The position numbers and the translations under genes were made by a program. 64,000 nt of DNA from Eledone cirrhosa (taxonomy: Eukaryota), in assembly GCA_964016885.1 (NCBI GenBank), contig OZ024743.1, forward strand, positions 104,718,001-104,782,000, written 5' to 3'. Within the stretch, counting starts at the first letter, position 1, and each line of letters opens with the position of its first letter. Shown piece by piece: positions 1 to 64,000 of this stretch. The notes under the pieces were generated by a model that saw only the letters and a program-made list of their open reading frames with translations, did no database searches and was not told the origin of the DNA.

Positions 1-1585
1 CCACCACCACCACCACCACCATCACCACCATCACCACCACCACCACCATCACCACCATCACCACCAGCACCACCATCACCACTAGCACCACCACTAGCAC
101 CACCACCACCACCACCACCACCACCAGCACCAGCACCACCACCATCACCACCACCACCACCACTAGCACCACCACTAGCACCACCACCACCACCACCACC
201 ACCACCACCACCACCACCACCAGCACCAGCACCAGCACCACCAGCACCACCAGCACCACCACCACTAGCACCACCACTAGCACCACCACCACCAGAACCA
301 CCACCACCACCACCAGCACCACCACCAGCACCACCACCAGCACCACCATCACCACCACCACCACCACCACCACCACCACCATCACCACCACCATCACCAC
401 CACCACCACCACCACCACCATCACCCCCACCATCACCACTAGCACCACCACTAGCACCACCACCACCACCACCACCACCACCACCACCAGCACCACCACC
501 AGCACCACCACCAGCACCACCATCACCACCACCACCACCACCACCACCACCACCAGCACCACCACCACCACCAGCACCACCAGCACCACCAGCACTACCA
601 GCACCACCAGCACCACCACCACCATCACCACCAGCACCACCACCACCACCACCACCAGCACCACCACCACCACCAGCACCACCAGCACCACCAGCACTAC
701 CAGCACCACCACCACCACCACCACCATCACCAGCACCACCACCACCACCAGCACCACCACCACCACCACCAGCACCACCACCAGCACCACCACCACCACC
801 ACCACCATCACCACCACCACCAACACCACCAGCACCACCACCACCACCACCAGCACCACCACCAGCACCAGCACCACCACCATTACCACCACCACCATCA
901 CTACCACCACCATCACCACCACCACCAGCACCACCACCAGCACCACCAGTACCACCAGCACCACCAGCACCACCACCACCACCACCACCAGCATCACCAG
1001 CACCAGCACTACCACCACCACCAGCATCACCAGCACCACCAGCACCACCGCCACCGCCACCACCACCGTCATCACCAGCATCACCAGCACAACTAGCACC
1101 ACCACAACCACCAGTAACGCCAGCAGCAGCAGTACCACCAACACCACCAGCATCAGCAGCAGCACCACCACCACGACCGCCACCACCATCACTCATCATC
1201 ACCACCACTTACACCACCACCACCACCATTACCACTACCACCATTACCACCACCACCATTACCACTACCACCATTGCCACTACCACCGCCTTCACCACCA
1301 CCACCACCTACACCACCACCACCACCTCCATCACCACCATCATTACCACTACCACCACCACCACCACGACCACTCATCAACACCACCACCACCACCACCA
1401 CACCTCCACCACCACCTCCATCACCACCATCACCACCACCACCATTACCACTACCACCACCATTACCACCACCACCACCACCATCACCATCACTCATCAA
1501 CACCACCCTCATCACCATCACTCATCAATACCACCACCACCACCACCACCACCACCACCATCACAATCACCACCACCACCACTGC
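1..1585. repeat. Degenerate (CAC/CAG/CAT)n trinucleotide satellite
   Basis: Continuous CCA/CAC-based triplets; the Pro-, Gly- and His-rich ORFs are translation artefacts. Confidence 0.95.
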
Positions 1586-1739
1586 CCCCCCCCCCATCGC
1601 CATTCGTGTTATTCATAAACCTATAGGACGCCACTTATATCGATTCTTACAGGAAGTGAAAAGAGTAAAGGACGAAGAAAACGAAAAAAAAGGATGTAAA
1701 ACAAAAAACAATTAGAGACCGATGTGAGTGTATGTGTGT

Positions 1740-1943
1740 GTGAGAGAGAGAGAAAGAGATAGAGAGAAAAGAGAGAGAGAAAGTGGCAGAAGGAGAAGGA
1801 AGAAGAGAGAATGAGTGAGAGAGAAGGAAAGAGAGTAAGGTAGAGAGAGGGAGAGAGAGAGAGAAAAGAGAGAGAGAAAGTGGCAGAAGGAGAAGGAAGA
1901 AGAGAGAATGAGTGAGAGAGAAGGAAAGAGAGTAAGGTAGAGA

Positions 1944-1987
<44 letters not shown>

Positions 1988-2225
1988 AGAAGAGTGAGGA
2001 AGAAAGAGAAAGAGCGAGAGTGAGGGAAAGAGAGTAAAGGAAAGAGAGTGAGGGAAAGAGAGTGAGGTAGAGAGAGTGAATGGGTGAGAGAGAGAGAGTG
2101 AGAGAGAGAGAGAGAGCCAGAGGGAGAAAGGGAGACAGAGAGTGAGAAAGAGTGAGAGAAAGAGAGAGTGAGAGAGAGAGAGAGAGGAAAGAGAGTGAGG
2201 AAGGAGAGTGAGGAAGAGGGAGAAA
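1740..2225. repeat. Polypurine (GA)n-rich low-complexity tract
   Basis: GA/GAA runs with an internally duplicated AAGTGGCAGAAGGAGAAGG block. Confidence 0.9.
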
Positions 2226-3151
2226 GGATGAACGAAAAAATAAAGAAAAACAAAAATAAAAGAAAGATGAGGATGCATAAATACAAATAAGTAAACAAAA
2301 AACAAACAAACAAAACAAAGAAAAAACCTGCCCGAAAACAATAACAACAACTACACAAACAGACATAAAAATACCTAAAAAAATATAAAAAAATGTCAAA
2401 AACCGTTGCCTGTCAAATGGTTAAAACGAAGGGCGTCATCATATTGGAGAAAAACATAGAGTTCGCTTCTAAGTTCCAAGGAAAGCTGGAGAAATGAATA
2501 GAGTTTAGGATAGCAGTTTAGACTGAAGGGGGAAAATAAAACAGAAAGAGAATCTAGCAAGGAAGAAAGCCATTAGTTAGAGAGTAGAGAGGTTAAAGAT
2601 ATTATCTCCAATGAGTTTTGTTCGATTTGAATAACGGTGGCCAGGCCGTGTCAAAGCCATCCAATAAAACAAGTGAATACTGGTTGCAGCGATTGAGAAA
2701 GATCGATAAATCAATATAGCAAGGTGATAATGAGCAAGGTAGAGAATAATTCTAAACAAAAACACAAAAAAAAAAGAACCCGAAACAAAACAAAAAATTT
2801 CCCCCAAATCTCCACAAAAAATAAAAGATACAACTGAAAAGAAAAATACAAAAACGAGGCCATATTTTTTAAACTCTTTTATTTCCTTCTCTCTTCTTTT
2901 CTCTCTCCCTCATTTTCTCCTCTTTTATTTCCCCCTCTCTTCTTCTTCTCTTTTATTTCGTTCTCTCTTTTTTCCTCCCTTATATTTCTTTCTCTCCCCC
3001 TCTGTCTCTTCTTACCTCCCTTTTATTCCCCCCCTCTCTCTCTCATTCTATCTTGGTTACAAAACAAGAAGAAACAGCAATCTAACGTTTTTAACGTTTT
3101 CTTAGTTCGTTATTGCAGCTAAATGGTGACAGGAACTAAATGGAAGACCTA

Positions 3152-3154
<3 letters not shown>

Positions 3155-3184
<30 letters not shown>

Positions 3185-3252
3185 TGTATGTATGTATGTA
3201 TGTATGTATGTATGTATGTATGTATGTATGTACATACATACACACACACACG

Positions 3253-3295
<43 letters not shown>
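3155..3295. repeat. Compound (TATG)n-(CA)n-(TA)n microsatellite
   Basis: Direct inspection. Confidence 0.95.
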
Positions 3296-3296
<1 letters not shown>

Positions 3297-3689
3297 GTAT
3301 GTATATACACGTTTTTGAGTCGCAATCATTATGCATAACTATATCTCAATCTATTGCTAAAATATCTACCTGGTTGCTTGTATATATGTAAACGTATTCA
3401 CAGTGTGTCTATTTATCAATATATACCCACATATATGTAAATGGTTGTATGTATGTAGGTTGTGCGTGCGTATATAAATAAATATGTGTATGTATATAGA
3501 TATTTCTTAAAATACGAGAAGAATCTATTTTGATTTGTGGAATTCTACTAAAAGAGCTCAACATACTCAGAACAAGTAACATGTTATATAGTCTAAATGA
3601 ATAAAATCGATCCGAAGAAATTTCATACATCTGTCCTCGGTGGCGTCATAAAGTACTTCGCATTTTATACATTAGACCTCATAAATAAT

Positions 3690-3905
3690 AATTTCTACTA
3701 TAGGCACAAGGTCAGCAATTTTGGAGTAGGGGAAAGTCAATTAAATCGACCCCAGGGCATTACTGATGCTTTGTTTTATCGACCCCGTAAGGAAAAAACT
3801 GCAAAGCTAACCCCAACAGGATTTGAACTCAGAACGTAAAGGGCCGTAACTCTATGCTGCAAAGCATGGTGTCTGACGCTCTACTGATACTGCCAATCCA
3901 CCACC
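3690..3905 (-). mobile_element. tRNA-derived SINE, Meta-domain-like family
   Basis: Reverse strand has an A-box-like TGGCAGTATCAGT, B box GAGTTCAAATCC, central CCTTACGGGGTCGATAAAA and tail CCTTGTGCC...TAGAAA(TTA)n. Confidence 0.85.
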
Positions 3906-4394
3906 ATATAATGTACTAGTCCAGTACTGGTGTCGATTCTTCCTCTATATCTCTTTCTCACATCCTCTCAACCACGCACTTTCTCCTTTGGAAGAAGTCG
4001 CCCGTGTTGAGAATTAGATAGAGATGGCTCCGCAAAGTAAAAAAAAAAAAATGCCCACGACGCAGCGTATCTCACAACAGCGTCCCTACGATTCCACCAG
4101 GAGTTACGGATTCATATAAACAAACAAAGTACTTACAAAAGATTGGTTAGATGTTTTTTTTTACTTAGTGATGTTGTTTGGAAGTGAACCTTGAACTTTG
4201 TCACAAGTTCTAGGTGTGTCAGTTTGCATACAATCACAGATCTTATACATGGTCGCCCATAGCAGCCGAATCAATAAATACGAAAGACGCAGTTCGCTAA
4301 CCCAATCCGCCATTTTTCTTAAACATTTTTTTTTGTAAGGAAACGAAAATGCCAAAAAACAAAAACAAAAAAAAAACAAAAAAACTAATAAAAA

Positions 4395-4745
4395 TTAAAT
4401 GAAATAAAATAAAATAATTGAAATAACTTTTAAACATTTTAACGAAACATCGACATAAATAAATAGTGAAATAACGCATAACAAGTCACTTACTTGTCCT
4501 CTCCCTCTGTTTTTTTTTCTTAAAAGAGATGTAAACAAATAAATTACTGAACTAACTTTGTAACATTTATTAAAAAAAAAAAGACTTTCGAAATAAATAA
4601 TAAATAGTAAAACAACTTTTAGACATTTATAAGATCGAAAGCTATAAAATTGTGAAATATGAAAAGGAAATGAAGAAAAAAATAGTGAAATAACTTTTAA
4701 ATATTTATAAGAACGATCGGAATAAATAAATAGTGAAATAAGTTT
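4395..4745. repeat. Degenerate AT-rich minisatellite, unit ~55-60 bp
   Basis: Recurring AAATAAATAGTGAAATAACTTTTAAACATTT motif. Confidence 0.6.
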
Positions 4746-5012
4746 AAATCAAGAAACATTGAAAGCTATGGAATATTGACGCGGGAGAGTAAATGTAATG
4801 CAACAACAACAACAACGTCAACGACAACAACAACAACAACGTCAACGACAACAACAACAACAATAAATGGTATTGGACCTTTAACTTTTGATGAAGTCGT
4901 AGGGGCGCCATCCTGACACATGGTGTGTCTTGAACAGTTAAAACCTGGCGTAGTCCATCCCTATCCACATCGGGACGGAACACTATTTCTTCTTCTTCTT
5001 CTTCTTCTTCTT

Positions 5013-5045
<33 letters not shown>

Positions 5046-5056
5046 TGTGTGTGTGT

Positions 5057-5126
<70 letters not shown>

Positions 5127-5154
5127 TAGATAGATAGAGAGAGAGAGAGAGAGG

Positions 5155-5222
<68 letters not shown>

Positions 5223-5460
5223 GAGAGGAATTTGGCCCTAGTACTAAACTGGTGCTTTCTTCATGGGCCTCGAAAGGACATTGGACATTTTAAGTTCAAA
5301 TTCCATAGAGGACAACAATTTGGTTTTTCGTCATCAGTTCTTTACGGAAGAACAAGGTATCAGACACATTTTAGGGCCACGTCAATCGATTCTACCTCCC
5401 TAATACCAGTTAGATATGTGTGAATATATATTTAAAAAAAAATCCTTATTAGCACTACAC

Positions 5461-5660
5461 GGTGGATTGGCAGCATGAGTACAGCATTTAGTTACGGCTT
5501 ATTACATTCAGAGTTCAAATCCAGCCGAGGTTATCTTTGTCTTTCATTCTTCCGGGGTCGATAAAATAAAGTACCAATCAAATACTGAGGTCGATCCCCC
5601 CCCCCCCCCCCCACACACCAAATTGTTGGCCTTGTGCCAATGTTATAAACAATTATCATT
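5461..5660 (+). mobile_element. Meta-domain-like SINE, long-tail variant
   Basis: GGTGGATTGGCAG head, GAGTTCAAATCC B box, GGGGTCGATAAAATAAAGTACCA, GGCCTTGTGCC tail. Confidence 0.85.
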
Positions 5661-7769
5661 AATACTAGTCTATTAAGGACCTGTGTTAAAATCTCACCAG
5701 AGTCGACTAAAAGCAAATAAGAATTAGGTATGGTGTATTATAGCAGTTCAAATTAGTATAAGCCGACCACCACTACAACTATTGAGACAGGCGTTGGATT
5801 GGCAGCATCGTTAGAGCACCGTGACAAAATATATTGTAGCAATTTGTCACGAACCTTACGTTGAGGAGGTGTAAGACCATTGGCATCCATCCAAGAACAG
5901 ATACCACCTATTACAGTGTTACATTGACATACAATGTAAGGTATGTATGATGAGGCTAATAAAATGTATGAAATACTAAGTGATCGTAAATTCTAATTGT
6001 ATTGATTTTATTAGAATTGTGCTATATGGTTGAATATTAGTTTATATCTGGTCTCACTACTTGCTTTAGTAAGTATTTCATAATATGGTTGCATCAAACA
6101 TCGACAATGAGTCATCGATGTATCCACAGCTTATAGAAAGGGCGTGTTTTATTACAGTTGTGTAGAGAGTAATGGTTTCTTTCAAGACGGATCAAGCTGG
6201 TAACTGAAACAGCGCTTCTTCTAAGGTTTCATAGATTGTTGCCAAGGCGATGGAAGAGCCGCTCTCTCACGTAGAATTCACCATTCATCATGAGATATTC
6301 AGAAGGTCATGTTGCAGAGTTAATGGAGCGCCCGGTACTAAAACAACCACACAGTTCAAAACTCGAAGCAGTTTGTGATCTCATCTGACACAGTAACTGC
6401 TTGTTTATCGTCGCTCGTTATGAATATGACCGAGGAACTTCCCCAGGTAACAAAGAATGGGAATAACAATACAATTACTCTTGCAGTTGATGAAAATATA
6501 GATATTCAAGACATTACATAGTATTAAATTCTTTTCCGTAGCATCACCAGCGATTTTTAAATGATGCAAGAAAAACTACTCCATTTTCACCCGTTGAAGG
6601 GGAAAGAACACACAAGAAGATATTTTGAAATACATCATGGAAACCAACGAGGTATTAAATACTCCTGTTCAACGCATACTATCCCTTATTATTGCTGGAT
6701 CATTGGCGAAGATTAAGAAAGAGTAAGAAAGTGATGGGTTTAAGTTTATCTTCGAAATTAGTTATCTCTGCCTTATTTACTAGGAAAATTGGACGGTTCT
6801 TCATTCCAGTATGTTTGAGGAAAAGATACAAACAGCCAGCACCTGGCATAGCTCCGCTGGTATAGTTTCGATGTGTTCGTTTCACTGTCGTCAAGGCACC
6901 GTCACCATTTTGTTGTCCTCGTCACCGGTTCGTTTTCACCGTTACATCATGGCCGTTTCACCGTAGTTGTTTCTTCGTCATTTCATCGACTCTGTTTTGT
7001 CATCGTCGTTTCTTCACCTTTGTTTCGCCGTTGTCGTTTTTGTCGTCACTGTTTCGACCTCGCACTTAACGCTGAAGCCTCCGGTATTTGATATTTTTCA
7101 CGGAAGTCGTGGACTCAATATGACAAGTCTTAAGCCAGAAATGAATTAGGTGTATTTTCTTATTTGATGTATGAAACAAAAGTGGCTCTAAAACTAGTTT
7201 TTGGAGGTGTGCAAAACGAGGTACAGGTAAGGCACATGCCCATACAGAAATGGGGTCAGTTATAAACAAGATCAGCATTCACAAACATGATTCGTCTTTT
7301 ACAACTTTCCAACTATGAAAATAATTTCTTATTTAGGCACAAAGGCAGCAATTTTTTGGAGGTGGAAAGTCTACTATATCGACCCAGGTATTTGACTGGT
7401 ACTTTATTTTATCTAACTTTATGGTAAAGAAAGGTTAGAGTTTTAATAGGTGAGACATATATAAGATTATACTAGAAATTAAGTAGAAAAGTGACAGAAA
7501 GTCAATGGTATAAAGCGCGCACATTTATTTGTTCATGGACACACACATTTCTTCACTTCTACACATATACAAACAATTATAACGCCACTAAAACATAGAC
7601 TCATTCACACAAACACGCAAATATGCAGACTTATATTATCTCATACAACAACACTCATACACATGCTCAGACAACACTTATTTAATCAGAAAAAACGTCT
7701 GTGCATACCCATACAGATACAAACACAAATACATACATACACACACACACACACATTACGTGTACAGGC

Positions 7770-7820
7770 AATATTTCTTTAGAATGCTGTTGAAGTGTGT
7801 ATACACTTTTGGGAACACCT

Positions 7821-7824
<4 letters not shown>
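7770..7824 (-). mobile_element. Tc1/mariner-type terminal inverted repeat remnant
   Basis: Reverse strand reads TACAAGGTGTTCCCAAAAGT next to (TA)n, resembling the TA-CAGGGTGTCCCAAAA termini of this superfamily. Confidence 0.4.
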
Positions 7825-7870
<46 letters not shown>

Positions 7871-8104
7871 GTAAGTAATATTTCATTGTTTTAATTGACT
7901 TTATGTTTTTCATGCAAAATATAAAAAATATTAAAATTGTACCTATAACACTATCTAAGTAAATTCTCTCTGCTTCGGTTTTTTCGGCCCCTAATTTGGC
8001 GCGAGGGGTTATTGGTCAAGTAGTCGATGTTGATGTTACATTAAATACAGGCGCACACGTAGCCCCCCCCCACTGACACACACACACACACACATATATA
8101 TATA

Positions 8105-8436
8105 GTAGTTAAAAAACGGGAGGTTATACCCAAAGTTGGTAGAACACTCAGCCAAAAAGACGAGTTCGGTATAGAGTTAGTTCCATAACAAATTAACAAA
8201 CCATACTTGAGGACATGTGTTTCACCTGAAGGATTATTCGGCTGGTCATAGCGGAAACGGAAGTTAGATACTTCCGTTCCCGCTATGACCATACACGAGT
8301 TGAAGAATCCTTCCGGCGAAACACGTGTCCTGAAGTATGGTTTGTTAATTTGTTGTGGAACTAACTCTATACCGAACTCGTCTTTTTGACTGAGTGTTCT
8401 ACCAACTTTGGGTATAACCTCCCGTTTTTTAACTAC
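8105..8436. repeat. Near-perfect 330 bp palindrome (foldback) between TA runs
   Basis: 8105-~8239 is the reverse complement of ~8303-8436 with few mismatches; inner hairpin at 8244-8290. Confidence 0.9.
8297..8332 (+). ncRNA. Putative minimal type I hammerhead ribozyme (degenerate)
   Basis: GAG-TTGAAGA-ATCCTTCCGGC-GAAA-CACGTG-TC-CT; palindromic stem III as in Penelope-type minimal HHRs; U3 and stem II are non-canonical. Confidence 0.45.
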
Positions 8437-8556
8437 TATATATATATGTGTGTGTGTCTGTCTGTCTGTCTGTTTATTTATCTGTCTCACCCCCATTCTC
8501 TCTTTCTCTCTTTCTCTCTCTTTCTCTATATATATATATATATTTTTTTTTTTTAA

Positions 8557-8773
8557 CGATCGACTTTCGTCAAATATGACCGAGGAAACAATGTTTTAAT
8601 CGGAACGGTCTTTCCAGTTGCTAATACTATCTATCAGTCGCAACTCCAGGGAGAAGGAGCAACGTGAAATAAAGTGTCTTGCTCAAGGACATAACGTATC
8701 GCCCGGTCCAGGAATCGAACTCACAACCTGAAGATTGTGAATCCAATTCTCTAACCACTCAGCCATACGCCTT
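8557..8773 (-). mobile_element. CORE-like tRNA SINE with an atypical 3' segment
   Basis: Reverse strand has a GTGGTTAGA...GTTCGATTCC head and CCTTGAGCAAGACACTTTATTTCACGTTGCTCC core; same composite at 22177-22390. Confidence 0.75.
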
Positions 8774-8782
8774 CACACACAC

Positions 8783-8855
<73 letters not shown>

Positions 8856-8856
8856 A

Positions 8857-9292
8857 TAGCAGAAGTACCCGGCGTTGCCCGGGTGTAAGTCGACCTTTGG
8901 TCTGTTGTTAAAATGTTTCAAAGTTACTTCCCGCGCATCACAGGTGCAAAAACCTTCGAACCTCAAGGAAAAAAAACAGAAGTTAGTATACGCAGGTGTG
9001 TAATTGAGCATAAATAATGGATCAATTGTAGGTTCACAGTGTATCGTTGAAATTGTTCTTTGCAAGACTGACGGAAGTCAAATTCACTTGAAATTGAATT
9101 TTCAGTTGATTTTTAAAGCAGGGTGAAAAAGTCGATTTTTTCGAAATTTTTCTTTTTTTACAATTTTGGCGCTCACATGTGCAGAAGAAGAAATAAAGGG
9201 GACTTTATCTGAATCGCGGCATAATGGACGAATCATTTGCGACAGTTTTCACGAAAATCGGACGTTCCTGTAAAAGATTATCCCATATGCAA

Positions 9293-9353
<61 letters not shown>

Positions 9354-9427
9354 TATATATATATATGTATATATATATGTATTTGTGTATATATATATGT
9401 ATATATATATATATATGTATATATACA

Positions 9428-9498
<71 letters not shown>

Positions 9499-9644
9499 GT
9501 GTGTGTATGTGTATATACATATATATATATATAGAGAGAGATTCCTGATGATTTCTAAAGAATGAAACAGTTCTAGTCCTGTAGAATATCATCTATATAT
9601 ATATATATATATGTATATGTATGTATATACACATACACACATAC

Positions 9645-9693
<49 letters not shown>

Positions 9694-10226
9694 CACACTC
9701 ACATATATATATATATATATATATACATAACTATATATGTGTGTGTTTATCTATCTATGTATTTTATCAGCAGGCAGGAGGTGTGGCTGCGCCAGTGAGG
9801 TGGAAGAGAGGGAAAGGGAGTATATACATAACTATATATGTGTGTGTTTATCTATCTATGTATTTTATCAGCAGGCAGGAGGTGTGGCTACGCCAGTGAG
9901 GTGGAATAGAGGGAATTAGAGTAAGTTAGAGTTGTCGTGATTTTTGCCTCTGGTGATCGAATTATCGATTTTTCGAAAATTTAATGTAGCGCACGTTTAT
10001 CCCCGGATCAAAATACACACTTGCGTCGAGTTTCATCGATTTTTGAAAATATTGATCTTTGGCTTCTGGGATCCAGATTATCGATTTTTCGAAATTTTCA
10101 AGTAGCCTATTCCACTCTACGCGTTGAGTTTTATATATGTGTGAGGTTTCATGAAAATTGGATGAACCGTGTAGCATGCAAGTTCGACACACTAAACAAT
10201 GCCCATCTTCACTTTATATATAAGAT
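8857..10226 (-). mobile_element. Non-autonomous Helitron-like element interrupted by microsatellites
   Basis: Reverse-strand 3' end has GC hairpin CCCGGGCAACGCCGGG followed by TACTTCTGCTA (CTAG-like); the other end reads ATCTTATATATAAAG; internal ATCGATTTTTCGAAA subrepeats. Confidence 0.55.
9541..9587 (+). ncRNA. Type I hammerhead ribozyme
   Basis: ATTC-CTGATGA-TTTC taaa GAAT-GAAA-CAG ttctagtc CTG-TA-GAAT; stems I, II and III all pair except a U-U at 10.1/11.1; GUA cleavage triplet. Confidence 0.75.
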
Positions 10227-10360
10227 ATATATATATATATATATTGTTATACTTTGGGAGGGTCATGTTGCCAATAAGAAGCACACGCACCAGTTGCTTT
10301 CACTCCAATTTATTATAAATTACTTTTCAGATAAAGAATCTTGCTAAACAAATTCAGAAA

Positions 10361-10430
<70 letters not shown>

Positions 10431-10584
10431 CATGAGAAGAAAGAAGAATACTGCGTGGTTGCACATGGGTTACATATGATAAAATTAGTCCTTCGTCAGT
10501 GATTTTCCAACCATCATTGATATTTCATCGCATTAAAAATCAAACGGCCGGAGCTCAGCCGTCGGGGTCTTGACTCTTTTCATA

Positions 10585-10654
<70 letters not shown>

Positions 10655-10912
10655 ACATATATTAATACACAGGCATACACAAATGTGCACATCCATCTAT
10701 TTAGTAACTCATACACACAGAGGCTATGCAATGATGGTTGTCGATTTATAACGGAGAAAAAGACGAAGACGTTAGAGAAAAGAGAAAAAGAGGAAAATGA
10801 AGAAAGAAAGGAAGAAGAAAGGGAAGCAATAATGATTTATCTGATTTGGCTGGAACGAACTGCTTAATGATTGTGACGGGAAGGTCAAGAATATTATGTT
10901 GGTGTGGAATGG

Positions 10913-11048
<136 letters not shown>

Positions 11049-11126
11049 ATATATATATGTGTGTGTGTATGTGTGTATATATATATATGTATGTATATAT
11101 AAATATATATATATTATATATCTATT

Positions 11127-11168
<42 letters not shown>

Positions 11169-11354
11169 TGTATAATATATATGACTGCACTCATAACTGT
11201 TTAATTATTTATATTTCACATACATTCTAAATATTTCATTTCCATATATGGGGTGGCAGAGGTCAGAGCTGGCAGAACTTCGGACAATATGTTCTACTCT
11301 CCGGTATTTAGTCGCAATGCTTTGACCATTTAATTACGTCCTATACTGGCCCGG

Positions 11355-11880
11355 GGTGATGGCCGATGGTTTAGTGTTTATTGCAATTGTTTCAAGGTCA
11401 TAAGGTCGGGAGTTCGATTTCCCACGTTGCTCCGTGTCCATGGGTAAAGCACCTAAACTGCACGTTACTCCAGACCACTCAACAGGTAAAACATGTATTA
11501 AAAGGACTTGCTTTGTCACACACTGTGTTACACTGAATTTCTCCGAGAACTACGTTAACCCTTCAGCATTCACATTACTCTATATATACGATTGTATTTT
11601 CACAGTAAAGGATTTATCCCACATAATATCTCACATAATATCGAATCTATGAGATTTTGATGTTATTTAGTTTGAGAAAAATACCTTAACATTAGTATTA
11701 GTAACAAGTTACAACCGGTTTGAACAGAAAGAGGTGATAGAATTCTGGTTGGATATGGCCAGTTTAAATGCTAAAGGGTTAAAGGTGCACCTGTATGTGA
11801 AATGCCCTACCACTTACAGGTTAATTTCACGAGCATGCTATTCCATTCGGATAACTGAAACATTCGTCGTTCAATTTTCA
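11355..11880 (+). mobile_element. CORE-like SINE split by a MITE
   Basis: tRNA-like head with GGGAGTTCGATTTCC and GTGTCCATGGGTAAAGCAC core; body matches the intact copy at 60915-61225 on both sides of the insert. Confidence 0.75.
11559..11778. mobile_element. piggyBac-like MITE
   Basis: TTAA-CCCTTCAGCATT...AATGCTAAAGGG-TTAA; the intact SINE at ~61110 has a single TTAA here, confirming the target site duplication. Confidence 0.85.
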
Positions 11881-12077
11881 ATCCTAATAGGATCGGTTTT
11901 ACTTGTCATTCTTCACTTGCTGGATAAGATGAAATTCACCCCACCACCTAAAATACCGAGTTTGTCGCCTTTACTATACATTAGATATCAATTTTTTTTA
12001 TTTCGTGCAGAAAAGTTGATAGGCAAAAAGAGTAAAAGGTCAGACATAATACACTGCCGTATTTATTTAGTTAGGGA

Positions 12078-12455
12078 AGGCAACGAATTGGCAGAGTCTT
12101 TAACCTTATAGCATTTAAACCGGCCGTATCCGGCCAGAATTCGCTCATCTCTTCCTGTTCAAACCGGCCATGACTGGCCACCCATACACATGTTAAGGTA
12201 TTGTTCTGAAAATAAATAACACCAAAATCTTGCAGACTTGATATTATGTGAGATAATTATGAAGATAAAGACTTTACCACAAACATACAATAGTATATAT
12301 AGAGTAATGTAAATGCTAAAGGGTTAAGGCATCGGATTAAAATTGCTTCCGGATTTGTTCAGACTCACCGCATTCTGATTTCAAATCCCACTGAGGTCAG
12401 CTTTGCCTTTCATTCTTTCGAGGTCGATAAGTAAAGTGCCAGTCCAATGTTGGGA
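12078..12455 (+). mobile_element. Meta-domain-like SINE split by a MITE
   Basis: Head AATTGGCAGAGTC lies before the MITE; TTCAAATCCC...GCCTTTCATTCTTTCGAGGTCGATAA lies after it. Confidence 0.7.
12104..12323. mobile_element. piggyBac-like MITE, same family as 11559-11778, opposite orientation
   Basis: TTAA-CCTTATAGCATTTAAAC...AATGCTAAAGGG-TTAA. Confidence 0.8.
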
Positions 12456-13458
12456 TTGTTCTTTCTATTCCTCTCTCCTTTTCTTTCTTTCTCTAGGTTG
12501 TGTTTCGACATGGAGAAGGATGGGTCTGTCAGATTTCAAATGTCCAAGACATGTCGGTCATGATAGCGTCCCTCCGACTCAATCAGTACTTAAGGCCTCT
12601 TTCTTTTGATGAGGATGCTTTAAGGGTATTGTGCACGACATCCAGATGTGGAAGGGTCAAAGTTAATTCTGTGGTTGAGAGGCATGAGTATATATAGCAA
12701 AAAAAAAAAAAAAAAAAAGAAACACTCAACAAAAAACCAACCAACAAACAAACAATAAAACACATAGTGACAAGGTCAGTGAAGGTAGGAGAGTTATGAT
12801 ACCGAGAACCGGTTTCAGTTCCTTGTTAATGCTAATTCATTTAACGTACGCCATTAATCTTTTTAAGGACAGTATTACTATCACAACTTCTGCTCGCCTT
12901 CTAGCTTAGAAATATAAAGGTCTAGTGCCTAGCACAAATATTGACACCGCAATCATAAAGGTAATATATCAATTGAACAGTATGGATCAGAAGTCAAGAT
13001 TGCATGTGAACTGAATCCATAAGTCGGCGATCGAAATCCACTTGAAAGCAATACACTTTCACTTACACACTCGGTAAAGCAATGGATGTCACAACCTGCC
13101 TCGACATTTCTTCCCTAAATATATATGATGATGTTGTTTTTTTAGATTTTTTCTGGAATGTATTCAAAAGATAGCAATATGATGGATTCAATGTCGAATT
13201 ATTTTGTATGACTGTTTAAGAGAGAAAGTGAGGGAAAATTGGAAACACGCCCCCCCCCCCCCCCCACACACGCACACATACACACATATACACACACACA
13301 TACACACACACACACACATATATATATGTGTTTGTGTGCGTGCGTATATATATATATATATATATCAGACATATATATATATATATATATACATATCTAT
13401 CTATCTATGTAAAAATATACATACACACACACACATATATATATAGATATATAGATAG

Positions 13459-13492
<34 letters not shown>

Positions 13493-13610
13493 TGATAAGT
13501 GAGAGCGATAGGAGAATGTGAGAGACAGAGAGAGAGAAATAACTGAGAGCGACAGGAGAATGAGAGAGACAGAGATAGATAGAGAGAGAGATAAGTGAGA
13601 GTGACAGGAG

Positions 13611-13658
<48 letters not shown>

Positions 13659-13921
13659 AGAGAGAGAGAGAGAGAGGGAGTGAGTGAGAGAGAGAGAGAG
13701 AGAGAGAGTGAAAGCTGCGGAAGGAAGAAGTAAAAAAAAAAATGATAGCAAAGCGAGAATCTAGTTTTGACGTCTGTCAAATATGACAGAGTTCAAATTT
13801 GACAAGTTAGATTCAATCACGGCATTATTAATGTTACCCACATGATCGATTATTCTATCCCCCCCCCCACCCCCCCTTCACCTCAACTATGTCCTAAACA
13901 CGTTTATCAATGAACGGAAAG

Positions 13922-15640
<1,719 letters not shown>

Positions 15641-15869
15641 TAGGCCGTATAACTTAAAAGTCCATAAATGCATATAAGGCTTGAAAGTGCGCCTAAAACA
15701 CATACACATTGATATATATAGAAACATACATACCTGCCTACCTACCTATATACCGACATACATACACACGTAAATATATATAGACATGCGGCAGTAAGAT
15801 TTCTTATACATACATGCGCATTTATTCACATTCACAGAGATATGTACATAAAGACAGCCGAATGATATC

Positions 15870-16000
15870 TGACTATCTCTCTGTCTGTCTGTCTATCTAT
15901 CTGTCTATCTATCTGTCTATCTATCTATCTATCTGTCTGTCTATCTATCTATCTATCTGTCTGTCTGTCTATCTATCTATCTGTCTATCTATCTATCTAA

Positions 16001-16048
<48 letters not shown>
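15870..16048. repeat. (TCTA/TCTG)n microsatellite, left flank of the LINE
   Basis: Direct inspection; the tract resumes at ~19988. Confidence 0.95.
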
Positions 16049-19000
16049 GAGGACGTGGGTCCCCCCTGCGTCGGGCCCATTAACCGAGTCCTCCTAAAAA
16101 ACTATCCCACCCCCTCCCCAAACACCCTCACAACTCCAAGCTCCCCAACCACACAACACACTGATGCCCCCACACTTCCACAAACCACCACCCCACCCAA
16201 CAACCCATCCCCCACCCTAATGGAAATTGTGCAGCCCGATACCCGGGACGCAGAGAGGTAAGTGCCTTTTCTCTTCACCACCAACATGGCTATGCTAAGA
16301 GTAGGCTGTTTAAATGCGCGTGGCCTGGGCTCAACTTGGAAGCAAGCAATGCTTCTAAATGACCTCAGGTCACAACGTATAGATGTGATGGTTATTTGCG
16401 AGGCCCGGATCAGCAACGTGCGACAGCTGGCCCCCACCTTTGATGACTTTGAGATGCACGCATCTCTCTGTCAGCCTGGAGGTGGGGGTGGAGTTGTCGT
16501 TCTGCTGCAAAAACATCTGGGTCTCGCAACACAGATGGTACATTTGGACCCGGAGGGTCGACTAGTGGTTCTGGACCTTGGCAGTGGTAAAGGCGGAGCG
16601 TTTAGGTTGGTAGCCGCCTACGGCCCTTTCGGGTCAATGCGGCCGGACTTCTTCCATCGTCTGGAGACTTTTCTAGGGACGTCCCGCTCCTTGCTATTAG
16701 TGGGGGACTGGAATGGTATCCTAGATGCACGTTGGGACTACGTAGGGGCCTGCCCCGATAGAGAGGGGTGTAATAGCCTCAAAGGGTTAATCGGTCGATT
16801 TGACCTGGCCGATAGATATCGACTAGATTTTCCGACTGCGCCAACCTGGACTTGGGCAAATCGTAGCGGATCATCTAGGTCGTACCTAGATAGGTTCTTA
16901 GTTAGAATTAAGGATAAGGAATTTTTAAGTTGTCCAAAAATGCGCATTGTTGGCTATTCAGACCAAAAATTAGTGACCTGCATGGTCAACCTTGACAGAA
17001 CTCATAGACAGGGCCCCGGTTACTGGAAGCTCAACTTGTCCTTGCCGGCAAGTAGAGCCTACAGGAATCGGATTAGTACGTTAGTTAAGGAACGGTTGAC
17101 TGGAGCGATCGTCAACAGCAGGTGGTGGGTATCTCTAAAGAGAGAGATTAGAGTAGTCTCGATAGAATTTAGTAAGGTTCTAGCTGCGGATAGGAATAGG
17201 AAGGAAAGGGAGCTAATAGATAGAGTAGAAGAGGCAATTAAAAGCGGCGACGTGGCCAGAGTGCTAGCGTCGAGAACGGCTTTGAGCCAGTTTTTCGACG
17301 CGAAGCACGAAGGCTGCGTTGTCCGAAGTAAAATACGTGCTCTAGGGAACGAGGGGACCAAAGCTGTTAGCTGGGCCCGCGTGACAGAGGCCAACAGTGG
17401 AACTAAATCCACCATCCGGTCTTTGCGAGACCTGGATGGACGGGCGATTCTTGAGCCTAAGCAGATGTGTGAGGCCTTTCAAAGGCACTTTGCCCGACTG
17501 TTCGGGAGGGGCGGGGAGCCGGTTGGGAACGTGGACTTCGGTCCATACCTCGACGGCCTGCCGCGCCTCTCGGACAGGGAGGCGAAGTCCTGCGAGGAGC
17601 CGATTTCGGCCGCTGAGATAGAGGACGTGCTGAGCCAATGCGGCAAACGCAAATCCCCGGGTCTCGATGGTCTTCCTTACGAATTATATCTAGCTATGCC
17701 GGACTTGTTCCCCGATCTCCTCGAGGCGGTCTACTGCAACTGGCAACAGAACGGGAGAATTCCCTGTACTGTGACCAAGGGCGTAGTCACGCTAGTGAGG
17801 AAGGACGAGAACAAGGGGGACGAAATAAGTAACTTCAGGCCCATAACACTGCTAAATACAGAGTTACAGATTTTGGCCAAGGTGCTAGCAAAGAGGTTGG
17901 CGCTTGTCGTGGGCAACCTGGTGGGAGATGCGCAGACATGCGCTATCCCGTCCAGGTCCATCCATGACAACCTCCACCTCATGCGATACATCATAGAGAG
18001 GGTTGGGAACGAACCCGGCTTTGGTGGGGCTCTGATCAACTTGGATCAATCTAAGGCGTTCGATAGGGTCGACCATGGTTACCTGGATGCGGTGCTAGCG
18101 GCGGCAGGCTTCGGACCCGTTTTCAGGGGCTGGATCACTGCTATGCACAGCAGCCGCATCTGCTCTAGGGTCAAGGTGAACGGCTACCTCTCGGAGCCGT
18201 TCAAAATCGCGCGGTCCATCCGACAAGGGTGCCCTCTCTCCTCCCTTCTGTATGTATTGACTCTCGAGCCACTACTGCGGAAGTTGGAGTTGTTGCAGGG
18301 CATCCCTTTGGAACCGGGATTGCGGAAAGCGGTGTCGGCCTACGCCGATGACGTGACAGTAATGGTGTCGACGGCCTCCGAAATCGAGGCGGTCGGCACC
18401 TTACTGGAGGAGTACGAAAAGTTCACAGGGGCTAAGCTGAACCGGGACAAGTCGATCGGTTTGCAACTCGGCACGTGGAGGGGCAGACCGATGCCCTCCG
18501 ATAGCGTCGTCGGACGCTGGACGGAGGGCCCGGTGAAGTTGCTCGGGGTCTGGTTCGGACCGGACCTCCAGGTGGAGAAAAACTGGGCGGAGGTTACGAA
18601 CAGAGTGTTTGCACTGACCCAGAAGTGGGCCAGTTGCAAACTATCCCTGAAAGGTCGGGCGGAGGTGGCGAACACCTACATAGCGTCCGTCATCTACTAC
18701 CGCCTGACCGTAGTGCCCTGCCCAAGGGAAACCCTCACCAAGATGGAGCGCGCGCTCTTCCAATTCCTTTGGAAGAGGCGGGCTCCTATGGTGAGGAGAT
18801 CCATCTGCTGTCAACACCCTTCGAAAGGAGGGCTGGGGATGCCGTGGCTAATGATGCGTAAACACGCATTAAGGCTACGGCACCTCTACGTATTCCTCAC
18901 CGGACAACCGGTGTGGGCCTCGTTTGTGAGACGAACCTTTCCCAGACTCGTCTCACTCACCGAGCTGCAATCCTGGGTCAAGCAAAGACCGAGAAAACTG

Positions 19001-19987
19001 GGCGCCTGGCACACTGAGTGTGCCCAGGCGCTCACCGCCCTCTGGCAGGCGGATCCGGTTATCAGTGGAGACTCCACCGCAACATTCTATAGAGGGCTGG
19101 TACGCAGCAGGTGCGACGACGCCCTCGGAGAAGCCCTAGACATGGAGGAGGACGAACTGGCCAGCCTTTTCGGTAGGACATTTAGCCCGGGACCTATGGA
19201 CAACTTCCAGAAGTCCCTGGCCTGGCAGTGCTACCGAGGGGCTTTACCCGTTCGAGAAAGGCTCTACAGACACGGGCGCCCGGGTAGGGACCCCGCCAAA
19301 AAGATCTGTCCCAGATGCGTGTGCGACGAGGAAACCGTTGCACACGCATTAGTACACTGCTCGGGCGTAGCCGATCTGTGGGGCTATGTCGAACAACTGC
19401 TGTCAAGGGTGGGACCGATCCGGTTGACCACCGAGTCTATTGTAATGATCAAGCCGCCCCCCCCCTTCAAAGATGAAGCAGAGGCGGTGTTTCTGTGCGT
19501 AATAGCCATGGCGAAAGAGGTTGTATGGTGGACGCGTCTGAAAGGACTGAGGTCGGGCACCTTTCTCTCTGGCCAACAACTGGTCCGTTTCTTCCGATAT
19601 CATTTCGGAAGAAGGATCAGGATGGAGAGAGAGGTGCTGCACCCCAGCCGTTTCTATGAAAGATGGGTGAAAGTGGCGAGAATGGCCCGTGTGAATGGGC
19701 CTTCACTCTACATCAGACTATAGGTGAGGAAGATGAAAGACCAAGGGAGCACCCCTTCTCTGTGCTCCTGAGGAGAAGGGTTGCACACTTTTTTCGGGGG
19801 TGTGTGCGACCCCCCAAGGCGCCTCCTCTCTATTGAGGATTTTGTTAAAAATTTTATTTTTTGTTATATCTTATTTTATTTTTATATTTTGTTATTGCCT
19901 TCTCCTTATTGAGGACGCCTTTTTGTGTAAACTCCCCCCTTTGTACTTGTCCCACTTTTGATGCCCTAGTGGCAAATAAAAGAAATA
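16049..19987 (+). mobile_element. Tx1/L1-clade non-LTR retrotransposon, probably 5'-truncated, inserted in (TATC)n
   Basis: Short Pro/Thr-rich ORF (possible ORF1 end) then an APE-RT-CCHC ORF2, 3' UTR with AATAAA at ~19975, then (TATC)n. Confidence 0.93.
16286..19723 (+). CDS. LINE ORF2: apurinic-like endonuclease, reverse transcriptase and CCHC zinc knuckle
   Basis: LNARGL, VGDWN, SYLDRF, SDQ (normally SDH), KSPGLDG, FRPITLLN, KAFDRV, QGCPLS, YADD at 18341, CPRC..EETVAHALVHC; no stops; first ATG at 16286. Confidence 0.95.
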   Translation: MAMLRVGCLNARGLGSTWKQAMLLNDLRSQRIDVMVICEARISNVRQLAPTFDDFEMHASLCQPGGGGGVVVLLQKHLGLATQMVHLDPEGRLVVLDLGSGKGGAFRLVAAYGPFGSMRPDFFHRLETFLGTSRSLLLVGDWNGILDARWDYVGACPDREGCNSLKGLIGRFDLADRYRLDFPTAPTWTWANRSGSSRSYLDRFLVRIKDKEFLSCPKMRIVGYSDQKLVTCMVNLDRTHRQGPGYWKLNLSLPASRAYRNRISTLVKERLTGAIVNSRWWVSLKREIRVVSIEFSKVLAADRNRKERELIDRVEEAIKSGDVARVLASRTALSQFFDAKHEGCVVRSKIRALGNEGTKAVSWARVTEANSGTKSTIRSLRDLDGRAILEPKQMCEAFQRHFARLFGRGGEPVGNVDFGPYLDGLPRLSDREAKSCEEPISAAEIEDVLSQCGKRKSPGLDGLPYELYLAMPDLFPDLLEAVYCNWQQNGRIPCTVTKGVVTLVRKDENKGDEISNFRPITLLNTELQILAKVLAKRLALVVGNLVGDAQTCAIPSRSIHDNLHLMRYIIERVGNEPGFGGALINLDQSKAFDRVDHGYLDAVLAAAGFGPVFRGWITAMHSSRICSRVKVNGYLSEPFKIARSIRQGCPLSSLLYVLTLEPLLRKLELLQGIPLEPGLRKAVSAYADDVTVMVSTASEIEAVGTLLEEYEKFTGAKLNRDKSIGLQLGTWRGRPMPSDSVVGRWTEGPVKLLGVWFGPDLQVEKNWAEVTNRVFALTQKWASCKLSLKGRAEVANTYIASVIYYRLTVVPCPRETLTKMERALFQFLWKRRAPMVRRSICCQHPSKGGLGMPWLMMRKHALRLRHLYVFLTGQPVWASFVRRTFPRLVSLTELQSWVKQRPRKLGAWHTECAQALTALWQADPVISGDSTATFYRGLVRSRCDDALGEALDMEEDELASLFGRTFSPGPMDNFQKSLAWQCYRGALPVRERLYRHGRPGRDPAKKICPRCVCDEETVAHALVHCSGVADLWGYVEQLLSRVGPIRLTTESIVMIKPPPPFKDEAEAVFLCVIAMAKEVVWWTRLKGLRSGTFLSGQQLVRFFRYHFGRRIRMEREVLHPSRFYERWVKVARMARVNGPSLYIRL

Positions 19988-20024
<37 letters not shown>

Positions 20025-20082
20025 CTAATCACATGGGATTATAAGGAAAGTATGTGCATATTATGAATCAATAAGAAGTGAC

Positions 20083-20202
<120 letters not shown>

Positions 20203-20210
20203 GTATATAT

Positions 20211-20241
<31 letters not shown>

Positions 20242-20278
20242 TACGCATGTACGCACGAATACACACACATACACGCAT

Positions 20279-20368
<90 letters not shown>

Positions 20369-20853
20369 TATATAGTTATATATATATATATTTATATATA
20401 AAGAAAGAGAGGCATGAATATATTAATATACAGTATACGTATACTACGCACCCCACAAAGAAAATTGTAATAAACCAAAAATATTATACTAAACGGAAGG
20501 AAAAAAAATCAAAACACGTTTTCAAGAGAGAAAATTTAACCATATTTCAGGTATAGTGACAGCAACCAATTGATAGAATATTGATTTTTATTTCCTTCGC
20601 TCAAGTCGAAATTTTGTATGGTTAGGGGTTGCATATTATTAGCGATACTTAAGTGCTCCAGCTCGGAAGTACAAAAAATGAGTTAAGCCATCTTTTTCGC
20701 AACTTGACAAGGAAATTATACAAATTATGTATATACACACACACACGCACACATACACACACACGCACACATACACACACGTACACACACACACACACAC
20801 ACATACACAAAGACACATACACACACAGACACAGACACACACAAAGACACACA

Positions 20854-20903
<50 letters not shown>

Positions 20904-21059
20904 GACATATACACACACAGACACAGACACACACACACAAAGACAGACAGACACACACACATACATACACACACACACACATACACAGACACACACACAT
21001 ATACACACATACACACGCAGACACGCACACACACATATACAGAAATTTTGCCTGACACA

Positions 21060-22020
21060 TCTTGACGACCTCGAAGTACGACAAGTCCTTGCTCAGCGAC
21101 GTTCAGACATTTGATAGGATATTAGAATCTGAACGAACCTCTGGCGTTATGATAGAATAGTAGAATTTAGATAAAACACCGTATAGATGTGCAATAGAGC
21201 ATGAGAAACCGCGGCACTACGATGGATCCTTTCGGTCTCCACCCACTGTCATGCCGTACAGTGCTGCTCACCTCCCACGCCAGTATCTCTCAACCAGGTC
21301 ATTAAACATGGCCTGGACGGTATAAGCTTCCCTTCCTATCTCGAGCCAGCGGAGTTTGACGGAGAGGACGACAAAAGGCTAGACGGTATGACAATTTTTC
21401 CCGTTCAACAGGCGTAGGCCCCTGATTTGGGATGCTACATGCTGTGATACCTTCTCTAGAGGCGACCTGGTGCGTTCGGCTACCAACCTAGGTTCTGCTG
21501 CCCGCCAGACCGAAGAGGGAAAACTGTCCAAGTGTCGGCCGCTCTTTGATAGGTTTGTAATTGAGTCTGTGGCAGTTGACACTTCCGGTGTTCATGATCC
21601 CCCGGACCACACCCCTGCTCACTGCTATCTGAGTGGAGTTAGCTACCTGCAGTTGCGAGCCCCGTGAAGTGGCGTGGCTGTTCCAGCGCATCTCCGTCGC
21701 CGTCCTCCTGAGTAGTGTATTCTCCATCCTGTCGGTCGGGACCATGAGGCGGAGGGTAAGTTAGTTGGAAGTGGAGGATTCTTGTTTGGACGCCACATAT
21801 AAACACACATACTCAACTTCTTGCTTTTTACTCTTTTCTTTCCTAATAAATTAGAAACTTAAAAACATACAGACGATAAAATATTCGAATCTTAACAACA
21901 TGCAGACGTACAATAGAATATTGGAATGTAGCAACGTTCAGACGTATGATTGAAGATTAGAACCATGACAAAGTACGGATGTACGGTGAAGTATTAGAAA
22001 CGTAACGTTCAGACGATATC
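21060..22020. repeat. Degenerate ~38 bp minisatellite flanking a retroelement fragment
   Basis: AACGTTCAGACG...ATAGAATATTAGAA-like units at 21090-21205 and 21850-22020. Confidence 0.55.
21210..21850 (+). pseudogene. CRE-like (RLE-type) non-LTR retrotransposon 3' fragment
   Basis: Frameshifted translation LNQVIK..PSYLEP...DDKRLDGMTIFP..LIWDATCCDT..GSAARQTEEGKLSK..VAVDTSG..WLFQRISVAV fits the restriction-like endonuclease C-terminus; AATAAA near 21845. Confidence 0.7.
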
Positions 22021-22143
22021 CCACTGGTTCCTAAACTTATCACCATGAAGGACCGACCCCCTATTTACGCGAATCTTCCAACGGACAATTACTTTCCTCT
22101 TATCCGGAGAAAATAACAACTGAAACAGAGAAATGGTTATATT

Positions 22144-22175
<32 letters not shown>

Positions 22176-22176
22176 C

Positions 22177-22390
22177 CGATCGACTTTCGTCAAATCGGAC
22201 CGAGGAAACAATGTTTCCGTTGGTCTTTCCAATTGCTAATACTCTCTATCGGTCGCAACTCCAGGTAGAAGGAGCAACGTGAAATAAAGTGTCTTGCTCA
22301 AGGTCATAACGCATCGCCCAATCCGGGAATCGAACTTGCAACCTCACGATTGCGAATCCAATTCTTTTACCACTCAGCCACGTGCCTTCA
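22177..22390 (-). mobile_element. CORE-like SINE composite, paralog of 8557-8773
   Basis: Shares GATCGACTTTCGTCAAAT...GGAGCAACGTGAAATAAAGTGTCTTGCTCAAGG. Confidence 0.75.
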
Positions 22391-22649
22391 CTTAGAGAAG
22401 AATGGATACCAAATAGAGTGTTTATATTATGTATTTTTAACAAAGTACTTGAAATTGTTATACAGTGAGAATAGTAAATATCGAATGAGAGAAATGTTAA
22501 TAGACAGAGAAGAATTGATAGCCAATAGTGTGTGTATATTTTATTATAGTTTATTTTAATAACGTATTGGTAATTGTTATACAGTGTGAATAACAATCCA
22601 AAGAAAGAATTATTTGTCTGAAACACTCATCGTTGGAATTGACAGACAT

Positions 22650-22828
22650 CCAACAACAACAACAACGACGACAACAACGACAACAACAGCAGCAGCAAAA
22701 ACAACATCGACAACAACGATGACGATGACGACAGCAACAACAACAACAACAACAACAACAGCAGCAACAAAACCAACAACATCAACGACGACAACAACAA
22801 CAACAACAACGACGACGACGACAACAAC

Positions 22829-22862
<34 letters not shown>

Positions 22863-23190
22863 ACAACGACGACGACGACAGCAGCAGCAGCAGCAGCAAC
22901 AAACAACAGCAACAGCAACAACTACAACAACAATAACAACGATGACGACGACGACGACAACAACAATGACGACAACAACAACGACAACAACAACAACAAC
23001 AACAACGACGACGACGACGGCAGCAGTAGCAGCAGCAGCAGCAGCAGCAGCAACAAACAACAACAACAGCAACAAAAACAACAACAACTACAACAACAAT
23101 AACAACGATGACGACGACGACAACAACAACAACAACGACGAAAACAACAACAACAACAGCAACAACATGAACAACAACAACAACAATGAA
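22650..23190. repeat. (CAA/CGA/CAG)n triplet repeat
   Basis: Direct inspection. Confidence 0.95.
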
Positions 23191-23329
23191 TGTAACATAA
23201 TGGTAATGGTTATTTTATTTTTTTTGTATAGTTCCATGTGATCTTTGGTGAAACTTCTAGACGTAATAAATATTGTATCTTGGCTGAAGAACCCTACAAC
23301 CCACCCAGACATGTTGTGCTTTATGTGTT

Positions 23330-23544
23330 GGACCTTCGCCTGTTTCGACGACGAGTGTTCCAGTTGTTTGAAAAATAGAATAGCCTGCTCGTACAGATTA
23401 ACATTCAAGTATCTGAGTATCTCACAGACACATGAACCCTTAACGAATTTCTCAGGGAGATTCGGCGCAACACAGTGTAAGACAAGACAGGTACGGCTAT
23501 TTTTCCCCAATTATGTTTACTGGAGCAAGGTGAAATAGAGTGTC
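23330..23544 (-). mobile_element. CORE-like SINE 3' portion
   Basis: Reverse complement of the 61040-61225 SINE body. Confidence 0.7.
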
Positions 23545-23660
23545 GTTACATCTTTGTGAAGTATTCTAACACTTTTGTTGATTTCTCTTTTTTTTTTTTA
23601 CGTTCTTTCATATAAAAAAATGAACGACTATTTGAAGATAACTGTAAACATCCAACATCA

Positions 23661-24500
23661 GCAGTATCGGTAGAGAGTCGGACACCATGCTTGGAAGCAT
23701 AGAGTTACGTCCCTTTATGATCTGAGTTCAAATCCCGCCGAGGTTAACTTTGCCTTTCATCCTTACGGGGTAGATAAAATAAAGTACCAGTAATGCACTG
23801 GGTAATTGCTGGCCTTGTGCCAAAAGTAGAAACAATTATTTCTGGTGTATTGGCAGTATCGGTATTGCGTCAGACACCATGCTTTGCAGGTCGATAAAAT
23901 AAAACACGTACTGGGCTCGATTTAATGGACTTTGCCCTACACCAAAATGACTGGCCTTGTGCCTATACTAGAAATCATTATTTTTTCTATGATCTGACTT
24001 CAAATCCCGCCGAGGTTAACTTTGCCTTTCATCCTTACGGGGTAGATAAAATAAAGTACCAGTAATGCACTGGGTTATTGCTGGCCTTGTGCCTAAAGTA
24101 GAAACAATTATTTTTTCAGTATCGGTAGAGGATCGGACGCCATGCTTTGCAGCAAAGAGTTACGGCCCTTTATGGTCTGATTTCAAATTCCGTCGAGGTT
24201 AACTTTGCCTTTCATCCTTACGGGGTCGATAAAATAAAGTACCAGTAATATACTGAATAATTGCTGGCCATGTGCCAAAAGTAGAAACAATTACTTCTTC
24301 TCTGGTGGATTGGCAGTATCGGTAGAGGTGTCACACACCATGCTTTTCAGTATAGAGTTATAGCCCTTTACGTTCTGCGTTCAAATCCCGCCGAGGTTAA
24401 CTTTGCCTTTTATCCTTACGGAGTCGATAAAATAAAGCACCAGTAATGCACTGGGGGTAATTGTTGGCCTTGAGCCAAAAAGTAGAAACAATTATTTTTT
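23661..24500 (+). mobile_element. Head-to-tail array of five Meta-domain-like SINE copies
   Basis: Units start at ~23661, 23843, 23988, 24117 and 24303, each ending in GGCC(T/A)TG...AGAAA.NATTA. Confidence 0.9.
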
Positions 24501-24719
24501 CCCTGTTACTGCTTTCCATACTTAACGTGGCTGTCGTTGTGGATGTCGTAGTTGTTGTTTAGCCACAACGAGCTACCGCGAATCGAACAGACGATCTTAG
24601 GATCGTGAGTGAAGCACCCTAAACACTAAGCCACACAGATATTTGATGTTTGGTTGTGTTGGTTGTAACATAGTTATGAAAGGAGATATTAGCAGTTTAC
24701 AGTGATGTTGATGGTAATA

Positions 24720-27700
24720 GTGGTTGTGGTGATGGTGTGGTGGTGATGGTGGTAGTAGTGATGGTGGTGTTGGTGGTGATGGAGATGGTGTTGGTGCTGG
24801 TGGTGATGGTAGTGGTGAGGATGGTAGTAGTGATGGTGGTAGTGGTGATCGAGATGGTGGTGGTAGTGATGGTGGTAGCGGTGGTGGTAGCGGTGGTGGT
24901 AGTGCTGATCGAGATGGTGTTGGTGGTGATGGTGGTAGTGGTGGTGGTAGTGGTGATCGAGATGGTGTTGGTGGTGATGGTGGTAGCGGTGGTGGTAGTG
25001 GTGATCGAGATGGTGTTGGTGGTGATGGTGGTAGTGGTGGTGGTAGTGGTGATCGAGATGGTGTTGGTGGTGATGGTGGTAGCGGTGGTGGTAGTGGTGA
25101 TCGAGATGGTGTTGGTAGTGATGGTGGTAGTGGTGGTGGTAGTGGTGATCGAGATGGTGTTGGTAGTGATGGTGGTAGCGGTGATGGTAGTGGTGATCGA
25201 GATGGTGTTGGTAGCGGTGGTGGTAGCGGTGGTGGTAGTGGTGGTGGTAGTGGTGATGGTAGCGGTGGTGGTAGTGGTGGTGGTAGTGGTGATCAAGATG
25301 GTGTTGGTGGTGATGGTGGTAGCGGTGGTGGTAGTGGTGGTGGTAGTGGTGATCGAGATGGTGTTGGTGGTGATGGTGATAGCGGTGGTGGTAGTGGTGA
25401 TCGAGATGGTGGTGGTGGTGATGGTGGTAGCGGTGGTGGTAGTGGTGGTGGTAGTGGTGATCGAGATGGTGTTGGTGGTGATGGTGGTAGCGGTGGTGGT
25501 AGTGGTGATCGAGATGGTGGTGGTGGTGATGGTGGTAGCGGTGGTGGTAGTGGTGGTGGTAGTGGTGATCGAGATGGTGTTGGTGGTGATGGTGGTAGCG
25601 GTGGTGGTAGTGGTGGTGGTAGTGGTGATCGAGATGGTGTTGGTGGTGATGGTGGTAGCGGTGGTGGTAGTGGTGATCGAGATGGTGGTGGTGGTGATGG
25701 TGGTAGCGGTGGTGGTAGTGGTGGTGGTAGTGGTGATCGAGATGGTGTTGGTGGTGATGGTGGTAGCGGTGGTGGTAGTGGTGATCGAGATGGTGGTGGT
25801 GGTGATGGTGGTAGCGGTGGTGGTAGTGGTGATCGAGATGGTGGTGGTGGTGATGGTGGTAGCGGTGGTGGTAGTGGTGGTGGTAGTGGTGATCGAGATG
25901 GTGTTGGTGGTGATGGTGGTAGCGGTGGTGGTAGTGGTGGTGGTAGTGGTGATCGAGATGGTGTTGGTAGTGATGGTGGTAGCGGTGGTGGTAGTGGTGA
26001 TCGAGATGGTGGTGGTAGTGATGGTGGTAGTGGTGGTGGTAGTGGTGATCGAGATGGTGTTGGTGGTGATGGTGGTAGCGGTGGTGGTAGTGGTGATCGA
26101 GATGGTGGTGGTAGTGATGGTGGTAGCGGTGGTGGTAGTGGTGATCGAGATGGTGTTGGTGGTGATGGTGGTAGCGGTGGTGGTAGTGGTGATCGAGATG
26201 GTGTTGGTAGTGGTGGTGGTAGCGGTGGTGGTAGTGGTGATCGAGATGGTGTTGGTGGTGATGGTGGTAGCGGTGGTGGTAGTGGTGATCGAGATGGTGT
26301 TGGTGGTGATGGTGGTAGCGGTGGTGGTAGCGGTGGTGGTAGTGGTGATCGAGATGGTGTTGGTAGTGATGGTGGTAGCGGTGGTGGTAGTGGTGATCGA
26401 GATGGTGGTGGTAGTGGTGGTGGTAGTGGTGGTGGTAGTGGTGATCGAGATGGTGGTGGTAGTGATGGTGGTAGTGGTGGTGGTAGTGGTGGTGGTAGTG
26501 GTGATCGAGATGGTGGTGGTAGTGATGGTGGTAGCGGTGATGGTAGTGGTGATCGAGATGGTGTTGGTAGTGATGGTGGTAGCGGTGGTGGTAGTGGTGG
26601 TGGTGGCAGTAGTGATGGTGGTAGCGGTGGTGGCAGTAGTGATGGTGGTAGCGGTGGTGGTAGTGGTGGTGGTAGTGGTGATCGAGATGGTGTTGGTGGT
26701 GATGGTGGTAGCGGTGGTGGTAGTGGTGGTGGTAGTGGTGATCGAGATGGTGTTGGTGGTGATGGTGGTAGCGGTGGTGGTAGTGGTGATCGAGATGGTG
26801 TTGGTGGTGATGGTGGTAGTGGTGGTGGTAGTGGTGATCGAGATGGTGTTGGTGGTGATGGTGGTAGCGGTGGTGGTAGTGGTGATCGAGATGGTGTTGG
26901 TAGTGATGGTGGTAGTGGTGGTGGTAGTGGTGATCGAGATGGTGTTGGTAGTGATGGTGGTAGCGGTGATGGTAGTGGTGGTGGTAGTGGTGATGGTAGC
27001 GGTGGTGGTAGTGGTGATCGAGATGGTGGTGGTGGTGATGGTGGTAGCGGTGGTGGTAGTGGTGGTGGTAGTGGTGATCGAGATGGTGTTGGTGGTGATG
27101 GTGGTAGCGGTGGTGGTAGTGGTGGTGGTAGTGGTGATCGAGATGGTGTTGGTAGTGATGGTGGTAGCGGTGGTGGTAGTGGTGATCGAGATGGTGGTGG
27201 TGGTGATGGTGGTAGCGGTGGTGGTAGTGGTGGTGGTAGTGGTGATCGAGATGGTGGTGGTAGTGATGGTGGTAGCGGTGGTGGTAGTGGTGATCGAGAT
27301 GGTGGTGGTAGTGATGGTGGTAGTGGTGATCGAGATGGTGGTGGTAGTGATGGTGGTAGTGGTGGTGGTAGTGGTGATCGAGATGGTGGTGGTAGTGATG
27401 GTGGTAGCGGTGGTGGTAGTGGTGATCGAGATGGTGTTGGTAGTGGTGGTGGTAGCGGTGGTGGTAGTGGTGATCGAGATGGTGGTGGTAGTGATGGTGG
27501 TAGTGGTGGTGGTAGTGGTGATCGAGATGGTGTTGGTGGTGATGGTGGTAGCGGTGGTGGTAGCGGTGGTGGTAGTGGTGATCGAGATGGTGGTGGTAGT
27601 GATGGTGGTAGCGGTGGTGGTAGTGGTGATCGAGATGGTGTTGGTGGTGATGGTGGTAGCGGTGGTGGTAGTGGTGATCGAGATGGTGTTGGTAGTGGTG

Positions 27701-29790
27701 GTGGTAGCGGTGGTGGTAGTGGTGATCGAGATGGTGGTGGTAGTGATGGTGGTAGTGGTGGTGGTAGTGGTGATCGAGATGGTGTTGGTGGTGATGGTGG
27801 TAGCGGTGGTGGTAGTGGTGATCGAGATGGTGTTGGTAGTGATGGTGGTAGCGGTGGTGGTAGTGGTGATCGAGATGGTGGTGGTAGTGGTGGTGGTAGT
27901 GGTGATCGAGATGGTGTTGGTAGTGATGGTGGTAGCGGTGGTGGTAGCGGTGGTGGTAGTGGTGATCGAGATGGTGTTGGTAGTGATGGTGGTAGCGGTG
28001 GTGGTAGTGGTGGTGGTAGTGGTGATCGAGATGGTGGTGGTAGTGATGGTGGTAGCGGTGGTGGTAGTGGTGGTGGTAGTGGTGATCGAGATGGTGTTGG
28101 TGGTGATGGTGGTAGCGGTGGTGGTAGTGGTGGTGGTAGTGGTGATCGAGATGGTGTTGGTAGTGATGGTGGTAGCGGTGGTGGTAGTGGTGGTGGTAGT
28201 GGTGATCGAGATGGTGTTGGTAGTGATGGTGGTAGCGGTGGTGGTAGCGGTGGTGGTAGTGGTGATCGAGATGGTGTTGGTGGTGATGGTGGTAGCGGTG
28301 GTGGTAGTGGTGGTGGTAGTGGTGATCGAGATGGTGTTGGTAGTGATGGTGGTAGCGGTGGTGGTAGTGGTGGTGGTAGTGGTGATCGAGATGGTGGTGG
28401 TAGTGATGGTGGTAGCGGTGGTGGTAGTGGTGGTGGTAGTGGTGATCGAGATGGTGTTGGTGGTGATGGTGGTAGCGGTGGTGGTAGTGGTGGTGGTAGT
28501 GGTGATCGAGATGGTGTTGGTAGTGATGGTGGTAGCGGTGGTGGTAGTGATGGTGGTAGCGGTGATGGTAGTGGTGATCGAGATGGTGTTGGTAGTGATG
28601 GTGGTAGCGGTGGTGGTAGTGGTGATGGTGGTAGCGGTGGTGGTAGTGGTGGTGGTAGTGGTGATCGAGATGGTGTTGGTGGTGATGGTGGTAGCGGTGG
28701 TGGTAGTGGTGGTGGTAGTGGTGGTGGTAGTGGTGATCGAGATGGTGGTGGTAGTGATGGTGGTAGTGGTGGTGGTAGTGGTGATCGAGATGGTGTTGGT
28801 AGTGATGGTGGTAGCGGTGGTGGTAGTGGTGGTGGTAGTGGTGATCGAGATGGTGGTGGTAGTGATGGTGGTAGTGGTGGTGGTAGTGGTGATCGAGATG
28901 GTGTTGGTGGTGATGGTGGTAGCGGTGGTGGTAGTGGTGATCGAGATGGTGGTGGTAGTGATGGTGGTAGTGGTGGTGGTAGTGGTGATCGAGATGGTGT
29001 TGGTAGTGATGGTGGTAGCGGTGGTGGTAGTGGTGGTGGTAGTGGTGATCGAGATGGTGGTGGTAGTGATGGTGGTAGTGGTGGTGGTAGTGGTGATCGA
29101 GATGGTGTTGGTGGTGATGGTGGTAGCGGTGGTGGTAGTGGTGGTGGTGGCAGTAGTGATGGTGGTAGCGGTGGTGGCAGTAGTGATGGTGGTAGCGGTG
29201 GTGGTAGTGGTGGTGGTAGTGGTGGTGGTAGCGGTGGTGGTAGTGATGGTGGTAGCGGTGGTGGTAGTGGTGATCGAGATGGTGGTGGTAGTGATGGTGG
29301 TAGCGGTGGTGGTAGTGGTGGTGGTGGCAGTAGTGATGGTGGTAGCGGTGGTGGCAGTAGTGATGGTGGTAGCGGTGGTGGTAGTGGTGGTGGTAGTGGT
29401 GGTGGTAGCGGTGGTGGTAGTGATGGTGGTAGCGGTGGTGGTAGTGATGGTGGTAGCGGTGGTGGCAGTAGTGATGGTGGTAGCGGTGGTGGTAGTGGTG
29501 GTGGTAGTGATTGGGATAGCGGTGGTGGCAGTAGTGATGGTGGTAGCGGTTGTGGTAGTGGTGGTGGTAGTTGTGGTGGTAGCGGTGGTGGTAGTGATGG
29601 TGGTAGCGGTGGTGGCAGTAGTGATGGTGGTAGCGGTGGTGGTAGTGGTGGTGGTAGTGGTGGTGGTAGCGGTGGTGGTAGTGATGGTGGTAGCGGTGGT
29701 GGTAGTGATGGTGGTAGCGGTGGTGGTGGTAGTGATGGTGGTAGCGGTGGTGGTAGTGGTGGTGGTAGTGGCAATTGTGGTCGTATGGTA
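24720..29790. repeat. 5 kb GGT-based satellite built from 12 bp modules (mainly 48 and 60 bp units)
   Basis: Modules GGTGATCGAGAT, GGTGTTGGT(A/G)GT, GATGGTGGTAGC and GGTGGTGGTAGT are shuffled in phase. Confidence 0.95.
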
Positions 29791-29859
29791 GCATTCATTA
29801 ACCGTAATTATATTGTATTGATGATGCTATCAATGGACATTGTGGCCTTTGATATAATG

Positions 29860-31260
29860 TTAGTGGTGGTGGTGATGGTATGGTAATGGTGGTGGTGGTG
29901 GTGGTGGTGGTGACGGTGGTGGTGACGGTGGTGGTGACGGTGGTGGTGACGGTGGTGGTGGTGGTGGTGGTGACGGTGGTGGTGACGGTGGTAGTGGTGA
30001 TGGTAGAGTAGTGGTGAGGGTAGTACTAGTGATTGTGGTAGTGGTGATGGTAGAGTAGTGGTGACGGTGGTGGTGACGGTGGTGGTGACGGTGGTGGTGA
30101 CGGTGGTGGTGACGGTGGTGGTGACGGTGGTGGTGACGGTGGTGGTGATGGTAGAGTAGTGGTGAGGTAGTACTAGTGATTGTGGTAGTAGTGATAGTGT
30201 TAGTTGTGATGGTGGTGGTGGTGGTGGTAGTAGTAGTGATGGTGGTGGTGGTGACGGTTGTAATAGTCATTGTAACGGGGTGGTGGTAGTGGTGACGGTG
30301 GTAGTGGGGGTAGTAGTGGTGGTTGTAGTGGTGATGGTGGTAGTGGGGTAGTAGTGATGGTGGTAGTGGTGATGGTGTTAGTTGTGATGGTGGTGGTGGT
30401 GGTAGTAGTAGTGATGGTGGTAGTGGTGACGGTTGTAATAGTCATTGTAACGGGGTGGTGGTAGTGGTGACGGTGGTAGTGGGGGTAGTAGTGGTGGTTG
30501 TAGTGGTGATGGTGGTAGTGGGGTAGTAGTGATGGTGGTAGTGGTGATGGTGTTAGTTGTGATGGTGGTGGTGGTGGTAGTAGTGAAGGTGGTAGTGGTG
30601 ACGGTGACAGTGGTGATGGTGTTAGTTGTGATGATGGTGGTGGTGGTAGTAGTAATGATGGTGGTAGTGGTGGTAGTGGTGACGGTCGTAGCGGTGATCG
30701 TGTTAGTAGTAATGGTCTTAATAGTAATAATAACAATAATTGTTTCTACTTTTGGCACAGAGCCAGCAATTACCCAGTGCATTACTGGTACTTTATTTTA
30801 TCGACCGCGTAAGGATGAAAGGCAAAGTCAACCTCGGCGGGATTTGAACTCAGATCGTAAAGAGACGTAAGCATGGCGTCCGACCCTCTACCGATACTGC
30901 CAATCCACCGCCCTTAATACGGTGGTAGTGGTGATAGTAGACTAGTGGTGAGGTAGTACTAGTGATTGTGGTAGTAGTGATAGTGTTAGTTGTGATGGTG
31001 GTGGTGGTGGTGGTAGTAGTAGTGATGGTGGTGGTGGTGACGGTTGTAATAGTCATTGTAATAATAACAATAATAATAATAATCATCATCATCATCATTA
31101 TCATCATCCTTACCATCATCATTATCAACATCATTATTACTATCATCATCACCACCATCTTTATAATTTTCATTACTGTTATCATCATCATTATCACCAT
31201 TATCCTTATCATCCTTATCATTTTTATCATTTTTATCATAATCATTCCCGTTGTTATCGT
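29860..31260. repeat. GGT/GAC/CAT triplet repeats with local block duplications
   Basis: Block ~30155-30275 is repeated at ~30945-31060; (CAT)n follows. Confidence 0.85.
30737..30912 (-). mobile_element. Meta-domain-like SINE, short-tail variant
   Basis: Full reverse-complement match to the 32275-32463 copy. Confidence 0.9.
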
Positions 31261-31739
31261 CACCGTTGGCAACGATGAGGAAGACAGTGGCATCGTTAAT
31301 GTCATGGTAACATAGAAACAAAGAGCAAAAGACATGTGGAGGTGGATTTATTCCAGAAACAGCTGTGTTCATACGTCATCATATTAATCCATTAGATTAA
31401 GATGGATTCGATAGAAGAACCAACTGTGAGTATACAGCAGACACACATATAGAATTAAATTAGATTTACAAGAAAATGAGATATTTACATGCTTGGAATT
31501 ATTTGCATACACTCTCGTTATTGTTGATACGATCTGTCCGCATCCCGGACATGGTAATATGGAGGCTACAATCATGATGAAGCGACTAAAGGACTTATCA
31601 TGCATCAGAACTCAGAGATAAAACTATATGTAACTAAGACCATCAATTGTCTTAACGTGAACGTAAATGCACCCTGATCAAACCAAAGCGATCCACGAAC
31701 TCAAGCAAACGTAATCCGTACACCTACATTCGACCTCAT

Positions 31740-32200
31740 TCACCAGGCTCAAGACATTTAAGGAAGAATTATTAAACCCCACACATCCTTCTATATTATA
31801 TCCCAACCCTCTCAGCACAACTATCACCGACCTGTACTAATTACTTGTATAGGGATGGTGGACGTCATCAGGTTGCAGTCGTCGTATTACGTAGTTTCTA
31901 TATAATAATCTGTTTACTTTCGGATATCAGCGAGACACACTGTTAAGCAACAACATATGATATCCAAATACTGGGACCTGACCGATTACTTCCTTTTCGT
32001 GCCGGTCACCGTCGGGACTTCTGGTGTCTTAATCAGTCTCTGAAATGGCGTTTTCTTCCGCAAAATTGGAAAGAGTGCATCCCGGCCGAGGAAGAAGTGA
32101 CTGATGCAGCGAGTGTCGTTAGCTGTTCATCGCGACATCACTTACATCATTTTGTCCGCGGTGTGCAACTGTGATGTACCATTAGACTAGAGTGTAGAAT
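31740..32200 (+). pseudogene. Highly decayed CRE-like RLE fragment
   Basis: Translatable patches PSILYP, KYWDLTDYFLFVPVTVGTSGVL, FFRKIG and LMQRVSLAVHR parallel the fragment at 21.2 kb. Confidence 0.45.
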
Positions 32201-32274
32201 CTGCTACTTTCTCTCCTCTTCCTCTTTCACCATTTACTTTTTACTTTTGTTCTTTTATTGCAAACATTATTTAA

Positions 32275-32463
32275 GGTGAATTGGCAGTATCGGTAGAGGG
32301 TCGGACGCCATGCGTTGACGCATAGAGTTACGGCCCTTCCATTCTGAGTTCAAATCCCGCCGAGGTTAACTTTGCCTTTCATCCTTACGGGGTCGATAAA
32401 ATAAAGTACCAGTAATGTACTGGGTAATTGCTGGCCTTGTCCCAATAGTATAAACAATTATTT
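32275..32463 (+). mobile_element. Meta-domain-like SINE, short-tail variant
   Basis: A box, B box GAGTTCAAATCC, GCCTTTCATCCTTACGGGGTCGATAAAATAAAGTACCAGT. Confidence 0.9.
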
Positions 32464-32809
32464 TATTTAATTGAAATTTGTTGAATAAAGATAACCTTTC
32501 GTTTGATAAAAAAATCCATGATAATAGAATTTAGTTGATCGACGATCAGTCGTTCAAAATATTTAACTCTGTGATTGCAAAATACATTCGTATAAATGAA
32601 TGCAATGATTGCCCAATTGAAAAAGCTCTTTTCCTGTTCTTTTATACAAGCATGGCTGGATAGTTAAGAAGTTCATTTCTCATTCATAAGGTCCATTTTG
32701 CGATCCCACTGCGTAGCAAATGTAAGCCTAACACCATAACACCCTAACCACTTAGCCACGATGTTAAAACCACCACAATTAGGTTACAGACGTTGTTGTT
32801 GATGGCGGA

Positions 32810-33095
32810 TCTTTGTCAGTTCCGACGACAAGTGTTCCAGCTATTTGGATCAACGGAACAGCCTGCGCATTGAATTAACATGCAAAGAGCCGAACATTCC
32901 ACAGTGAGATTCAGCGTGTCACCGCGTGTAACATGGCTGACCTTTGAATTACAAGTAGAACGAATTTCTGCCAGCTGAGTAGACTGGAGAAACGTAAAAA
33001 TAAAATACATTGGTCATGAACATAAGGCGGAACTGGGAATTGAACTCATGACCATACGATCGTGAACCGAAAACCCTAAGCATTAAGCCGCATAC
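32810..33095 (-). mobile_element. CORE-like SINE
   Basis: Reverse complement of the family at 60915-61225. Confidence 0.7.
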
Positions 33096-33480
33096 ATGAA
33101 CCCATACATAAGTGAAAGCATGCAAATCTACTCAAGTAATGACATCCAGAACATTTTGCAAAACTATCCAATTGGTGTTGTTTCAATTGCAATGAAAGTA
33201 TTTTGCGATTGCGGTAGAAACCAACTCTTTCTGAATTGGTGAGACATTTGAAAAATTAAACCTGAACATATATACATACATATAAACAAACATACACACA
33301 CGCACACAAACACATCTATATACGTACGCAAATACATACACATACATTGGGTCTAATAAACACACATTCACGCACAAAGAATCATACTCACCCACTTACG
33401 ACAGCAGGTGACAACCACAGACTCATTTCGCCTCATCAAAATTGTCGTTAGCGAGGCTAGTTTAGTCTAATCTAGAAGTG

Positions 33481-33804
33481 CAGAAGTTCTCAAATTGGGC
33501 GGGGGATATTGAGAAGGTACAGGGGGCACTATGGCCTAAGTTGGCGCTAGAGATGATATAATAGTATATTAAATATCAAATGATACATACTATATATAAA
33601 TATAGTAAAATATAAAATATATAATATTTATATATACATAGTATATATCATATAAATTATTATATATAAATCAACGATCTTATTTATTATATATTATTTA
33701 CAATTTGTGTGTATGCAGGTCTCTCTGGAAATAGGGGTGGAGGTGCTGAGGGTATTACGTGGCCGTGAGGGGGAGTGATGGCCCAAAATGTTTAAGAACC
33801 TCCG
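33481..33804. mobile_element. hAT/Charlie-like MITE
   Basis: Ends CAGAAGTTCTCAAATT and ATGTTTAAGAACCTCCG resemble CAGTGGTTCTCAAAC-type TIRs; target site duplication unclear. Confidence 0.45.
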
Positions 33805-34105
33805 GTGTAGTGTATATAGCGTAGTATGGTGTAGTCTAGTGAAGTATAGTGTAGTATAGTATAGTGTAATATAGTGTAGTATTGTGCAGTATAGTGTAGT
33901 ATAATATAGAATGGTGTTGTGTAGTATAATGAAGTTTAGTATAGTCTAGTTTAGTATAGTGTAATGCAGCATTGTATAATGTAGTGCAGTATAGAGTAAT
34001 ATAGAGTAGTATAGTGTAGTATATTGTAGTGTATTGCAGTATAGTGTACTCTAGTGTAGTATAGTGTGATGTAGTTTAAATTAGTGTAGCTTAGTGTAGT
34101 CTAGT
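33805..34105. repeat. (TAGTG/TAGTA)n pentanucleotide repeat
   Basis: Direct inspection. Confidence 0.9.
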
Positions 34106-34796
34106 CTCTCCCCCATACCTTGTTGAAAACTATTAAACGAACCAATTGTTTGGTCAGTAATAGTAAATCGTTGCACTTATTGGCGGGAAGTAAGAGAGAT
34201 ATGAACAAATTCAATTTGTCTTGGACACCAACCATCCGTTAGGTAATTAAGACAGTTATGTAAGTGAAAGCATATTTAATAATCGTACAATTATTGATGT
34301 TGTTGTGTAAGAGAAATACTGTCAAATTAAATTTGCCTTGGATACAATCCATCCACAAGTTAATTACACAGTTATGTTGGCGAAAGCATTATTTAATGAT
34401 TACAACATGAAAAATAATAACATTAGATATTAAATATTAAATATCAAATATGCTTTCACTTAGATAATTGTGAGTATTATAAACCATCGACCAGTCTCTG
34501 AAAATGAAAGTGTGACAATATTCTGGGAAGGAAGCAGAGATTCTTATAGACAGAGAAATGAAGAAAAACAATCTGAGACATTTTCATCATAAAAATAAAT
34601 ATATATATATATATATATATATAAAATTGTGCCCTAAGCAGCCGAAGTATAAGTTGAATATATATCTATATATATATACTGTACACAGTTTTATCGAGGC
34701 TGAGTAAATGTGTATATAAATATATACATATTGGGTATATAGACGTATAAACATGTCAAATGTATTTATTTTACTGTGAATTGAAAAAATAGTGAA

Positions 34797-34843
34797 TATT
34801 CTTAATTGATTTTCGACCATAAGTGGGGTTTCATCAGAAAATA
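34797..34843 (-). ncRNA. Minimal type I hammerhead ribozyme, Penelope pLTR-like
   Basis: Minus strand TATTTT-CTGATGA-AACC ccacttat GGTC-GAAA-ATCAAT-TA-AGAATA; 6 bp stem I, followed by AATAAA and a TA-rich tract. Confidence 0.7.
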
Positions 34844-34989
34844 TGTACATCAAACAACTACAAGGAAATGCAGTGGAATTTGGAAATAAAGAGTCGGGAC
34901 AAATATTGCAAACCATTTAGCCGACGTTCTAACGACTCTGCTAAAACTCTGTCCATAACAGCAACTTCAATAACAACAACAATAATAAT

Positions 34990-35133
34990 TCTTTCTAACA
35001 TAGACACAAGGTTTGGTACTTCATTTTATCGACCACAGAAGGATAAAAGGCAAAGCTGATCTCGATGAGATTTGAACCCAGAATATAAAAGGTCATTAGT
35101 AAATGTCGAGAAGATCTAATAATTCTGCCAATC
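34990..35133 (-). mobile_element. Internally deleted Meta-domain-like SINE
   Basis: TTTATCGACC...AAGGCAAAG...GATTTGAACCCAGAA...CTGCCAATCC on the plus strand. Confidence 0.7.
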
Positions 35134-35818
35134 CTTTACACACACAACAACAAAGACAATAGAAACGAGACAACGCTATAACAACAACAAATCTTGCAAT
35201 CCCACAAAAAGAAGCAAAACACATATTCGATAATATAGACCTAGATAACTTCAATCCAGACCCTAAATGGGACGATCAATCTGAAGTACATTTGAACGTA
35301 TGTCAACTCGGTCAGGAGTCATGGCTGATTTGGAGCTAAACAACAACTACGACAGCAACGTTAAGTATGGAAAGCAATAACAGAGAAAAAATAATGATGT
35401 TGGATGTTTACAGTTATCTTCAAATAGTCGTTCATTTTTTTGAGATGAAAGAACGTAAAAAAAGAGAAATCAACAAAAATGTGGGAATACTTCACAAAGA
35501 TGTAACATTTTGAAATGTTTTTTGGAGGAAATTAGTTTTCTAAGAAGTCGAAAGTGAAAGGATATATTTTAGCTGTTTAATCTGACTGACTGTCTGTCTA
35601 TCTGAAGTCTGTCTGTCTGTCTGTCTGAAGTATTTCTGTCTGTCTGAAGTCTGTCTGTCTATCTATCTATTTATCTATTTGCCTGAGTCTATCTGTCTAT
35701 CTGTCTGTCTTTCTATTGGTCTGTCTATCTGTCCGTCTGCATATATGTCTATTCATATATCTCTCAATCTATCCATATATATGTTTATCTATATCTGTCT
35801 GTCTGTCTGTCTGTCTGT

Positions 35819-38737
35819 CAAGGACCCGGCTACTGGAAGCGGAACTTGTCGTTACCGATGTGCAAAGCCTACAGTAGACGGATTAGCACTTTAGTTAAAC
35901 AGCACATGACAGGGGCCATTGTCAACAACAGATGGTGGTACTCTCTCAGTTAGATTAGACTCGTTAGTTTTTAGTAAATAATTAGCGTTAAATAGAAGTA
36001 AGACCGAGAAGGAACTGATAGATAAAGTAGAAGTGGCAACGTAGCCAGCTTGCTAGCAACGAGAACGGCCTTGGACCAGTTCTTCGACGCAAAGCACGAG
36101 GACTGCGTTGTCAGAAGGAAAATACGTGCTCTGGGTAACGAGGGAGCCAAAGCTGTTAGCTGGTCCCGGGTGACGGAGGCGAAAAGTGGCAACAAGTCCA
36201 CGATTCGGTCTTTGAAGGACCAAGACGGACGCGTGATACGTGAGCCGAAGCAGATGTGCGCGGCCTTTCGGCGGCACTTTGCTCAGCTGTTCTAGCAGAG
36301 CGGCGCGCCGGGAGGGGCTATGGATTTCGGTCCATACCTCGACGGCCTACCGCGACTCTCGGACAGCGAGGCGAAGTTCTGCGAAAAGCCGATTTCAGCC
36401 GCCGAGAGAGGGGACGCGCTGAGCCAATGCGGCAAACGCAAATCTCCAGGTCTCGACAGTCTACCCTACGAATTTTACGTAGCAATGCCGGACTTGTTCT
36501 CCGGTCTCCTGGAAGCGGCCTACTGCAACTGGCAGCAGAACGGGAGAATTCCCAGTTCTGTGACCAGGGGCGTAGTCACACTAGTCAGGAAGGACGAGAA
36601 TAAGGGGGATGACATAGGCAGCTTCCGGCCCATAACTCTGCTAAACACAGAGTTACAGATTTTGGCCAAGGTGTTGGAAAAGAGGCCGGCGCTTGTCGTC
36701 GAAAACCTGGTGGGAGAAGCGCAGACATGCGCAATCCCGACCAGGTCCATACACGACAACCTCCACCTCATGCGATATATCATAGAGAGGGTAGGGTGTA
36801 AACCCGGCTTCGGTGGGGCCTTGATCAACTTGGCTCAGTCTAAGGCTTTCGATAGGGTTGACCATCGTTACCTGGATGCGGTGCTCGAAGCGGCAGGCTT
36901 CGGACCCGTGTTCAGGGGCTGGATTGCTGCAATGCACAACAACAACATCTGCTCAAGGGTCAAGGTGAACGGCTACCTCTCAGAGCCGTTCCATATCACG
37001 CGATCCAGTCGATAGGGATGCCCTCTCTCCTCGCTTCTGTACGTACTGACTCTCGAGCCACTACTGCGGAAGTTGGAGCTATTGCAGGGCATCCCTTTGG
37101 AACCGGGACTGCGGAAAGCGGCGTCGACCTACGCGGACGACGTGACAGTAATGGTGTCGAGCACCTAGCAAATCGGGGAGGTCGGCACCTTACTGAAGGA
37201 ATACGAAAGGTTCACAGGAGCGAAACTGAACCGGGACAAGTCCATCAGTTTGCAACTCGGATCGTGGAGAGGCAAACCGATGCCTTCCGATGGCGTCAGC
37301 GGATGCTGGACGGAAGGATCGGTAAAGCTGCTCGGGGTCTGGTTTGGTCCGGACCTCCAGGTGGAGAAGAACTGGAATCTGGTGACGGCCAATGTGTTTG
37401 CACTCACCCAGAAGTGGGCCGAGTGCAAACTATCCTTGAAAGGTCGAGCGGAGGTGGCGAACACTTTTATAGCGTCCGTCATCTATTACCGCTTGACCGT
37501 CGTGCCTTGTCCAGCCAAAACGCTCACCAAAATGGAGCGCGCGCTCTTCCAATTCCTTTGGAAGAAGCGGGCTCCTTTTGTGAGAAGATCCATCTGCTGC
37601 CAACACCCTTCCAATGCTGTGGCTGACGATGCGCAAACACGCGCTCAGGCTGCGTCATCTCTACGTATTCCTCACTGGACAACCGGTGTGGGCCCTGTTC
37701 GGGAGACGAGCCTTACCACGACTCGTCTCGCTGACCGAGCTGCAATCCTGGGTCAAGCAAAGACCGGGGAAAATGCGCGACTGGCACAGCGAATGTGCTC
37801 AGGCGCTCACAGCCCTCTGGCAGGTGGAGCCGGCGATCAGTGGAGACTCCACTTCGTCATTCTATAGATGGTTGATCCGCAGTAAGTGCGCCGACGCGCT
37901 CGGAGAAGCTCTGGGCGTAGAGGAAGACGAACTAGCCAGTCTGTTCGGTAGGACCTTCCGCCCGGGACCGATGGACAACTTTCAAAAGTCACTGGCCTGG
38001 CAGTGCTACCGAGGAGCTCTACCAGTTCGAGACAAGCTCTACAGACATGGGCGCCCGGGCAGGGACCCTTCGAAAAGGATCTGTCCGAGATGCGTGCGAG
38101 ACGAAGAAACCGTCGCGCACGCATTCATACACTGCCCGGGCGTTACCGACCTGTGGGGCTATGTAGAACGACTATTGTCGCGGGTGGGACCAATCCGGTT
38201 GACCACCGAGTCCATTGTCAGGATCAAACCGCCACCCTCCTTCAAAAACGAAGGAGAGGCGGTTTTCCTTTGTGTGATAGCTATGGCGAAAGAGGTTGTA
38301 TGGTGGACGAGGTTAAAAGGGCTGAGGTCAGACACCTTTCTCTCCGGCCAACAACTGATTCTTTTTTTCAAATACCACTTTGGAAGAAGAGTCAGGATGG
38401 AGAGAGAGGTGCTGTACCCCAGCAAGTTTTATGAAAGGTGGGTGAAAGTGTCGAGAATGGCCCGATTGAATGGGCCTTCTCTCTATATCAGCCTGTATGT
38501 TGAAGAAAAAGCGGAAGCGAAGAAAGGGGTACAAATTCTTCGTACTCCTGGAGATGAGGGTTGCACATTTTTTTCGGGGGTATGTGCTACTCATATGAAC
38601 TGTCTGCCCCTATTGGGGAAAATCGATTAACTTTTAATTTGCAATTGTGATAACATTTTACACGTTTTTATTGTATGTAAACTCCCCCTTTTGTAATTGT
38701 CCCCTTCTTTTGTGCCCCTGTGGCTAATAAAGAAACA
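35819..38737 (+). mobile_element. Second Tx1/L1-clade LINE copy, 5'-truncated pseudogene, in (TCTG/TCTA)n
   Basis: Colinear with ~17010-19987 of copy 1 (roughly 80% similar by eye); stops at ~36293, 37013 and 37167 plus frameshifts; ends AATAAAGAAACA-(TATC)n. Confidence 0.93.
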
Positions 38738-38984
38738 TATCTATCTATTTATCTATTTGCCTACCTCTATATCTGTCTGTCTATCTATTCATAACTTCGT
38801 TAGTAAAACAATATATCTATTCCTTTCTGCCTTCTAATTTCTTTTGTTTTATGCCCCTTTCTCCTCTACTTTCATTCCCTGACACCTTCCACAGTTTGAA
38901 ATACCTTCTTGTTTTCCTGTTGTTCTCTTCATAGCGCCAGGTTGTGGTGTTTGAACTGTATTCGCGATGAGACACAATGGATGT

Positions 38985-39500
38985 AGCATGGCCGAAAGGT
39001 TAAGACGTTAACTTCGCAATTATTTGGCCTCGGAGGTTTAATTCCACTGTGTAACATCTAGAATAAGTGTTATTTCCCATAGTCTCGGGTGAGACTTGTG
39101 AGTGAGATTGGGTACACGGAAACTGTTTGAAGTCCGTCGGGTGCATTCTACATCCAAGATTTATATTAAGAGTACACGTGTCTATGGAATGCTTAACCAC
39201 ATACACGTTCCTTCCATGATCGAAAAACTGGAAGACTTGATCGTTTAGATTGACGGACGTTCATTCCATTCGTTCACACACAAATATATATTTGTCGACA
39301 CTATATATCCTTTTTATGACGTGAAGATAGTAAATTGTAACTTCCTAGTTTTTTCTAACATTGGCACAAGGATAGTAATTTGGTACAGAGGAACGTCGAT
39401 TAAACCAACCCCAGTACTTAATTGGTATTAATTTTATCGCTCCTAGAAGGTTGAAAGGCAAAGTTGACCTCGACAGGATTTGAACTCAGAACGTAGAAAG
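38985..39500. mobile_element. Decayed CORE-type SINE (+, 38985-39210) and Meta-like SINE (-, 39350-39500)
   Basis: tRNA-like head and family motifs are recognisable in each. Confidence 0.65.
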
Positions 39501-39924
39501 TCATACATTGGAGCCTCATAATGATAGCAATAATATCTATGAAGTAATTATGGAATATAAAAGGATAGAAAAGAACCGATCAAAGAACTAGAGCTTCCAT
39601 TACTCAGTCCATTGCTGATACTATCTGTCAGTCATCCCATCGGATCAAGGTAACAATATTCTTATTGGTCCTTCCATTGTTGATACTCTCTGTCGTTCGT
39701 TAGATCAGACCAAGTAATTAATGTTTCCATTTCTCTCTCCACCGATGATAATATTTGCCGGTCGCAACTCAAGGAAGAAGGCACAACGTAAAGTAAAGTA
39801 TTTTACTCAAGAACTCAACCTGATGTACAATCTAGGAATCGAATCCATGTATTTATACAAAAAATACACACATTTGACATGTCGTAACAGACTGGCTTTT
39901 GCAAACACACTTACATATTTAATT

Positions 39925-40128
<204 letters not shown>

Positions 40129-40366
40129 GAACACACACACTTTCTCTTTCATACTCAAAAATATATATGTGCAATACATATACACACTATATCTATTTAG
40201 TCATCTATGTTTCTATGTAGCTAGCGATCTCTTTAACATATAAGTTTCATAGTTATATGCACACACACACATATATATATATATATAAATATGTATATAT
40301 ATATATCCATATATATATATATATATATATAAATATCTACACCCATTACACATTCAAATATATACC

Positions 40367-40479
<113 letters not shown>

Positions 40480-41049
40480 GATAGATAGATATCTATATCT
40501 ACACCCATTACACATTCAAATATATACCAATTCACAGCTATTATTTTCACGCTTGTTACGATAGTTAGGTCTAGCAGTTTCCGACATATCATTTGGAAGT
40601 CATAGATAATTTACACAGCCACAAAACCAACAAATTTCCAATTTAAGTTGATGTTAGTGAGGTGATAGGGTGTCTTATTTGAAATTCTTTGAAATCAATG
40701 CCAAAAGCAACTCTCAATAGAGACAATAATGTTCCTCCTAGTTCATTAACAACGTGTTTCGCTGTATTCAGTGCTTTATTATTGTATTAGAGGATTGGTT
40801 CAATTTGTACCATAAACATTTCCGTCCATACGTCGTCACTACAATGATCTCTAATTTTCTTGAGCCACCCCAAACTCTAGAATATATCATTAAAACAAAA
40901 AATAAAAAAAACCTATATCTACAATTGCATGGCTTCTTTTAAACCCAATGCCCTCTTTCGTCATACAAAAGGGCACAGTTGTATTCCACATTTCACACAA
41001 GCACTAAACATTTTCGTTGTTTTTTCTCCACTAGAATTATGAATATGAT

Positions 41050-41500
41050 AGTTAATACAAGCAGCCGAAATGGGGTTCTTTCGAGAGACGTTATTGGATA
41101 GGGTGCATAGCTCGGAGATCAGAGAGTTGCTTCAGGTAGAGCCGCTACTTGTGCAGTACACTGGATATGGAGTTAGAATGTCTAAACCAAAAACAGATTT
41201 TATAGGCAAAGCTAACCGCCAAGAGACTCAAAAGTGGACCACGACCAAAATGCTTGGATAACATCCAAAACTTAAGTTGGTCTCGCTGGGAGATTCAATC
41301 GGATCATTTGGAGACGGTTCCCTGTGATAAGACCTTCAAGAAGGCGTGTCTGAGGACTCTGTCTCCACAACTCTCAGCAATAAGTGTACGAGAATAAAAC
41401 AACAGAAGAAGAAGAAGAAGAAGAAGAAGAAGAAGAAGAAGAAGAAGAAGAAGAAGAAGAAGAAGAAGAAGAAGAAGAAGAAGAAGAAGAAGAAGAAGAA
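41050..41500 (+). mobile_element. RTE-clade LINE 3' fragment followed by (AAG)n
   Basis: Translation QAAEMGFFR..LLDRVHSSEIRELLQVEPLL is typical of post-RT RTE/Expander sequence. Confidence 0.6.
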
Positions 41501-41727
41501 GAATTGCGTCATTTTCATCCCTGTTTCCTCTCCAAATATTGAAAGTCATTGAAGACATGTGGGTTAGTCGCTGTGCCTTTGAGTATAGCACTTTATTTCG
41601 CATTGTCCCAGTCCACTCAGCTGGTAACAAATGAAATGTACCTGAAATGGAGAGCGCCAATTGTTTCACAATCGTTTCACCAAATAATTTTATTCTCATA
41701 TCTATCATATAGCATAATATATGACTC

Positions 41728-41761
<34 letters not shown>

Positions 41762-41847
41762 TTGTTCACATAATTTCTCTCCCTTTCCCCCCTCGCTCCT
41801 TCTCCTTATACACACACTATATCTCTCTCTCTCTCTATATATATATA

Positions 41848-41878
<31 letters not shown>

Positions 41879-43039
41879 TTTTGTCTGTCTGTCTGTCCGT
41901 CTGAATGTATGTATGCATGTGTATCTGCATGTATATGTGTATGTGTGAGTGTGTGAGTAAGATTTTGGGTTGATATGTATGTGTGTTGAGTGTGTAGGCT
42001 TCCAGTAAACAATTATTTTATTATCGATTCTTAAAGTGTGGCCTACAAGCTATAGGAGTTGATACGGCTCTTGTTTTCATAATTTCTCTTTGACATTTAG
42101 AAGATCATTTAACTTTCAGTCTCACAAGTCACGTAACTGGGGGTGGAAGGGGATATATCTGTTAGATCTTCTGGGAATTCGGTTTACAACAGACTATCAA
42201 ACGGGAAATCATTCAATTAACATAACTACGCCACAGTCAATGAGAAGAGAACAATCGGTACCATGAATTGCTAGAAATAGCAGCCAAATCTTCTTCGAAT
42301 CCCACTATAGTGTATTAAGAAGGGGAAGGATATATTCGATAATATAGCCCTAGATATACATACATAGGCCTATATTATATGAAACCAGGAAAGACATTTC
42401 TAACATCTAAAATTTAGGCTTAAATTAGCCACCATCACAGCTATAAACAATACATATTTCTTGGTTGTCATCTTGAACCTAACCATAGACAAGTAGTAGA
42501 CATAATGATGTCACATGTAATTAGTTCCCACACCATCCAATAGTAAGAGAAGAATCACATTAAAAATTTATTCACACTTTTTGACTGCTTAAATCTTACG
42601 TTTAATATTGTAAAAACGCCATAGCTTTAATAAATACACTTTTCTATATTTACTACAGTTGTTATACATAAAGCTACCAATATGAAAAATCAACCAAACC
42701 AAGGCCCACAAACATCCAGTAATACAAATACGTGTCCCTTTAATAAGCCATGCAACGATGAAGCAGTTATCTATCAGATTAAAGTCACTTCCACCAGACC
42801 AAAATGAAATATCGTATTCAATCGACTTCTCCGTCCCTTTCAAATTGCTGGCCTTGTGCCTAACTTAGAAACAATTATATATTTTGACACTATTATCCCA
42901 TTACCATTATTGTAGCTTTCTGATAAAACATTATTTTCTTTTCTGTATATCTGGAGAAAGAGGTATGGTTGAAGCATTGTAGTTTGAATTTACCTTTCAC
43001 AATATTAACATACATTTCAATTTAACCGATTTTGTTCTT

Positions 43040-45135
43040 CTTGGGAGAGGTCTAGAAATGGTGATCCAAACATATTCTGTCTCACCTTGAAGCTAGTCAG
43101 CAACCTGCGACTGACAGCTGTTCATACCGACAGGGAAAATAAGAAGATGAATAGTAATTTTCAAAAGAATTGAATTGCATTGAATGTTGCCAGATGGAAC
43201 ATTAGAACACTTCTTGGCAGGGAACCATACACAAATCCAGGACGCAGAACTGCTATTGTTGGCAGAGAATTGAGCAGGTATATTGATATAGCTGCACTCT
43301 ATGAAATGTGTCATAGTGGGGAAGGAGGTCATTTATCAGAGAGAGGTGCTGGCTATACGTTCTTCTGGAAATGGAAGCCAATTAGGGAGAAAAGAAATGG
43401 AGGAGTAGGTTTGCTGTCCGGACAGAGTTCACAAAACGACTGGAGAAACTACAAGGCATTAGTGATCGAATTATGGATATAAGAATTCCTCCTTCAAGGG
43501 GACGTTTCATGACTATTATTTCAGGGTATGCCCCCACCGTGGATAGTAGCCAGGAATCAATCATGGACTTTTACCAAGATTTACGAAATTACACGTTCGT
43601 CAAGATCTTGATTCTTGGAGATTTTAATGCACGTGTGGGAAAGGACGAGCACATCTGGAGTATTTTAGGACATCAAGGCATGGGCAAGATGGATGCTAAT
43701 GGTCGTCTCCTCTTGCAATTGCACTGGGTTTCAGCTGGTCATGTACAATACTTTTTTTTAACAAAAGGAGATCCACAAGACAACATGGATATACCCGAGA
43801 TCCAAACATGGACACATATTGGATTACATCATCATCAGGAAGAGTAACTTCCAGGATATCTACTCTGTAAGAGTAATGTGTGGTGCAGAATGTGGTACTG
43901 ACAACAAACTTGTGGGTGGCAAGGATAAGGTGCAAATCATAAGAAAATTTAAGACAGTAGGGAGTACAAGTGCCAAAACGTATAGATGTGTCTAAACTGC
44001 TAAATTTAGAAATGCGAAATGCTTTTTAAAATGCACTCGACAACGTCGTCTTTGATGTAAGTTGGGATCAGTTTAAAAAATAGGTTTACAGTGCTGGGGC
44101 TGATGTATTTGACCTTAAGAAGACAAAACACAGAGACTGGTTTGATGATAATGATGCCGCAATCTCCATGCTCATTGAAGAGAAGAACAAGCTGTACGAG
44201 AAGTGCCTTGTTGCAGAGAAGCAAAATAAAAACAGCTATGTAAAGCACGAAAAATGAAAAATAACTGGTGGTCTGAAGTTTCAGTAGAGATGCAGAGATT
44301 CTTATAACTGCAGAGACTTAAAGCCAGGTTTTTGGTCCACAGCCCTAAAAAATGAGGAAATTATTAATGGACTGCCGCAAAAGGAAACTGTAACATATGA
44401 ATGATCTAACCATTGATGATATAAGGTCTACTATCAAAGAGATAAACATAGGGTAAGCTCCAGGTTTGGATAGAATACCTGTTGAACTGATCCGCTTTAG
44501 AGGAAACAATGTTGCTATGGCAATTCATGGTCTAGTCTTATCTGTATGGCATGGTGAGCCTGTCCCGCAAGATGGGTAGATGTAATTCTTCTCTCTATTT
44601 ACAAGGGCAAGGGTTCCAAGACTGAATGTGGTAATTATCGTGGTATACGTCTGCTCGAATCGGTAGGGAATGTCTTATCCAAGGACTTGCTGAATCGTAT
44701 AATAAAATGGGTACTATGGACATGATTTTCTCAGTCCGTCAGCTTATGGAAAAGTGTGTTGAGTAACAAGTGCCACTATACCAAGTATAGGTGAAATGTA
44801 TGTGGCCGATTTCTTCTAACAAGAGCTGGATTTGTCAACCATCCGAAGTCACACGAGCCAGGGAGAAATCGAGCAATCTATGAGATGGTTCTACCGCCAC
44901 ACAGTTCACGGTACATTCGAAGTGAGTGTGGCTTAATTTGCAAGTCAGCTGGTGGACTGACCAGACATGGCATTATGAATAAAGACACACCCCAACCGGC
45001 ATTACCAGGAGACAGAGAGTTCAAGTGTCACGTTTGTGAACGTGCCTGCAACACAAAAGCGGGTCTGAAAAGTCACCCGCGTGCAATGTTCAATGAAGGG
45101 ATAGCATTCTTCTGTCAAGAAGTAACAATCAGCAT
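43040..45135 (+). pseudogene. Decayed, internally deleted RTE-clade LINE
   Basis: WNIRTLL, IDIAAL, GYTFFW, LGDFNARVG, APGLD, YKGKG, NYRGI; the RT core is missing; ends in C2H2-like motifs (CKSAGGLTRH, CHVCERACNTKAGLKSH). Confidence 0.85.
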
Positions 45136-45149
45136 GTTTCTATGTACGT

Positions 45150-46050
45150 ATACATATGTGCATTTTTGTATGTATGTTCTTCTGGTTTTATAATTTCACA
45201 AATGTTTGCCAATAGAGAGAGAGTCGGTTTCTAGCATAGTTACAAGACTCTCTCATTGGAATTTACGCAACATCATCTAGGTAGATATGTATGCATGCAT
45301 GCATGTGTAGGTATGGATGTTATTGTATGTGTGGATGTGTATGTTTTGAGTTATATGTGTGCATGTGTATATGCTTTGTATCTGTACATGTGTATATGCA
45401 GTTATTAGATGCACATTTTTTGGAATGTTTTACATATTTTTACTGTTCGATTAATGGATAGTACTTGTAATTTCCTAACTAGTTCTGTCTTTCTGTTCCC
45501 GTGAAGCCCAGCTTCTCAAGAGTTGTATTGAGGCAGTTACTAACATATCCCAGTGCCCCAATAATCACAGGCATAGATCTGAAGGTGTAATCAGGGTGGA
45601 GTATCTGCAGATTTCTCATCAGTTCTGCATAAATATTCGCCTTTTCGTTAATCTTTGACATTATATCGGCATCTGCTGGGCAGCTAACTTCCACTACTGT
45701 GCATGCCTTCTTTTCCCTGTCCTATATCACTATGTCTGGTCTATTATGCCTGCATTTTATTGGGGTTTTTACCGGAACATTCCACCAGTACTCTTTCATA
45801 TTATGTATATGTATGTCTTCCACCATTGCTGTAGCTTTTAATACGTTTATTATCGGGGCTATCTTTTCTACGGATTGCATTGTACAGTGTTTTGGCCACT
45901 ACATCATGCCTCATAGGTAGATAGTACCGCGATGACATCTTTGGATAGCTGCTTATGACATGGGTGACATCTTCGATGTTAATTCTGCAGAGTCTGCACT
46001 TGTTTTTACTTCTAGGTGTTTTGCCTGCATCCCTATCTCTTTTGTGAATC
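45150..46050 (-). pseudogene. R4/Dong-clade (RLE) non-LTR retrotransposon 3' fragment
   Basis: CRLCRINIEDVTHVIS..RHD, WNVPVKT..HNRPDIVI, EVSCP, EK..Y, PVIIGALG; then 3' UTR and (TACA)n. Confidence 0.85.
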
Positions 46051-46059
46051 AGGTATTTT

Positions 46060-46385
46060 ATGTATGTGTATGTATGTACGTACGTATGTATGTATGTTCT
46101 GGTTTTATAATTTTATAAATTTTTACCAATAGAGCAGGAGAGTCGCTTTCTAACATAGTCTCAAGACTCTTTCATTGGAATTTAGACATCAACTAAGTAG
46201 ACATGTTGTATGCCTGCATACGTGCGTATCTGTGCAGATGTGCGTGTTATTGTATGTGTAGATGTTTCGAGTTATATGTGTCCATGTGCATATGTTTTGT
46301 ATCTGTACATGTGTACATACAGTTATTACATGCAGAATTTTTGGAATGTTTTACATATTTTTACTGTTCCATTAATGGATTGTAT
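46060..46385 (-). mobile_element. Second copy of the R4/Dong-associated 3' segment
   Basis: Diverged direct repeat of 45165-45460. Confidence 0.7.
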
Positions 46386-46811
46386 TTGTATGTATGTATG
46401 TATGTATAGGGAGCTTATAGATAGGACAACACACGCTGTCTTTTCGTGGGGTAAGTTTTTGATTAATATTTGTATTCTGAAGCATCAAAATACAACAAAT
46501 ATTTACTCACTGGACTCGGGAATATCATGACAGAAGTTTGTGGATGTTACACAAATATTTTCACATACTTTGCCAGAGCAAACCTTATTTATATTTTACA
46601 TTTTACATTTACTTACATCTCAATATAACATGGCTAAAATTCAAATTTTTCAAAGAGAAGAAAACGGACAAATGAACTAGATATATCTCACTTCCCCCCG
46701 CCACCACAATAACGTCTACATTCTCTACCACCACATTTACATTTACACATGTCATTACCCTTGTGGACTAAAGTCACTGACCTGTTGCCAAACTCTCTAC
46801 TCTGTGTTGAA

Positions 46812-46900
<89 letters not shown>

Positions 46901-46904
<4 letters not shown>

Positions 46905-47862
46905 GAATAATCGAGTATCGGAAAATCAGCTCACGAGTTTACGATAAACAAATCCGACATGAGTGGCAGAGGGCTCAATAATTCAGATAAATCAGAGCTA
47001 TAACTATCGTTAAAATACCAACACACAAAGATTATGCCTAAAATCACCCATGCAGCCGAAAAATAACGACCAGGAAGATTCGGGTCACTCAGATAAAATA
47101 TCAATAAATCAATAATTCATATGAATGTAAAAACTTACCCGGACCCACTAGAAAGATAGTAAATCTAGCTTCTTGGGTTTCTGCAATTCCTTAATCCGCC
47201 CCCTATCAGCCCACATAAAAATATATAAGACTTCTAGAGAGCGGATGGACCGGAACACTTTATCAACGGGTCATGTCCAAACGAATAAAGAAGCTAACTT
47301 TAGCTGTGACGCACATGGAGTCCAGCAAGGGAGATAACCTCTATATCCGCGAAAGATTTTCGGTAATGTGGGAAACCACATATCGAATAAGAGTGCTCGA
47401 TAGACATGTTAAAATAAACAGGAGCTATTCATCATTCAATAGAATCGTCAAAAAATGAACAATAAAATTAACTAGTCAATAGCTAAGTCTAGAGCTAAAT
47501 ATAATAGAATAATCGAGTATCGGAAAATCAGCTCACGAGTTTACGATAAACAAATCCGACATGAGTGGCAGAGGGCTCAATAATTCAGATAAATCAGAGC
47601 TATAACTATCGTTAAAATACCAACACACAAAGATTATGTCTAAAATCACCCATGCAGCCGAAAAATAACGACCAGGAAGATTCGGGTCACTCAGATAAAA
47701 TATCAATAAATCAATAATTCATATGAATGTAAAAACTTACCCGGACCCACTAGAAAGATGGTAAATCTAGCTTCTTGGGTTTCTGCAATTCCTTAATCCG
47801 CCCCCTATCAGCCCACATAAAAATATATAAGACTTATAGAGAGCGGATGGACCGGAACACTT
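46901..47862 (-). mobile_element. Retrozyme/Penelope-like unit A: 602 bp monomer x1.6 between (TA)n tracts
   Basis: 46901-47260 is repeated almost exactly at 47503-47862; non-coding; carries an HHR. Confidence 0.7.
47137..47271 (-). ncRNA. Type I hammerhead ribozyme, U3-A8 core variant with extended stem II
   Basis: Minus strand ACCCG-TTGATAA-AGTGTTCC...GGAATTGCA-GAAA-CCCA...TGGG-TC-CGGGT. Confidence 0.65.
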
Positions 47863-48125
47863 ATATATATATATATAAATGAAAATAGAGAAATTAATGT
47901 GAGCAAGAAGCCAACAGTATTTCATAATATATAAGTGACTATAACGTCAAGATGGAAAATATTTAACGTAAGATATGGGAAAATAATTCAAACTCAATTA
48001 AAAAAAAGTCAAGACAGAAATTTTATCCACAGATTTTGTGAAATCCAGGGAAAAAACAATAGAGTCTTAACTCAGAATAAAATTAAGGTTAAATACACAT
48101 CCTTCAATTTGGAAAAACTACAAAT

Positions 48126-48206
48126 GCTCTATATAGTCTTAAAAAGACTGTTTCGCGAAACTTTTCAGTGGTATTAGTCACGGTTGGAATCGCTCATCAG
48201 TAGAGC
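48126..48206 (-). ncRNA. Type I hammerhead ribozyme, unit B copy 1
   Basis: Minus strand GCTCTA-CTGATGA-GCGA...TCGC-GAAA-CAGTCTT ttt AAGACTA-TA-TAGAGC. Confidence 0.85.
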
Positions 48207-48754
48207 TCAAAACACGATAACCAAAATTCACTGCTAAAATATGCCAGAAAGGGAATTTAAAAGCAGACTAGTGCACCTCGTGTGGATTTATGAAAATAAA
48301 CACACATGGAGAACATAGCTAGTGACGTCAGAATGAGACGAATGTCTGTTTACAAGAAACAGCAGTCAAAACATTCCGAAAAACACTCAACAAAAATGTA
48401 TGGAGTTCAGCATATAGCAATATTATCGCGGTTAAAAAAAAAAAAGACCAGGATTAGTCACAAATAATTTTAAGCACTCTAGGAAAAATTCCGAGTATAA
48501 ATATAAATGAAAATAGAGAAATTAATGTGAGCAAGAAGCCAACAGTATTTCATAATATTTAAGTGACTATAACGTCAAGATGGAAAATATTTGACGTAAG
48601 ATATGGGAAAATAATTCAAACTCAATTAAAATAAAGTCAAGACAGAAATTTTATCCACAGATTTTGTGAAATCCAGGGAAAAAACTAATAGAGTCTTAAC
48701 TCAGAATAAAATTAAGGTTAAATATTCATCCTTCAATTTGGAAAAACTACAAAT

Positions 48755-48835
48755 GCTCTATATAGTCTTAAAAAGACTGTTTCACGAAACTTTTCAGTGG
48801 GATTAATCACGGTTGGAGTCGTTCATCAGTAGAGC
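48755..48835 (-). ncRNA. Type I hammerhead ribozyme, unit B copy 2
   Basis: Same fold, with stem II ACGA...TCGT. Confidence 0.85.
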
Positions 48836-49314
48836 TCAAAACACGATAACCAAAATTCACTGCTAAAATATGCCAGAAAGGGAATTTAAAAGCAGACTAG
48901 TGCACCTCTTGTGGAATTATGAAAATAAACACACATGGAGAACATAGCTAGTGACGTCAGAATGAGACGAATGTCTGTTTAGAAGAAACAGCAGTCAAAA
49001 CATTCCGAAAAAAACTCAACAAAAAAATATATATATATATATGTATGTATGTGTGTGTATATACATCACTCAGTCAAACGACCAGATTTCAACCCTAACA
49101 TCTACAACAACACCGGCACTAATGTTTACAGCAACAACAGCTTCAGAATGAAATGAAATGAACAACATTTACAACAACAGCGGCATCAAACGATAAAACA
49201 ACAACAACACATACACAACACAACAACAACACCAACTGCCACCACCACCATCCACCGCCGCCATCACCATCACAAGCGATCGGGCCTTAAGAAAACAACA
49301 ACTTTAATAATAAT

Positions 49315-49460
49315 AATTTTTCTGCTTTTGGCACGGAGCCAGCGATTGTCCCAGCGCATTACTGGTACTCTCTTTAGTTGACTCCGCGGGGATGAAAGGC
49401 AAGGTTGGCCTCGGCGGGATTTGAGCTCGGAGCGTGGAGGGCCATAGCTCTATGATATAA
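49315..49460 (-). mobile_element. Meta-domain-like SINE, 5'-truncated
   Basis: Family motifs on the reverse strand. Confidence 0.75.
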
Positions 49461-49689
49461 AGCAATTATAATAATACTGAACGGTAACACGAATGGCTTC
49501 AACTATAGGAACTCTTTCGAAAGTCAACAGTTGACATAATCTTGTATCAGAAATGACGGTAATATATATATATATATGTATGTGTGTGTAAGTGAGTAGC
49601 ATGTGTTTGTTTGTAGGCATGAGTGTTGGTGTGTGCGCGCGTATGTATGTATGTGTATGAGTGTCAATAAGTGAGTTTTTTTTATGCGC

Positions 49690-49990
49690 GGGGACATAGA
49701 AATAGTCGGGCTGGATACCTGATCGCGCAGTTAAACCACTGGAAGTGAAGAACCCCTAGCCCTTGTCAGGGAATTCTTCTAGGAGAAGGCATCTCAAGAA
49801 ACTGGATTAATTACGACATAAAACCTGCGGCTCAGTAGTTACCGATGATGTTGATCTTTTCTTCTTTTCGGGTTATAGCTACTGTCGCTCAGAGAGTGCG
49901 ATTGGCTCAGTGCACAGTCTTTCCTCACTTTAAAAATATTCTTCACGCACAGGCATTGCACGATTGCATTAATTAATAATTATTAATAGT

Positions 49991-50036
<46 letters not shown>

Positions 50037-53000
50037 GGCGGTGGATTGGCAGTATCGGTATATAGTCGGACGCCATGCTTTCCAGCATAGTTACGTTCCT
50101 TTACGGTTTGAGTTCAAATCCCGCCGAGGTTCACTTTGCCTTTCATCCTTACGGGGCCGATAAAATAAAGTACCAGTATTGTACTGGGTAATTGCTGGCC
50201 TTGTGCCAAAAGTAGAAACAATTATTATTATTATTATTGTTACTTTTTTTCTTCCCCAATTAAATGATGTTCCAAAACAATATAAAAGAGATAATTGGCA
50301 ATAAGGGTTCTGGAACAAAAGATATAATTGGCAATAAGGGCAGGGGCCCCAGGTTATCACAGCCTGGGCCCGCTCGTCATCGTGCCACTGTAATAGAGCC
50401 AAACAAGGTATTTAGTCTTGGCTGCTGGAACGTACGGACGCTGCTTGACAGGAATTCCTTGTTGCAAAAGAGCTTCGACGTTACGATCTTGACATCGTAG
50501 CTTTATCTGAGACAAAGTTAGCTGGAGATGGTCATCTTACAGAATTTTGTGGAGAATATACATTCTTCTGGAAAGGAAGAGATGAAGGAACCAGAAGTGA
50601 GGCTGGGGTAGCATTTGCTGTTAAGACTGTTTATGTGGATAAATTAGAAGAATTTCCAGTAGGGATTAGTGAGCGCCTTACGTCCATGAGAATTCCGCTG
50701 GACAAAGGAAGATATGCGACCCTGGTGAGTGTGTATGTTCCAACTATGAATTCTGTCAATGAAGTAAAAGTGTCCTTTTACCATGCCTTGGATGGTGTTT
50801 TAAGAAATATCCCCCAGGCAGACAAAGTCATTGTGCTTGGTGACTTTAATGCTAGAGTGGGTAGGGATTTTAACACATGGAATGTAATCGGAAGGCATGG
50901 GGTGGGAAAGTGTAACAACAATGGTATGCTCCTACTGCAGATGTGTGAGGAGCTGGATCTGTGTGTTACCCACACCATGTTCCAACAAAAGAACAAATTT
51001 AAGACTATATGGATGCATCTTGCATCTAAGGAATGACATCTTTTGGACTATGTCAGGATGCGTGGTAGACGGGATGTGCAGTGTGCTCGTGCTCTTCATG
51101 GAGCTGAGTGCTGGACGGACCACCGCCTGGTACGCGCAAAAGTGAAACTAATCACTAAACGGGCTCCTGGTGTTACCCTGCCCAGAAGATTGAATGCTGC
51201 TCGTCTTAGGGATAAAAATGTGAAGAAGACATTGCGAGAAGAGATGCAGGTTGTAGATCTTGGTGAGGATTGGCCGACCCTTAAAAAGTCGGTTTATGAT
51301 GTAGGCAGGCGTGTTCTGGGATTGGTGCAGAGAAAACATCAAGACTAGTTTAATGAGAATGATGAACACATAGAAGACTTGTTGGCTGATAAGAGGCGTG
51401 CTCTGTCACGCTACTTGACGGCAAAACCACAGGAGAAGAATATGTTGCATAAGGAACTCAAGGATGTGAAATCACGTGTTAGGCGGAGTCTTTCTCAGAT
51501 GAAGGATCAGTGGTGGAGTGAGAAGGCTGGTGAGATACAAACTGCGTCAGATTCCAATAACACAAAGCTGTTGTACAGTCTCTTGCGTGAAGTTTACGGA
51601 CCGTCTTCTCTGGTGACACCGTTTCGCAGCAAGGATGGCAAAGAACTTCTTCGTGACTCACAAGGAATTCTACGAAGGTGGCGAGAGCACTTTTGAATCA
51701 GCCGTCTGTCGTCAATGAAGATTTCCTCAATCTCATTCCAGAAAGTCCTGTGAAAGTAGCTCTCGCAGAACCTCCGACGCTTGTGGAGGTTGCAGTGGCT
51801 ATCTCGAAGCTGAACAGTGGAAGATCTCCAGGTATCGATGGCATACATGCAGAGCTCCTACAATATGGTGGTGAGAGACTTCTTCAACATCTTCACTCTT
51901 TGTTTGGCAGGATATGGGCTAATAAATCCGTACCTGAGGACTGGAGAGATGCAGTAATGGTGGCCTTGTACAAGGGAAAGGGTAACAGGAATGATTGTGG
52001 GAACTATAGAGGTATATCATTGCTTTCTGTCGCAGGGAAAGTTTTATGTAGGGTGCTTCTGGACCGTCTGCTGACATACATTGCAGATTGTGTTCTTCCT
52101 GAAAGTCAATCTGATTTTCGTGCTGGACGCGGCACTACTGATTTGATCTTCTCAACTAGAGGGCTCCAGGAGAAGTGCATGGAACAAGGTTTGGATCTGT
52201 ATCAGGTTTTTGTCGATCTGACAAAAGCTTTCGATACTGTTAACAGAAACGCATTATGGAAGGTTCTCCAGAAACTTGGATGCGCTGATAAGTTCCTTGC
52301 TTTAGTTAGGTTTTTCCATGACGACATGAAGGCTTGGGTTAATGTCGGAGGTAACATGTCGGAGCCTATCTCAGTAAAAAATGGAGTGAAACAGGGGGAT
52401 ATTCCAGCACCGACCCTGTTTGCCATATACTTTGCAATGGTTTTCAGTAGTGCATTCAGGAATTGCGAACATGGTATTTACATCCGATATCGAACCTCAG
52501 GCAGCATATTTAACATCAGGCGCTTTGCTGCAAAAACAAAAGTATTTACATCAATCATAAGAGATCTCTTGTATGCAGATGATTGCGATCTTGTATCGCA
52601 CACAGAGAGTGATATGCAGCACATTTTGAATGCATTTTCTGATGCTTGCACTGCCCTAGGATTGACAGTCAGTCTCAAGAAAACCGTCGTCATGTACCAA
52701 CCTGCCCCTGGTAAGCAGTACAGTGAACCAAATATCTATGTGTATGGTAAACGACTTGGAGTGGTTGATCAGTTTGTCTACCTGGGAAGCACTGTCAATC
52801 GATAAAGCAACCTTGATAATGAAATCTCACTCAGGATTAGGAAAGCAAGTGATGCTTTTAGAAAGCTAGAAAGGCGACTCTGGCGTCGGCGAGACATATG
52901 CAAAAAGACAAAGGTAAAGGTGTACAAGGCATGTGTGCTCTCTTCTCTTCTTTATGCCTGCAAGACCTGGGTCACATATCGACACCACCTTAAGCAAATG

Positions 53001-53712
53001 GAGCGTTTCCATCAGATGTGTCTCAGACGGATCCATGGCTCTCTGTGTGAGAGCATAGAAGCTCTTGTGCTTAAGCAAAGACCCCGTTGGAGTGGTCACC
53101 TTGCCAGGATGAAGAATTCTAGAATACCAAAACAACTCTATTATGGAGAGTTAGTTAAAGCAAAACGACCTCCACATAAACCCAAAAAGAGGTATAAGGA
53201 TTCCTTGAAAGCCTCTTTGAAAGACGCTAACATCTCTGCTGATACATGGGAAAATGTTGCTGCTGATCGTAATAAATGGAGAAAGAAAAGACTGTATATG
53301 AGAGGAAAGTTGCCTTTGAGGCATCTTGAATCGTATACGAGAAAGTAAAGCGGGATGTGAGGAAGGGCATTGCTGTTGCATTCCAGACGGCGAAGGTTCT
53401 CCTATGGTGCTGACATGCAGCGTCTGTGCGAGACTCTGCCTAAGCAAAGCTGGACTCGAAAGTCATCTTCGCAGTCATAAAGTGAGACCAGTGGTTGATT
53501 ACCAGGCTGTTGTTGGAGATGCTACTCATCATGCTTGCCAAGCATGTGGTAGAGAATGTAAATCAGCAGGAGGGCTCAAACGACATGCAAAAGTTCTCCA
53601 ACCACAGCCGGCTATTCCCAGTGAATGTTTTGGTTGTCAACTCTGTGCAAGACATTTTAGATCATTGGCTGGGCTAAAAAGCGACATTCGATCGCAGCGC
53701 TGTTAATTGCTA

Positions 53713-53714
<2 letters not shown>
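49690..53714 (+). pseudogene. Near full-length RTE-clade LINE with stops and frameshifts
   Basis: RTE-like 5' UTR (CTAGGAGAAGG), WNVRTLL, LGDFNARVG, TDH, SPGIDG, NYRGISLL, DLTKAFD, GVKQG, YADD at 52572, YLGS, three C2H2-like fingers at 53415-53700, then (GT)n. Confidence 0.92.
50037..50238 (+). mobile_element. Meta-domain-like SINE in an (ATT)n tract within the putative RTE 5' region
   Basis: Complete head-to-tail copy flanked by (ATT)n on both sides. Confidence 0.9.
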
Positions 53715-53768
<54 letters not shown>

Positions 53769-54205
53769 ATATGTTTATGTGTGTGCGTGTGTATATATAT
53801 ATGTGTATTATTATTGTATTGTTGTTGTCGTTATTATTGCTGTTATTATTATTACTATTGTTATTATTATGGGTTTTTTTCTCGTGCAATGGCCATACTC
53901 GATAACGAGGGGGCAGCCATCATGTATATGTGTATGCATGCATGTATGTATGTATATATGTATGTATGTATATATGTATGTATGTATGTGTGTGTGTGAG
54001 TATGTATGTATGTGTATGTCTGTCTTTATGTATGTATGTATGTATGTATGTATGTATGTATGTATGTATGTGTATGTATGTATGTATGCATGTATGTATG
54101 TGTTTGAGTATATATGTATGTATGTGTGTGCATGTATGTATGTATGTATGTATGTATGTATGTATGTATGTATGCATGTGTGTAAGTGTCTGTCTGTGTG
54201 TGTCT
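53715..54205. repeat. (GT)n, (ATT)n and (TATG)n microsatellites
   Basis: Direct inspection. Confidence 0.9.
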
Positions 54206-54704
54206 CACATTTTACAACGAATGATGTGACAAATAGAATTGTACCGCTTTCTGGAACTGTTGCTACACCTCAAGAAAAACAATGGAAAGATAACAGCCTA
54301 ATTTGAAGAAAGAAAGAAATAAAGAAAGAGAGAAAGGAAGAAAGAAGGGAATAAAGAAAGAATGAAAGAACGAAAGAAAGAATTTAAGAAAAACATAAAT
54401 CAAATATTATTGGAATAGTTTTTTTTTCTTCTTGAAGATAACAGAAAGTAAATTTTCATCAAGTTTAATAATATAAAAATACAAATATCTATGTTTAATA
54501 AGTGTTTTATCTAATAATTTCCAAATTGATGTTTTGGTTGTTGGTCTTATTGTTGTTGTTGTTGTTGTTGTTGTTGATGTTGCTGTTGTTGTTGGTGGTG
54601 TTATTGTTGTTGTTCTTGTCTTCGTTGTCGTCGTCGTTGTTGTTGTTGTTGTTCTTCTTCTTCTTCTTCTTCTTCTTCTTCTTCTTCTTCTTCTTCTTCT
54701 TCTT

Positions 54705-54735
<31 letters not shown>

Positions 54736-55384
54736 TTATTATTATTATTATTACTATTTTCATCCTCTTAGGAATCTGGTTAAAAATGCGCAAAACAAAA
54801 ATAAAAAAAAATAATATTTATAGAAAATAAGACAATAACGAAAAAAAACAAAAACAGGAGACCAAAAAAAAACAACACAAAACCAACAAAACAAAACCAA
54901 GAAACAAACAAACGAGTAAAAAGTAAAGAAAATACAAAAAAAAAAAGAAGAATATTTTCAAGAAAAGCGATTAAGAGAGACATTTCATAAGTTTGTCCTG
55001 CCATCATCGTTATTGTTGGCTCAATAATCCTTAGCTTCACTAAGTCTTACAACTTGGAACATTTAAATATATAAAACACAAAATAAAGCACAACATTATT
55101 GCTGTTGTAATTATTTTTATTATTATCATTATTATCATCATCACCATCATCATCTTCGTAACCATCATCAGCAGCAGTATCTTATTCATCAATTGAATTG
55201 GATTCTCGCCAAAATATTTAAGCAAACTACGTCGCCGCATTTTGCGTCATCTCACACACACACACACACTCTCTCTCTCTTTCTCTCTTTCTCTCTCACA
55301 CACACACACACACACTCTCTCACTCTCACACACACACACACACTCTCTCTCACACACACACTCACTCTCTCTCTCTCACTCACG

Positions 55385-55508
<124 letters not shown>

Positions 55509-56337
55509 TCCACTCTCTCGCTTTCTCTTTCATTCACCGCCCTCCTTTCCTGCGCTCAACTTAAGAGCCAATTGAGAAAAATAGAGTTTCAAGTACAAAG
55601 CTGTTTGAATTAAAATAACACTTAGTCCTTGTTTTCCAAAGCCCATCTTTTGTTTTTGATTGATTTCTCTACGCATACATGTATGTATGCATGCGTGTGT
55701 GTGTATGTGTGTACATCAATGTACGAGTAGTCCGCCCTTGTTTGCGTAAGCTCATGTGTATCAGTTCTATGTGTTTATATATATATGCTTCTGCAGTTAT
55801 TTCCTGTATGTGTTTGTCTTGTCTTCTGTATGCACATTATTGTCTTATGTATATATTGTCCCTATTTATGTGTGTGCCGTCAACTCTTATTTGTGTATGT
55901 GTAATGCTTTCTTCCTATCTGTGTATATGTGTAGATTTAACCATCACTTGTTTGCATATATACGTATGTACATTCCTATTTTATGTATGTATATGTATCA
56001 AGACCTCTCGAATTTCTTATTCGTAGCTATTCATCTCTTGTTTGCGTATGTACGTATACACATTCCTATCTTATGTGTATATGTATATACACCTCTTGTA
56101 TTTTTGTATGCTTAGTCGTTCATCTCTTGTTTGTGTATGCGCGGTCCTTTCTTAATTTCTATTATGTTTTCCGTGTCTTTTCATCTTAAACACGAGAAAT
56201 CACAAGTATGGAAATTTTACATTTTAAACAAACTTGTATTGTTTCTCATTATTTGTCAAGCACGTTTACAATCTTGAATAAGATTCTTTTGTCATTTGGT
56301 TTTCTTTTTTGTGTGTTCAGGAAAACGGACGTTAAAT

Positions 56338-56456
56338 GTTGATAACAATGATGACGATGATGGCGACGATAATAATGATGATGATGATGATGACGATGAT
56401 GGCGACGATAATAATGATGATGATGATGATGACGATGATGGCGACGATAATAATGA

Positions 56457-56487
<31 letters not shown>

Positions 56488-56512
56488 GATGGCGATGATG
56501 ATAATGATGATA

Positions 56513-56548
<36 letters not shown>

Positions 56549-56560
56549 GCGACGATAACA

Positions 56561-56596
<36 letters not shown>

Positions 56597-56674
56597 GCGA
56601 CGATAATAATGATGATGATGATGATGGCGATGATAACAATGATGATGATGATGATGTTGATGGCGACGATAATA

Positions 56675-56709
<35 letters not shown>

Positions 56710-56740
56710 AATGACGAAGATAATGTTGATCATGTAGATG
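56338..56740. repeat. (GAT)n triplet repeat with GGCGAC interruptions
   Basis: Direct inspection. Confidence 0.95.
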
Positions 56741-56874
56741 ATTGTCTTCGCTTTCATTTGTTGATATTTTCTTATCTTCTCTGTTATATTTTAAAATTAC
56801 TTTTTTACTTTGATTTCCTTTCATTGCCATTATATAAACTGTCAGTTTTTTTCCTCTATTACCTCTCACTCTGA

Positions 56875-58345
56875 TCACCACCTACCTCCTCTCCATCTCT
56901 TCCACCTCTCCCCTCCCCACCACCTACCTCCACTCCATCTCTACCACCTCTACCCCTCCCCACCACCTACCTCCACTCCATCTCTACCACCTCTCCCCCT
57001 CCCCACCACCTACCTCCTCTCCATCTCTACCACCTCTACCCCTCCCCACCACCTACCTCCACTCCATCTCTACCTCCTACCTCCATTCCATCTCTACCCC
57101 CTCCCCCCACCTCCACTTCATCTCTACCACCTCTACCCCTCCCCACCACCTACCCCCACTCCATCTCTTCCACCTCTCCCCTCCCCACCCCTACCTCCAC
57201 TTCATCTCTACCACCTCTACCTCTCACCACCACCTACCTCCACTCCATCTCTTCCACCTCTCCCCTCCCCACCCCCTACCTCCACTTCATCTCTACCACC
57301 TCTCCCCTCCCCACCACCTACCTCCAATCCATCTCTACCACCACTCCCTCTCCTAACCCCTACCCCCACTTCATCTCTACAACCTTCCCCCTCCCCACCA
57401 CCTACCTCCATTCAATCTCTTCCACCTCTCCCCTCCTAACCCCCTACCTCCACTTCATCTCTACCACCTCTCCCTCTCCCCACCACCTACCTCCACCCCA
57501 TCTCTACCACCTCTCCCTCTCCCCACCACCTACCTCCACTCCATCTCTACCACCTCTTCCTCTCCCCACCACCTACCTCCACCCCATCTCTTCCACCTCT
57601 CCTTTCCCCACCACCTACCTCCACTCCACCTCTACTACCTCTCCTTCTCCTCACCCCTACCTCCACCCCATCTCTACCACCTCTCCCTCTGCTAACCCCC
57701 TACCTCCACTTCGTCTCTACCACCTCTCCCTCTCCCCACCACCTACATCCACTCCATCTCTACCACCTCTCTCCCCACCACCTACCTCCACTCCATCTCT
57801 ACCACCTCTACCCCTCCCCACCACCTACCTCCACTCCATCTCTACCTCCTACCTTCATTCCATCTCTACAACCTCTCCCCTCCCCACCACCTACATCCAC
57901 CCCATCTCTACCACCTCTCCTCTCCCCACCACCTACCTCCACTCCATCTCTACCACCTCTCCCTCTCATCACCACCTACCTCCACTCCATCTCTATCACC
58001 TCTCCCTCTCATCACCACCTACCTCCACTCCATCTCTATCACCTCTCCCTCTCCCCACCACCTACCTCCACTCCATCTCTACCACCACTCCCTCTCCTAA
58101 ACACCTACCTCCACTTCATCTCTACCACCTCTCCCTCTCCTAACCTCCCACCTCCACTCCATCTCTACCACCTCTCCCTCTCCTCACCATCCGCCTCCAC
58201 TCCATCTCTACCACCTCTCCCTCTCCTAACCTCCCACCTCCACCCCATCTCTACCACCTCTCTCTCTCCTAACCTCCCACCTCAACTTCATCTCTACCAC
58301 CTCTCTCTCTCCTCACCACCTACCTCCACCCCATCTCTACCACCG
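56875..58345. repeat. C-rich minisatellite, unit ~42-43 bp
   Basis: CACCACCTACCTCCACTCCATCTCTACCACCTCTCCCTCTCCC repeated ~34 times; almost G-free. Confidence 0.92.
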
Positions 58346-59396
58346 CTCCAAATTCCCTATCTACCATCTCTCTTCAATTTCTCTCCATCCACCCCTACAC
58401 CTGCCCTCCACCCCATCTATTTGTACTCTTTACTTCAATCTTTATCGTCATGTTTTCATCTTCTGGACAGCTAATCTTCACACCCACCTGCTTTTTATAC
58501 ACGTACACACACACACACTCACACTCATACATTGAGTGTGAGTGTGCATGTGTGCTCCCGCGCCTCTGTGGGGTTCCACTTAGTGAATCTACACTGAAAT
58601 GCATCTATATATTATTTTCCTCCCTTGCACTGCTTTCATCGATCGGCCGGGACGGTTAGATTGGCTCAGGTTTTCTCATGTTTGATAAGCCTCCATGCCT
58701 GGGTCAAACGTTGTTCTTTGCCTGTCAAGTCCATGTGAAAACATGACCTTTTATTAGCTGCCGCATTAGTGAATGTGCTCTCGTTATTGTTTACATTGCT
58801 TTTATTGCTGCTGTTGCTGGTATTGGTTGTTTCATTGTTCACGTTGTTGTTGTTGATGCTGTCGCTGCTGCTGTTGCTAGTGTTGTGGTGTCGTTGTTCA
58901 CATCGTTGTTGTTGTTGGTGTTGGTTTCGCTTTTACTGTTGTTCCTTTCACTTGTTTCGGTTTTGCTTTTTCTTTTAGTGCTATCTTTGTTCACATTGTT
59001 GTTGGTGGTGTTGCTAATATCGTTGTTGGTGTTGTCGTCGGCGACGTTGCCTGTTGTGGTGGTAAAAGTCACATTGTTCATAACGATGGTGGTGATGGGG
59101 GAGGTGTCTTTCCTCTCAACGTTTGAGTTGCTGTCACGTGACAGCTGGCTCAACGTGAGGTGGGGGGTGGGTGGGTGGGGCATAATCCGTCCATATTTTT
59201 TTTACGAAGAAGTCATTTTTTACACAAAGTCAAGTTAAAATATATGGGCTCAAGGCCCAAATATTATGGGGCCTCCTTTGCACAAGGCAAAGATGGTTGT
59301 GTTATGAACTCTTCTGAGCAAAACAATTACAGCAAAATACAAAATACGAATTGCACGTTTTCACAGACCATACCACAAAGATAATAATTAGAATAA

Positions 59397-59640
59397 TGGT
59401 TTCTACTTTTGGTACAAGGCTAACAATTTTTTGGGGGGTGGGGTGGGGGGTGGGGGTGGGGTTGGGGGGTTGGGTTGATTAATCGACCTCAGTGTGTGAC
59501 TGGTACTTTATTTTATCGACCCCGTAAGGATGAAAGTCAAAGTCAGCCTCGGCGGAATTTGAATTCAGAACGTAAAGGCCTGTAACTCTATGCCACGAAG
59601 CAGGGTGTCCGTCGCTCTACTGATACTGCCAATCCACCAA
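59397..59640 (-). mobile_element. Meta-domain-like SINE, long-tail variant
   Basis: Family motifs on the reverse strand, with an expanded (GGGGGT)n in the tail. Confidence 0.88.
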
Positions 59641-59647
59641 TACTGCC

Positions 59648-59699
<52 letters not shown>

Positions 59700-60123
59700 G
59701 AAATAATAATAAGAAGAACAACAACAAAAGAAGAAGAAGAAGAAGAAGAAGAAGAAGAAGAAGAAGAAGAAGAAGAAGAAGGGGAGACTTTCATGAACAT
59801 ATTTCTGTTGAGTTTTTAAAATAGAAATAACAACGAAGGTAGATGTGATGGCATAAAAGCAAACAAACAATATTAACAAAAAAATAAAATAAAACGTGGA
59901 AGTAATAAAATAAGATAAATGAATACAAAGAAAGCAATAATTAATAACGAGAAAATAACAAAGGATGAAGTTGGATAAAAAACAACAAAAGGAAAAAATC
60001 TCAGAAACAATAAAACTAATAAATAAATAAATATTAACAGAAACAAGCAGAAAGAAATTATATTACATCAGCAGAGGAAGAGAGGAAGACACGTCAGGTA
60101 AAACAACGAACATCCATCCATGT

Positions 60124-60264
<141 letters not shown>

Positions 60265-60727
60265 CATATATATATATACACATACATAGACAAATACATA
60301 TACATACATATATACATACATTCATGCGTAATACATACATATACATCCATACATAAATACATACATATATACATATATGCATACATACATAAATATATAC
60401 ATATATATATATGTATATATATATATTCATACATATATACACACATACATAATACATGCATGCATACATAATACATACGTACAAGCATACATGCATAAAT
60501 ATATGCATACATACAAATATACATATATATATACAAACATAGATACATATACACATACATACATATTCATACATACATATATAGATACATACGTAATTAC
60601 ATATATATATATACATATACACACACACATAAATACGTACATTCACACACACACATAAATACGTACACGTATATAGATACACGTGCATAGAAAGGCACCC
60701 ACATAAAGACACTCATACACAGATACG

Positions 60728-60784
<57 letters not shown>

Positions 60785-60914
60785 GTATATATTTATATGC
60801 CCAACTTAATACGTTTGTTTAGGTAGAAAGCCAATTAGTTTCGGGAAGATGGTAGCAAGGAAATAAAGGGGACTGAATTGTTGCTATTTCAGTGGTACTT
60901 ATTTGTTAACGTGA

Positions 60915-61225
60915 AGCGCGAGGCTTTGTGGTTAGGGTATTCGGTTCGTGATCATAAGGTTCGATTCCCGGCAGAGTGTTGTGTACTTGAGCAAGACACT
61001 TTATTTCACGTTGCTTCAGTCCACTGAGCTCGCAAAAATGATTTGTACCCGTAATTCGAAGGGCCAGCCTTGTCACATTCTGTGTCACGCTGAATCTCCC
61101 TGAGAACTACGTTAAAGGTATGAGTGTTTGTGGAATGCTCAGCCATTTGCATGTTAATATCATGAGCAGGCTGTTCCATTAATCGTATCAACTGGAACAC
61201 TCGTCGTCGTAACTGACGGAGTGCC
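60915..61225 (+). mobile_element. CORE-like tRNA SINE, most complete copy
   Basis: GTGGTTAGGG..GGTTCGATTCCCGG head, GTGTACTTGAGCAAGACACTTTATTTCACG core, tail ending CGTCGTAACTGACGGAGTGCC. Confidence 0.85.
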
Positions 61226-61537
61226 TTCATATTGGTTAACACAATGATATTGCTGGTATTCATCTTATAGCATGGTACGCCACATAGCCGAATGTTTAAG
61301 CAGTTCTCTTCGCATTTCTCTTCGCAGTTCTCTTCGCAATAATTAGATCCCGCTTCAATTCCAATGCGTGACATCTTGGCCAAATGTTATTTAACATAGC
61401 TTTGAGTCTAGCGATGTCTTGTGATTGAAATTGGGTGGACGGAAATTGTTTGGAAGCTTGAACTGAATAATGCTGAATACCACTTAGAATTACGTTAAGG
61501 GTACACGTGTTTTTGGAATTTTTAACTACTTGCACTA

Positions 61538-61722
61538 TAATTGTTTCTACTTTTGGCACAAGGCCAGCAATCAACCAGTGGATTACTGGTACTTTATTTT
61601 ATCGACCCCATAAGGATGAAAGGCAAAGTTAACCTCGACGGGATTTGAATTCAGAATGGTAAGGGCTGTAACTCTATGTGTCAAAGCATGGCGTCCGACC
61701 CTCTACCGATACTGCCAATCCA
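61538..61722 (-). mobile_element. Meta-domain-like SINE, short-tail variant
   Basis: Family motifs on the reverse strand. Confidence 0.9.
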
Positions 61723-62101
61723 CGCATGATGGACTGTATCAGTGATTCAAAAGGCCAGTCCCCCCAGACAGTGTGTGATGTTGATTTCCCCCGAGAATTA
61801 CGTTAAGCGTACACGTATTTGGGAAATTCTTAGCCACTTACACGCTAATGTCAAGAGCAGGCTGGTCCGTTGATCGAAAAGCTGTAACACCCATCTTCGA
61901 AACTGACGCAGGTCCACCGATCGAAACTTATAGCAAAGAAAACAGAGGTAAACTTTGTTCAATCATTATGTTTTCTGTTTTTTTTTCTGTTCTAGAGAAA
62001 ACAACACCATACTTCAGGACTGGGCATATCAAAAGATTGAAATAACAGAGGTAAACCTTGTTCCATAATTATGTTTCTCCGTTTTTTCTGTTCAAGTTCT
62101 A

Positions 62102-62160
62102 GCTGTCTGATGAGCTCATAGCTGTTGAATAATGGTTATCACCGAAATATATATAACAGC
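62102..62160 (+). ncRNA. Type I hammerhead ribozyme, Penelope pLTR-like
   Basis: GCTGT-CTGATGA-GCTCATAGC tgttgaataatg GTTATCACC-GAAA-TATATA-TA-ACAGC; followed by AATAAA and (TA)n; two C-C mismatches in stem II. Confidence 0.75.
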
Positions 62161-62219
62161 GAATATGAATAAACGATGTTAATTTTAACTTGTTGGTTGA
62201 CTTACACTTCTTGTTTTTA

Positions 62220-62300
<81 letters not shown>

Positions 62301-62399
62301 GCATGCATACATACATACATACATATATACAAATACAAGGAATCACTAAAGTTGACACTGGGAAAAGAGAAAGCAGATCCATAGGAAGTTGAAGCAAGC

Positions 62400-63900
62400 A
62401 AAGTTTAAAACAGGCCTGGCCAAAATGTTTGGAGCAGTGGGCTGCATAGGACACGGCCCATCATAAAGTGGTCCGCACTGCTAAAAGATTCCAGGCCAGT
62501 TTAAAATTAGGCATGCCATTATGAAACTCGAACGAGCCATAGTTTTCCCACGACTTGTTTAGAATGTTGAAGATTAGTCGCTTTTTTGTGGGTGTCATTT
62601 GAGCCATAACGTTGGAGGTCCCCAGGGTGCAAGGTTGGCAGTTAAGTTGCTAGGTGAGAAATAACGTGACTAGCTGCAGTTTTATGGACTTGAAGATTTC
62701 CATGGAACCGATCATCTACACGGCGATTCTTCTTGACTATATATAATGCATTGCCGAGTTTATATATTAGAATAATGAGGTATAGACGAAATAGTCAGTC
62801 AGTCACATTGGTCGTATACGTGAAACGTGGTAGAAGTAATTTGGGGGCGATGAAGTAACAAGTATGACCCCAGGAGCAGAAACAAGTAGAAGTTCCAAAT
62901 TGAGGGTGATTAGAAACAAAGAAACTCCTGATAAATGACAGGCTTTGTTTTCATCTTAGCGAGGGGGTGGGCCACTTTGAACCAACCTTTTATACCCTTC
63001 CTGAGACCAACACTTTCAGTGGCTTCTTATAATATGCAGGGATACAGTGTACTTATTCTAAACTGAATACACAATGCAAAATAGACCATGTACAATGTAC
63101 CATACAGTTACATAAATCCTTTAGAATGTACCATAGAGTTACATACAGTATTAGCAATGTCCCATACAGAAACATACAGTATTAACAATGTACATACAGT
63201 AATACTGAGTATTTACAATGATAGTATTTACAATAACATAGAGTATTTACAATGATAGTAGTTGCCGTCCGGCAAATAGTGAAATGTTTAAGGGCCTTGA
63301 TTATGATGTGGTGTTGAATAGTGTTGAAGCAGCTGGGTTGGAAGGAAGGAATTGAAGAGGCAGAGAATTCGGTTCTTAGTTGTGTAGGTCGTGGTAAGAT
63401 AAGGATTGTTTCGGCTAATGACTGAGGTTCGAGAGAGAGAGAAGCGTCCACAAGAAGTTGGTGGTATCTCACGCGAGGAAAAACATGGACACATTTTCTC
63501 CATCGTAATATCAAGGTCGGAATCTATGAGGTAGAGCTCGAAAAGAGATAGCAAAATTTTGTGTGCGAAGAACTTGAAGAAGCAAAGTCGATATAGGAAT
63601 GATAGTTTGTTGATTTATAGTATAAAAGAGACGAAGAGGTAGATGATGACGATAAAAAACAGAAATGTCTGCAAGCAGACTAAATAAATATACTGCAGTC
63701 ATCGCTTTAGCTTGTCAGGAACAAAATATAGTGACAGGCACCAAACATATACCGAAATTTAGTAGTCGATGTATATGTCGTTTGTAATCACACAAGATCA
63801 CAAATCAATGCCAAAAAAGTAAATACCAGATGACCCGAAAGGCTCCGTTAAAAATACAGGGAGAGGAAAAATAGTCCATAAGCTTATAATTTTAAGGAAG
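62400..63900 (-). pseudogene. Ancient L1/Tx1-like reverse transcriptase remnant
   Basis: Ordered patches across frames: S*SDDCSIF (YADD-like), LFELYLIDSDLDITMEK, ISLFAGR / IIVNTLCYCK, GMPNF. Confidence 0.45.
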
Positions 63901-64000
63901 GGGGATGCGTGAATGTCGAGCGAAGAGGATATAAAATTGCACTGATGAATTTATATTCAATACTTACAAAGGAGTCTGATTTATATATATATATATATAT

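Follow-up and report, generated by a model that had tools for sequence, protein, structure and literature searches.

Coral, mussel and axolotl are known to have tandem repeats that carry type I hammerhead ribozymes and give rise to RNA circles (Cervera and de la Pena 2020, PMC7229834). A recent preprint presents such retrozymes as non-autonomous derivatives of Penelope-like elements (PLEs), with lengths of 51-972 bp and, in ray-finned fishes, a mean of 650 bp, and reports that one of nine Xenopus dimers was cleaved in vitro (Li, Clavereau and Pollet 2026, 10.64898/2026.07.22.740005). For the tandems of PLEs themselves, circular templates were proposed in 2014 (PMC4209133), and an anole PLE was found to start reverse transcription internally at AT-rich targets and to use uncleaved RNA in vitro (PMC11167929). 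In a partial literature search we found no paper on cephalopod retrozymes; the supplements of Craig 2021, Cervera 2020 and Li 2026 may list the families described below, and file S1 of Craig 2021 holds Octopus PLE consensus sequences (PMC8557442).

We analysed a stretch of 64,000 nucleotides of the Eledone cirrhosa contig OZ024743.1 (positions 104,718,001 to 104,782,000 of the forward strand, henceforth the window), in which two tandem elements, A and B, lie next to each other in (TA)n. An earlier reading made from the letters alone (the sequence-only reading) had described the locus as two unrelated, non-coding tandem units within (TA)n, and we obtained the same layout on re-deriving the coordinates. 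The features, in window positions, are as follows.

46826-46901, no strand: (TA)n tract, the target of element A, next to its fixed 3′ end
46902-47503, minus strand: full monomer of unit A, 602 nt, with its 3′ end fixed at 46902
47081-47087, minus strand: repeat of the 5′ strand of helix I, 60 nt past the A cut, which on transcription is predicted to block the ribozyme
47137-47271, minus strand: type I hammerhead of A, with a variant core (U3-A8) and with helices II and III that are both long
47504-47862, minus strand: upstream partial copy of unit A, 5′-truncated, 359 nt
47863-47877, no strand: (TA)n spacer of 15 nt separating insertions A and B
47878-48505, minus strand: full monomer of unit B, 628 nt, with its 3′ end fixed at 47878
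48126-48206, minus strand: type I hammerhead of B, downstream copy, with predicted cleavage at 48132/48131, G10.1-C11.1 and C15.2
48132-48760, minus strand: predicted cut-to-cut monomer of B, 629 nt, a putative circle precursor
48506-49024, minus strand: upstream partial copy of unit B, 5′-truncated, 519 nt, with a complete hammerhead inside
48755-48835, minus strand: type I hammerhead of B, upstream copy, with predicted cleavage at 48761/48760
49027-49043, no strand: (TA)n next to element B, on the side of its variable 5′ end

Unit A (602 nt) is present 1.60 times and unit B (628/629 nt) 1.83 times. The two copies of A differ at 3 of 345 compared sites and those of B at 14 of 503, with one extra base in the partial B copy; the 5′ side of the full B monomer is a templated TA-like junction motif. 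The units are unrelated (local alignment score of 24, shuffled mean of 24.5) and non-coding, the longest ATG ORFs being 61 aa in A and 53 aa in B, both antisense. We found no LTR pair bracketing an internal region at the locus and no PLE protein match in the window. Three runs of a single sample (contigs of unrecorded kind) covered both units and did not span the locus. Elsewhere in the window, two older repeat copies, about 920 nt apart and 85-89% alike, lie to the left of the (TA)n tract (45180-45469 and 46097-46390); a reverse transcriptase fragment on the plus strand at 51900-52700 (RVT_1, E 7.8e-29; no PLE protein match) is probably a LINE; and two more hammerhead-like motifs are found outside units A and B, at 9545 (plus strand) and 34837 (minus strand).

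A and B resemble metazoan non-LTR retrozymes in being non-coding, low in GC and arranged head to tail with one type I hammerhead per unit, in occurring as monomers, dimers and multimers, in sharing their genome with PLEs, and in size: both fall within the 51-972 bp already printed (Li et al. 2026), meaning that, contrary to the sequence-only reading, the monomers are not unusually long. They differ from these retrozymes in being documented with strict (TA)n targeting, a fixed internal start and 5′ truncation, and in their long helices II and III, to which A adds a U3-A8 core; in the PLE loci sampled, we also found no terminal repeat to which they could be linked by sequence. Furthermore, a conserved downstream strand is predicted to block the ribozyme of A, whereas most animal retrozyme circles were predicted to leave the ribozyme free. 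Given that the retrozyme class is already in print, A and B are new families within a known class, and we treat them as supporting material and not as a new system.

The likeness extends to PLEs. With Neptune-type PLEs and non-autonomous PLEs such as MRC1, A and B share a fixed 3′ end, 5′ truncation, partial tandems, a microsatellite target and a hammerhead upstream of the internal start of reverse transcription (PMC8557442, PMC11167929); by contrast, they have no ORF, and for neither A nor B did we find a second fixed start or an inverted arm from such a site. Their hammerheads have counterparts among the PLE variants, namely the U3-A8 core, for which covariation is described in Schistosoma Cercyon PLEs, and the long helix III of fungal and protist PLEs (PMC4209133). 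Compared with those variants, A combines U3-A8 with a long helix III and with a helix II domain of 80 nt that has a mismatch at its base, all within a non-coding tandem unit, and its hammerhead is not a minimal motif that depends on a dimer. Type-SGC hammerheads (i.e., site, GAAA, core; Eckert et al. 2023, PMC10085705) also have the hammerhead core strands, but A and B follow the ordinary type I order of core, GAAA and site and are not SGC.

Both families are dispersed in the 3.0-Gb genome. Exact motif matches numbered 2,119 for A-type and 2,436 for B-type, against 0 for reversed-pattern controls; tandem copies and sister subfamilies are counted in these totals, whereas mutated copies escape them. 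A single-copy local duplication, which the sequence-only reading had named as the finding that would speak against it, was thus not borne out, and the dispersed copies refute local duplication as the origin of this locus. To characterise the insertion ends, we kept only insertions that included the fixed end and dropped duplicate and cross-assigned loci before counting. (TA)n was present at the fixed end of 36/36 A1 and 40/41 B1 insertions and at the variable end of 26/36 and 27/41, respectively (background of 5-12%), the former in line with the proposed (TA)n priming. In both families the 3′ end is fixed at (TA)n, 5′ truncation varies in extent and tandems are partial, and this end pattern is the footprint of PLEs. 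Twelve matches started away from the fixed end; they were deletions, cross-subfamily pieces or copies interrupted by SINEs. In B, 5′ ends did not clearly accumulate at the cleavage sites, and the 5′ ends of A showed a weak, post hoc excess near 226-266 (9/36 ends).

Among insertions picked by their 3′-terminal 90 nt, the majority were shorter than one unit; 15/27 B and 18/25 A insertions extended past the cleavage site, and 4/27 B and 7/25 A insertions were longer than one unit, which argues that the template was not a cut linear monomer copied once. Two complete ribozymes were present in 5/41 B1 (window included) and 1/36 A1 insertions, long copies being overrepresented in this sample. Two consecutive complete hammerheads, by which Li et al. 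define ‘active’ elements, are carried by B at this locus and by A at other loci only. Arrays reach at least 12 units, and the period-2 and period-3 higher-order blocks of some long B and A arrays (L186-L188, L192) look like later local duplication, i.e., satellite-like growth in place. Such block duplication is what could be said for regarding A and B as local tandem duplications or satellites with chance ribozyme-like motifs, an explanation that we consider scarcely credible against thousands of dispersed copies, one fixed end, one junction motif and conserved hammerhead helices (see below). Separately, the last 56 nt of B (window 47878-47933) end at an internal TATATA and were found alone between TA runs at four loci (L067, L054, L107 and L135); autonomous PLE ends have a comparable tail of 35-45 nt.

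The genome also contains candidates for an enzyme donor. At first look we counted about 10,600 GIY-YIG candidates, and intact ORFs combining a reverse transcriptase with a C-terminal GIY-YIG reached 938 and 1,024 aa. Their CX4CxxC linker fits the Neptune type as described in PMC8557442, and intact Neptune-like ORFs lie at C1:145868000-145877500 and C1:83811000-83820500. The 3′ repeats of these PLEs end at (TA)n and have minimal hammerheads about 125-185 nt before it, and in one autonomous family the hammerhead has a U3-A8 core, as in A. Profiles of A and B had no match in the repeats of 32 sampled PLE loci (of the ~10,600 candidates) except for stacked neighbours, so the case for a PLE partner comes from the footprint and not from sequence.

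These data also bear on whether A and B could be the pLTRs of ordinary autonomous PLEs, seen as 5′-truncated copies without an ORF. Hammerheads do sit in pLTRs, and Xenopus retrozymes derive from pLTRs; in addition, our fetched loci have flanks of 1.5 kb and were selected by their likeness to A and B. Within that set, however, a PLE protein match lay nearby in 9/166 loci (some overlapping), never contiguous with the 5′ end of the element, and in 0/166 was an A or B element contiguous with a PLE ORF. What follows one unit is another unit, for up to at least 12 units, with no UTR or ORF, and, as noted, the profiles did not match the pLTRs of the 32 PLE loci. That the units are always pLTRs of ordinary Penelope elements, which the sequence-only reading had named as a finding that would refute it, is not supported by these loci, and a pLTR origin seems to us very improbable.

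The minus strand of unit B carries two complete, canonical type I hammerheads with a spacing of 629 nt (CUGAUGA cores at 48829 and 48200). The predicted cuts lie exactly where the sequence-only reading had placed them (48761/48760 and 48132/48131), the downstream one 255 nt before the 3′ end of the element, and the two complete hammerheads support, as a prediction, the release of an exact 629-nt RNA. In 10 sequences from two subfamilies about 80% alike, 95% of the cells in the hammerhead helices were paired, and 3/15 pairs, including the first helix I pair, were changed on both sides. In subfamily B2 two U residues face each other at the base of helix II, and both B hammerheads in the window have C15.2, a helix III mismatch where the family has U. 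These two hammerheads differ from each other by a compensatory change at 10.1-11.1 that was absent from every other locus scanned, and this unique difference fits a dimer template or a template switch better than a single monomer.

Folding of B gave a mixed picture. With added upstream sequence, nested folding disfavoured the active fold, and the favoured alternative, in both B1 and B2, paired the 5′ flank with loop II. On these models, the pairing may stabilise the hammerhead as a pseudoknot or may compete with its active fold. A decoy strand lies 71-72 nt downstream of the B cut, and folding does not favour it. Some 125 nt upstream of its core, B also has an TGACGTCA palindrome (window 48323-48330 and 48952-48959), which is retained in 15/20 B1 and 13/15 B2 copies. 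The palindrome is presumably CRE-like, and it is a possible internal promoter element of B.

The hammerhead of A was less apparent. Strict hammerhead descriptors had no match in unit A and an Rfam search of the region returned no ribozyme, but the resulting view of A as a ribozyme-less unit was overturned by an alignment of further A-type subfamilies, which we gathered with a pattern on the conserved GAAAC...GUC half. The alignment revealed a U3-A8 core strand, conserved and accompanied by a matching helix I, 85 nt upstream of that half. In the window, the core is at 47266-47260, G12 at 47181 and the predicted cleavage at 47142/47141, i.e., 240 nt before the 3′ end of the element, and the variant consists of U3-A8 plus an A-A mismatch at the base of helix II. 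Across 31 sequences, 96% of cells were paired, two helix II pairs were changed on both sides, and the covariation score exceeded those of all 500 shuffles, although relatedness inflates such scores. The 3′ strands of the alignment are fixed by the search pattern; in the helix I 5′ strand, variation is nearly confined to pairing-compatible letters. The three-way junction of the window A region forms unaided in folding (z -3.15), and when the 2.1 kb was shuffled 200 times with its dinucleotides approximately kept, a relaxed descriptor had 0 matches. We rejected further candidate cores in A: neither CUGAUAG nor CUGAGUGA is conserved, and in A2 a CUGAUGA sits in a plain hairpin, its counterpart in A1 being AUGAUGA. 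No non-circularly permuted hammerheads were found in the units. Our literature search, which included PMC7151607, found no activity data for U3-A8 cores.

The upstream A copy ends inside the core and is without the helix I 5′ strand and U3-U4-G5, meaning that the locus has one complete A ribozyme and not two, and release of a 602-nt monomer from it is not expected. Consequently, of the sequence-only reading, the 602-nt circle is not supported for this locus, while its proposal of one type I hammerhead per monomer on the minus strand holds for both copies of B and, with a core variant, for the full copy of A, but not for the partial one.

Past the A cut, the helix I 5′ strand is repeated at 41-60 nt, exactly in 44/68 A-type copies and as a close variant in most of the remainder. 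For an RNA ending 30 nt past the cut, helix I has a predicted pairing of 0.86, vs. 0.08 for one ending at 70 nt, and in a modelled circular fold of A the decoy would outcompete the helix I strand. Two further observations concern this region. A stretch just past the A cut (window 47132-47140, minus strand) resembles a 5′ splice site in A1, its sixth position differing in other subfamilies. A SINE-like element of ~170-190 nt occupies nearly the same spot in A-type helix II at four loci (L076, L079, L087 and L172), where differing target duplications indicate apparently independent insertions.

We also compared variants between tandem copies. All four subfamilies have one conserved, templated TA-like motif at the tandem junction, and in 4/11 A2 tandems the 3′ end carries letters that the template has past the junction, the trace expected of internal priming. 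Subfamily variants of the terminal copy recurred upstream in 51/56 cases in B1 (16.5 expected), 7/7 in A1 (2.0 expected), 25/37 in A2 (16.1 expected; all 12 misses in L083) and 2/3 in B2, and a first-base variant of A1 agreed in 16/16 tandems, 8 per allele. Discordant sites between tandem copies were symmetric, and tandem variants are not inherited by position, with same vs. opposite polarity of 4 v 11 in B1, 7 v 8 in A2 and 0 v 0 in both A1 and B2. Shared variants without position-specific inheritance point to a monomer bottleneck in most generations. The template would thus be a monomer and is likely circular, as a circle is a simple explanation of the bottleneck; in these data, a cut linear monomer copied with an end-to-end jump would be indistinguishable from it. 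The picture is not uniform: of 48 comparisons, only 13 gave the tandem partner as the one closest relative, 10 were ties and 25 had a closer copy elsewhere, and two arrays (L083 and L017) contained dissimilar units.

Variant sharing between tandem copies thus supports the earlier suggestion that a monomer template was copied over more than its own length. The 1.6-1.8-mer pattern, which had been read as the mark of copying a circle, is consistent with the footprint, but is not proof by itself since partial tandems are general among PLEs and the anole PLE uses uncleaved RNA. Indeed, the same elements and PLE enzyme could have worked from an uncleaved, linear read-through multimer, or from a cut monomer with end-to-end jumps, in which case the hammerhead would merely trim 5′ ends or rarely cut and a circle would be unnecessary. 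We regard this as unlikely, though as the most serious of the alternatives. It draws on the observation that ribozyme mutants leave anole PLE insertion unchanged in vitro (PMC11167929), on partial tandems in PLE clades that PMC8557442 reports without canonical hammerheads, on the heterogeneous arrays L083 and L017, and on the difference between the two B hammerheads in the window. However, pure linear inheritance predicts that new variants appear in one tandem position, and we found them in both (51/56 and 16/16 above) and not inherited by position; in addition, the hammerhead helices are conserved with compensatory changes.

Considering all this, we think it probable that the locus consists of two separate insertions from unrelated, high-copy, non-coding families with predicted type I hammerheads, which are likely to be Penelope-type, non-autonomous retrozymes with a probably circular monomer template. 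The retrozyme identity and minus-strand polarity given by the sequence-only reading are supported. For transcription, cleavage, circles and the PLE enzyme of A and B, we infer the following course. A donor with two complete hammerheads would be transcribed on the minus strand, and its ribozymes would excise one unit (for B here, a predicted 629 nt), which a host ligase may then circularise, as the literature on other animals suggests. A Neptune-like PLE protein, postulated from the observed end pattern, would nick (TA)n and prime reverse transcription internally, at a UA-rich site whose position is fixed 240-255 nt downstream of the cut. Copying would pass the cut site, run for a variable length and sometimes more than once round, and mostly stop at TA microhomology, a step suggested by the observed length pattern.

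The pairing of A with B is two independent insertions sharing one target. The sequence-only reading had treated the two units as one system; yet the A-B junction of this locus has no second copy among the fetched loci, and A and B mostly occur apart or, where they meet elsewhere, differ in junction and orientation. Stacking follows from the insertion itself, which leaves (TA)n on both sides as a target for the next element. Further hammerhead-bearing repeats were seen in shared (TA)n tracts at ten loci (L007, L014, L017, L039, L056, L058, L061, L063, L071 and L054), some of them with a palindromic, TA-rich helix III. In our model of the locus, read-through from the B cut (48132/48131) to the A cut (47142/47141) could yield a chimeric RNA of 990 nt. 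A doubtful extension of this would be that A can cut only for a brief co-transcriptional interval before its decoy locks it, that B is held by the flank-loop II helix, and that the 990-nt chimera is mobilised. If true, the conserved downstream copy of the helix I strand in A would protect the circle, both retrozymes would carry an on/off switch of their own, the two-family RNA could circularise, and (TA)n stacks would be a source of composite elements.

The carrier and template of animal retrozymes have so far been inferred, and the two families described here provide a population footprint. That footprint, i.e., fixed, internal (TA)n priming, copying through the cut and variants shared between tandem copies, fits a monomer bottleneck. 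The intact Neptune-like PLE ORFs of the same genome name a testable partner, while the B locus offers a ready, natural dimer and family A a natural U3-A8 hammerhead with a predicted self-block.
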